Positions 1 through 63,447 are shown, numbered from the whole stretch's first letter. The stretch is DNA of 63,447 nt, filler included, from Choristocarpus tenellus KU-1152 (GCA_964200185.2; 11 parts of 11 records of this genome joined end to end with filler, not necessarily neighbours in it); one strand, 5' to 3'. Notes: generated by a model not told the origin, from the letters alone. Numbers and translations: made by a program.

Positions 1-809
1 GGTGAAAAACGGACGCCGGTACCCCCCCCCCAGATACGTTGACCCAGTATGTAATCAAACATAGTTGTCGCTGAGGGTATTAGGGTTAAAGTTGTTGGTA
101 TGAAGGAAGGGAAAAGGGTCAGGTTTTGTTTTTGGCTTAGTGTAACGCATCTTTCATGTAATGTGTGGACGGATTCTGGACGTGTGTACGAATGGTTATT
201 GGTCAAGGTCTATAGTCGTACGTTTCTCTGAAAGTACCTCAAGATACACTTCCAGAGGTCCTGGGTTGGTGCTGTGCTTAGGAGCATCGTGCATGGACTT
301 CGGTGTCTGATCCTCCAAGATTCGAGAAGGAAGACGAGATCGGTTCTAGTTTGTTGACACTTGGACAAAGCATGAGATGGTGCATAGAGTATTGAGAAGC
401 AGGGGGGAGATGCGTTATAGTGTTCAAGGAATAATTAGCGGCTTTGAAAAGGACAGGGTATCCATCGCAGGCCTTGGCGAATTGTTTTGGAAGGGTTAGC
501 TGAGAAGATGGAGAAGAGTTGTTTAATTGATGTTTTATATTTTAGTAGTCTAAGCCTTGTATTGGACGCGTTCTTTTAAACAAATGATAACACAGGTCTA
601 ATCCTCAACATGAGCATGGTATATGATACGCTGACGACTCTGACTGGTAGCAATGTATCCGATATCACTGTCTAAATGCATAACTCATGGAATGGAAAGT
701 GCATGAACATGGTAGTCGGACACCAAGGCAAGGTACACTGATGCATAAATCATTGTACCTGTATGTAAATCGATCCGTACTTCAACAAAAAACTGAAATG
801 ACTGAGCCT

Positions 810-2587
810 CTATTCCAATTGGTGGGCGGACTCGAAGTTGCATTCGTCATCCTTCTCCCACCACACTGCAAGCTTAGGGTATGCCTCGACAAGGAGGTGC
901 CATAGATTTCGGCGTGTAGAGTACCTGCTATTCGAAGGTTTGGGCTTCACGAGGCTCGAGAAGATGGCCTTCCTCGCATGGAGTGCTTCCACATGCTCGG
1001 GACGCAATGTGTTGCCTGGCTTCCCTCCACGATCGCCGAGTTGAACCTGTGTGGGCTCGTGGACGTAGCATTCATCTCCGAAAACAAGAGAAACGGCTCC
1101 TTTTCCGGTCGTGATGAGCCTGAACCCATGGTCGTATATGAGTTGGGTAAGGATTTGAGTCTGCACTCGATACTGCGAAGAGCAGGTCTCGTTGCTGATC
1201 GTAGGAGCTTGGTAACGCACGCCTCCATTAAGGCTTCGGTGATCCCCACATTGGATGCATTGCCGGCGTCGGCAGCGTCCATCCAGTGTGACGCAATCGC
1301 CATCACCATGTGATGACCTCTTGTCGTCATTGTTGCACCTCAAGGTAGATGGAGACGGATTTACCGTGTATCTACCCTTTTTGGCAGAAGCGAAGACGTC
1401 TGCGAAGAAGCCAGGTTCTAAAGCGTTGCCATCAGGACCACAAGGCTGTTTGAAGGGTCTCATCCGTCCAGCACCTCTCTCCCTCTTCTTCCTTATTATT
1501 ATTATTATTATCGTCCGTTTCCCCTTTTCTTTACCCTTCTCGGAAGGCTTGTCCCTCGGTGTTGGGGTAGGATTGGCATGGACGTAGTTCTCACTTCGCC
1601 TCACAGTATGCTTGTAGGTGTTCCCTGGCACTTGGGACTCGTCGCCGCTGCTGCTCACCAAATGGGCGTTTGGGGACATTCCGAGGTTACTCCTGACAGG
1701 CACGGACTCTGAGTCCGTGCCTAGCCGACGACCTGCGTCCTCCTGTACAAGTTCCTCTGGACCTGACAAAGCGTCACAATCAGGTCGGTCCCCATCGCCT
1801 TCAGAGTCTTCTCTCTCAACCTCTTCTTCTCAATTATCGTCCTTTTCCTCTTTCCGTTACCTTTCACGGAAGGCTTGTCCCTCGGTGTTGTGGTTGGATG
1901 GGCATGGGCGTGGTTCTCACTTCGCCCCACAGTATCGTTGTAGGTGTTCCCTGGCACCTTGGACTCGTCGCCGCCGCTGCCCACCGAATGGGCGTTTGGG
2001 GACATACATGGGTCACTCCTGACAGGCGTGGACTCTAAGTCCCTACCTAGCCGCCCCCTCACGTCCTCCTGTGCAAGTTCCTCTGGACCTGACAAAGCCT
2101 TACAAACGGATCAGTCCCCATCGCCTTCATAGTCATGTTCCGAGGGTGTGGTTGTATGTCTTCCTCCTTGTTGAGTCCTGCTTCCCGTACCTACTGCAGG
2201 GCTAGGCAATGGGTTGTCCTGTTCCTCTTCATCACCTGGTGGGTTGGGTCTTCCACAAGGTATAGGTGTGGATACGCCACCAGCTACCGGTGTCTTCACC
2301 AGTGCAAAGTTACGGAAGGTGGAGAGTTCATCCATGAGGAGTTGGATACGATCCGGATCGAGGTTGTCCCCGAGGGCGGTGCATACGATTACGATGTCTC
2401 CTGGTCGGGTCTGGAGAAGGGCGACTTCTCTCTCGTGAGTGGTGCTCGTTTCGGACTTGAACTTGTCAAGGTCGTGCTCGGACGTGGCGTTTGTCTCAGG
2501 CGTGATCACAATGTTTGTCACTCGTGTTATCTCTGTGATGGTGGAGAGGAGTAGGCAAAGGACGTGGCGAAGTACGAGGCAAAACAA
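810..2587 (-). pseudogene. Decayed intronless ORF of unknown function (possibly mobile-element-derived) with an internal 326-bp duplication
   Basis: ORFs 2111-2587 and 1721-2095 are in one frame, separated by a single TGA (2111-2113) that is CGA in the duplicated copy. A frameshift leads into ORF 810-1769, which has a Cys cluster (CRRRQCIQCGDH). No family recognised. Confidence 0.45.
1505..2130. repeat. Diverged tandem duplication, period about 326 bp, 2 copies
   Basis: The SGPEEL...PRDKPS peptide is encoded twice, starting at 2095 and 1769 (offset 326). Confidence 0.9.
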
Positions 2588-3150
2588 TGGGAAGAGAGGT
2601 TAGCGTTAGGAGGCAAGGGATGAGGTAGAGGTTGGTGAGAAGGAGTAAGTGAGGCAGGATACAGAGGAGGAGGCAGAGGCTGAGGAACGGACGGATGGAT
2701 TACAGTACGTATGGCTCGTTAAAATTGGGCGGATTATTCGAGCCCATAAATCAGGAAGACAAGTAGGGCTTGCAACATAGGGTGAAGAGGATGCGTATAG
2801 GACTATAGTACATGAATCGCGACATAATTCCCCTTCTTTTGCCGGGTTCTGTCGATCGGTACAACACAGCGAAAGTACGAATCAATCTGTTTGACGAGCA
2901 ACTTCGCAATGTTAAAACATAGGCTACTCATTTGTTTTTTGTTTATATGATACACAGACTACCAGCTTGTACTGACTTTTGATTGGTGCACTGCACTGGT
3001 TGTTAGTGTTCATTTATTTATTGCGCATTCCAACTTCATCACATCGATGACAGTAGATAGAAGTATAGCATCAGTTGATATTCAGTTGATCCACATCACA
3101 CACAGGAACATCATAGCACACGTCATCCAAGTTACTTCGGAACTTGCATC

Positions 3151-3250
3151 NNNNNNNNNNNNNNNNNNNNNNNNNNNNNNNNNNNNNNNNNNNNTTAATT
3201 AATTAANNNNNNNNNNNNNNNNNNNNNNNNNNNNNNNNNNNNNNNNNNNN
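3151..3250. other. Artificial contig linker N44-TTAATTAATTAA-N44 (first of ten)
   Basis: The same 100-bp linker with six-frame stops recurs at 15190-15289, 18985-19084, 22540-22639, 25668-25767, 43363-43462, 46044-46143, 49196-49295, 55588-55687 and 60022-60121. Confidence 0.98.
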
Positions 3251-3264
3251 TTTGGGGCGTTGTA

Positions 3265-3336
<72 letters not shown>

Positions 3337-3772
3337 TAGAGAGGAGACAAGAGTAGTCAATCAAGAGGAAGAAGGGAAGGGAGGGGAGGTAGTAGAAGGG
3401 AGAGCAAGGACGAGCGAAGGGAATCTTATGGGTGACAGGCATGACAGGAGGGTAAGAAAAATGGTGGGTATAGTTTTGTCATTTAGTCGTCTCTCGTACA
3501 GTGCACTAGAGGGACTTTTGAGAGTCAAGACGAAGGCCAAAAACAGACAGCAATACTATAGAACACGCCATCAAACATGACACGCCCTAAAGAAATCAAA
3601 CACTCACGGACCGCCTCAGCAGTTTCATTTCATCTTCAAAACAGTCCGTCGGGTAAATCACACATTTTGATACCTTCTCCACCCACATCCCATCCCCCCG
3701 CCCCCCGCCCCCCGCCCCCAACCTCCTCGCCACTCTCAATCAATCAATCACACCCACACACCCACAAAACAC

Positions 3773-6700
3773 CTTAGAGAAGAGGAACTGGAAGCACTCC
3801 TGAACCATGGCAGGCTCCAGCTGACGTCGACCCCCCTCCACCTCTCTCTGCATCTTCCCCCACCCTACAAGCGTATCCCTCGTAGCATCATTCCGGATGG
3901 GTGCCTCCAGCTCCAGAATACGCTCTCCAGCAAACGCCACCATGCGAAAGAACGAACCCACGTCAAACGCCCCGTGCTGCATCATCTGAGCCAGGAGCTC
4001 CACATCCATTGCCTCATGTGTCTCTGCAGCTAGGTCCCGTCTCCGTGGTGTCAGTCCCACAATGCGATCCCGGAGCTCGCTGATCAGTCCCAGTAGTGGT
4101 GTGTGATCCCCTGCTGCCACTTGGGCCTCCACACCTTTCCAGAAGTCAGGCTCGTCAACGTTAGTACCATTCCCACCGTTCCTAGAGTTGGAGGGGTTTC
4201 CTGACCGGAGAAGGTCGTTGTCCTCTGCCTCCTCCATGGTCACTGTGAGAACGTCATCACTGATCATCACCTGGCGTGTACGTGTGTGAGTGGAACCGTG
4301 CTCATGTGAGTGGAACAAGCACTGATATCAATGCGTGTCGTTGGGTCGTGGGTGTAAAGCGCAGCGCACAAGGGGCAAGACACACATAACAGGTCACGTG
4401 GCAAACAGCAAACTCTCACCCCAGCTGTTCGCACTTTTGACAGGATTTTTTCCACAAGCGGATGTGCAATTCTGAGTACGCGACTCTTTGCCTGTAAGAC
4501 ACTACGGCATTTAAAAAACACTGATTCTGTGCACTTCATTCCTTATGGAGACCCTCGGTACACCAGGTATCCCCTGCACCCTGTAGCATTGCAAGTCCCT
4601 TGGCTATGGGACGGACCATAGTAGTTGTTTGTTCATGCAACAAATCAAGCAAAGGGACTTACAAACTCCATGTAAAAGATTACTACGACATGTACTCACT
4701 AGAAAATGTGAAAGTCCAGCGGTTCTCAGCACCACTTGTCCGGGTATTTGTGAGATTGGATACAAGTATTGAATACTGTTTAATACACAGTGCTTACTAC
4801 TATTCAAATGTCTGTCTGTCTGTCTGTCTGTCCGTGTGCATACCAAGAATCATGAGTTCGTATAGTAAGGATTCCTGAACAAGGACAAGTGCAACCAAGA
4901 GTACAGCAACAGGGACAGTGCACTTGCCGTTGCAAGCCACCACTGCACCATGCACATCTCAGGCGGGTGAGTAGTCAACAGCACCAACACCAGCACAGAT
5001 ATGCAACAGCAACACATAAAAATGGATTGACCGTTTTGTAATTGCTCCACACACAACGTGGCTATCAACATTCCAATTATGATTTTTGTCAATATTTATC
5101 TTGGTTACAACAAAAAAAAAGAGTAGCCTCCCCCCCCCCCCCTTCTATTTCCTCACGGCCCCACAACATGACGTCCTGCACCACAAAAACAAAAGATATC
5201 TTGCATGTGTACCCCTTCAACCCTTCACCAACACACGAGATCTCCCCACCCATATCCCTTTCCTTGCTGCCTTTCATCAGTGTCTGGTACACCGGCTCAC
5301 CAACCTGTCGCACCTGTCATCAACCTCTCCATCAAGTACAATATTATGCTTCAAAGCACATTCTTACACGTACACAAAACAATTCAAAGGGATAAGCGAT
5401 CCTAGACTCTGGTCCGTTTCAGACTCACACTCACTTCAGTTGTATTTTGTAAGTGGTTCCATGGGGTTAGGGGTGGCTTGCTACACACAGTTTTTCATAG
5501 GCAACCTTGTGGTAGTGGATGCCCTCGTCGACAACACCACTAGGCCTACTACCTTACATCTTATGTTGCCTTGTATAGCTGGGGGGGGGGAAGGTTTTGA
5601 GGGATAACTGAAGATATTAACCAAACACACTGGCTATGTATTCAGCTGATGTGGTGTGATCCTTTATGCCAAGGATATGCTGAAGTATCCATTAGTGTAG
5701 GACTGCAAACATCATATTTGGTCAATCTCAAAATGGACACCAATACCACAATTTCAAACTTTGCACAAAAAAAGAGCATTCAAACAAAATTTGCTATGAT
5801 ACACCAAGTACCTTCTTTGGAGTAATAATACAACAAAATTCCTCAAGTTTGGAGGGGAGATCAATAACACAATTTCAAATATTGCACACTAACTAAGGAA
5901 GTGTATACTCCAAAAATCGACAAACACAAAACAATAAAAATAGTCCATTCCAAGTTAACTGTTCCCCCCTCCACCTCCTCCACAAAGCCATGCCCCCCTA
6001 CAACTAGCAACAACCTTGCCCTAAACTAGCTCACCAAACCCCGATATCCCCCCACACCCACCTCATGGACAAGCCACTCGTTGCCAAGGAGATCCCCAGC
6101 TGACAATGGCCGTGACGGACCTGCAATATCATCCTGATTCCCAGTCACAGCAGCTGTTGGACTCGGAGCCTGCTTTGCGCCTGTTGAGCCCACTGCCGAC
6201 ACTACCCCAACAGACCCACCTGCTGATGCCTCTGGGAGAAGACTTGCACCATCAATAATCCCACCTCCAGCAGTTAGGATACCTTCCTCTCTGTCGCCCC
6301 CAAGCATGCCCTGTTCCTGAAGGAAGTTATCCTCCTCCTCTACCTCATCGGCATGAAGGCGCTCTATGGCACAATCCGTGGCCTCATTCATCCGCCTCAT
6401 CGCCTGGTCCCGCCCTACCAGCTTCTCTAGGGCATTCATCATCTTTGCAAGTTGACGCTGTGTCCCCTCTTTGATCTGAGGAACGATACGGGAGGTTGGA
6501 ATCAATGGGGATGGACATCCCATCGGGCAAGCAGGCAGCGGGCAGAAAGGGGGCGATGAGGCAGGCAGGTAGAGTGATTGGATTGTCGCTTCCTATCTTT
6601 ATAGGCCAAAAGATCTTTGGTAACAGACAATACTCTCCCACATTACTCACTCAATTCCCTCACCCTTATCCCACTAAAAAAAACACACATCTCCCAACCC

Positions 6701-8516
6701 ACCTCCCCAACCTGAATCCGATCCTCTTAAAAAAACACAACCTACAGGCACACAGACCTGGTCATATCCCGTCGAGAAAAGCGCCCCGTCATCATCCGAG
6801 TCCTTGAAGCTGTATCGCACCGCCGCCACCCTCAGGTCCCGCTCTGCCCGCAGCTGCATCAGCAGGATATCCACTGAGGCCGCCGTAAGCTCATCTGAGA
6901 GCCGCTGGGCATCCTTGTGCTTCCACTCCGCAAAGCAACGGCAAAACACCACGCGAGCTCGCACCATCACCCCACTGGCTCGCCTCAGACGTCGAAACTG
7001 TGAAGGTCCAAGGGTGCAGGAGCCACCTCCACCCGCAGAAAAGGATGAGTTCACCGCGGCCTCAAGCTGCAGGAGGGCATGAACCGCATTGCCGGACGCA
7101 CGGATGAGGCGGTCTTTCTCCAGCTGCAGTGGGGCAGTACCCTCTGGGGAGGAGGAAAGAGCACCCTCATCGTCAAGGGACGAAGTAGGGTAAAAGTTAA
7201 CGAGGAAGGATGACAGGAAAGCCCGTGCTGTTCGCACGGTGTGCGGGACGCACCTCATCTCCCGACCCATGCGCAAAGCCTTCAGCGCAGCCTCGCAGCG
7301 GCTGACCGTTGCCCGCGAGGACATGATCTCAATCGCCTCGTCAAATGTTGCTGTGCTCATTGCGCGCAACGCATCGCACAGTGCGTTTACCGAGGGGCGC
7401 GCAGCCATCAGAGCATTCACCACCTTTAGCGGGTGCAGATTGCGGCGAAGGAATGACTGAATGGCTAATGCTGCACGGTGGCTAGGCTCAGATCCTGGAT
7501 GCAACTCAAAGCTCACAGGCTTGACTCCCACCCTTGCCTCTCCCTCAACCTCCCTCTCACACCTGTCATAGGGTGATGCGCTCATGGATTCCACTGATCC
7601 CCGTCCCCTTCCTCCTGCTCTGCACTGTTCCACACCACATTCCATCCCCACATTTAAAGACAGACCCTGCTGTGTGCTCCACTCTTGTGAGGCCAACCCT
7701 GACCCTATGTGGGGTGAGCTTGCTGAACCCTCTGGTACCTCTTGTACCTCATCTTCGGGTGATGTTGTCCCAATATTCAGATCCCCAATATGAAAGCTTC
7801 GGCCAGTGCTAACACAGCGCCACCACTCCTGAATCAGGCACGAAGCATACACCCGCGCCTTCCGTTCCTCCGCCCGTGAAGATCGTGAGCGCATACGACG
7901 CCGAAGAGATCGCATGCGCTGTGCCTGACGGGCCTTGGCTTCCTGCCGAGCGTCTGACATGCGCCTCCTCCCTCGCTGATGCAGCTGCTGCTGCTGCCCC
8001 CCGGCAACCCTGAGTGACACTGGATCCCCACCACCAACTTCCCCACCCATGATGCCGCCCCCATCACCCAAGCACCCCTGCTGGAGTGCACGGGCTTTCC
8101 CCTCCTCATAGCGCTCCACACTCCTGCGCCTGCGCTCCCTGCGTAAGAACTCACGGTTTCGCTCAGCCTTAGCCAGCTTGAAGGCAATCTCGTCCAAGCC
8201 CTTTGTTCGAGCTGGGCTGAAACCACAGCCCTGATCAAAGGATTCCCGGCGCTTCTGATTTACACGTCGATTGTGAAGAGCACGTGCTTTCTTGATATTT
8301 TCAAGGCTGGTGCGCCGCCTTTCAGGTAGGTGGAACAGATGTCCCACATGGGGGGGGGCGGGGGGCGGGGGGGGGGGGGGGGGCCCGGGGGGGGGGGAAA
8401 GAGGGGGGGGGGGGGGCCGTAAAAGCCCCTCCCNNNNNNNNNNGGGGTGGGTGTGGTGTGGGTTGTTTGGGGGGGGGGGGGGGGGGGCCGGTTGGGGGGG
8501 GTGGGGGGGGGGGGGG

Positions 8517-8557
<41 letters not shown>

Positions 8558-9557
8558 CCACAGGTAGGCGGAAAAGATTGGGAGGTGGGTGCTGTATAAG
8601 CACTTCCCTGGGAGATAAAATAGATATTAACTGCAGGGATTGAAATGAGCTTTTCCTTATATACATCTGAGGACTCCCGCACGAAATGCTCCTTTCAATA
8701 GAGTTGGAACGAGAAACCAAGGCTGGTCAAAGATAGAGAATTTCTATCGTAACAAGGACTCAGTGAGCTGAGGAATCTAATGTCCAGGCACGTGTATTCC
8801 GGTATCCGACATTTTTATAACGAATACAACGTAGTATGATAGATGGTTGTCCCATGAGGTACACAATTTCAAAAAAACGCGCCTAGAAGTATCATCACCT
8901 CCGAGTTGCTGATGTCTGCCTTTCCTCCTGGCGCTCCATTATTTCGCCCCTCTTCAACTCAAATTTTGTGTCAACAGCCCGACGGGCTTCACGAATTTTA
9001 CGAAGCTGTGTGAGGATGGCATAGGGATGGTCACGAATAGGATATCAATTTGTCAGCCACGAAGGACGTGAACAAAAAGGTAGGGTTTCAAAAGCGAACC
9101 GATAAGTACCCAATACATAAGCCTATCAGCTAATATATAAATGCAACAAAAGATATATATGTGACTGGGTATTGTACGCACTGCTCACCCTCTCAGCGAT
9201 GCTCTTCCGTCTTCGCTGCAGCTGAAACTCCCTGCTATAAACATGGGAAGGATACGGAGGTGTAGGTTACAGATAAATCTATTAGAAGTAGAGCACAGCT
9301 TACGATTCTACATGAATGATCGACTACCGATAGAGAATGAAAGGCCAAGTTCAATACAGTTAACAAAGTTCCAGGTAAGTAGCTTCGTACCTCTTCTTTT
9401 GAGCCCTCTCCTGCTTGAGCTCGAGGCGCTTGGACACTTTCTCCTGGACTTCCTCTTCTTCACAGTCCAGGCGCTGGGCCAATCTTTCTCGCAAATAGGA
9501 TTTACCTTCAAACCTTGTCTGGTCTGGATCTCCTTCACCTCTGAAGGGCGACTCCAT
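3773..9557 (-). CDS. T-complex protein 11 (TCP11) family protein with N-terminal coiled coil and IQ-like motifs; 3' end missing at the contig edge
   Basis: Phase-consistent GT-AG exons: 9557-9391, 9231-9189, 9005-8899, 8318-6758, 6475-6062, 4270-3773. TCP11-type motifs: RAFLSSFLVNFYP, FAEWKHKDAQRL, NEWLVHEVM, DFWKGV...LISELRDRI...MDVELLAQMM...LEAPIRN. IQ-like LIQEWWR and AIQSFLRR. Start codon uncertain. Confidence 0.85.
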
Positions 9558-11234
9558 CCCCCCCAATGAGGTCACGGGATCCTAGAGTCTTCAAACCAAG
9601 AATTTTAGCGAATAACGAGTATGACCACAATCCCAAGTACACCCTGAGAACACAAGGACAAAGATGTCAACAATACCAGAGTGCCCTTTCTCTTCGTTCC
9701 TCAAGTACCAACAAACAGGGACCCCGACCTTTCCCCGTCGTAACACCAAGTGATCCTCTAGTGCCGATTCGAGTTGACCGCATTCCACCGGGTGTCTGAT
9801 AGAAATGATTGTACAGAATAATACGTATCGAGTTATTGTTTTTTCGGTTTTGGTGTTTTTGTTATTTTTCGATTCCCGAATATTAATAGAAGTCGGAAAT
9901 TTCGTAACCCAATAACTGATTTCAACCTTTCCAGTACAGATATGTAAACCACCACAACTTCAAAGTCGCAACGTCATTGATATTCAAAAAGACAATTCTT
10001 TGTCTTTTTCATATCGATATATATAGTGTTAAGAGTGTTAAGATTTTTTACGTTCGATATTCTTCACATCATTGTAAGAGGAGCTAGCTAGAGCAAAGTA
10101 ATAATGAGTGGAGGAGCGAGGGTGGTCTGACTCACAGAGTTCTGTGTTTCCTTCCTTCAAATATGCAACCAATTGCAGGTCCTCCTCACGTTAATGACAT
10201 GCTTTCAAGTAACATTCAACTAAGATTGTTGCAGTTCTTCTACCCCTTACACTCCATATTGAAACAAAGTAAAACTAGAAAACTTGTCTTCCACAACGAT
10301 CATGAATTAGAAACTAAACGTGGCACCATTCACTGTTCACTATTAATCGTAATACTGTTAGTTATAATGGTGAGAGAGTTGGTTGTCACTGAACCACAAC
10401 AGAAACTAGATCGTAAGTTATAAGTTTGGACACATAAAACTCTTGCATTTGTATACATATATCTGAAAAAAAGCATGTGGAATCTTCGTAGGGGAGGTAG
10501 GTGTAATTTTCTGTACCTTTACGTACATGACCTCAGTCGTTGTGGAGATTTTCTGGTGAAGGAAATCTGATTATGTTGTAGGGACATTTTTTATGGATGA
10601 TATGGAAGCACAATGGAAAGATAGACGTGTCTGCATTCATATATATATAGTATGTGTTGTATAATATATATATATTTATTGAATCGAGGACTGAGTAGAA
10701 GTAAATGACCTAGGAAGCTTCTTGGAGGCCTGGGAGGAGTGGTGAAGGACATGGCAACAACTCACAGACCCCAAAGACACACCAGTTTCAAGATGGTGTT
10801 GAAGATGACTCCCAAGCAGATCAAACGTGTGATAATATTTGCCTTACTTGAGTTCTTTGACACTACCCTAGGAAGATGGAAGACTGTAGATATTACGCAT
10901 CCACAACGGATTGATCTGGCAGGTTACTGAGAGAGCAAGCACTCTAACAGAACGGTGCAAGTGATACTTTGAAGTGCTTCTCAATGACAAATCAGTCAAC
11001 CCAACCCCAATAGTACTGAAGACCTAACGACGCACATGCATGATGCCTTGCACACCATTGGGTGGAAGTGCTAATGTAATATGGGAAATGGGCAATTGGA
11101 ATGGATCCCGATAAGCTTCCAGCAGAGATCGTGAAACTTGACCCAAATGAGGACGAGATTGTGTTGGCTGTGTTGGACCAGGAAGACATATTGTAGGTTT
11201 ATAATGTCATCAAGGGAGTTGCATTATAAAACAA

Positions 11235-11418
11235 GGCTCAAAGTATCTCAGGGGGGGGGTGGAGAGGGTGTACACCAGGGTGTCCATGCGGGCCCTGACC
11301 AAGAGAAGTGAACTTACATTATCCATCCAGCACATGCAACCAAATCACCCAAAAATCGCGACATGGAAAAATGGGTCCAGAATGGACAGCGACCACCACC
11401 CCCCAGATATTTTGAGCC
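11235..11418. mobile_element. MITE, short family (184 bp), full length
   Basis: TIRs GGCTCAAAGTATCT...AGATATTTTGAGCC; flanking 4-bp direct repeat ACAA/ACAA. Confidence 0.9.
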
Positions 11419-11470
11419 ACAACCAGGTCAGAGTAGGAGCAGCAACAGGGATAAAGGGGGAGCACTTTTA

Positions 11471-11925
11471 GAGTCAAACCAATTGAGAAGTAGGCAGGTT
11501 TGGAGTCTTTGCATTCTGAGCCACCTTTCTTACACCGTGCAATAAACTCTATTTCACATCTTTAGATGACAGTGACGTACGCAAATTTTATATTCCCCCT
11601 TTCCACACACAAAGCGACAGCAAAATTCAGCGAAGGCTCTTCTACAATTGTATATAATGGCATCTCTTTGCCCTTTCTCGGGATCCTTAGAGTACAACCC
11701 TGCCTACCGTTCAATCGCATTTTGGCCCTTCCTGGGGTCTTTAAAAAGCAACCCTACCTACCTCTAATTTGGTTTGGCTCATTACAAGAATCTGACAGGC
11801 CCCTTCTTGCCCACCTGCCTGGTGTGTCTAGATTGAAAACACCTGACAAATCTCAAGAGAGAAACTTGTGCAGTGACAGACACTGTCCATCTTTCTCAAA
11901 CGGAGCTTGACAGCCTCAGTACACG
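11471..11925. repeat. Dispersed repeat family R, partial copy
   Basis: Colinear with about 12560-12955 (aggcaggtttgg...gcattct.agccacctttctt...aagaatctgacagg) and with 21865-22090. Confidence 0.8.
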
Positions 11926-12299
11926 TTTTCAGGAATCGAAGAGACCTTGCACCTCGCGAGAGAAGAATTTGGGACACAAGAACTACTATGTCACATCATT
12001 TTAGTTCAATATTTCCTATATTATGAACGAATGTGAACACTGAAGACAAAAATTAACCATTCGAAGTATAGTATTACAAACGTTTTACAGGCCTTCATGT
12101 ACGGAAGTATACTCATAGAGTTAAATTCTACTAGAAAAAATTGTTGTCTTCTTGGCATAATAAAAGAGTTGAAGAAATTCGAACTCATGAAATCGTCGTA
12201 CAGGTACCAAGAAAGGGGTCATGTAACTGAACTTACAAAATAAAAACCAAATGTCCCTAAGTTATGGACATAAACCAACCTGTACATTAGCATTGTATG

Positions 12300-13135
12300 G
12301 TGCATATTATTGTGGTTGTGACATTTTGCTCGTATGTCAGGGGAAATCCATAACAATATCGCAAGGAATGCTCCAAAAACAACAGCTGTCGTTAATACAA
12401 AAGATACCAACACATATTTACTACTCGGGGTATGTAAAAATAAGAATGCAACAATGCTCCCATATAAAGGTAACGAAACGGTATTGTGTAGACTGCTATG
12501 CTTCAAACCTACTTAGCCTAGCCCTACGAAGGTGGGCAAGGAGCTAGAGAAGCATCCAAGCCAAATCAATTAAGAGGTAGGCAGGTTTGGACCCTTTTGC
12601 ATTCTAAGCCACCTTTCTTATGCTGTGCAATACACTCTATTTCATAGCTTTATCTAAAAGATAGTGTACGCACTATTGATGTTCCCCCTTTCCACAAACA
12701 AAGCGACACCAAATTTCAGCAAAAGCTCTTTCTGTAGTTGTATGAAATGACGTAATTTCGCCATATACCGGATCATTAGAGTACAACCCTGCCTACCTCT
12801 AATTTGGTTTGACTCGTCACAAGAATCTGACAGGCTCCTTCTTGCCCACCACCTGCCGGATGTATCTACATTAAAACACCTGACACGTCTCCAGAGAGCC
12901 ACTTGTGTAGTGACAAACATTATCCACCTTCCTCAAACGGGACTTGACAGCCCCTTTCCTACAATATTCTTCTGCCCCTTTCCCTCCTACTACGTGGGTG
13001 GCTAACTCACCCAATAAACTTCTTGCTCTCCAAGGCACCCAAATTGTCCACAGCGAAGAAGGTGTCGAGATTAAAACTCCTGGGGTCAAAAGATCTCTCA
13101 TAGTGGGTGCACTTTCACACCACCAGCAGCTACAC
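12300..13135. repeat. Dispersed repeat family R, longest copy (probable decayed TE)
   Basis: Shares blocks with 11471-11925, 21865-22090, 46855-47312 and 49390-50055. The minus strand encodes a decayed CRFVCGKGEH motif resembling a zinc knuckle. Confidence 0.75.
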
Positions 13136-13456
13136 AATGGCAGGTGGATGAGTGAGGTAAATGAAAGGCTCCTTGAACTTCTGCAAAAATAAATTACATT
13201 CAGAAGGAGGCCTTTTGCCCTGTAGGGAGCTGAGCCAGCGTCTGATAGTAGTTCCAGTCCACTGGAAACAGGTTGCTATCCTCCATAGTGCAAAGGACGA
13301 CCATTTCTTTGCAGAGCTGGCCCAGGCGTTGCACCATTGGTGTGTACTGACATATACTAGTCCTCCTGTCCTAGGGCGGGTGTGGTCATGTCAGGTGTTG
13401 ACATTTGTGCCACCTCCTGTTCCCAGCCACCAGGCCCCTATTGGATAGTCTACTTT

Positions 13457-13725
13457 GACCAAAAACATTTAAGAGGGTAGGAGTTTTGCCCTGTTTGTCC
13501 GTTCGGGGCTTGGCTTCCCAAGGGTTTTTGTAACATTTTTCGGTTTTCTGTGTAAACACAGAAACTTTTCGGAGTAGGTAAAATTTATACAACTATGAAA
13601 GGTATGTCCAGAGTAAGTATATTGACACTTACTAACAAACACGATAGCCAAAGTTCATCAAAATTACAACATTGGATTTGTGACCCCGAATGGATGTGGC
13701 CCTACCCCCTTAAATGCTTTGACTC
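13457..13725. mobile_element. MITE, long family, degenerate copy
   Basis: Colinear with 27499-27756; TIRs and TSD are eroded. Confidence 0.8.
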
Positions 13726-13782
13726 TTTCTTAGAGTTCTGCTGGCGGCAAGTGCATACTCAACAGGAGGAATCTTGAATGAT

Positions 13783-13906
13783 GGCTTAAGGAGTTGTGTG
13801 GAGGCCCATGTATGGGGCCACTGTTCATACTGACTCTGGTGGAGGCTTAAGGAGTTGTGTGGAGGCCCATGTATGGGGCCACTGTCCATACTGACTCTGG
13901 TGGAGG
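13783..13906. repeat. Tandem repeat, 61 bp x 2
   Basis: ggcttaaggagttgtgtggaggcccatgtatggggccactg occurs at 13783 and 13844. Confidence 0.9.
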
Positions 13907-14191
13907 GGTAGTGCTTGCGAAAAACTTCCCCTCCCTTGTTCCTCTCCGTCATTCGGAAGGCTGGCCACTTGCGTCCGAAAGGAATCCAAACGGATCCAGT
14001 TTAGAAGGTGGGTGATTTTGTGCCCTCCTCATGATAGACACCATCACAAAACTGAGCACTGTTGAAAACACAACACAATCACAGTATGCATTGCAACACA
14101 GTAACATTAACATAAAGGTAGTTAGCTTCAAAAAAGGAATTTGGGCAGAGAACCGTTTCGCTGTGGTATGGGTTCATACTATTATTTCGAA

Positions 14192-14614
14192 ATAGTCAAA
14201 CACGACCTGGAAGTGGTGTTGTAATAGCGACACTCCCATAGTGATCTACATACATATTATCCTAACCCTTGTACTATCTTGTGTTGCCTTTTGGGGTTAG
14301 GGCTAGGTTCAGGGCCACATGTGCGTATATAATATAGTCAAACACGACCTGGAAGTGGTGTTGTAATAGCGACACTCCCATAGTGATCTACATACATATT
14401 ATCCTAACCCTTGTACTATCTTGTGTTGCCTTTTGGGGTTAGGGCTAGGTTCAGGGTCACATGTGCGTATATAATATAGTCAAACACGACCTGGAAGTGG
14501 TGTTGTAATAACGACACTCCCATAGTGATCTACATACATATTATCCTAACCCTTGTACTATCTTGTGTTGCCTTTTGGGGTTAGGGCTAGGTTTAGGGTC
14601 ACATGCGCGTATAT
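14192..14614. repeat. Tandem repeat, 142 bp x 3, near-identical
   Basis: tagtcaaacacgacctgg occurs at 14193, 14335 and 14477. Each unit carries cctaaccct and ggggttagggctagg. Confidence 0.95.
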
Positions 14615-15518
14615 AGAAGGGGATCTGGTCGTCACCCCATCCCTTCCGTCGTGTTGGAACCTAACTATTTTATATTTTAAAACATGCGTGTTTCGGGGGA
14701 ATTTGATCAAGGATGTTTGTAGAGACATCTCCATCAAATACCCCACTCGTATGACTTATTCTGACCTTTTCCCTATCTGAAAAACACCCCCTAATCCCTA
14801 AAAATACGAACAGGATAGATTTCACCCAATAAATGTGTCACCCCTATAATATCCAGTGAAGCTCTCACTTATTTTATCACAAGGAAGAAGAAATCGAATG
14901 AACATGTCAATATTTGTCAATGTTGAGTACGTAAATGAGAAGTGGAAGATACAACTGCTTAAAAACAAAAATCAAGATACAGTAGGTGCCCCTATTTTGG
15001 GCCAAATATTATGAACCAAATCGAAAAATATGTCATTTTGTACCACTTTTTTCAATATGCTCCAAAAATATACTTTTGTACCGAAATTATCGTATTCGGG
15101 CGATTTGGCACAAAATCCCGGAGATATTCACGCGAGTTTGGCGCGCGCGCAAAAAATTATCGCGAAAAGTGCCTTTCTTCCTGAGTCATNNNNNNNNNNN
15201 NNNNNNNNNNNNNNNNNNNNNNNNNNNNNNNNNTTAATTAATTAANNNNNNNNNNNNNNNNNNNNNNNNNNNNNNNNNNNNNNNNNNNNGACCCTTTGAC
15301 ATAGATGATAGGGAGGGGAGAGACCACATTGGAAGGGGTGCTTGCATCCACCCTTGCTGTTCTGGTGTGTTGTGTGTTAAGTGCAACATTGCGATAGGGG
15401 CTTTTTGTCACCATATGAACATTCCCCTGTCTCTGTGAGGAAGGTTGTTTCCCTAGACCTTCCTGCTCTCTGTTGACCTCTGTTGTACCTTGACTGTAAT
15501 CATACACTCCCAATCAAG

Positions 15519-16598
15519 GGTCGCAATGTTCTGGTCAACTTGATACCATACAATCCTACATTTGCGACTGGCACGGCTGAGTTCAAGGAGCCCACTGAGG
15601 AAGCACTCCAGGCCTTCCGAGAAGTAGTTGCGAAATATGGGCTACTTGTGACCATTCGGAGGTGGGTTACTTACCTATTTTTGGTGAGGGGATAAAATTG
15701 GGTTGGTTGCACTGTGATATGTTCATACTATTTGAGGTTCCCTGACTCATAGCAAATATATACTTTAGAGTACATGTAATACATCTGTACTGCACAGTGT
15801 CGCATACATGTTTGAGCATAGCAGTATGGGCAGCTATCGATTTTGGAATGGTCTATCTGATTTGGAGGAAGATTATCCTATTTTTTCTACATGAAGGTAC
15901 TGGATACGCCCAAGCTGGGAAATAGTTTGGAATATACTGTGGCCACAATTCCATTGTGGAACCTTTGCATGGGTTTTCTATCTCAATTTTGTGATGGACC
16001 CTATGTTTTTGTGATGTCCCATTCTTGGTCTATTTCCTTTGCCCCTTCATTTATAGTACTCATACTTTGCTTGCTCAAAAGAAGTCCAGGGCATAATGCC
16101 CCAAATATAAACATACCCAGCACTTCCAATGTTTTTTTCCCTTGAACTTCATGGCATTTTGATTTTGCCAGACACCACGGGAGGGACATTGACGGAGCAT
16201 GTGGGCAGCTAGCCCTCAAAACCACAAGTGATTGTGGAAGTGGTGGGGAGAAGGGGGACAATGCATCCAAAGGGGCAGCTGTTGGTGACATTGAGGATGT
16301 CGTGCCTGGTGGGGGTGGCAAGCGGGGTGTTGCCAAGTCACGTGGAGTTGCTGGAGCCAGCAGACGAGGACGAGGGTCGATGGCACCATCTGAAGGGACA
16401 CCAGGCTCCAAGTTGACAAACGGAACGCCAGCTGGATGTGACAGCAACAGAGATAGTGGGACAGACGGCTCAAAAAACCCAATACTCCCAATATGGCCTG
16501 TGTTGGCAGTGTCTGCAGTGGCTATTTTGGGATTGGGAACTGTGGCATTAATACTGTTCTCTCGAACCAAGGGACGGGGAGGAGCCCGCAGCTCATGA
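15519..16598 (+). CDS. rlmN: RlmN/Cfr-family radical SAM RNA methyltransferase, last two exons (5' part off-contig)
   Basis: Exons 15519-15661 and 16172-16598 splice to VNLIPYNP...VTIRRHHGRDIDGACGQLA, the RlmN C-terminal signature with its catalytic Cys. This is followed by DIEDV, a Gly/Arg-rich linker and a hydrophobic tail. Confidence 0.9.
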
Positions 16599-17648
16599 GA
16601 TCCCTCATCTTCTTGTCCCTTCCTGGGTGGTCGTAGTTATGTCAGAGACTAAGGGACTTGTTGATATCAGGTAGCTGACGTTAGTACCACCAGAAAACAC
16701 TGAATGTACAACTCCAACGGTTCCTGTGGGATACAACCACCTTGTCCGCAGTTGGATACATGTGTAGGTGACTCTAGAATTCGATTTTGTGTTCTCACAG
16801 TTACACACTTGGGAGGGGCTTTGGTGGATGTATAATATTGTGTCCTTGCCATAAATAATTGTGTCAACCTCTTTTTTCATTTCTACTCTGTTAACACTGA
16901 GTAGAGCCTTGTGTGTCCTTACGTTATAATTGTCAGAAATTCCTTTGCCTAGTGTATTTATCTCTGAACTGAAGTGCAACAGTGCTAAACTGTATTGTTC
17001 CGAGTGTTTTGCTTGCTAGATCTTCATTGTGTGCACATGAAGACTCCCTCTTTGCATCTTGTACCATGTTTTTTTGTTGTCACCTCTGGGCGAGAAACAT
17101 CTTAGAAAAACTGCCCTTTGACATGTGTGTAACAGAGGATTTGTTGCTCAATCCTGAAGAGTACTTGACATACAGATCCTGTGCATCAAGTCCAGTCACA
17201 GCGTGCATCACACCGTGGGGAGGTATTGCTGCAAGTGTGACATACACAAGACAGATCAAAGTAACTAATTTATACCCTGGTGTTGTCCACAAGGTGAAGA
17301 GAGGGAGATAAAGATGCTTTGGGGCTATCAAGTAGGCGATATACTCTGCAGCCCAAATTCCCACAGAAACCTTTTGCATACCCTTAAAAAAAATATATAT
17401 ATATTTCAAAAATCGCTCCCCAACACTCCGTGCCACAGTGCCCAAGGAATGTTACTCCTCAAGTCACCTATTGATATCATGTATCATTTCTATACCTTGA
17501 TGCACTGATGCCTCCATGTCTTTATATCTCGACATCTTGCTGTATGTATGGTACCTATCTATGCATGCGTGTGCGTATAAACGTATACACACACACACTC
17601 ACACACGTAAATAGATGCAAAGATACAGGAATAGAGAAAAAGATACAA

Positions 17649-17835
17649 GGCTTAAGGTATCTGGGGAGGGTGGCGGCTGTCCATTTGGGGTCAAATTTTT
17701 AATGTCGCGATCTTTAGGTGATTTGGTTGCATGTATGTGTCGGATGGACAATGCAAGCACACTTTTCCTGGTTACGACCTAAATGGACACGCCCTGGTGT
17801 AGGTTCCGCCCCCCCCCCCACAGATACTTTGGGTC
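17649..17835. mobile_element. MITE, short family, full length
   Basis: GGCTTAAGGTATCT...AGATACTTTGGGTC; colinear with 58529-58708; no matching TSD. Confidence 0.85.
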
Positions 17836-18935
17836 TCCTGTGACCTGTTCGTGGCCTTATGGACAACGCAGGAAGGGGGGGAACAACTACTTCACTGTTG
17901 GTTTCTTGGAAGGACTGTTGTTGGAAGGTGTAAGCTATATAGACTATTGATGTTACCTGTTTCGTTGTATTCTCCGACTTCTATGTCGCACCTTTTCACA
18001 CTCTATACAACACCTATCTGCAAAAAAATGTCATTAGGCATAAAAATAGCTGCTAGAAAGTATTAATATACATCAGGCGTTCAATATCTCCAACAATACC
18101 ACACAAGTATTGGTACATGCTGAGACACGAAACCAACTACACCCATACTAGGAATCTGTAATATATTGGTATTAAAATGGCTATTACTGCTAGAAACAGA
18201 GTGGAGGATACTTGTACCTATCGTCAGGCTCTCCTCCTTCCATAATACGTACCTTTGTAGTTACTGATGATGCTGCAGATCCCGAATACACTGAGGATGT
18301 GGAGAACTCAGCAGGCAGCGTGGCAAAGTCGGAGGGTCAGCAAAGAAAAAACAGGCACTGAAGTAAGAGTTTTTGATCATACCCTGGTCGGTGATCCAAC
18401 CCCATGTTCTAATATAATGTACCCTATGTCCGATAGCATCCATATAGGCAGATATCAGATTCCACTACCACAGCTCTAGGGTAGATACTGTAGAACAGGA
18501 CGCGTACTCTGTGGAATTGTGGGGAAATATTCGTAAAATCATATGTGAGAGCATAGAAAGGATTGTGGTTATTAGATACATTTCTTTATCAACCAACCTG
18601 GCAACAACAATATTGTCGTATCTCAATGTTCGACAAAATCAGAGTATCTAAATATCTATTATATCAATTTCATTTAGGTTGCTCCCATTGGGCATGCATA
18701 CAGTGCAAATACTATATTGTTTAGGCAGCACAGGAAGTCAAGCAAAAGGGAAGAAAAAAATATACATTTTCATCATCGGTACGTGTTTGATGGCGCTGAG
18801 AACAGGCACAGTTAGCTTTGATGCAGAAAGAGGCAGAGCACTGAACCTGGTAGTAAGTGAAATAATGGACAATGATGCATGGATGCAGATGATGGATCAA
18901 GACACCGAGTTGCTGGACGATACTAGGGGGCTGAA

Positions 18936-18984
18936 AACCCAAAGTATCTGGGGGGGGGGGGCGTCTACACCAGGGGGTCCATTT
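18936..18984. mobile_element. Short-family MITE end truncated by contig edge
   Basis: cccaaagtatct plus poly-G. Similar truncated ends at 22-45, 19085-19140, 22521-22539, 25599-25667, 25768-25788, 45944-46043, 49176-49195 and 59978-60021. Confidence 0.85.
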
Positions 18985-20400
18985 NNNNNNNNNNNNNNNN
19001 NNNNNNNNNNNNNNNNNNNNNNNNNNNNTTAATTAATTAANNNNNNNNNNNNNNNNNNNNNNNNNNNNNNNNNNNNNNNNNNNNTCCAGGGTCCAAAATG
19101 GACAACGGCCCCCCCCCCCCCCCCCCAGATACTTTGATCCCAGTAGTCTTATTGAAGAGAAGTAGGACGGCATATTCTGTGTGTACTAGCACTATGGGGC
19201 CTGCAAGTATGCAGCTGCTGTTGTTTATGTTCATGTGTGAATTTGAAATAGAACTTTCAGCTACTGCTAGAGGAGTTGCACCAGGCTTAGTACAGGTGAC
19301 TGTGTGAAGAGAATTCTTGCAACTCCAAACCTTTCCTAGTGTATGATTAATAATAGTTGTGGTAGCCTTGGCAAGAACCCTTGTTAGTGCTGTCCCAGCC
19401 ATCCTTGATCATTAGTGTCGATGTCACCAATTGTGTTTGATTCTGGTCTAGCTTATTTTGTACTGTTGTGGAGGTGGGAAGGACTGCCAGTAAAGAGGTT
19501 GAAAGATGGGCTGATTGGTGTGTACAAGGCAGGTCTGTCGTTGTGAGAGGAGGCATTTGTCATGGCAAGGTTGGTTTGTGTGCGTATGTTTTATGCAAAA
19601 AAAATATGTAATTGTGGTGTTGGGATGTCTTTGGGGCAGTGACAGGCAAATGAGTAACGTGGAGATCCTTTCCGAACAATATATGTGTTGAGACCATCTG
19701 ATTGTACTCCTTGTCCTTGCCCTTTGATGCATTTACTCTGACTTACTGTTGCAATGATCCCTTGGAGTCCTCATGTGGCAGAGCGCAACATTGCCTTTGG
19801 TTACAAATTTGCGTATGCTCACTGAGAATTTGGTAATATTGAGAAGAGATTCTATGATTGTGTGGAGTAGTTGTCCTACCCTCAACAGATGGTAGAACAC
19901 TATGGTTTGAATAGGGTATCTTTTTAGTTGGCGGTATGATACGTCTACTTATGAAACTGTTAATGGTATAAATAGAGTTTCAGAAGCAATCAGGAGATAA
20001 TTGTAACATCGTGCAGCTCCACTGAATGTTGGATTCTTAGTTAGCGGAAATTGATAAATTTCCAGAGTAGTTGACAGTCTGCCGGCTAAAAAGGGCCTGT
20101 TTGGAAACACTGTTAGAACATGTGTCAAATGTTGGATAACTATTTCGTCCTTCCTCATTTACCCACCCATCCAATGTACCATGGCAATGTACATGACCAA
20201 GTCCTCCTACCCCATGGCAATCTTAACAAAAGCGCAGTCAGTGCTGACAATATGATCTTGCATGAGGAATTACATTGCACTATGCACCCACACCATGTAC
20301 TAATAACCCAGTTTTATGGATACTGTGCCTGCCTGCCTGTGTTTTATTGTTGCTGTACTTTTTTTTTTCTTTTGACTGTTTCTTGTACATGCACAAACAG

Positions 20401-20502
20401 GAATTGCTCCAGTTCTTTGACCGAACACTGGTGGAACCCTGTGACACCTCCAAGAAGGAACCTACAATGGGATTCACCCCGGATTACTCTGCCCCGTCGT
20501 AG
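20401..20502 (+). CDS. Possible terminal exon of an unidentified gene (ELLQFFDRTLVEPCD...SAPS*)
   Basis: Pyrimidine tract and aaacag acceptor followed by a short protein-like frame. No family recognised and no upstream exon found. Confidence 0.3.
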   Translation, partial: ELLQFFDRTLVEPCDTSKKEPTMGFTPDYSAPS

Positions 20503-21864
20503 GGAAATGCTGGAATGGGAGGCACTGGGTGCCAAGTTGTAATTTATTTTCCGCGCCCTTACAGGGATAGGGTCATTTTCTTTGCCTACTTTGTGACAAA
20601 TGCAAACTGTCATTTTTAGCATTATGTACATGATGTGTGATGGGGTAGAGCACTTCTGGTAGGAGAGCATTGAGGAGAGCCATGCCCCTGAAGTCGGCCA
20701 TCTCATTTTGGTGACCCAATCATTTCTGGGGTATGCTACTAATACACTGTATTGGTTGTTTTTTAGTTGCCTGTGTGATTCCAAGGAACTAAGTGAGAGA
20801 AGGAGGTGTAGGTACATGTGGAGGGGATAGACAAGAGGCCCAAGAGGCTTTGCGTGTTTTGACTCATTGTCTAAGGCGCGTAATTTGCTTGACCATTTTA
20901 TTTTTTTCCTAGTGGGATGTTCCATGTATCTTGTGAGAGAAGAAGAGACTGGGGCAGAGGGGGGGTGGGAGTTTGATGGTGATTTGCCCTGTTGCGGGTA
21001 ATTTGAGGTGTTGAAAGGTGTTGAAAGGTGTGGTGATATGATGATATGCCTTGGGTTGTCTTGTTTTGTCATTTATCGGTTACCATGCGACTCTGCCACC
21101 TGCCATCATCAGGTAGATCTTCCTATAGATGTTTTATCAATTTATGGGGTAAGCAGGTATTTATATAAGATGGAAAACACTTTTGTTTTTTCTATTTAAT
21201 TGTTCGTAAGGATAAAAAAATATTTATGTTGAGGGGTCGGCTTAGTCAATCAAGTGCATTACCCGTGGGGTCAATTGTAGGGGATAGGGGAGAGGTATGA
21301 CATAATATTTTTGGTGTGGTAGGATCGAAGCATATATAGTAACACATGCCACATTCTTGGGGGGGATTTGCTGAGTTGTGATGCATGGTGCATGGACGAA
21401 TGAACCATACCACCTTGGATTGCATACATGGACGAAGTAAGCCTCACAAAAGCAAGAGGAAGAATCACCAAGCGATGGATATAGAGGGGGCAATTTTATG
21501 GATTTTGTTCCAGGTTTGGATGAAGTTTTGTGTGCAGTTCTTAGATTATGCGCATGTTTTTGAATTGATCATTTTGTCAATATTTTGTCTCAGCAATCTG
21601 TTTTTTCTCCTCTCAGTGTATGGAGATAGCAGCCAGTGGCAGGGAGAAAGGGGGACATGAAGACGGTTATGATATGCGAAGGAGTGCGTCAATACCTTGA
21701 TTGAAGGCGCATGAAGGTTGTTTGGATTTAGGCAGAGTACAGAACAGTAGTACAGGAGTTCGTGTCGCACAAACACGCTGTATACAGATACATACATTTC
21801 CATGGGTCTGCCAGGCGTTTATTACCAGGACCAGTAAAGCACTGGTTAGAGAAAATTGAGTCTC

Positions 21865-22090
21865 TGAACCAAGTCAGTTGAGAGGTAGGCAGGTTTCGAC
21901 CCCTTTTACATTCTAAGCCATCTTTCTTGCCCTATGGAATAATACTCTTATTCCATTTGCATGATGCGCAAAATAGTGTATGCAAATAAATGTTTCCCCT
22001 TCACACATACAAAGTGGTACCACAATTCAGCAGAGACTCTTTCTGCACTTGTCGTACAAAATGGCATATTTATACTTAATATGCAACCTT
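21865..22090. repeat. Dispersed repeat family R, partial copy
   Basis: gagaggtaggcaggtttcgacccctttt...cattctaagccatctttctt matches the sequence from 12570 onward. Confidence 0.75.
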
Positions 22091-24356
22091 GCATGACTGT
22101 TGTTTTGACTCTTTCTTGAGCGAAGAAAGGGATTCGATTGCTTCTTGCTTCTTGAAACAAAATAAGGCAATCGTCCAAGTTCCTTCTGTGCACCAAGTTG
22201 GTTTTGTGTTTTTTCAAGGTATCACAAACTATTGTTGGTTCATTGGGACGCCTTTCATTGTAGAAAACAATTAGACTATTGTCATGTCCGTTTTGTTCTG
22301 TGTGCCTTTTTTGTATGTTGCTTCTTGTTCCTCCCATGACATATCGGTCGTAAATATATACTTTCTCCATTCGGAATTATATAGAACATAACTTTTCCAG
22401 TCCCAATGAAGAAGCAAGATTTTTTTTCACACGTTCATATTTTATGGGTGTATTGTACAGACACTTAAAGGTTGCCCACCAAAATCTCAAGCAAAATAGG
22501 GCAACACACACTGATCTATGGGGTCAAAGTATCTTGGGGNNNNNNNNNNNNNNNNNNNNNNNNNNNNNNNNNNNNNNNNNNNNTTAATTAATTAANNNNN
22601 NNNNNNNNNNNNNNNNNNNNNNNNNNNNNNNNNNNNNNNCCCTACCATGCTAATGCAGTCGCCTTTTTGAGTACAACAAGCCGCTGAGCGTGTCGCAATG
22701 TTCTGTGCTTGTCTTGACTTTTTGTATGAAAGTTCAGTCGTTTCACCCCCTCGTCACCCCGTTTCCTCCCTCCAATCTAGTGAGTACTCCCTCCGTCTGA
22801 TGCATCTTCGCCGTCGCAATCCAAATCTTTCTGGGGATTCCTTTTTTTAATGTGGTATAGCAAAATGTTTGAAGTACACAGACAGGTACACTTTCCTAAT
22901 GCACTTTCCTGGTGGTCCATTGAAGTCTTATTTCCTTTGTAAAAGTTCTACCCTCCGCAACTAGTGTTCGAACCCTGACCAACGATCACCTGACGTACTT
23001 GGAGAACCTTCTTGCATTTGTTTAAGAGTGTGTGCAATCTACTTTTCGATCACACATCTGGGATCCCTCCAGGAAATTTGAAGACATCCACTAGTTTCTC
23101 TCCCATCCACCTTGCTTTCGTTTTCCATCTGCAACCTCCCCAAACATCAATTTTTCGGTAAGTTGGTCTTGTCCCATCCAGCCTGCAACTATCCCTGGAC
23201 AATCGTCTCGATATTCTCACGTCCAGTCTTCTTTACAAGGGCATCTTATTATGTGGCAGGACAATAACAGCCGATTCATTAAAAAAAAAATCATGTCGAC
23301 ACTTTATCCCAGTCAATTTTGGGTCAAGCCCATCCTCAATGAAAAGCTCCATCCTCAATTTTTGAAATCGGCTGTTCAATGTGTGACATGGTAATTGTCC
23401 GTTCCAATTTGTGAAATCTGGTGGAACGAAAAGAGGAATTGGCGATGATGGGGACGAATCTTAATGTAGTGGACTTGATGGAATGTCTATGCCTTAAACC
23501 ATTCAATGGAGTCCACCTTGAGCATTCGGATGTTTAGTTTAAGTCATACTAACCCTAACCCTAACTGAGGTCCTCCAAAAGGAGTGTTAGGGTGTATTTT
23601 CGGAAACAACTCCAACCTTTTTTAGACTCTGCACGTAATCTTGGTAGATAGGAGCTTCATCGGTCATGGTTTTTCCAACGAATATTATTTTAACAGTAGT
23701 CAATCCCATTTGTATCTCCCATTTTCAAGTTAAATTTCTCGATTTTTGTAAAGAAACGATCTGATTGTAATGCTGGTCCAACGTGCCTGCGTGCATGATG
23801 TCTGCCATGTTCATGTGAGATCTAAGCCACAAGATCTCCGTCTTCATCTCCAACACAGTCAAAAACAATTTGGAAAAATGAAAGTTCACTATCATTATCT
23901 TCGTCAAAACCTCGTTGGGACCTAGACATAATGCTTGCTCTGTTCAAAAAGATAAGATATCCTCATGCGAAAAATTACACAATCGGATATGATATCTTAC
24001 CCGTGACTTTGTCGATGATGGTGGTGTTGGAACTACTGTTGTTACTACACTACCATTCTTTTTAGTTGGCGGCCTCAGGTGCATCACGAGCAGACTTCGT
24101 CTGTGGTAACACGAAATTAACCCCACTCCACTCGCTCAACGACACGACGCTGAACACTTCGTTGAAGTCAACATGTAAGCGGGTTGGGATGAGAGAGACG
24201 TATGTACATCCTGCAGTTATAGAGCGACCATGGTAGAGGGACCATGGTAGAGCGGCATGGCTGATTCCTTCATACGCTACTACTCCACTCTTGACAAATA
24301 CCACATTACTAACCATCAACTCCACTCCCACAGTGTTCACTACTGCCTCCGATATA

Positions 24357-24848
24357 ATGGCGCCATGCTGGACAGTCCTCATCTTACCACTTGTGGTCCA
24401 GGTCGCTAATGCAGCGTGTAACGGGTGCGGAATGCTCCAAGTTGGGCAAGTGTTCCAAGGGTCATTCACTAATGACATCTCCGTATCAGGAAACCTATGC
24501 TTTATTTTGGACGGTGCTCAGGTTTCTGGCTCTGTGCTGGCATCTGGAGGGGCCAAAGTTGTTACACAGGGCCTCACCACTATTTCGGGAAGTATTTCCG
24601 CTGAAGGAACCGGAAGTAGCCTCGACCTGATCTCTGTGACCTCATTGGGCGGCGTGTCCATGTCGCAAGCTGCCGATGTGTGCATTGGAGTAGGTGCAGA
24701 TGTCGGCGGCCTCAAGGTGGAGAATTCAGGCGAGGTGACTGTCGAAGGCACTGTGACAAATGTGGAGGTCAAGGAGTCGACGGGGTTCGTCACTCTGGAT
24801 GGCGCTACGGTCACAAACGGTGGGGTGAGTGTCGTCGGTAACGCGTAA
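24357..24848 (+). CDS. Putative secreted Gly/Val/Ser/Thr-rich beta-solenoid protein (163 aa)
   Basis: ATG at 24357. Signal-peptide-like MAPCWTVLILPLVVQVANA, then repeated V/I-x-G-x-V/I strand motifs (VSGSV, ISGSI, LGGV, VGGL, VEGTV). Coding-like composition and no introns. Confidence 0.7.
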   Translation: MAPCWTVLILPLVVQVANAACNGCGMLQVGQVFQGSFTNDISVSGNLCFILDGAQVSGSVLASGGAKVVTQGLTTISGSISAEGTGSSLDLISVTSLGGVSMSQAADVCIGVGADVGGLKVENSGEVTVEGTVTNVEVKESTGFVTLDGATVTNGGVSVVGNA

Positions 24849-25068
24849 ATCACTGTCGCAGCTGTGTGGTTCTCTCGACGATTGTGTAGTAGTGTTGTCC
24901 TGTGGTATCTGAGTTAATTCGCCGTCTGCAAGTCAACAACCAATACAATGAAATTCAAGTAAGCAAGGCAAGATAAAGTATATATAAATAGGATGCAGTA
25001 TGTGATATGTACGAAGCCAATGCGTAGATTATCTTGTTCTTGCTGTGTACTGACTGACGCCATAAAGT

Positions 25069-25327
25069 GAGTCAAAGTATCTTAGAGGGTAGAGCCGTGT
25101 CCATTTGGGGTCCAAAATCCAATGTTGCAATTTTGATGTAATTTTGGTTATCATGTTTGTTAGGAGATGTCAATATCCTTGTTCCGGACACACGTTTTCA
25201 TAACGTATACATTTTACCTACTCCAAAACATTTTGGAGTGGGTTTAATGTCATAAAAAACCCGTGGGAAGCCAAGTCCCAAATGGATAAAAAGGGAAAAA
25301 CTCATACCCTCTAAGATACTTTCACTC
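25069..25327. mobile_element. MITE, long family (259 bp), full length
   Basis: TIRs GAGTCAAAGTATCTTAGAGGGTA...TACCCTCTAAGATACTTTCACTC; TSD AAGT/AAGT. Confidence 0.93.
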
Positions 25328-25900
25328 AAGTAATACTCGTCTTCATTGAACTACCATACCTCCTAAAACTACTCTAAGTGCAATACTTGGGAATAAATAA
25401 CTCTGGTGGTGTACATAGACGAAAGCGCCCTGTAGCTATTGAATAATGGAGTAATACACCATCCTAACTGCATCGGTGACTGAGGGGATTGATATAAGCC
25501 AGGAAGCCTCCATGATGTACATCAAACGTAGTACCAACTACACTACAAGGAACGATTAGTACCTGACTTTCATGTGGAAACATACTCCTACTTCTCTTGG
25601 CTCAAATTATCTTGGAGGGGGTGGCGGCTGTCCATTTGGGGTCAATTTTTTCATGTCGCGATTTTTGNNNNNNNNNNNNNNNNNNNNNNNNNNNNNNNNN
25701 NNNNNNNNNNNTTAATTAATTAANNNNNNNNNNNNNNNNNNNNNNNNNNNNNNNNNNNNNNNNNNNNCCCCCTCAGATACTTTGAGTCAGTGCAAGGATG
25801 AGAGCAATCGCTAAACTAGATTGAACTGATCATCTGAGGTAAATCATTGTATGTCGGTTTGTGTCTGCATACCATGATGGAGTAGTATCATTGTTACACC

Positions 25901-28900
25901 TCACATCACCCAATATTTTATCACAGGAAGAATTACATCCTCGCCATTCATTGTACCTCTAACATCCAGAAATAGGAATCTTCGCTCCTTGGCCACCACT
26001 GCGCTATGCTCTTGCCAATAATTGTGCCCACAATCACTCTGACTCTCTTGTCTGAGATGAAGTGCAGCTTCAGCTTGTTTCCACAAGTGAACAACGGTCT
26101 GCTCCATCTTTCAAGTTTCAATTGGATGTTTTGTTAAGGATTGAGTGACATGATTGTCAGTGAAAAAGATAAGATGTGTCTCCACCACAACAACAATACA
26201 ATTGAGTTTCTTGGTCAACCTTTACGCTCACCTTCACGACATGCACAAATACATCAGTATGGCCATGCACTCTATCTCCTGCAATTGCACTCACGTATTG
26301 ACTAGAAACAATGTATTACTGTGTGGGAATTGACAAGCTCAGGAGTACTTTGTGCAGCACATTTTTCTCCCCATGAGAATTCTTACCTTCACAGGTCCAA
26401 CTTGTCCACCACCTTTTGGTGAGATGTGCAGGTCTCTTTGCCACTCAGCCCACAAAAGAGAGGCATTATTTGCCTGGGTCGTCACTCCCATCGATACACT
26501 TGCCAGAACAACTCCCTTTCTCCCTGTCCCTGTGTCTCTGCATTGTCGTCTCCATTGCCCATTTTGCCATAAATCCCTCCTCCTTCCTCGACACTCTGAA
26601 CCAGGAGAGGCAATGGCCACACTGGTTGATTTAACACCAAATCGTGCCAAGATGAGACTCAAGAGATAACCGAGTGAAGGTTCCTTCTTCCCACCTGCCA
26701 CTGCTGTCACCTCTTCCACACCCCATTCCGTGAAGCCATGGGGGATGGCATGTACAGGCCCACCAGTGCACTGGTCAAATGTGGTGGAAACACAAGCTGT
26801 AGGGGGGTTGGGAACTGAATGTATGGGCACAGCCTGCCACCCTTTGCTCCACCAAGACGGATTTAGCCACCAATTGCTGGCCTCACTCCTTCCAAGAATT
26901 GGGTGGAAGATTTTCACCAACTCTGTGACCATTAGACCTGCCACAGCTGCTCGACCTACACTCCAGTCATAGCCCCGGGAGTCCCATATTCCTCCAATGC
27001 CATCTGCCTCAACCCCACTTCCTTCATCTGAGGCTGATGCCTCTGGTCTCACCACATCCTGTTCACCCATACTCCCCACCCTTGATGCGTTCACAAGTTC
27101 AGTCCTGCGTTCTTCAATTTCCCCTAGTCCTCCATGAGTACTGCAGCTGAGGCAGCACGTCTGGCCAGGGATGACGACCTGCGGGTTGATGTTTCACTGG
27201 ATGTCTGTATGGATTTTGATTGCATTGTCAGCATTGTGCTGAATGTGAACTGAGGCATGCCTTTCATCATCGGAAGTTCCCTAACTATACAAATCAAGGC
27301 GAACCCCCCAAAGTAAATGGCTGTTTCATGCTATGTGTACAAACGATTGCATTATGTTGGGCATGATGGTACATTTTTATCTCCCACGGCATACACCCTC
27401 CGTTGCCATCAAAAAAAGCTATTTTTTTTTTCAGATTACCACTTTTCCTGTCGTCAGTTATCTATTTCGGAAATACCCACCTTCCTTTACCCTCCTACGA
27501 GTGAAAGTATCTTAGAGGGTACGAGTTTTGACCTGTTTGTCCATTTGGGGTTTGGCTTCCCATGGGCTTTTTAATACATTTTCCTTCTCCAAAATGTTTC
27601 GGTGTGGGTAAAATGTGTATGTTATTAAAAGGTGTGTCCAGAACATCGACATTGACACTTCCTAACACACACAATTGCCAAAATTACATCAAAATTGCAA
27701 CATTGGACTTCGGCCCCCAAATGGACACGGCTGTACCCTCTAAGATACTTTGGCTCCTACCCATTCCATTAATTCCCCATTCCCTGAGCCCAACCATGAG
27801 GAAAATCCATATATGTTGACTACTAACAAGTACTCAATTGTGCTACTACACCAGGTCACTACCACCACAGTCCTCCTTCCTCAGGCGTGACCATTTTCCC
27901 CTCCCGTTCTTGTATATATATTTCTCTCTCTCTCTCTCTATATATATACCCTCTTTTCACCTGTGTTCCTTTCAGTCTGTTCTTCCCCACACATCTAACC
28001 AAATGTCACGACAAAATAGTTTCAACCTTTTGTCAATCTCTCAATGAATGACACTACTGAGTGGTACTTCTTCACCTGTTTCTTCACCATGGCTACATAA
28101 GTGTTTGTAAACACTTTATTTCGTGAGGCAGGAGGCTATCCCTGAGATATATTCAGGTTCTACACTTAGCTGCTGTGCCTCAAGTGCAGTGTCTGGTAGA
28201 GACCAGGGTCACAATGCCCACCTGCAGCGGGTTGACATTCCCCATTTTCCATTGACGACAACCACTTGTAGTGTGATATCTGTGGCACCTTCATGCCAGT
28301 CATTGAGATACTCTACACTCGTTGTGTACATACATCTTGTACCTTCATTAGTCACTTTTACCACAGAATATTCTTTCAAAACATGACTTAGAAGCAACCA
28401 TAAAATCTTGCTAATGCAGAAGGGACTGTAAAAAAAGGGATGCTGATTGATAGTTCAATTTTGAAACGCCACATCTTGTTCTGTTCTACTCACCTCCACT
28501 CCTCCTCCACCCTCTCCAGTCCCACCAGCCCAACCCCACACCAGGGGCTTCTTGTGCAACACACATTTGTGGTTGAGGAATCTAAGTAGCTCCTCATTGC
28601 CTTTCTTCCCATATCCATCGTCCCGCCCCATGCAAACTACCACTGCATCCACCCCTTCCCAGAGATCGGGATCATGGTCAAAGCACCTGGCACAACCCTC
28701 GAAGGATTGCACACAGAACCCAGGATCAACTCCAATGCCGGTCTGGACCACTGATAACCCCTTCATCAGACTCGAAGCCAAGTTCTGCTCTCCATATGCA
28801 AGGGATACTGGGTAGCGTTTTTCAAGTAATGGAAAGAGGTAGTTTATTGCAGCTATCGACGCACGCATTTACACCACACAACATGGTTGTCAGCCAGCTG

Positions 28901-31818
28901 AGTAGGAGTTTTTTAAAATGGAAGCCAGGGCCACTGGGTTGTTCTGTTCCACTTCAACAGTGTGGAAATTCTGTGGACTATCACAATAAACGGTAATAAT
29001 TGCTTACTGTTGTGAAGGTTAGGGTTAGGGGCTTACAGTAGGGGGAAATTAAGAATAATTTGGATGCCTTCCTTGTCTTGGCATGCATTTTATCGCCCTG
29101 TATGTTGAGGTGCTTGAGAGCCAAAAAATCATGGCCATTGCCGCGGTAGGTATGTGGTAGACATTGGGATGCTGTCGTACATTATTGGAGTATATATTTT
29201 CAAAAACAGGCCAACCCTGCAACATTGCCGGATCGCCAATTTCTCTTCCATTATCCTCAATGTCTAGGTGCAGGTTAATATTGGGGTGCTTCCCTGTGTT
29301 GTTGGAGAATACATTTTTGTGGGCAAGTAGCCCCTTTGCAACTTTTCAGATGTTACAAATACCTTATCTCATAAGCCCAACATACAAGTGCAGAAAAGCT
29401 GTACCTCTGAAATTGGGAGAACCGTTCTCCCTATCCACTACTCAAGAGGTGTCAATCAACTACCCAGGTGTAACAAGAAATGGATAGTGGAGGCAAGCAC
29501 TACTGTTGTGGTGATTAATCCTCTCAGACATACTCTACTCTATTCAGTGAATCACCTGGTCAGCTCAACTCATGCTCGGCTCACCCCTTTTGCTGGAAAG
29601 CCCCCCACAGTTTCCTAAGCCGCTGGGTCTCCTTGGGCAAAACACACTATTGTATGGGAATGATGCTGGTGCCGGGTTAATGTGGTTGCAGTCCATTGCT
29701 ATCAAGCGGCCCTGAGGTCCAATGCATGCACCCATTGCAGCCAGGCAACGGGCTACATCTTGCCCCAGTGCGTCACACCCAATGAGTGCGATCTTTGCAG
29801 ACTTGACCTTACTTGCCAGTGACAATCCCAACCACGCATGAAGAGTATCTCTACCTGTGTTTGGTTTGCAAATCAACATTGAACAGTCTTCAGCGATTGC
29901 ATTTTTTTCTTCTGTATACAGAGGAACGGCCCACCAATTAAGTAATTAATTTCTTGGTGAGATCAACTTCCCAGTTTATCAATGTTCAATGACTCAAAGT
30001 TGTGGCTGACTTCCTCACTCACCTAAGGTGTCCTCCCTGTCGTAAAAGCATGGCCATCTGTTGATCTCAGAGTCCCCCATCTCCAGCCCCTGTATCCCAT
30101 ACCCCCTCGCAGGCCAGACATCAATGTGATACCACTGACCTCCAGTTTGTGGTTGCTGTTGCAAAGACTCAGAGTCAGACTCTATGCGAACTGTATTGTG
30201 TCCAACTATCCAACAATTCACCTCTGCTGCTGCCAATCCTCCAAGTTGGAAGGCCACAGGAGGGAAATTCAGTCGGGCAAGAGCACACACCCTGTAGTAG
30301 AGGATCTTGTCAACAGGTTGTGGCTCCAATGTATAGTCTCTTGGCACCTGTTAGAAGGGTAGGTAGGACTGGGATCACAACTTGGGACTAGAGGCTCTAT
30401 CGGTAGCAATAGAGATAGAAAGGGTATGCAACCCATCCTTGGTCGAAATTTGGTATTTGCAACGAGATCTACTTCCTTTTTGCTGGCAGTTCCTGGGATG
30501 AACTTTAGAGTGTATGCTGTAGGAGGGAGCAGTAACATCTCACTCTGAATTGGGGTGTGGGTTACTGGAGCCTTATCAACTACTGTGGATGATGTGACAG
30601 TTGCCTGCATTAATTCATGTGTTGGCCCATCCACACAACCCACATTTTAAATATATATTCTTCCCGAATTCCCCTCACGTTTCGAGTTGCCTCCATGAAC
30701 TCTTCACCCAGACGCATAACCTCCTCTGCATGATTTCTGTTGAGGGTCAGGGGTGGGTGACCATGTTCCTGGAAGAACATGTGCAGGGCTTGCATGCACA
30801 CGTGTAATTGCACCTTTCTCTTTCCTAGTTCAAGCCTGTCCGTTGGGTAGCCACGAAGACCTGTACAGTCCTCCCCAACGTGATGTATATCCCCTGAACA
30901 ATCAAACATGAAGTTTGGTTTGAGAATGTTTTCCCTCAGGCTTCTCTTGTGCCCAATGTCTCTGAAGAGTCGACCAACTGCGCCCCTAGTTTCCACCAGA
31001 AAAAAAGCACAGTCCACCGCTCTGCTCTGCCAGAGTATCATTAAGTCATGGCATCCTGCACATAGTAAGTTTTTAGTAAAGACAGGGATTATTGACTGAG
31101 CTAATCATAATGTTGTCTACCTCCTTGTAAAATATATTTCTGCATTGCTTGGGCCTCTCAACCTCGAGACACACCTATCTATCTAGGGAGCTCATTGAAA
31201 GATGCCAAACACATTTTATATCGCTGGATGCTTTGTTCATGACTCATAATCCCTTTCAAGCAGTGTATCACTCCCACTTCAGAGCAAATCATACATGTGT
31301 AATATATGAATATACTGAACTATCGTTATGCACACTATATTGTTCAGCATACTGTTCAATAATTTGATTAACGCACTATGACACATAATATCATGTAGAG
31401 GGTAGATAGTTCTCAGTATAGAAAAAAAAGCAGTGCAGTCAGACAAGACTCGCATGTGTCGAAGCATACTCACATGTTCGTTGAAAGCAATGGCTTGGGC
31501 TATCGGCGGGTCTGTCATAATGATCGCTGCAAAACCTTCCTCCACGACTTTCGCAGAACCCAGGGGAGACAATATTTTAACGTTCCCCCTCTTTGTGTTC
31601 TTAAGCTTCATTGACAGTTCTTGGGCCCTTGTCTTCTTACCAGTAGTACCCTCAACACGTGAGAGGGAGCTCATTCCCCTCCATCTATCAGTCGCTGCCG
31701 TATCATCTGAGAGAGTGAGACAGAATCTTTCCGTCACAGCGAGCGCAAGCGTCAGCTCAACTCCTGCTGGTCCCAAACCAACGACAAGCACAGCGGGTCG
31801 TTCACCAGACCCAACCAT
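25901..31818 (-). CDS. Divergent UBA1-like ubiquitin-activating E1-family protein (probable pseudo-enzyme)
   Basis: Exons 31818-31474, 31026-30679, 30347-30023, 29854-29585, a possible small exon near 29294-29220, about 28800-28494, 27178-26387, 26107-25901. UBA1-colinear motifs: VLVVGLGPAGVE, ETRGAVGRLFRDIG, QLHVCMQALHMF, GGLAAAEV...QWYHID, KIALIGCDALG, WEGVDAVV...CVLHKKPLV, VVIPGQT, AAVAGLMVTELVK, FTEW, GEDVILPVIKY near the stop. Confidence 0.82.
27499..27756. mobile_element. MITE, long family (258 bp), in an intron of the E1-like gene
   Basis: TIRs GAGTGAAAGTATCTTAGAGGGTAC...GTACCCTCTAAGATACTTTGGCTC; TSD CTAC/CTAC. Confidence 0.93.
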
Positions 31819-32430
31819 TTGTGCTGATTTGGTAGGTGTTATATAAGTGTCCTCTTGTACTTTGCATGCATAGGTGCCCGCGCTTCGAAGAGGGTTAACT
31901 ATAACCCCAACACAATCCTCTCACAACTCCAATCAAGCGATAAGTTTCAAGTAACAAGTTTGAGCGAAAACACGGCACATCGCCCTCTATCAGTAGTCAC
32001 ACAAATGATTTTCTGTAGTGATGAAATATTTTATCGTACAGCGTCTCGGTTATGAAACAACAATACAGCTGTACAACTTTCGAGTTGCGCTCTGACCAAC
32101 GCTGCGCTACATTACGGGTAGCGGCCGATGAGCAAATATTGTCCTAACTTGATGGGTTACTTACTATACTATTCCAATCTACATATCTACCACTACTCTA
32201 CATTTGGGAGGGAACGTTACACAGACGAGGGAATATCTGGACATCCAAATTGTCTCCAACAAAACCCACGAAAATCTACCTATCCCAATTCATGAGACTC
32301 TCGGTAAAATTCCGCCCTCCTTTTCAACCCAACATCCAAACTCGCCATAGAGCGCTGAATCGTCCTCCCTTGTCTTGAACTGATAAGTGGCAGGAGTGGT
32401 ACCATTGGGTGTTAGTTGCCCTTGTACACT
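31819..32430. promoter_or_regulatory. Putative bidirectional promoter region
   Basis: 612-bp interval between divergent ATGs (31818 minus, 32431 plus) on one contig. No specific motif identified. Confidence 0.5.
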
Positions 32431-35400
32431 ATGCCGACACAAGAGGTCGAGATGAAAGTCAATAGCACCATGGACAATGATGATTCCGAGGATGAAGATG
32501 AGATTGCCTACGGAACAATGGCCAGATTCGTCCCCACACTTGTGCTGGAAAGACTGAGGGACGTTGGAGAAGCTTCAATGGTGGCAAAGAGCGCAGGCGG
32601 CGGTGAAGCTATACCTGACAGAGCGAATAAACCACATGTGAGGACAAAAGACAGCAATAGATTCCGTGATGAATACCTTTATGTGGTGGTAAGGTTTATC
32701 GAAGGTGTGAGTGAATGCCTTCATGAACTGTCGCTGATCCTTGCTGGGTTCCTACTTGCAGATGCACGAGTTGGATGCTGTCGTTATGATGGTGGACGTT
32801 TCTGGTTTCTCCAGTATGTGCGAAAGCTTTGCCCTGGGGCTTCATACTGGACCGACGGACAGACTGCACGGGCAGAAAAATAAGGTAGATCTACAACTGG
32901 AGGGGACAAGATCGAACGGATCACTCCATGGAGATCATGTCCTTTGGCGGAGTTGGACCCGATACTAAACTGTGCCCCCTAAAATACCTCCACATCATGT
33001 ATCTAAGTAAACCTCACCCTTGCGATATCTTAGTATTGTCGCTCTCGGAAATTTCCGGACCGGTTATGCTCGATTCACAGGCAACACCGGACGTGCAGGC
33101 TACACGAAGCCGCCGTAACACCGTCGCATCGGCTGGTGCTGTCACATCCCTGTACCGCCTGGCAAACGAGAGGGAGAAGAAGGGGTTTGGTGCCGAGGGC
33201 GTCAGGGATGCGCTTAATCAAAAGCTTGGCGCTCTTATCTCCAAGGTCAGCACGCGCAGGCTTGGTTGTCGATGGGGGAAGCCGCGTGTAGATGTCAACA
33301 GGCCTGTCTGGCCTGGTGGCAATCGGTCTGTGCGTGTTGGTAGTGCGTGGCTGGGACCGTTGAGGAATCAAATTGACTGCTGATATTTAATGGCCTCAAA
33401 GGTTGCCTTTCTAAATTTGACTGAATGTTGAGCACTTGTTGGCCTGGCTTCTAGGTGAACGTCGTGCAATCCGTTATGAACTGTTTTTATGTAAATGCAC
33501 CCTAATTTAAGGCTTTATACGCGAGATCCGGCAATTCTCTGTGTACAAGTTACCATATTTTTAAAGCACCACCCAAGTTCCAACCTGGAATTTTTCCCCA
33601 TGTACCCCTTGTATAGGTTGAAGAGTATGGAGGTGATGTGTTGCGTATAGCTGGAGATGCACTCATTGTGCTATTCCATCAAGGCAAGGCTGGGGTTGAT
33701 CCATGGGTGAGAAATTGTAACAATTGAGAGCTGCATCAGGAGCTTGGACGGATGCAGTGGTGTTGACGGATGCAGTGTCGATGTTGGTGCTGGTATTGTT
33801 AGTTGGTGAGGGAGTGTGTAAGGTTTAACTGTTCTTGCATTGCACCTATTGTATTGATGATGCCTACCCCTTCTGTGTGAAACCCTCCATTTTTTACAGG
33901 AGTTAACAGAACTGTGCCTGACTTGCTCCCGGTGCGGGTGGACCTGTGCAAGATCTATTGATCCTACTGGGGGTGATAATGACGAGGGACTCTCGGTCCA
34001 TGTCGGAATTGGCTGTGGAAAGGTGTGATGTGATTATTCCATTTGTTGTGTTGAAAATATAGTACACTGAGAATGGTTTGGCAACTGTGGGAGCTAGAGC
34101 TAGGTGGGAATGGGTTTCTTTGCTGTGGGGTGCTTGTGTGTTGCCAGGTGCATCCAGTAAGGAGTCCCTTTACGCCCCGAGATGACCCTCTGTGTGGATC
34201 CTTTTCTTGTTGAAAGCGCTATTTCTTTTTCCAGTCATGTATGCATTAGCAATCATTTCTTGATACATACTTTTCTCCCTCCATTGTATTGGTGGCACAC
34301 TCTTGGCAATATCTTGTTCAATGAAATCACAACTGACCATATTTTCAAGAGGAGGTTAAGAATACCCACATGTGCCAACCTCGCCATGTCTTGCTTCCCT
34401 TGAGTTTTGTGTGCGGTATATATTTTTTCCCTCGGTTCGTGCATTGAGTCCAATTGTTTGTTGAATTATTTCATGTAGTACCCAAGTATCATATCGTGGG
34501 AACGCATTTCCTGTTTTCCTGACTTTTTTTTTAATGCTCTTCTAACGCTGCCATCTACTTCTCCTTGTTGTTCATGGTCCAAACAATTTGCTGCAATCTT
34601 GGAGGATTGTGAGTTTTATGTCATGCACCCATTCCGAACTGCGGCCTTTCTTGCTCAACTCCGCATCTTGTGCTGGTCGCTCTGAACGTGATCCCCTGGG
34701 TGCGATGTGTATTTTGTGTATATGATAAATATGTCCACAATGAACATTGTAGTATTTTCTACCTCCGGAATTGGTCACGGGATCTATGGTAAGCAATGTG
34801 AAATTTGTTAGGATTCGATGTGGAGTTGTCAAGTGCTTGAGAAACAGGAAATGGTAGATGTTTGCCGTACCAAGAATGGAGCCTTGCCTCAATAACAGCT
34901 GGTGTGGTGTAGTGAGCGTTGATAGCTTGGGTGCTTTGGAGGGGACAAGATCTCTTGATATTTGGAGGTACATGTCTCTTCCATGCACAGCACACGATGC
35001 ATGTAACGCAGGATACTTCTGGGTGGGAGTGGCATGAACGATATATGCTGATCCCTTAACCAAACAACCGCCCAACTGACAATCCGTACCCACTACCAGG
35101 TTGACTGTTTTAATGTTGGAAGTGACAAGCTGGGTTGGCAGCTGGTGGTTAGTGGTGAACTTTTCAAGAAGCAGGTGCATGCAAACCTACATACGAGTTT
35201 TCGGGGAGGCCTTCTTGTTACAGTTTCATTTCACTCCCTTGCATTGCGGAATGAACATACCTGCCCTATCAAAATGAACTTGGTTGCACACCAGGACCCA
35301 AGCATTTTGCGATGGGGATTTTTTTCTGCGCGATGACCCACTTTAGGTACAAACTAAAAAAAGTACATGGCACAGTGCTACAGCGCCCACGCACACATGT

Positions 35401-35807
35401 GCAGTTAGTCGTATCACATTTTTTTGTTAATATAGTTTTTATTATGACTATTATGACTATATTGACTGTACGTGTAAGGACTGTTGAGTAAAATGAGCCC
35501 GAGGGGATTCCTGTCCATGTGCATGTAGATTTGTGCTCCATCTTATGCCATGGAAGTATCCAAAGCGGTGTTTCCATCTATAGATGGAATGGAGGTACTG
35601 AGAGATCTGTGGATAAGGACTACCCCTCAGAGAAGCACCATCTGATAGGGCAGGAATGTCCTCTATCGACCCTTCCCTTTGACCATTTTTGAGACTTCAA
35701 CCACATGCATGCTTGTAGGATGAGGACAACTGCCCCCACCGTTTTTATTCTCAACAGGTTTAACCTTATGGGGACTGTTCCTGCCCCATCATGCATGTCA
35801 CCTGACC

Positions 35808-35843
<36 letters not shown>

Positions 35844-36688
35844 CACTGACCTCCACTCCTGGCACATACCATGCCCCACCACTTCACATTGTTATCCATT
35901 GTGTATCATTGACACGGTTGAGATTGTTAGGTGGCAAAGGCATTAGATGCAGCCTCTGCAGGAGAGGTGGTAGTATCAGGCGAGGTCTGGCAGCGCTTGG
36001 CTGGGACGGGGTGGGGTTCAAAGCCAATTGGTGAAAGGTTGTACGGTCTCCGGGTACTGGACTGGGATCCGGTCGATAATACACTTGACAGGGAAGGTGC
36101 GCTTTGTAGGTTGGGTATTGTGGGGGGGGTGGGGGGGCAAAAAGTGCTTGTTTTTTGTAGAAAAAATGAAAGAGAAGAAGGGAACATTGGTGTGTTGACC
36201 ACTGTATGTACCTGCTACCACTGTTGATTGCTTCATGTACATTCACTGGTTTAAGACTGAGCTGGGAGGGGGAAAGGATTTGCACAAGGAGGAGGGGACG
36301 TGGACTGACCTTGCCAGTTTTTTACGTCTTGGTTTGTTGTCTTACGTTCTTGGTGATGTTGTTCTTGCCCGCGTGTCAACTCTCCCCCCTCTTGCCTTCT
36401 CTGCCTTGATGCCTATGCTGTGAGAGCAGCGAATGTGCAGGCAGTGCCCGCTCATGGTAATGAGCTGTTCGTAGCACTGAACGACACTGAGCTGAATCCA
36501 AATCTCGAACGAATTTCTCGGGCTCGTGCCAGCCACTCTGTGCCAGGAGCCATGGTGTCGACGAAGGAAGAGGGCCCTTGGGGGGGCATGCCTTCAAGGA
36601 GGTCGTTTCAACGATCAGGGTCGTGTGACTCCACTTTTTTTGGAAATAAAACTCAAATTGGCACCAGGTAAGCGAGATAAATAGATAG

Positions 36689-36750
<62 letters not shown>

Positions 36751-39052
36751 CGTGCAGTGACTGTGATGTGTGTGATCTGGCGCAGAACCCGCTATTGCCT
36801 CTCCCCTCCATGCTCACATCGTTGCTGGATTGCATGCCTTGTTCTGTACGTATCCTCCTTAGTTGTTACCATACTCATGCTTTCATTTGTTTGTGCATAC
36901 TGCATACTGTGCTTCTGAGAAGGATCTGCAGTCAAAAGATCAGAGTCTTGGGGTACTGGCTTACTCAGTGACAGCTTTTTTGTTCGTGGTGTTCCTAGTT
37001 TGATCCTGTGCTTTTGGGATGGACCGTCGACTCTGCAGAATGAATTCCAAGCACTCCTTGATGTCTGTAGCAAAGTGTTTAAACTCTTGATTTGGGATGA
37101 CATATGTACACGTGAAGTTCTTGTGTAATACTTTAAACTGTATTAACAGTGACCCGGGCTCGCAGAGGGTGTTAGGGGTCTGCGATGTCAAGTACAAATA
37201 CGGGGATTGGTGTAGTGTGCTTTGTTTTGGAGTACTGTACAGTCAGGAGGAGAGCCAGGCAGTGCCAAACTAGAACTCGTGGGAAGTCTATGACGGGCAC
37301 CACATTGTGGGGGACTGCTCACTGGATGGGAGGGGTGTGTGTGGATCAAACAACAACAATTGTTAGTTCTTAATTTTTGCTCGTGGCAGGTCAATTAGGA
37401 GGATCGTACAAGGGGTCTCAATGCTGTGTGGTTTTTGATGTACCAGTAAAAACCCTAACGCTAACCTAACCCTAACCTAGCCCTAACCCTAACCCTTCAG
37501 CCTATTAGTAGTATAGAATATCCAAGATAATGAGAATATCGTACTTGTCCTCAAGAGTATGCCACCACATTCCACTGGCTCTTAATCTCTTGATGAATGT
37601 TTAGTATCTAGCTAGTGATGTTTCTGATGATGCATGATTTGCTGAAGAGGAGTGCTGATGCAGGGCTTTCTAAAACATCCACTACTAGACTTTTTAACCT
37701 GGGCACAATGTGTGTGTGTATGAAGTGGAAATGGAGAGGGAGAGCTTAGCAGTGATGCAAGCCGTGTCATAGTGCTAAAACGGGATGCCCAGGCCTTCCC
37801 ATGTTGTTTCCTAACCACTCCTGGGCCTTGCTATCCCTGATACACGATAAGATAGGTATTTTTTATTGTTCCATGTTGCAACCAGGCTACCAAGTTTCGA
37901 GAAGGGCCTTATCCAAACCAAAGGAACCTATTACATGCTCTTCCCCCACCCCCCCCTTCACTCTTGTGCTGTTGAGGTCAGGTGGTGCCCATCAAGGAGG
38001 AGGGTGTCTCTGTTAGAGGAAGTTGATACTGGGGTGATGACTATGCTTTCGAGCAAGGTTGGGCGTGCCCTGAAAGGCTACTGCCCCCAGCCAGTTAGGG
38101 AAGGATTGGTGAGAGAGTCTTTATGCTTTTGTCCCCTGCCATTCTTCCTCTACGCCGCCCCCGCTCCTTTGTGTTGTGTTGTGTTGTGTTGTGTTGTGTT
38201 GTACAGTACTTGCCCCCCAAACTGGTGCGGAGCTATCTCTACACCGACTAAGATATGTTTCTTTGAACAGTCTCTTGTGAGGTCTGAGACATGCTGTCTC
38301 TCTCTTTTACATCAGTGCAATACATCGTGCATCTACAATGCCCTTGCCCCCTGCCCCCACCCCTTTCCTCCACACGTTGTGTCCTTGATTCTTTTCCCCC
38401 TTTATCTCTTTCATACCTTACAACCCTTCCACCCTTGGTGTGTATTGGTGTATATTCTTATGGTGGTGCCATGTGCATGCCGAGGGTCATACTTCGAGCA
38501 TCTTCCCCAAGTTATGCATGGCAGTATGACCTAACACACCATTTTGCACTACATTGCCTCATACAAGTCTTTTCCACCTTCGCTTATTTTCTTGATCTGT
38601 CTCTGCATGTACAATGAAAGGTGGCGGAGCGCCTGGGTCTTCTAGCAGAGCTGCAGCGCGTGGCTGTAATGTTTGTGGGGATGTCCTTTGAGGGCCCAAC
38701 CTCTGAGAGTCCCTTGCTCCCGTGGACAGGGAGTGGGCAGGGGTCAATGGGGATGGGGCCTGTGGAGGAGGGGAATGGTCCAGGACCAATTCTTGGACAA
38801 GGATTGGAGAAGTGGCCAGGCGATGTACAGAGGGTGGTAGAAGGACAGGGGCATGGAGAGGAGCAGGGGGAACAGGAGCGCCGAGGACAGGGGTTGAGCG
38901 CATATCAGGGACTGGACCTGTCTTTGCTGCAGGACAGCTTTGCTTTCCTTCAGAGCATAGTTGCAGGCCATGAGGGTGTGATCAAGGAGCTGTCTGTGGA
39001 TGACAAGGGCATGGTGAAAACCTGGGAATCTCGAATTGGGGGGAGGAAGGCA

Positions 39053-39106
<54 letters not shown>

Positions 39107-40289
39107 GATGAGAGAGGGGGTATGGCTGCAGTGTGATGTTCAGGGAGACTGTGTAAGCGATGGTGAAAAGGGCTTTTCATCATGTTCTTTGTATTGGATC
39201 AATGAGAGCCTGTAGTACATGGTCAATTTCCGGTGCAGCCTCTTCTCTTGATGAACTGCCCACGTCATCATTCCTGCAACCCCCCCCCGTTTCCTCCGAT
39301 ACAATCGTACTTGCAACGCACTATAGCTACATCCATACCCTCACCCCTCCCATTTCGCTTTGATCATGACCCTGCTTGTGAATGTGGGTAGGTATTGGTG
39401 GTCGGCTTTGGACTATCCCCTCACGTTGGTCACCTCCCGGCAGCGAGGGCTGTTCTGTGCGCGCTTGAGTGTACTGACCGCTTGAAGCTTCGTGGGCTGG
39501 CAGACTGCACGGCAGGTGTGGCAACGGGCCCTGTCTTCTGTGGTTCCTTGGGGTCGGACATCAGGCAAGAGGGATTGAAATGTGCTATCCTAGTGAACAC
39601 AGGAGTGGGAATATAGATAAGAGTTGTGGGCTTTCAATTTGCTGCAGAAACGAGGTTAGTGCTTTATGCATGCATTTGTTTGGGCATGGGTCATGGATTT
39701 TTCGATGTCCTAGACCCCCAGTTTTACCGCAAGTGTTACCCAGCATCCCATCTTTTATCCATCCCCTTGTTGTCCTAATCTATTTCATACGACCGTATGC
39801 CCCCCTTCCCTGAGCTGCCTGACCCTACCCATCCATGCAACCCATCTGAATTCATTTTTTTTTTCCTCTCCACCCCACCATCCCAATTCTGAAGTGCCCC
39901 GCCCCTTCCCCAACTGACATACAAGAATGCTTTGTTTGCACCATCAATTTGTGTCCGTGTATATGTGTGTGTGTCTGTTTGTGTGTCTGTTTGTGTGTCT
40001 GTTTGTGTGTATGTATGTATGTATGTATGTATGTATGTATGTATGTATGTATGTATGTATGTATGTATGAGTGAAAGTATCTTATTAAGAGAGAGTACGA
40101 GTTTTGCCCTGTTTGTCCGTTAGGGCCTTGACTTTCCATGGCATTTTCCAACTCCAAAATTTTTCTGAGTAGGTAAAATGTACATGTTGTGTAATGGTGT
40201 GTCTGGAACAAGGATATTGACACTTCATAACAATCACGATAACCAAAATTACATCAGAATTGCAACATTGGATTATGTGTGTGTATGGC

Positions 40290-40324
<35 letters not shown>

Positions 40325-43290
40325 CCATTCCCTCTTTCACCTCTACACCAGGCGTGAGTTTGCAATGGTATCGGACACTGTCAATCTGGCCATGCGGCTA
40401 ATGAGCGCTCGCAAGAAGGGGAAACTCCAGCCCAAGGACCTGGTGGTGGCAGCGGCCTCTGCCACGAGGAGGAGGATGAGAACAGCAAGCGAAACGAGTA
40501 GTCAAGGTCAGAGAGGTTGGAGAGGTTGGAGAGGTTGGAGAGGTCAGATAGGTCAGATAGGTTGGAGAGGTTGGAGAGGTTGGAGAGGTCAGAGAGGTTG
40601 GAGAGGTCAGAGAGGTTGGAGAGGTCAGAGAGGTTGGAGAGGTTGGAGAGGTTGGAGAGGTCAGATAGGTTGGAGAGGTCAGAGAGGTTGCAGAGGAACA
40701 CAAGCGATTCTGTCTTGAGAAAGCTATCGACGGTGGATACAGAGGCTTGCTTGTTTTTTTATTTTTATTTTTATTAGTGGGTATATTTTTCTTCTTCTTT
40801 TGTGTCATCGAGCTGTGACATTCGATTTGGCGGTTGGTTATTCGTTTGTTTTGTTTGTGTTTAGTTTGTTCTATTTGCTCTTTCTGTGATTCTGCGTGTA
40901 TATTCTTTTGCACATATGTAACTATATATATAAATATATTCGTATATGTACACGTGGTGTGTTTTTTCTCCTTACCGAGTTTGTTTAAGTTGAACTTGAA
41001 CTTGAACTTGTAGTGAGGTTTATTTTCACAGGACAAACAGCGATGCACTACACTGGTACGTAGATGGTTGAGGATTTGATGACGAGCTGTGGCAATAGGA
41101 AATCGATAAGTGCTGAAAGTTTCAATGGGCTTAGTGATGATTTGTCACTGACATTTGAAATGGTGCAATGATTCTTGTTAGTACTGTGGTTTTATCCAGG
41201 AGCAACAGATGCTGCAAAGGCCTTGAGTAGATTGCACGATTTTTTTGTTTATTTGGGGACTTGAGTCTCCCTATTTCTAGTTGAATCTTTTGTCCTTAAC
41301 CATACAGTAGAGTACTTAATGCGATGCCCAGATCATGGCGTATTGAAGGGGGTATAAATTTGCACCATGGACCTGTACATTGGTTGAAACAGATTCCTCT
41401 GGCATCCAGGTATTTCCAGGTAATGAAGCTTTTTTGTGCTCCTGTCACGGTTACTGCAATTTGGGTGTTTTTGGAGAGGGTAACTGTGTATTTGCTACTG
41501 CAAGTGATACTATTTTTTTTTTCTAGGATCATGAATCTCTCAAGTTTTTTTTTTTTCAGAGTAGAACGAACCTGCCCCTTTGTAGTGTGATCTATCAATA
41601 GGAAAATTGCTGATTTTGGGGAGAAGACAGGTAGGAAGTTACTGTGGGGGTTAATTTTAGTGATGTTTGTGTTTGGGGGAAGGCACTAGGATGCACTTGG
41701 CTATGCTCACATCCCTGATGGTGACATAAATTATGTTGTAAAGCAACCCTTGCCAGGGCTTGCCTTGCCACAATCTTCACACCTCTCATTACTCCCCTCC
41801 CCATTCATGAATTTTTGGCAAGGTAGCTACAATCCTCTTCCCCCCCTCCTCATTTCTCACCCTTTCTGGTGCTTTGAGTAATGCAGGGAGCACACAGGAC
41901 AGCATGCTGGATCTATTCCCAACAACAGCCTTGGGGTCAGCCAGGGCTGGGAGGTCGTTGGCAGGGGTACAAGAAGGGACCACGGAGGTTGAGCATGATA
42001 GAGTGATAGGAGTTGTGGGTTGCACTGGAGGTGGGTTTTCCACACCAGTGCATCGCCGCAGTCACTGTAGAAGGGGTGAGGCTCGCATTCAGCACCAGGG
42101 TGCCTATGCTTCAATGCTGGCAAGTGTGAGATTGGGTGCGTTTGGTAGGGGGGAGAGGTCAAAAGAGAGTGTCAGTTACAGCCCCAGAAAGGTCACCACA
42201 CCACTTTCTGCCACAGCTCCTCAAAAGGTGCTATCTTCAAGTCGCGGATTGGGGGCTGAGGATTTTAGCAGAGGAAATTCTCTTGACACTGATTACATTG
42301 ATCCATGGGAACCATGGTGGGAAGACTTCAGCTGTAAGGTGGTGTTGGATACAGAAACTCATGCCGAGGCCCGTCTGTGTTCACAACTTGTTTTCTTGGA
42401 GCTGAAGGAAATTAAGGTTTGTTTCAATCGACGTTGGTAACCCATATGTCCCAATGCTCCTTCCCCCTGCATGGGATTGGGCATCAAAAGTTGCAACAAA
42501 TGGCCCACTTGACCCCTGACTACTTTTTTTCTTGTGTCACTGGCTCCACACCTAAACCTCTTGTTTGCTCCAATTCTGTTGAGTCCCTCAAAGGCCAACC
42601 TCAACGAGGGTTAGATGTAATGTTTTGCTATTGGTGGAGATTGTGGTGTTTTTAACAAATTATTTAAAAATATTAAAAATTTGATTTCTACGAAAAAAAC
42701 CCCAAAATATCGTTTATACGTAAAAAAATGTTTTTAACAAATTATTTAAAAATATTTATGCCAATTTCTAGTAACTTTAAGTTCTTCATTTTTTGGTGCT
42801 GGACTCGCTACTGTTGGTATTGTCCTCAGCATGAGGGACCTCCAATCCATAGCAACTTCAGTGACTGCTTCCACTGAAGTAAATGTTTTCAATCACCACT
42901 CCATCTGCAGCATGACATTTTTTGCCGCCTCCTCAACCAGTAAACCCCATCATATGTTTCACTAGGTGAAGGGTAAGAAGGAGGCAGTACAGTTGTATGC
43001 CCCAGGTCTATCTGAGGACCTTGAAACAGGATCAGTAGGAGCAACGGAGGAGTTACCCAACCACAACGTAAGAGGAGGAGAACATGGGCCATTGGGGTGG
43101 CAAGAAAAGACAGTTGTCACAGAGGCAGAGTCAGCAGCAATAGTGACAGAGGCGTCTTTCTTGGATAAGTCAGCTCGTTACAGGATGGTCATGCCAGTTG
43201 CCCTGGAGGACTGGAGTTTGAAGGCAAAAAGTGTCCCAGTGAACCATGGGATGGAGATAAGGACTGGAAGTGAGCTAGACAACTTACCAG
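32431..43290 (+). CDS. Soluble adenylyl cyclase (ADCY10)-like protein with tandem class III nucleotidyl cyclase domains; probably continues beyond the contig
   Basis: Phase-consistent exons: 32431-32637, 32762-32884, 33081-33245, 33617-33706, 33900-34022, 35100-35174, 35931-36096, about 36427-36667, 37982-38108, 38621-39013, 39392-39564, 40352-40506, 41887-42416, 42966-about 43290. Motifs: MVDVSGF, GAEGV, GGDVLRIAGDAL, VHVGIGCG, GEVVVSGEVW, AELQRVAVMFV, VDDKG, GVATGPVFCGSLG, REFAMVSDTVNLAMRLM, VKGK. Confidence 0.9.
36677..36750. repeat. (GATA)n/(GA)n microsatellite, intronic
   Basis: Directly visible. Confidence 0.95.
37450..37495. repeat. Degenerate interstitial (CCCTAA)n telomere-like tract
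   Basis: aaccctaacgctaacctaaccctaacctagccctaaccctaacc. Confidence 0.75.
39965..40068. repeat. (GTGTGTCTGTTT)n and (GTAT)n simple repeats
   Basis: Directly visible; abuts a MITE end. Confidence 0.95.
40069..40274. mobile_element. MITE, long family, right end missing
   Basis: Starts GAGTGAAAGTATCTTA; colinear with 27499-27707. Confidence 0.85.
40506..40695 (+). repeat. 9-bp minisatellite (GGTCAGAGA / GGTTGGAGA / GGTCAGATA), about 21 units
   Basis: Directly visible; begins at a predicted splice donor of the cyclase gene. Confidence 0.95.
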
Positions 43291-43964
43291 GTTGGTAGGT
43301 GGGGGGGTGGGGGGATGGAGTTAGTTTGTACCCTGTGAATGCTAACTCTACCCCTTAAAGTGNNNNNNNNNNNNNNNNNNNNNNNNNNNNNNNNNNNNNN
43401 NNNNNNTTAATTAATTAANNNNNNNNNNNNNNNNNNNNNNNNNNNNNNNNNNNNNNNNNNNNGGTATACCTTCTACAAGATATTCAAGATAGGTAACCTT
43501 CAGGGTATACCTTCTGTGGAATGTGGCTCTCACAATGAGCAGAAAAATATTAATGATAGAAATAATGAATGTTCATAATAATAATAATAATATATAGTAG
43601 TAGTTGTCCCTACCATCTATATCTGGAATTGAATTGGGGAGGTACTACAGTGAGAACCAGATTTTGGTTTAAAGTTTTACAGTGTCGACAAGGTTCGAAC
43701 CATGGTTATTTCTCAAGCGAGATGATTTTGTCTACATTTTCCATCAATATAATTCTACCACAAACGAAAATCTCGGTTATTGCATATTTTTCTGTATCTA
43801 TTGTAACTTAGAAAGTTGAGGACAGTGTCCAAACAAAATTTGATAGGGAAAATTGGTATGACCACCCCAAACTGATCTTGTGCTGGCCGTAATCAATTAG
43901 AAGGTGGGATTATTCACAAGTGCAGAGGTTTACCTACTTGTCGGGGGTGTTGCTGGTCCTCAAG

Positions 43965-44628
43965 GTTAGAAGGGGAGAAGAATGAAACGAAGACTATCAC
44001 GGCAAGGCAGCGAGAGACACCCCACGATCCCCTGCTCAAGGGAAAACCTCATCAACCCTCCGGATGTGTCCAGGCGAATGGGTTGTGGATTTGGGTTGCT
44101 CAATGTACTAGCACCAGGTGTGTGACTGGAGGTAACGTAGCGTGACTATGTGATATCCATTCTTCTAAATGTGGGGAACTAACTACCTGGTAAGGAAGCA
44201 TTGACATGCCTTCACGATCAACAATCGTTTCCTTTGTTTCAATATGGCACGTTCGCTGTTTATATCCATTGGCCTGCACAGTGAAAGAAGACTTCCAAAA
44301 CTAAAGTGAACGTGCAAGTCAGGTGTGCCTAAATTCGACGCTTCAGTCCCGGTTGCCTGTCTCACGGCCACGCAACAACTGTGTGGCATGTATACTTCCT
44401 CTAAATGATTTGCTCAATTCAGGTGTCGGGACAATGGCGATTGGATTTCACGTTTGGAAGTTAGAAGTCTTTGTCATTGGAGCTCTCCAGTTGATGCTGA
44501 CCCCGATCTTGTTGCTGGGTTGGATTTGGTCCGTTCTGTGGGGGTGGGAATTGTACTGCCGGTCTGTACGTGTTGATTTCGGAAGGGACGTTTTGGAAGA
44601 CCATTCATCGACCATGGCAGTTGTGTAA
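43965..44628 (+). CDS. SPEC3/Stum (ectodermal ciliogenesis protein)-like small membrane protein; 5' end uncertain
   Basis: Exons about 43965-44117 and 44423-44628 splice to PPDVSRRMGCGFGLLNVLAPGVGTMAIG...GALQLMLTPILLLGWIWSVLWGWEL, matching the LNxxxPGxGT...GWIWSxxWG family pattern. Confidence 0.78.
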
Positions 44629-46229
44629 GCGCCACGCACAGTTGGTGGCATTGTTATGATTGCAGGTGTTTCATGCTCAACAGGCACTGATGCCATATCG
44701 GACGGGGGACGTCTAAAGGCGGGGAAAGAATATCATTCCATTACCTGGGGTGGCGCTTCGAACGGACTCGGTCCAGTCACGGAGGATATCACCAGGTTAT
44801 GTATGGTCCATTGCTCGGTTGGCAAGGCCTGCCGCGGGCTGACCGCAAAACACTTTTTTGTCTGTTCAGGCCCTATTGGTCGGTCAATTTCTTCCTGTGT
44901 GGAAGAGGTCTGCAATTAGAGAAATGGGGCAGTGCAGGTGTGAATGACTTTATAAATAGGTTGAAGAGCATATCTTAACCAGCATATTTTTTAATGCATC
45001 ATGGTAGGTAGGAGCTCAAGCAATTTATGAGCATGGGTGATGTAGATACACTGAACATAGATAGTATCATTTCATTGCTTTATATAGTCATCACAACTTG
45101 ATTTATTTGGATTACAATCAGTTCAGGTAGGTACAAGGTTACTACAGTTGTTCGCAATGAGTTTTGATGTAAACATTTGGAAAGTTTGTTAGGTCTTCAC
45201 TTTAGTCTAGGTACTATCCCAACCTGTTGTCAGAGGCACTACATCCACTGAGTAAATGCAAACGATCTTGATTATTTATGATGTAACCATGTGGGCAGTT
45301 TTGGTGGGTCTTCACTTTAGTCTGGGGACTATCCCAACCTGTATTCACAGGCACTACATGTGCTGGGTGCATGCAAGGCAATGGCCTTGGTTACCCTGTC
45401 TGCTGCCACAGACTGCATTTTGGATCATTGATTTGTGGTGATAACAAATAGTATCAAAAGTGTAGTAAATCACGAGTTGGATCGGTCCAAGTGGACGAGT
45501 CTACAGTAGCTTGATATCTTCAATTGAATGAAAACTGATCTACGAACCACAGCAGGGAAGGTTCTTGGCCACCAAGGAAATCATTTTCTTTCAACCAGTG
45601 TCAAAATGAGTAGGACATGTTTTAAAATGCCTGTGTATAAGAGAATCCGTACTTGCAAAAGTGATTGAATAGGTGTCCTTGGGACAGTTTTGACGACATG
45701 CTACAATGATACCAGCGTATCTCTGTTGAGTAGCAGTTAACCTACTTTCGCGTGAGCTCTCTTATCCATATAGTACAACAGTACAGTAGTCAGGTTTCAG
45801 AGTCCCTATGTGTGCTTTAAGAGAGAAGATGGTTAAGAGGTACATGTAGTGACAGGCATGATCAGACAGTTACAGAATTGATTTTAATGACATCTATCTA
45901 GATATCTCTTTCGTATCAGAATTTACGAGTGAAAACATCTTAGGGCTCAAAGTATCTGGGGGGGGGGGGGGGGGGGGCGGCTGTCCATTTGGGGTCAATT
46001 TTTTTTTGTCGCGATTTTTGGGTGTTTTGGTTTGTTACGTCGGNNNNNNNNNNNNNNNNNNNNNNNNNNNNNNNNNNNNNNNNNNNNTTAATTAATTAAN
46101 NNNNNNNNNNNNNNNNNNNNNNNNNNNNNNNNNNNNNNNNNNNCCGGATACTTTTAACATCTCATGCACCATCATAGAAATCTGACCCACCAAGTCCATC
46201 ATGGTAGTGCGGGTAATTGGGGGCCTGAC

Positions 46230-46440
46230 CCCCTAGGCATCTTGACATTCATCACCAACTTCTGAAATCTAGCAATTTCCTCATCTGAATGGATAAGAAA
46301 GTACTCCTCAGTTGCTTCCAAAGTTCAGAAGATGAAGCTGTATTGCGGATAATGAACCGGTAGAAACCATTGGTGCTCCTCGACAGGATGTCATGTGCCT
46401 TCTTGACCTTGACGACCTCATCTTTACTCCCTCCTTCTCT
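46230..46440 (-). mobile_element. Decayed Ty1/copia-type gag fragment
   Basis: KAHDILSRSTNGFYRFIIRNTASSSELWKQLRSTF, then a frameshift into DEEIARFQKLVMNVKM; resembles the UBN2-type gag pattern. Confidence 0.5.
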
Positions 46441-46854
46441 GTAATGAAGTTTATGTCACCCACTCGATAAAGGCCTTCCCTATTCTCTAGCTCTTGATTG
46501 ATATCGCCTTTCGTGACCAAGAAAGCATGCGTTGTGGTCAACCAGTCAGCACAATTGCCATCTCACAATTCAAGGAGTTGGTGTGAAAACCGTCTGAGGC
46601 TATGAATGTAGTTCCATACCCAAGCCACTCCAGCCCTAGCTGTGCCTCTTCTAACTAGAGTATATTTGATGGGCACTTAAACATGTTGAATATCTTCGCA
46701 TAAGAAAGGCTCGTCGCAACAAGCTGCTGGTCGGTCATACGGTGAAAATACACAAATTATTAATTATCCAATAGGCTCCTACCTTAGCCATTGCCTGGCG
46801 TATAAACAAAGTCTGACTCATCATACTGCGATGAATGTTACTACCATGTATATA

Positions 46855-47312
46855 TTACTATGCCCTCTGACATTTTGCATATGTGTCAGGGGAAATGCCG
46901 ATTCAACATCTTAAGAACCCCTTGTAAAAGTAACATTTGTCGTAAATGTGAAAGGTATCTTTCTATAATCTATTTTCTATTTAACTACCCGCTATGCTAA
47001 ACCACTCCCCTCCTATGCCTCCAACCTAGCTTAGCCCTAAACCACAGGGCGACGAGCTAGGGAAGCATCCCAAGAATCTGACAAGCCCCTCCTTGCCCAT
47101 CTCTCTAGTGCCTCCAGCTTTAAACGCATGACACGTCTATATAGGGTCACTTGTGTTATGACAGGCACTGTTTGTGGTAAACAGGATTTGACAGCTCATT
47201 TCCTGCTGTAGCTTCCCACCCCCCTCCCCTCTACCGTGTGCGTAGCCAACTCATCCAGCTGACAGAGGTGCACAAAAATTTCCACCGCGAAGGGTTTGAG
47301 GTTAAAACTACA
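46855..47312. repeat. Dispersed repeat family R, internally deleted copy
   Basis: Colinear with 49590-50020 (cctccaacctagcttagcccta...acgcatgacac...aactcatccag). Confidence 0.8.
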
Positions 47313-49389
47313 AAGTCGTATTGTATCGAACATTACATAAAACGTACATGAACCTGTCACATTGTGATAATGTTACAGGCGAATAGCGCGAGCGTTTCTT
47401 CTTGTGTTTCAACGAAGTGCGAGCATTTGTTACACGCGAATAGGGCGAGCATTTTCTCCTCATGTTTTAGGAAATACGAACATTTGTAACAGATGTATAG
47501 TGTGAGGATTATTTCTCGAGTTCCTATATACGATATTAGTAACACGTAGGTAGCCTTACAGAATAAATGATTATTTTGAGAAGATGCAGAGTAAGATTCG
47601 GAATACCTAACATTACCGAGGAAAATGTCAAAGTCACTAAGAAGTTCAAGAATAAAGACTTACGATTGGAGTACCTATAGAGTAGTTGATAGAAGACCAA
47701 CGAAATTGGGTGGATGATGAAAATAATAAGAGAGCTGTTAGTGCAACACCTTTACCTCGCTTATGTCCCAGTCCTTTTTTTATCTTTGAACGAAACATTG
47801 AGTCAAGCTTTGAGCTAAGCACTGAGTGGAGTATCAAGAGAAAGGGCTATCTGACACCCTACAAACCGTTGTAAAAGGCAACGCCTCCATAGCGTCGTTT
47901 TAAGGTCGTTGGATTTGAGTTGTACATCCTGTGGAGGTGAGTTCTGATGGGCGCCTGTAACATTAAATGGTTTTATCAACGTACACAACGTAACTATGAC
48001 ATAAGTTATTGAGACAGACAATGTGTACCGTTCTTAATTTGTTATTGATTGGAGTGGAAGCAGAGCTTTGGCGCAAAGTATCAAAGACGGAGATTTGCAA
48101 TATAGGTAAGGATTAAAAGAAATCGGTGAAAATGAAGTTCTTTTTGCAGAACAAGAATATGTTTAATTTGTAACAATCCATAATGTTTCAGATTGTTGCA
48201 AAATGCCTTATTTTCAATTAATTAATCTACGAGCCAATGGGGAGCGATCATATCCGTACGTGTTGATGTCATCCATTCGAGTTTTTGTACAACTTGTAGA
48301 AACTTCTAGAAAGTTATTTCCTGGCAAACTGTGGATGAGGACGGACTCACATCTTTCAACTAAAATATGTTGAGGGATTTTCTTCGTGTAAGTGGTACAT
48401 TGTGCTTAGAGTGATGCGTGTGGATCTGTGATGCGAGTTGAAGTGGGAACGTTAGGACAGGGGATAAAGAGGTAAGGGTAGGGTGTTTGGTATCATTGAT
48501 TGGATGCGAGGTTTTATGGAGGGAGAAGGAAGTATAGTTTAGTCATTATGTGCTGAACAAGTAGTGGAACGGTAGTCAACGAGAGATGGGGTGCACAGTT
48601 ATGATTGGAACTGTTTTTCTTGTTGTAGTGCATGTGTGTACTAGGCGGTAGGGTTATTTGCAAGAAGTAATATAAAACGCCTACTATTGTGTGAGGATAG
48701 TGGTGTGAGGCCGTGTACACATTGTGTTGAGATAGTCGTAGATATGTATGTCAAATATCGTACACCTCAAGACACACTGATATATATATATGATGGTCAA
48801 TTGTGGTGGGATATGAAATTTAATTTTCAAATTAAATTTTACGTCACATATCTACGAAAAAAGTTGAAGGTTTCGATTGAGTGGGGAGGATATGACACGA
48901 CAAAGGTGACCGAGGTGGGAAAAGGGAAGAGGTCCAAGTCCGAAGGTTTGTAAAATAGTAGAGTGCGTACAAAAGCGTTAAATTAAGGTAACACTCAATA
49001 TTTGTCGGGATAGAGGTTTGTCTATGATTTGGAATCATATTACAGAAAAAAACAGAGGATAAACGCCTTCACCAACAATTTATTGGAAAGCAACAACTGT
49101 GGCGCGTTATTGAGGTTGTAGGGGATGAACTCGGTAATGGGGAGGATAAATAATAGGACATCTAGGAATAAGTGAGGGTCAAAGTATCTGGGGGGNNNNN
49201 NNNNNNNNNNNNNNNNNNNNNNNNNNNNNNNNNNNNNNNTTAATTAATTAANNNNNNNNNNNNNNNNNNNNNNNNNNNNNNNNNNNNNNNNNNNNCCTCA
49301 CTCGGTACCACGGTATAACGGTATATGTCATACGGCAATAACAGTATAATAACAGATAAACATGCTTTCCACAATAGTACTTGTTTTAT

Positions 49390-50055
49390 TATGCCCTCTG
49401 ACATATTGAAGATGTGAGAGAGAAAAGGTCAGTTCAACATCACAATTATTATATTATTATACCCTCTAACATTTTTCAGGTGTGTCAAGACAAAACTCAA
49501 TTCAATATTATGTTATTATAGGTTTTGACATTATCCACATGTATGTGTGAGAGGAAAAAACAATTAAAAGTCACTTCTATAATAAATAAAAAAACTGTAA
49601 AAGTAACAGTTGTGTGGTAAATGTGAAAGATATCTCTCTAAAATCTATTTTACTGTTTGACTACCAGGTATGCCACACCAATCCCCTACTGTGCCTCCAA
49701 CCTAGCTTAGCCCTACACCACAGGGCGAGGACCTAAGAATGCATTCCAAGAGTCTGACAGGTCCCTCCCTACTTGCCCATCTCCCTGGTGTCTCTAGCTT
49801 AAAACGCATGACACTTCTTGATAGAGTCGCTTGTGTTGTGACGGACACTATCTGTGTCTTAAACGGGATTTGATAGCTCCTTTCCTGTTGTAACCTCCCA
49901 TTCCTCTCCCCCCTACCACGAGCTTAGCAAACTCATCCAGAAACCTTTCTGCTTGCTTACTGAGGCGCCCAAAACTTTCCACCTTGATGATGAAGGTGTT
50001 GAGAGGTTGAAATTACGGGGTTCAAAAGAACCCTCGTAGTGGGTGCGTTTTCGCG
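49390..50055. repeat. Dispersed repeat family R, internally deleted copy with about 3 degenerate tandem hairpin sub-units at the left
   Basis: ccctctgacat...gtg motif near 49393, 49461 and 49525, followed by a body matching 46920-47312. Confidence 0.8.
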
Positions 50056-50665
50056 CCTCGCTGCTGTTCATTATCGTGTAAGGACCCCTGTAAAAGTATC
50101 AGTTTCCATTGTTATAAATATTTCTTAATACTATTATGTAGTCTGACATTTTGCAACTGTGACAAAGAAAAAACCAAACCACTACCACAACGAACACTCT
50201 AAAAGTAACAGTTGTCGTAAAATGAGAAATCTATCTCTCCAAAATTTACTTCCAAGTATTGTTATTGCTATGAAGGAGAGAATGACTACTTTCAACCACG
50301 GTTCCAGAGGGAATATTTTCTTCGTACCAATTTTGACTCTCTTGGACCCCGTGGAAAGTGCATTGGTACACCTGTACCTCAATATGCTAGCTAAAACAAA
50401 AAGGAATATCCAACATACAATCTTCCACTAAATCACAAAGGAAAGGGATGGGTGGAAAAACGTGGATAATAGTGATTGTATTGATACAAAGGCCTTCTTC
50501 TGGATGTTACTTTTTCCCCAGTCTAGGCAGCTTACCACCCGTCCAACTCATCCACTAACGATGGCGTCGCTGCTTGCATTAGTTGAGGCAAAAGATTGCA
50601 CTCGAGGATCTTTTTGATCTTCATAGCATTGTTAATAATAATGTTTTATTGAACTTGCAGGCATT

Positions 50666-51700
50666 ATGCTTTTCAGACTTAAGGTTGCAGATACAGACTG
50701 GAAAAACATTATCCTAGGACGTATCCTCAGTGATAAGCTCATATCACCACTGAGGACGGTTGGCGGGTCCGGAAGGTCTTGGACTGTTTTGCAGGTAATA
50801 CGTACAGCCAGCAAAGTGTCTTATGACAGAACCATAGGTGTATCACTTGACCTTAAGATTCCGCATGTTCAAAGCTGACGAAGTACTCGACGTTCTGCTG
50901 AGGCTAAAGTGGTGGGGTATGATTCTGGAGGTGCCACTTCCAGTCCTGCCAGCGCCACCCCAGAAAGGCCCAGTGATGAACTACCCTCTCCTGGATCAGG
51001 GGGGAGACCTTTGCCCCAGGTTTCCCCTATTCCTCCCCCTCCAAAAAAGATGCTAGATGGTTGGATCCCTCCATATCTTCTCCTGCTTGCAGTGCATGGA
51101 CCCCCATCCAATGATGTGCTCCAAGACTTTGATATGAGTATGAGCGAGGGACCCCCACAAGAAGGGTCCACATCCTCATGTGACTTGAGCAAGGATGGGG
51201 GGTTGGTGGAGTCCTCTTCAATGGAGGGTGTGGAGGCAACGAGGAGCAGGCTAGTAGCAAACCCAGGATCGAGGAGCCGACAGTAATTACGTAGGGCTGC
51301 TGAGGAGGACTTGAAGTTGGAAGCAGAGTCAAGGACAAAAAGTAGGATTGAAGACCACATTATTAGTGCCCTTGTATCCACATTGGATGATGCGGCTAGA
51401 GACTTGAGGAGACAAATAGACATAATGGAAGAAAAGGCTACTGCTAGGGAAGATAGGCACAGATTTGAGGGAATGCTCAAGACTGCTAAGCAAGCTTGGA
51501 GGACTTTTGAGAAGAGTGGTGATAATGTTCAGGCAGAGTCCTGTAGGAAACGGTATGAGAAACTGGTGGCAGTGAGGCTGGACGAGAATATCGTTGATGC
51601 TGGGATGACGTTGGAAATTGGTGGGACAGTGGTGAAGGGGGGCTCAAGGGATTTGGAGCCAGATAGTGGCGAAGGGGGGGTTGACTTGCGGGCTCTGGGG
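50666..51700 (+). pseudogene. Disrupted ORF (low-complexity plus coiled coil), candidate accessory ORF of the adjacent Harbinger element
   Basis: ORFs 50666-50878, 50909-51286 and 51311 onward share one frame and are broken by stops. They converge on the transposase remnant, an arrangement compatible with two-ORF PIF/Harbinger elements. No Myb/SANT motif recognised. Confidence 0.35.
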
Positions 51701-52255
51701 ACAGGGAGCAGTAGTGGGGGGATATACTTGGAAATCAGTTGTGACAACACAGCTGTCAGTGTAGTGCTCAGGGGTGTCTTTTACAGCGGTGCCATGCACG
51801 TTGGTGTGCCATCATCACACTGGACGGGATTGGCAAATCTTTGTTTGGATTTGAGGTCATTTGTTATTTTATGGAATTTATTTTTGTGTAAAGTCCTCTT
51901 ATCTTGAGCTTCTGATGCATAACCAAACAAAGCTGTCAACCCTGACCTGTATCATGACCTCGAGCAATGATAAAGTAACGATGGTGATCCCAGCGCTCTT
52001 CAGAAGGTTGGTTAGGGAGTAATATTACCCACTTGCTCAGAAGGAAGTGAGCTGCTCTTGTCCATGAGGACACAATCTTTACCTAAATATATTGACAACA
52101 ACCAGTGGCGATTAATTCTTCCTTTTGACTGTTGACTCTCAATAACTCTCTACGTTGCACTGACAAATGACTCTTTGTCCGGTATTACTTCTTCCTACCT
52201 CTTCTTTTTTGTACTTTACAAACGTAAAACACCAATTGTATCGTTACCTATCACA

Positions 52256-52724
52256 CAAGGATACTGACACTTCCTAACGAACACGATAGCCAAAATTACA
52301 TCAAAATCGCAAGATTGGATCTTGACCCCCAAATGGACGGGGTCCTACCCTCTAAGATACATTAGCTCATTTTGCTACTCCAAAATGTTTCGGAGTAGGT
52401 AAAATGTGTACTTATGAAAAATTCTGTCCGGAACAAGGATATTGACACTCCCTAACAAACACGATAGCCAAAATTACATCAAAATCGCAACATTGGATCT
52501 TGACCCCCAAATGGACGGGGTCCTACCCTCTAAGATATATTAGCTCATTTTGCTACTCCAAAATGTTTCGGAGTAGGTAAAATGTGTACTTATGAAAAAT
52601 TCTGTCCGGAACAAGGATATTGACACTCCCTAACAAACAAGATAGCCAAAACTACATCAAAATCACAACATTGGATTTTGGCCCCCAAGTGGACGCGTCT
52701 CTACCCTCTAAGATACTTTGACTC
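52256..52724. repeat. Tandem array of 178-bp MITE-derived monomers (about 2.6 copies)
   Basis: caaggata occurs at 52256, 52434 and 52612. Each unit is the right two-thirds of the long MITE; the array ends in the TIR AGATACTTTGACTC. Confidence 0.93.
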
Positions 52725-52729
52725 ACTCT

Positions 52730-53290
52730 TCAGATCTCCCTCCCCCCTGGTCCCTTGGCATGCCTATCCGTATGTAATCAGTGTAAGGCTCACTGTAGAA
52801 GGCATCATGCAGAGCAGCATCCCCTGTCCAATCAGTGTTGCCCTCCAACTCTCCAAGGCCCTCATGTGAATGAAGCATATTTTGCAATATGCAGCAAGTG
52901 AAGAATATGGTATCTATCTTCTTCCTGTGCGAATATAGTAGTGGTAGCTTGAGGATTCTGAAGCGGCCCTTGACTCTGCCAAAAAGCACTCGACATCCTT
53001 GCGTACACTCTCCACTCGTTCGCTCCACCTTGGCTGTACCTGTGCGACAGATGCCGTCAGGGGGCATATTGTGCACCTCCACTGCAAATGCAAAAGATCG
53101 GGTTGAGCAAAGGAATGTTGACTTGCTAGTTTGATGAGCACTTGTTTTTCACAGGAGCTAACCCTAACATAGGCATGGCCGTACAGTCACGTTTTCCTGT
53201 CACCTTGTGGTAGCCCCCATCGACAAGGACATAGGCCCCTTTCTCAGTGTAACAGTTCCCGACGAAGCCCTTGACATTGTACTCCAGCTG
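52730..53290 (-). mobile_element. PIF/Harbinger-type DDE transposase, C-terminal remnant with one intron and a frameshift
   Basis: GAYVLVDGGYHK | intron 53203-53082 | WRCTICP...RWSERVESVRKDVECF, frameshift, FGRVKGRFRILKLP...FFTCCILQNML. These are DxGY, R-x-x-V-E-x-x-F-G-x-x-K-x-R-F and CxxLxN motifs. Confidence 0.88.
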
Positions 53291-53757
53291 TCTTGTTAAA
53301 GAATGTGTAGAATCCCAAGTCCTGATTTTGAAATATTTAGATTCATTCCTTCTCAGTTATGTTGTAGGAGGTAGAAAAATGGAGCGAGATACACAATTCA
53401 AGAAGGGGTGGCGTTAAACCTTTTACTCGTCCCTGATCACAAATAGCTCGTAACCCAATCTGTGTTACTTGCTACAACATTCTTTTCTAGGGTTCTTTTT
53501 GTTGTACTATAATGGCCCGAATATATTGTTGTCGTAGTCAAAAGATAAAGACGTTACTATCAATTATCCTGTTATCCAACAATAGTTCAACAACTCAATG
53601 TTTCTCATACAGAATCTTTTACACAAGAATAAAATGCGTATCCTTAACACACTCCCCTACTTTGAACTTAAAGTGAAAAATATCACATCTAAACACAATC
53701 ATCATACCACCTCACATATTACCCATAATGATATCTGCATGCCTATCAAACAACTCC

Positions 53758-54141
53758 TTAGACAAACCCTTGGTAAAAAGATCTGCCTGTTGGAATTTCG
53801 TAGGTACATATCCAATCTCCACTTTCCTTTCCCTCTCTAGGTGTCGTACACATATAGTGGTACCTAGTGCCTATGTGCCTAGTTCTACCACCAAATAGTG
53901 TCTTCTGTGAAATATTTATTGCACCATCATTGTCCTCAAACACTAATGCCGAGTAATCTATACATTGTGGTAGCATGAACATGTGCACTTGCTTGAGGAA
54001 CATAGCCTCTTTCCCCAACTCACACAGTGCAACATACTCAGCCTCAGCAGTAGAATGTGAAACCGTTTTCTGTTTTCTCGACCACCAATCGACACATCCT
54101 CCCCCAAACATAACAACACCTGTTCGATTAGACTCTTCCAA
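53758..54141 (-). mobile_element. Ty1/copia pol RNase H-like fragment (decayed)
   Basis: WWSRKQKTVSHSTAEAEYVAL...EDNDGAI...RTRHIGTRYH, followed by ADLFTKGL in another frame. Confidence 0.9.
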
Positions 54142-55115
54142 CTCTATCGGACAGTTACAGCAAAATACGTATGGAGTAAAGGAACAATCAATTAATGGTT
54201 GAGTTATCAGAATATTTTACTAGTGATCAGTTGTATGAGAAAAATTCTCATATAAAGGAAATATTTATGATTTTAAGGGGTGCTGCATGCCCCACTTAAC
54301 TTTAGTCAATCACTCTACAGACACCAAGCAATCTCGCTGGGTTTATCACCTTTATCCTCTTTGATGATTTGGGAAATAGTCTAACACAATTATATTGAAC
54401 CTTAGGTTTCTAACCCATCATTTCATCATGTCTACACGAGGAGATGTGATTTTAAGAATTGCGGGAACCTGTTCCTTCCGAGGGTCCATCTGTCACAGAA
54501 TTCAGACAGCATATGGCGACGGTAGCGGAGTTGTCAAGAAACGTTGGCAATCTCTGTGCAATTTACCTTGGGAGGTAATGCTATTTGTCAGTAGCGAAGA
54601 CAAGAAGGTGTGAAGCCTCACACGGTTCCCCAATGCTGAACGTGATTACATGGTTGAAATTAGAAGAGTGACCTTTGTGGGGTGTCTTCTCATTGCTTGT
54701 CCATTATTATTTGTGCTTCCTACATAAGTCAACGATTATGTCAAAGTAGTTGAAATGCAAAATAATAACCCATACATATTCCCATTCATAATCCTGATGT
54801 ACTTTCTCATTAGTTACATCACATGGACTCAATCAAAATTATATCTCTCGTACACAAAATAAGGTAAACCTCACTATTGCCCTATTTTGCACAGTAGGGC
54901 GCTCGCCAACGGCACGAACTTCATTCTCTTGTCCAAGAACCAAGAGGCAAGACCGTTCCATGTGTATCCACCTCGTTCGCCCTCGCGTTGACCGTTATGG
55001 TCCATAAGCATGGAGAGGAACGGGTCCATTATCCCCTGAGACAATAAATGCTCGATGTGTAGAATTTTTACCGAAAATTCTTGAAGGACCAGCTGAAACC
55101 TTTTACTTTCAGGCA

Positions 55116-55337
55116 TTGGCAGCCACAGTAGAGTGGCGTTCAACCAGTGATCTGGCTCGTTTAATCTCTCTTGACACTCCCATCCCCATTACACCACCAA
55201 AGACTTGGAAGGATGTCCGGAAAGCCCTTATCACTGCGTTCACTCCCGCTCATGCTGTAAGTGTATCAGCTCGTCGACTAACGTCTCTGAAACAGGTGGA
55301 GAACGAGTCTGTGCAATATAGTCTAGGCAGTCTATAG
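55116..55337 (+). mobile_element. Ty3/gypsy-type gag fragment
   Basis: TWKDVRKALITAFTP...ARRLTSLKQVENESVQ matches the W...F...L.Q...ESV retrotransposon gag pattern. Confidence 0.6.
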
Positions 55338-55724
55338 GGAGTTATATATTTAGTAAACAGTGGAATACAACGGAAGTATGGAATATAAGAAAGTACTGAC
55401 TGAGTAGAGTAAGGGTCAAGATTAGATTTGGCGTGCTTAGAGTTACAGGTTCAAGTCTCAACGGATTGATTTCTTATTTTGTTCAATAATAGTGACTGAC
55501 GTAGTGTGACTGACACAGGCACATTTTGACGTGTCTGATGACGTGCGCAATAGATAATAATATAAGGAAGAGCACCCCACCACCAAGNNNNNNNNNNNNN
55601 NNNNNNNNNNNNNNNNNNNNNNNNNNNNNNNTTAATTAATTAANNNNNNNNNNNNNNNNNNNNNNNNNNNNNNNNNNNNNNNNNNNNTACATGTAGTCAT
55701 CAGCATATATATATGTATATTGGT

Positions 55725-55792
55725 ATATATTTTATTATTATGCCCTCTGATATTTTGCAGATGTGTCAGGGGGAAACCAATGAAAACTATAT
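55725..55792. repeat. Hairpin-bearing module of family R (near-identical copy at 57361-57429)
   Basis: tatattttattattatgccctctga(t/c)attttgcagatgtgtcagggggaaaccaatgaaaactatata occurs twice in one contig. Confidence 0.85.
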
Positions 55793-58528
55793 ACATATGT
55801 GTATATAACTTTGGTATAGATTTTAATGTCATACCAATCCACCCAAATGCCCAATATCTGATTGATAAGACTTCTTTGCTGAGTCACATTGAGCACAACA
55901 ACAGTGGAGGGATGCCTGAACTCAAGTACAATATCTCGTTATACAACAGTATTGCAGTTAGTAACAGTAATAGTAGTTTTTGTAGGAGTGCACTGCATGG
56001 TAGTATAGCCTTGTAATTGACCAAGATAGGGATTGTCCTCAGAGGTATAACAACAGGAAAAATAATTACCCGTTCCAACACCACTTGGAATCAGTTTCAC
56101 ACATCAACTTGTAAACCTAGTTGACAGGGTGGGATGGCATATAATAGAATTTACCTCTAACGGGATATTACTTAATATTATACTAACAAAGCTGAAACCT
56201 TGTTTAAAATAGAATCTTGACAGTTTAATCGACTTCAGTTTGATTAATGGGAATATACAAATAACTGAACCGAAAAACTGCAGTTAATCGTTTTTAAAAG
56301 TATAATGCATCCAGAAGAAGTGCGACTAATGAACCTGTCAGAGGTCACAGAAACACACACACGCACACAAGCACATACATTATTTATGTCACAAGGTGTC
56401 ACCATCTGTAAGTCACTACATATTCCAGTGTTTATGGCGTCGGATCTGAAGGGGATGCTTTGGAATTTTCGCCTCCTCCTCCTACAGTTCAAAGCAATTC
56501 AATTCGATTAGTCGAAATTTTTCTCCAGTACGTTCAATCGTAGTAGTACATTATTTTTGGCTCACAACGCAGTTGTTTAAAAAAACGATCGTTTTCTCGC
56601 ACAGTTCCATCCATCTTAGTTCTCACATTACACACTCTGTTCCTACAACTTTTCTACACACAGTATACACCTCCATATATATGCGTACAACAAAAACTTC
56701 TTGAAAACTCGAAGAAATACATTTGACTACCATCAATTATTGTTGTTGTAGGTTTCCATGTTCTGGTTAGAGGAGTCTTGACCTGTCATGTGCCATGCAT
56801 ATTTTTCTTCCTGTTTGTTGTAGAATATATAGTCTCAATATTTCGGTTATGGGAGTCTCGATCTGTCATGAGGCATGTATACGTATGTCCTTAATCTAGT
56901 TGAAATAATCTAATGCATAGACATATATATATTGTTGGATCAACTTGTTGTGACACAACAACAATATCGTACAGAATATACGAAGCCTAAAGTTTTCAGT
57001 ACAATAAAATAATACTACTTGTATTCGTTTCTATTGCCATGAACATGATGCCAATATTTTTCATATCTCACAAAACAACAAAATCTTGTCATGTACGCTG
57101 TCTCTACCGTAAAGAAAGGTTTCCACCTACAAAATATTAGGTTCTTTATCGATAGAAAAATGTATTTTTGGAACACATGATGAGGAGAAGAATAAACGAA
57201 TAGTTGGATATGGGAGTTGGTGGAATCCTTTTCATTATCTCTACCATGTATCAAACAGGGGGGAGTGGGTAGTTGTTGTACTACCACTTGTCACCCTCAT
57301 ACATATTCAACAAAACCACAAAATACAATCATTCTTCTTCGTGTCTATCTCAATGTTTCATATATTTTATTATTATGCCCTCTGACATTTTGCAGATGTG
57401 TCAGGGGGGAAACCAATGAAAACTATATATATATATAATGTCCTAAACATAAGAATACTGTAAGACATTGCGTGGAAACCACTAATCAGTTACTTCACCA
57501 CTATCATGTTTCATATTCTAAAACTACACTACTACGTGATATAATACCTGCTACATTCGATAATACATCGAACAACTACTGCGTTCTGTGCATTTCCATG
57601 GCAATGATAGAGCGTTTAGCAGGTTGAATTTGTAACTGGGAAAAAATTAGTCGCAAACAAGACCTAAGGCATAGTAAAGGTAGATATTTTGGATATATAG
57701 TAGTTATAACAACAGTTAGTTGTATCGTTGTTGATAGGAACCTCTTGTGTTCTTTGTTGAGAAATGGCCAATAAAACAGACTCAATGCTGTTGTGTTCAC
57801 TGAGTTTTCTTTTTGTAGGTACATGAGTTCTTCTCCCCCCTACTACACAAAATAGACAGAATGTCAGTGAGATATTATGTTGTAGAAATACAGATTATAG
57901 ATAGTAGACTATTTCATATATCACATATATTATAGATTGTATCATTTAGATTATAAATTTAATGGTACCTCATCATCAACCAATATTCTCCATTATCTGT
58001 TACTAATTGTTATTTTATATGATCATCCTTTTCGCACTTTACATATGTGCCAAAGGAAAAACTAATGAAAAGTATTCACATGTCTGAAAAATATTTGTTA
58101 TTGTATGTAGGAGAATGCTTAGCGTAATTGGGGGTTCTTAAGGTTAGGGTTAAGGCTAGGGTTAGCAATACACCATCACATTCTTCTGAAGAAGCCTTCT
58201 ATCACAAGTTACTAACCCGACATGTTTTTCAAGCGAACTTGACTCGTTTGACAAGCAAACAATACACATCCATCTACCTTTGTTCAGACTGATTAAAGGA
58301 CTAGTTTGCTCATAGCTCGTTCAGAAGCAACCCAATTGAAGTGATAGCAGATGTGTGGGTGCACCAGCAACAGGAAAAGAAGAGTATTGTTGCTCTCAGA
58401 GTAGTAACTATTCAATACTGACTCCATACTACTGATAAAGAAGTATAGTAAGACACTTCATGACATAGGCAATGTACTCTCAGGCATCGTGTCCAAAAAT
58501 GTGGCACACACACCTAGGTTCTGGATCT

Positions 58529-58708
58529 GGCTCAAAGTATCTGTGAGGGGGTGGCGACTGTCCATTTTGGGTCAATTTTTTCATGTCACGATTTTTGGTG
58601 ATTTGATTGCATACGTCGGATGGTTACTGTAAATGCACTTTTCCTGATTTTGACCCAAATGGACACCATGCTGTAGATCCCCCCCCCCCCCCCCAGATAC
58701 TTTGGGTC
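58529..58708. mobile_element. MITE, short family (180 bp), full length
   Basis: GGCTCAAAGTATCTG...CAGATACTTTGGGTC; TSD ATCT/ATCT. Confidence 0.93.
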
Positions 58709-59626
58709 ATCTCACTATAGCTTGGTACTGTCGATGGCATCATGAGGGTGTCAACAACCAAGCATACTGCAGTCGTTTACAGACATTAATAGTTTCATGT
58801 GCCTGGATGTGATGTGCATAGCTTGTATGATTATGTTCAACAAGTCTTGAGCTTCATTCATGCTCCACCAAGAATCATTAATAACTCCATTGATAGTCAA
58901 CAACAAAGTACAACAAGCTAATATTTGGGTCTCATATACCGTATTTTTCGTATGTCGTGGGACAGCTGACCAAGAGCTAGGAGAGCAAGGTGAGCTATAA
59001 GAAGCGCTGCCACCAACAAATACGAAGAAGAAAGGCAAGAAAGTGATCAAACTCTTGCCCCATGTTCCAAATATACCACAGAACCAAGCAAGTTATAGCT
59101 CAAGCCAGTGGAGCTAATTTGTTAACAAACACTTTCATCATGCACACATGTGATACATTATGCTGTTATCCTGTTCCTGACTTTCTGCTGCTAATCAGCT
59201 GCTCTCACCTTTATGTAAGAACAAGAAACACTGTGTAGTATGAAGCAAATATACTCGCACATCAAATACAATAAACTAAGTAATTACAATAATATTTTCC
59301 TGGAGTGCATATATATGACATGTGGTGTATGTTCCACATTGCAGGTATCAACACGATCTGTTCTCGGCAATATTCACTATAGACAAATACATGCAAAACT
59401 TGTGCAACTTTTTGTACAGGAGTACCACTCTTTCTTTGCTAATTTTTTATTTGTTGCGTTATGGGCGCACACAATAGTTGCCACGATGGATGAATAATGA
59501 CTGGTTCAGTAACGCTAGTTAATTGCGGGTTGACCATACACACACTACATACCACGATAGTACTGTTGAAATACACATGCATACATACATGTTGACTACT
59601 GAATGTTTTCTTTCAATACCAGTGGT

Positions 59627-59888
59627 GGGCCAAAGTATCTTAGATGAGGGTAGATCCGTGTCCATTTGGAGGACAAAATCCAATGTTGCGATTTTTTTGT
59701 AATTTTCGCTATCGTGTGTGTTAGGAAGTGCCAATATCCTTGTTCCAGACACACCTTTTCATAACGTATACACTTTACCTACTCCAAAATGTTTTGGAGT
59801 AGGAAAATGTCATAAAAAGAGACCATGGGAAGCCAAGCCTCAAATAGACAAACAGAGAAAACTTATACCCTCTAAGATACTTTCACTC
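59627..59888. mobile_element. MITE, long family (262 bp), full length
   Basis: GGGCCAAAGTATCTTAGA...TCTAAGATACTTTCACTC; TSD TGGT/CGGT (one mismatch). Confidence 0.9.
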
Positions 59889-60575
59889 CGGTAGTGATGG
59901 ATGTCGCTTGTTGTGCTCTTTCTTGCGATTCCTTCATTCGTGTAGATCTCTCTCCTCTGGGACTATTTATACTGTGTGACCCAAAGTATCTGGGGGGGGA
60001 GGGGGGCTGTCTACACCAGGGNNNNNNNNNNNNNNNNNNNNNNNNNNNNNNNNNNNNNNNNNNNNTTAATTAATTAANNNNNNNNNNNNNNNNNNNNNNN
60101 NNNNNNNNNNNNNNNNNNNNNGTGTGAGAGCAGGGGAGGGGGGGGGGGGGGGGGGTTGAAGGAAAAATGAAGTGTCACTGAAGATGTATTGGTTGGTTTG
60201 AACTCAACAATGTTAATTCGTCCTTCACAAAACATGTTCAGCTTGACATTATGTTTATTTTCAGAGAGTATTGTATCGAGGGAGTGGACTCTTCCAGTAG
60301 GTGATTGATTCAGTGGTACAAGTTGTTTTGTTTCAATCAATGAGGTATTGCCATGAAGAGTATTTGTGACTGAACAATCAGCCTTTTGGGGTTGGGGTTA
60401 GGGTTAGGGTTACTGCAGTTGTTCTTCGCCATGGTGACCCAGTAGGGGACTAGGCAACCTCGAGGATTATTGTCCTGCCCCAGTTCTGACCCTGGACTGT
60501 TTACTTGATAGTCCTCACTTCCTACCTATCTGTCACTCCCCCTGCCCCCCCCCCTGCCCCTCCCATCCTTCTCAG

Positions 60576-61239
60576 TCTGTGTTGGAGGTGGACATGCTGT
60601 GGGATCAGCTGGATAGGCGGGAAAAAGAGCTCAACATGAGTAAGATTGGAACAAGGTATATACATACCTCAATGTATACTATATGAACCCTTTCCTTTTG
60701 TGCTGAATTTCACTCAATGCAGAACTCGATATCATGTATATCTTCCTTGTGACAATAGGAAGATGTAGTACTACTTGTACAACAATGTAGTTGACTCTGG
60801 TACTCTCTCTCCCTTTTGTATTAGGTCAATGGACCTCTGATCCTACACTTTGTTAGCTTGTATATGATATTCTTGCTTGAATCGTGAATGTAACGCCATC
60901 CATGATATTCTCCACGGTGATTTATCCGTTCACCCCCAGCGATCTCATATTGACCTGCACATCCTCCACTGCAGGCAAGAGAGGTCTCAATTATAATTCC
61001 AGCCTATCTATTGCATGCGCACAAAATATGATACACAGACAAAACGCCTGATTCACAGCGAACATTTGTACTGCACGTTGGACAGGGACTTGGGGCACGC
61101 AGTGAAGCAGCTGAAGAACGCCTTGGAAGGCAATAGAACCACCATTCGGCAAAAGTCTGCTCGTATCAAGGAGCTAGAACAAAAGCTTGCTGCAGCTGGA
61201 CTCAGTGATCATGACCCTGCAGGGGTGGACTCTGTATGA
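60576..61239 (+). CDS. Last two exons of an unidentified coiled-coil protein
   Basis: Exons 60576-60655 and 61086-61239 join in phase 2: SVLEVDMLWDQLDRREKELNMSKIGTRDLGHAVKQLKNALEGNRTTIRQKSARIKELEQKLAAAG...DSV*. Confidence 0.65.
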
Positions 61240-63447
61240 CCCACCCTGTTTGCCCCTCCCCCCCCCCAACCTGAAAATCTTCATTTTTTGCAGGGGAATC
61301 CTCTACTATCCAGCAGTGCAAAAGAATGTTGGCGAAAGCTCTGAGGAAATGGGGGGGTCGTACGAGGATGATCCCCTCATCTTTGTGAACTGGATTTGGA
61401 CCCCTAGCCCACGAGCTTTTCGAGAGGCTTGTTCCTGCGTCCTGCTTTTGTACATTTTTTTCTTCTTTGTTACCCGGTGTGACCGACACACTTGTTAGGG
61501 TTAGGGGATGACTCTGGGAGTGTGCGCATGTGTGTGTGTGTGTAATTGTGTGTTTTGTGTGTTTTGTGTCTGTACCTAGACGTCTACATGCATGGGCACA
61601 CACGGATATAATTGCCCTTTCACCGCTGGCTCAATACTTGCCCTGCTGCCACAGCTCCCATCATTGTGTCAATTTCTTGAATACAACAGATGTGTGTTGG
61701 TTGTTTCTTTTGTTTTTGAGAATGTGCCAATCCATACCTAGATAGGGGACCCAGTCACAACCCACAATGCTTTGTATTGTTGATGTGACGTTTCTGTTTT
61801 TTGTGCCTTGGATGGCATTGCTATACCACTGTCTTGGCCAATTGGGGGTGGGTGTTTGTGGCTAGTGCTTTTTTTTTATCTTTTCCTGGGTTTGTGGTCG
61901 CATAACGAGGATTCAATGTGCCCAAGCTGCTCTCTGTGAGCGGTGGATGACTGTGAAGAAATGGTGGTTAGGGGAGGGGAGGGGGGAGTTCCTGGGGTGG
62001 CATCTGCTCTAAAAAGATTATGCGAGGAGTTTGGTTGTAGAATCGGAAGAGGTTTTCTCTAACCTGGTTCACACCTGAAGTGAGCATGTGTGAATGGCTA
62101 TTTGGGTCCACATGGGAAGGGGAGGGTCAGATTAATTGCTCTCGTGTTCCCTTAGGGGACATTGGAAGGTACCTATAGTTCGCAGGGGTGGGAGGATAGG
62201 TATAGCAGACATGCATTTGCTTGCTGCACGGGGGCGGGTAAAGAGGGCTGTGATTCATACGCGTGGATGTTGTGAATAGATACAAGGGAGGAATGGTACT
62301 CGAGTCTCGGTGAGGAAGTGAGAAGGTGAGAAGGGTTACGAAGGGAGAAAGCATCTGATTGGATGAATTTGTCGATTGGGTCAATCCTGATGGTGTAAGG
62401 ATTGCTCTTTGGACCATGCCACCGACAGTACCACTCGAATGCTTTTTTTATTATTGACCTTGATCTTGGCATCACTTGGAAAGGGGCAAGGGCCCGGGGA
62501 GGTCAGGTCAGGTCAGGTCAAGTCACGGGATCTGTGTTTTTCGGGCAGACTTTGCATTAGGACTCTGCTTTGATTATGCACAGGTACGTATGGACACCAA
62601 CCCCTGCGTGGCCACTCCTCATGTCCCAACTGCCGTTCCCAATTGTTTGGTGTGTGTGTGAGAATGTGTGAGAATGTGTACTTGTGATGTGTGTGTGTGT
62701 GGTGGTGCATGCTGCATGCAGAGGAGAGTTTGCAGGTCAAGAGGCGGCCCCTTCTACTGCTGCAAAATGTTTGTTCATTATTGTTTTGGATACTAAATAC
62801 AGTACATTAGTTTGTTTTTGGAGAAAAGGCTCTGAAGGTTTGTTTCCACTCTTGCAATACCTATCAGTCACCAAGAATTCTGCCAATGATCCCTTTCTTG
62901 TCCAGCTGCTGGTGTTTTTTTCATCAGACCTCTCCTTTGTGTATTTGAAGTTAGGAAGGGGGAGGGGGGGAGAGTAGACAGGAAAAGGGGAGGCACTCAA
63001 GGCAAGGGAGGCGGCAACAACACTAAACTTAACTTTTGTGTATTTTGTTGTGAGTATGATATTACCTTCTGAAAGTTTTATTTTTTTGTTGACATGTTCC
63101 GTTGAGGGTAGTCGAGGTGAGGAGGCTGGCTGAGGGATGAGACAGATGCTAGTGATTGTGTTGCTGCTTTCCTTTCTTTTTTACCAGGTCATGTTGACCT
63201 CTCCTTCTTAGTGGTACACCTATCTTTCCTTGGTGGAGCTCTTTTGTCTTTTGGATCCTGAAAGAATAAGCGATGCCATTGTGTTTCCCCTTTTCTTCTG
63301 TGTAAGGTGTGGTCCCATGTACTTGTTAGAAACACAGTAGTAATAATATTGGTGCGAATTGGTTGGGTGGAATATACAGCAGCTGTATTGTTGTTGTGGA
63401 TGTTTGTTGGAAGGCATAAGTGTGTCTGGCGCGGCAGGGGGGGTGGG

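Follow-up and report, generated by a model that had tools for sequence, protein, structure and literature searches.

Pseudo-enzymes are known for E2s, deubiquitinases and kinases, and those of the E2 type, the UEV proteins Mms2, Uev1a and TSG101, have lost the catalytic cysteine and kept the fold as a ubiquitin- or partner-binding module. In E1s, the domain at the C-terminal position is the E2-docking ubiquitin-fold domain. UBA1, UBA6 and UBA7 combine two adenylation-type halves in one chain, with a four-helix bundle inserted in the first half, and these traits are shared by the brown-algal protein described here, as are the IAD helix FxxGGLxAxE, the start of the second half and a C-terminal domain at the ubiquitin-fold position; the three enzymes are also its best matches in sequence and fold. 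In contrast to them, the brown-algal protein is devoid of FCCH, SCCH, the catalytic cysteine, the NxxRQ motif and the Asp of ALDN, and Pfam and PDB sequence searches fail to recognise its C-terminal half. To our knowledge, the UBA1 sequence has no crossover C-x-x-C, unlike the brown-algal protein.

A second group of related proteins, UBA5, ATG7, MOCS3, MoeB, ThiF and MccB, shares with the brown-algal protein the ThiF fold and a short crossover into which no cysteine domain is inserted, and in the case of MccB also a zinc motif that aligns with P-G-x-T-x-C-x-x-C of the brown-algal family. In these proteins, two copies of a single active domain, in which the ATP-Mg residues are intact and a second Cys pair is present, form a homodimer. 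The brown-algal protein, by contrast, is a pseudo-dimer fused into one chain and contains a four-helix bundle; the ATP-Mg residues of its corresponding half have been lost and no second Cys pair is conserved. SAE1 (AOS1), NAE1 (APPBP1) and the UBA1 IAD provide a third comparison, as adenylation folds that no longer catalyse but serve as structural partners, and in SAE1 no more than a loop is left of the FCCH (PMC12355090). Their partner is always an active, SCCH-bearing half, however, whereas the partner half in the brown-algal chain is degenerate as well. The likeness to UEVs is an analogy only; these differ in fold and in the step of the cascade.

Gene structure and domain order

The window is the whole stretch of DNA that was analysed, 63,447 nucleotides (filler included) from Choristocarpus tenellus KU-1152 (GCA_964200185.2). 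The gene and its surroundings comprise the following features:

25901-31818, minus strand: whole gene of Choristocarpus tenellus, seven exons, intact, all junctions GT-AG, 836 codons, 2511 nt
31474..31818, minus strand: exon 1, 115 codons from the ATG, beginning of the N-terminal Rossmann half, which corresponds to the IAD of UBA1
30679..31026, minus strand: exon 2, 116 codons, end of the first IAD part (ETRGAVGRLFRDIG), 48-aa linker and four-helix bundle
30023..30347, minus strand: exon 3, second IAD part (FQLGGLAAAEV helix) and a variable insert, reaching the start of the second Rossmann half
29646..29848, minus strand: exon 4, onset of the AAD-like second half, containing GCDALG (29763-29780) and the MDCN segment
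28494..28784, minus strand: exon 5, middle of the AAD-like half, with CMGR at 28623-28634
26387..27178, minus strand: exon 6, 264 codons in one continuous frame, with crossover, linker, last AAD helix, NPP motif and the start of the presumed ubiquitin-fold domain
25901..26107, minus strand: exon 7, 68 codons and stop, C-terminal end with the conserved RFLFLDVRG...LPVIKYWV motif
31819..32515, no strand: short head-to-head intergenic region between the gene and its divergently transcribed neighbour, a layout kept in Ectocarpus

The start (ATG at 31818) and stop (25901-25903) given in the initial annotation coincide exactly with those of this rebuilt seven-exon model, all blocks of which are collinear with the Ectocarpus orthologue when mapped onto the window. 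Exon 1, with the motifs GLGPAG (31762-31779), LSDD, WR and MTDP and the donor GTGAGT, is 35% identical to the Ectocarpus protein (tblastn, E 9e-17) and is missing from the deposited, N-terminally truncated model CAM9208050.1. Exon 2 is bounded by the junctions CAG| and |GTGAGG, and exon 3, a block backed by tblastn, ends at the donor G|GTGAGT in phase 1. For exon 4, which aligns with UBA7 415-474 and Schizosaccharomyces pombe Uba1 392-470, a second in-frame acceptor is possible 6 nt upstream (29854), and its end, FPYNS|GT, agrees with that in P0001, the deposited model, and with where the boundary lies in Ectocarpus. Exon 5 is 49% identical to its Ectocarpus counterpart (tblastn, E 1e-22). Exon 6 opens with VVIPGQTCCLSC at 27178 and contains the crossover segment VVIPGQTCCLSCSTHGG with the conserved C-x-x-C-S-x-H-G-G at 27128-27154; the deposited model removes 81 nt of it (26512-26592) as an intron, which is doubtful. 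Exon 7, with the acceptor AAG|, is 40% identical to the Ectocarpus C-terminus (tblastn) and 51% to locus L005.

Two adenylation-type halves in one chain, IAD followed by AAD, and a four-helix bundle are present, and the UBA1 order proposed from the sequence was recovered: N-terminal Rossmann half, four-helix bundle, second ThiF-type half and C-terminal domain. Pfam E1_4HB matches exon 2 (30700-30822) with 40.4 bits and E 3e-10 (40.8 bits in Ectocarpus; cut-off 25 bits), and ThiF matches the database product P0001 with 40.7 bits over exons 5 and 6 (cut-off 28.1 bits). The family profile aligns with yeast Uba1 residues 84-146 and 255-463, the latter over the exon 3 stretch with E 3e-13. With the predicted structure, the best Foldseek matches are all Uba1, UBA1, UBA6 or UBA7 (E about 6e-8), and VIA-align places model residues 1-332 on yeast Uba1 278-930 with Z 12.4-12.8; lower-scoring fold matches (Z 10.6-11.1) include MoeB, UBA5 and the SUMO/NEDD8 E1, and the closest shapes in the Atlas are ThiF clusters.

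Loss of the cysteine half-domains

The FCCH has been cleanly excised, and a short Cys-free linker has taken the place of the entire SCCH, including the catalytic cysteine (Cys632 of human UBA1; PMC12355090). FRDIG (30952-30966) and LHVCMQAL (30784-30807), which had been named as the borders of the first deletion, were located, but the linker between them (30808-30951) measures 48 aa instead of the 35-40 first estimated, where UBA1 has an FCCH stretch of about 115 residues. In a phmmer alignment, exon-2 residues 14-36 and 74-114 fall on human UBA1 194-216 and 331-371, so that 37 residues stand in place of the 114 of UBA1 that correspond to the FCCH. The second gap, described earlier as an acidic and Gly-rich stretch of about 60 residues, proved to be a 64-aa linker (26951-27142) with 13 Asp/Glu, 12 Gly and zero Cys, and hence without a PxCT motif; it is followed by the last AAD helix, AAVAGLMVTELVK, at 26912-26950. 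At the SCCH position, the alignment of the predicted fold leaps from about residue 583 of Uba1 to about residue 913. Pfam E1_FCCH and UBA_E1_SCCH gave no match in any family member. Both deletion sites lie inside single uninterrupted exons, and therefore a hidden exon cannot supply either domain.

ATP site and crossover motif

The changes noted in the ATP site of the second half hold in the rebuilt model: GxGxxG reads GCDALG, no NxxRQ follows the MDCN segment where SNLNRQ was expected, and CMGR stands in place of ALDN, whose Asp, Asp576, binds Mg (PMC12355090). This last position was placed by motif spacing and Pfam ThiF profile coordinates, not by a residue-level structural alignment, and reads CAGR, CANR or CVGR in the orthologues, i.e., C-[AMV]-[GN]-R throughout. 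No orthologue retains either the NxxRQ arginine or the Mg-binding Asp in its second half. The GxGxxG motif of this half takes the forms GCDALG, GCGRLG and GCNRFG, with the second glycine drifting between G, D and N among lineages, and is intact (GCGRLG) in the Ectocarpales.

The N-terminal half contains an invariant GxGxxG...DD...WR...DP, a dinucleotide-binding fingerprint; 12 orthologous exon-1 products all end with AFNEH and have G14, G16, G19, D38, D39, W46 and R47 invariant. The canonical IADs compared read GxxGxG instead of the GxGxxG found here, and the N-terminal profile search returned generic Rossmann matches only, at non-significant values (E 0.01 or worse). In the crossover, C-x-x-C, H and GG are invariant in nine sequences. 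The resemblance of CCLSC to the zinc-binding CxxC of UBA2, UBA3 and MoeB pointed out in the initial annotation was recovered weakly, in that the family profile places P-G-R-T-S-C-L-V-C on the MccB zinc motif P-G-K-T-G-C-Y-E-C with E 0.007; the second Cys pair of the four-cysteine zinc site is not conserved, and the family has P-D-P-P at that place.

C-terminal domain

Pfam and PDB profile searches for a ubiquitin-fold identity of the C-terminus were blank, and its AlphaFold model is poor, with a mean pLDDT of 48. The language-model look-alikes of two orthologues (43% identical) belong to E2_bind, UAE_UbL or E1_UFD clusters, with scores of 0.81-0.85, which is under the trust level of 0.9. That the C-terminus is an E2-binding ubiquitin-fold domain of the E1 type is taken as a lead only.

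Orthologues, age and selection

Orthologues with the same seven exons, the same losses and an identical head-to-head neighbour were found in Ectocarpus, Hapterophycus, Discosporangium and further assemblies, and frame and GT-AG exons are intact in Choristocarpus, four Ectocarpus species and one further assembly. The two deletions occur on both sides of the deepest brown-algal split, which separates Choristocarpus and Discosporangium from the Ectocarpales (for the split of the Discosporangiales, see 10.1101/2024.02.19.579948). The orthologues are mutually 42-55% identical and therefore not assembly or annotation copies of one sequence. An exhaustive protein search with the exon-6 product among 1.84 billion representative proteins retrieved its own family alone, in seven clusters, every named one of which is from a brown alga. 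The neighbourhood is collinear as well: window positions 32515-43022 (plus strand) correspond in tblastx to L001 9176-1352 (minus strand), and the same layout appears in the L001 gene table. As a separate observation, the Ectocarpus member annotated as 'ubiquitin-activating enzyme E1 1' is a mis-annotation.

The gene is old and under purifying selection. In the C-terminal half, 48 residues are invariant in alignment A3, which spans the deepest split of the class. Between Ectocarpus species, dN/dS lies at 0.33-0.49 and pN/pS at 0.37-0.42 (Fisher p 1e-7 to 4e-21), and both ratios drop to about 0.1 in the four-helix bundle; lineage-specific low-complexity inserts are near neutral, with dN/dS 0.7-1.7. 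All exon indels are in frame (4/4), whereas intron indels are multiples of three in 6 of 42 cases. Because the orthologues share exons and losses, and in view of dN/dS and the in-frame exon indels, the gene is not a decaying copy.

Possible roles and alternative explanations

The brown-algal protein is probably a non-catalytic "pseudo-E1": judged from its sequence, it is a UBA1-derived protein that has become unable to act as a canonical E1, and it would hold a ubiquitin-like protein, an E2 or both but leave them uncharged, a reading to which we assign a probability of roughly 0.6. The initial annotation had suggested a selected pseudo-E1; selection in place of decay stands on the orthologues, pN/pS and in-frame indels, and the pseudo-enzyme reading is well supported. 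The protein would act without catalysis, as a binding protein. Its most constrained parts are the four-helix bundle and the adjoining IAD helix, whose counterparts in UBA1 contact ubiquitin, followed in conservation by the crossover C-x-x-C-S-x-H-G-G motif and the C-terminal domain. Since the conserved segments include the counterparts of the ubiquitin-contacting and, presumably, of the E2-docking parts of E1s, the holding of a ubiquitin-like protein and/or an E2 that is not charged would be the likeliest mechanism. The C-x-x-C-(H) element may bind a metal in a structural role and so hold the shortened crossover together. In a conjugation pathway, such a protein might serve as adaptor, as sequestering factor or as regulator, and might have the scaffold or decoy role envisaged initially.

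[quoted passage not shown] The last two of these would fit a non-canonical enzyme like UBA5, ATG7, MoeB or ThiF, which needs no separate cysteine domain and would use the crossover Cys as nucleophile or metal ligand and bind a nucleotide in a divergent site, possibly in the N-terminal half, where GxGxxG, DD, WR and D-P are invariant and differ from the GxxGxG of canonical IADs. We consider this unlikely, because no orthologue has the Mg-binding Asp or the NxxRQ arginine in the second half, the G/D/N exchange at the second glycine indicates an unconstrained P-loop in spite of the GCGRLG of the Ectocarpales, the E1 zinc site lacks its second Cys pair in spite of the crossover C-x-x-C, H and GG invariant in nine sequences, the N-terminal profile yields non-significant Rossmann matches, and in UBA1 the four-helix bundle reportedly keeps ubiquitin from binding to the IAD (PMC12355090). 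Less probable still is a rewired protein, in which an E1 framework devoid of cysteine domains would have become a novel type of enzyme confined to brown algae, with a nucleotide site kept or rebuilt in the N-terminal half, C-x-x-C-S-x-H-G-G as a new catalytic or metal centre and, for activation or modification, a substrate that is possibly other than ubiquitin.

The absence of FCCH and SCCH might also be a gene-model artefact, with both domains encoded in overlooked or alternatively spliced exons, and the deposited model is indeed imperfect (N-terminal truncation, doubtful 81-nt intron). This is very improbable, as each deletion site is enclosed in a continuous exon whose flanking UBA1-like motifs share one frame, none of the ten longest minus-strand ORFs in the introns matched an E1 domain, and the same junctions recur in independently predicted or raw ORFs of many assemblies. 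An ordinary decaying UBA1 duplicate, i.e., a pseudogene whose frame is open by chance, would accord with the very strong divergence from UBA1, by which the exon-6 product matches its own family alone, and with the nearly neutral inserts. Its probability is lowest of all, and it is refuted by frames and seven GT-AG exons intact from Choristocarpus to Ectocarpus, by pN < pS with p down to 4e-21, by exon indels that are all in frame while those of introns mostly are not, and by the 48 invariant C-terminal-half residues across the deepest split of the class.

Significance

In the literature, we found no description of a whole E1 turned non-catalytic, which would be the equivalent of the UEVs at the E1 step, and no UBA1-type chain without both cysteine half-domains. 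The finding concerns one algal class and so far derives from sequence; the lineage in question evolved complex multicellularity independently. Should the family bind a ubiquitin-like protein or an E2 but not charge it, this would represent a novel form of control over the first step of a conjugation cascade. The family may also be regarded as a natural experiment that tells which parts of the E1 scaffold can persist without the others.

Gene structure and deposited model

The E1-like gene lies in eukaryotic DNA of ~46% G+C and is interrupted by spliceosomal introns. The rebuilt gene has GT-AG at all junctions and a coding sequence of 2511 nt, corresponding to 836 codons plus the stop codon. 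A first model of exons 4 and 5, which contained ~45 extra residues, was dropped, as the deposited junctions fit the length and the boundary positions of the orthologues.

Exons of the E1-like gene (positions in the window)
31818-31474, (-), exon 1
31026-30679, (-), exon 2
30347-30023, (-), exon 3
29848-29646, (-), exon 4
28784-28494, (-), exon 5
27178-26387, (-), exon 6
26107-25901, (-), exon 7

In an exhaustive HMMER search, the exon-6 product was 100% identical to CAM9208050.1 (P0001; 617 aa) of Choristocarpus tenellus. This deposited model begins at MQALHMFF within exon 2; the ~190 N-terminal residues encoded by exon 1 and by 79 codons of exon 2 are missing from it. In addition, 81 nt of exon 6 (26512-26592, donor GTCGAG) are spliced out as an intron which we consider doubtful. 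Its removal takes out the Cys-Arg of a P-G-S-E-C-R motif that is conserved in all other species, and the resulting loop is nearer in length to that of other species. The window exons were searched one by one, while whole-length analyses were performed on P0001 and on P0005, the full-length Ectocarpus protein. Intron 4 contains a telomere-like CCCTAACCCTAACC motif at 29017-29030 (-).

Loss of the cysteine domains and of the ATP-binding motifs

The motifs and coordinates described in the initial annotation are correct; the distance between FRDIG and LHVCMQAL, put there at 35-40 amino acids, amounts to 48 residues when counted. Exon 2 encodes the four-helix bundle (E1_4HB domain in Pfam; 40.4 bits, cut-off 25, E 3e-10), and phmmer aligned its residues 14-36 with residues 194-216 and its residues 74-114 with residues 331-371 of human UBA1, leaving 37 residues at the FCCH site versus 114 in the human enzyme. 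Here, a strand of the inactive adenylation half (IAD), ETRGAVGRLFRDIG, runs directly into RSLRENILKPNF, which we take to match the UBA1 segment just after the FCCH domain. At the SCCH site, exon 6 begins with VVIPGQTCCLSCSTHGG, followed by a linker of 64 residues (13 acidic, 12 Gly, 0 Cys) and then by AAVAGLMVTELVK, in a single frame throughout. Since both deletions are located inside continuous exons, hidden exons do not explain the loss of the two domains, and no E1 domain was matched by the ten longest intron ORFs on the minus strand.

The ATP site is degenerate as well. Exon 4 aligns with the beginning of the active adenylation domain in UBA7 and Schizosaccharomyces pombe Uba1, its GCDALG standing opposite their GAGAVG and GAGAIG, and this alignment contains no residues opposite NLNRQ. 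In exon 5, CMGR occupies the place of ALDN, as set by the spacing of the flanking motifs. These features are common to the family: in all orthologues a short Cys-poor linker follows the crossover (the segment before the former SCCH site), NxxRQ is absent, C-[AMV]-[GN]-R replaces ALDN, and neither E1_FCCH nor UBA_E1_SCCH was matched. At the second glycine of the second-half GxGxxG motif, Ectocarpales have G, Choristocarpus has D, and the orthologue on Logan contig L005 has N; a position varying in this way by lineage indicates that the second-half P-loop is without constraint. In human UBA1, Asp576 coordinates Mg2+ and its loss cripples the binding of ATP-Mg and ubiquitin, Cys632 in the SCCH domain forms the thioester, and the FCCH domain and the four-helix bundle contact ubiquitin (PMC12355090). 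Given these roles, the losses seen in all orthologues imply that the canonical two-step chemistry is not available to the E1-like protein, and we regard the loss of canonical catalysis as quite probable.

The predicted structure agrees with this domain arrangement. An AlphaFold model of the full-length Ectocarpus protein (13-row alignment) was unusable (pLDDT 31). The model of P0001 (39-row alignment) reached a pLDDT of 48, with confident stretches (70-85) only in the second-half Rossmann core. In a Foldseek search with this model, the top 29 matches were all Uba1, UBA1, UBA6, or UBA7 (E ~6e-8 to 1e-6), and the nearest Atlas shapes were UBA1-type and ThiF clusters. VIA-align (Z 12.4-12.8) placed residues 1-332 of the model on 278-930 and residues 143-320 on 413-913 of yeast Uba1, whose numbering leaps from ~583 to ~913 across the SCCH domain. 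This leap is in line with the sequence evidence, although the model is weak at the leap itself.

C-terminal domain and crossover

The C-terminal domain lies outside the confident second-half core of the P0001 model, and it was recognised neither by Pfam nor by a profile search of the PDB. For residues 405-617 of P0001 and 770-964 of P0005, which are 43% identical, the language-model look-alikes were both led by E2_bind, UAE_UbL, and E1_UFD clusters, with scores of 0.81-0.85, below the trust level of the tool. The predicted secondary structure, consisting of a helix at LGYLLSLILA, a strand, and two last strands in RFLFLDVRG...LPVIKYWV, would be compatible with a beta-grasp fold with inserts. 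The domain would likely be a ubiquitin-fold domain, as predicted from these features.

In the second-half profile, P-G-R-T-S-C-L-V-C of the crossover aligns weakly (E 0.007) with P-G-K-T-G-C-Y-E-C of MccB; to our knowledge, UBA1 has no such cysteine pair. The pair aligned in MccB is the first of the two pairs forming the zinc site common to the SUMO and NEDD8 E1s, UBA5, and MoeB (PMC12355090). In the E1-like family the first pair is followed by an invariant His and GG, and the second is not conserved, P-D-P-P being found at its place. The Cys of the P-G-S-E-C-R motif could serve as a further metal ligand; in Choristocarpus its presence depends on retention of the 81-nt stretch.

Orthologues, neighbouring genes, and age

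Among 1.84 billion representative proteins, the exhaustive search matched the exon-6 product in just seven 50%-identity clusters, and the named ones are all from brown algae (Choristocarpus, Ectocarpus, and Discosporangium). The family was extended by word-based searches to E. fasciculatus, Ectocarpus sp. 4 and CCAP 1310/34, Hapterophycus, and a EukProt model, along with ~25 ORFs of exon size in Logan, JGI, and ENA assemblies; canonical UBA1 sequences, sought in the same way as input to a phylogeny and to profile-profile alignment, were not returned, only members of the E1-like family. The EukProt model g10192.t1 (P0020, 1668 aa) is chimeric, fusing the E1-like gene with its PHM7_cyt neighbour, and most of exon 6 is skipped in it. 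A complete orthologue is present on L005, and four Ectocarpus genes share the seven-exon layout of the window gene, including the positions of the boundaries; all exon-1 ORFs end with AFNEH followed by the donor.

A large multi-exon gene (window 32416-43022, +) and the E1-like gene are arranged head-to-head and transcribed divergently; ~600-700 bp separate this neighbour from the ATG of the E1-like gene, and the corresponding gap at the Ectocarpus orthologue is 285 bp. From 32515 to 43022 (+) the neighbour is collinear with the upstream neighbour of the orthologue in Ectocarpus sp. 6, and the E1-like genes are thus orthologues. A bidirectional promoter common to both genes appears to have been retained throughout the brown algae. 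A nucleotide cyclase, suggested by the class III-like motifs VDVSGFS, GGDVLRIAGDAL, and VHVGIGCG, was dropped as an identification of the neighbour, and no claim is made; neither its exon pieces nor, on record, its Ectocarpus product matched Pfam. Within or adjoining this gene are short tandem repeats (40260-40720) with long repeat ORFs on both strands (WRGWRGQ / LSNLSD) and, nearby, a Gly-run ORF (39050-39136, +), which are probably microsatellite-like intron sequence. Downstream of the E1-like gene in Ectocarpus sp. 6 lies a PHM7_cyt (CSC1/OSCA-type) gene (L001:18325-25382, +).

NCBI taxonomy places Choristocarpus in Sphacelariales; we take Choristocarpus and Discosporangium both to belong to the first-diverging Discosporangiales, and the age of the gene rests on this placement. 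In the Phaeoexplorer preprint, Discosporangiales are the first brown-algal branch and the class is dated to ~450 Mya (10.1101/2024.02.19.579948). With this placement, the gene goes back at least to the crown of the brown algae.

In most brown algae, Choristocarpus excepted, a low-complexity, partly conserved insert of 90-110 residues (T-P-T-P-P, L-R-P, R-E-S, S-G-L) lies between S-R-S-L-R-E-A-L-L-x-P and the four-helix bundle, i.e., after the former FCCH site and not at it (exon 2 of L001-L004, e.g. L003:3030-3539; proteins P0027-P0030 and P0037-P0039).

Selection

Among Ectocarpus species, dN/dS is 0.33-0.49 (NG86, ~950 codons; E. sp. 12 versus E. fasciculatus: dN 0.087, dS 0.261), pN lying below pS with Fisher p values of 4e-21 to 1e-7. 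The ratio falls to ~0.10 in the four-helix bundle and the second IAD part and rises to 0.7-1.7 in lineage-specific inserts. Identity is 88.3% in exons versus 79.3% in introns, and indels are multiples of three in four of four cases in exons versus six of 42 in introns. Across nine sequences spanning the deepest brown-algal split, 48 residues of the C-terminal half are invariant, including P..T.C..C..HGG, R..VAG, NW, P.PP, GFTEWG.EE, ARFGV, P.SE, and LW.EW. The dN/dS values, the in-frame exon indels, and the invariant residues exclude a decaying duplicate and bear out the initial annotation, which had proposed a gene under selection.

Possible function

We favour, with a probability of roughly 60%, a selected pseudo-E1 derived from UBA1 which would hold a ubiquitin-like protein and/or an E2 without charging it, and which may act as an adaptor, sequestering factor, or regulator. 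Such a holder would be the most economical mechanism, as the strongest constraint falls on the four-helix bundle, the crossover, and the C-terminal domain, which in real E1s contact ubiquitin or the E2; this binding role is held with less confidence than the loss of canonical catalysis. The main alternative, a non-canonical enzyme, appears unlikely. It could draw on the invariant crossover cysteine pair, which stands at the position of the catalytic cysteine of ATG7 (PMC12355090), and on the N-terminal half, where an invariant GxGxxG...DD...WR...D-P is found in contrast to the GxxGxG of the canonical IADs compared; by itself, however, this half yielded only generic and non-significant Rossmann matches in a profile search of the PDB.

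No description of such a protein was retrieved in literature searches on pseudo-E1s, inactive E1s, E1 pseudoenzymes, and the ubiquitin-activating enzyme of Ectocarpus, and the Ectocarpus siliculosus member is annotated as 'ubiquitin-activating enzyme E1 1'. Judged by its sequence, the protein is a member of the E1 superfamily whose architecture and probable non-catalytic status we did not find described in the literature. The E1-like gene is a genuine and ancient oddity at the first step of the ubiquitin cascade, so far seen in one lineage.
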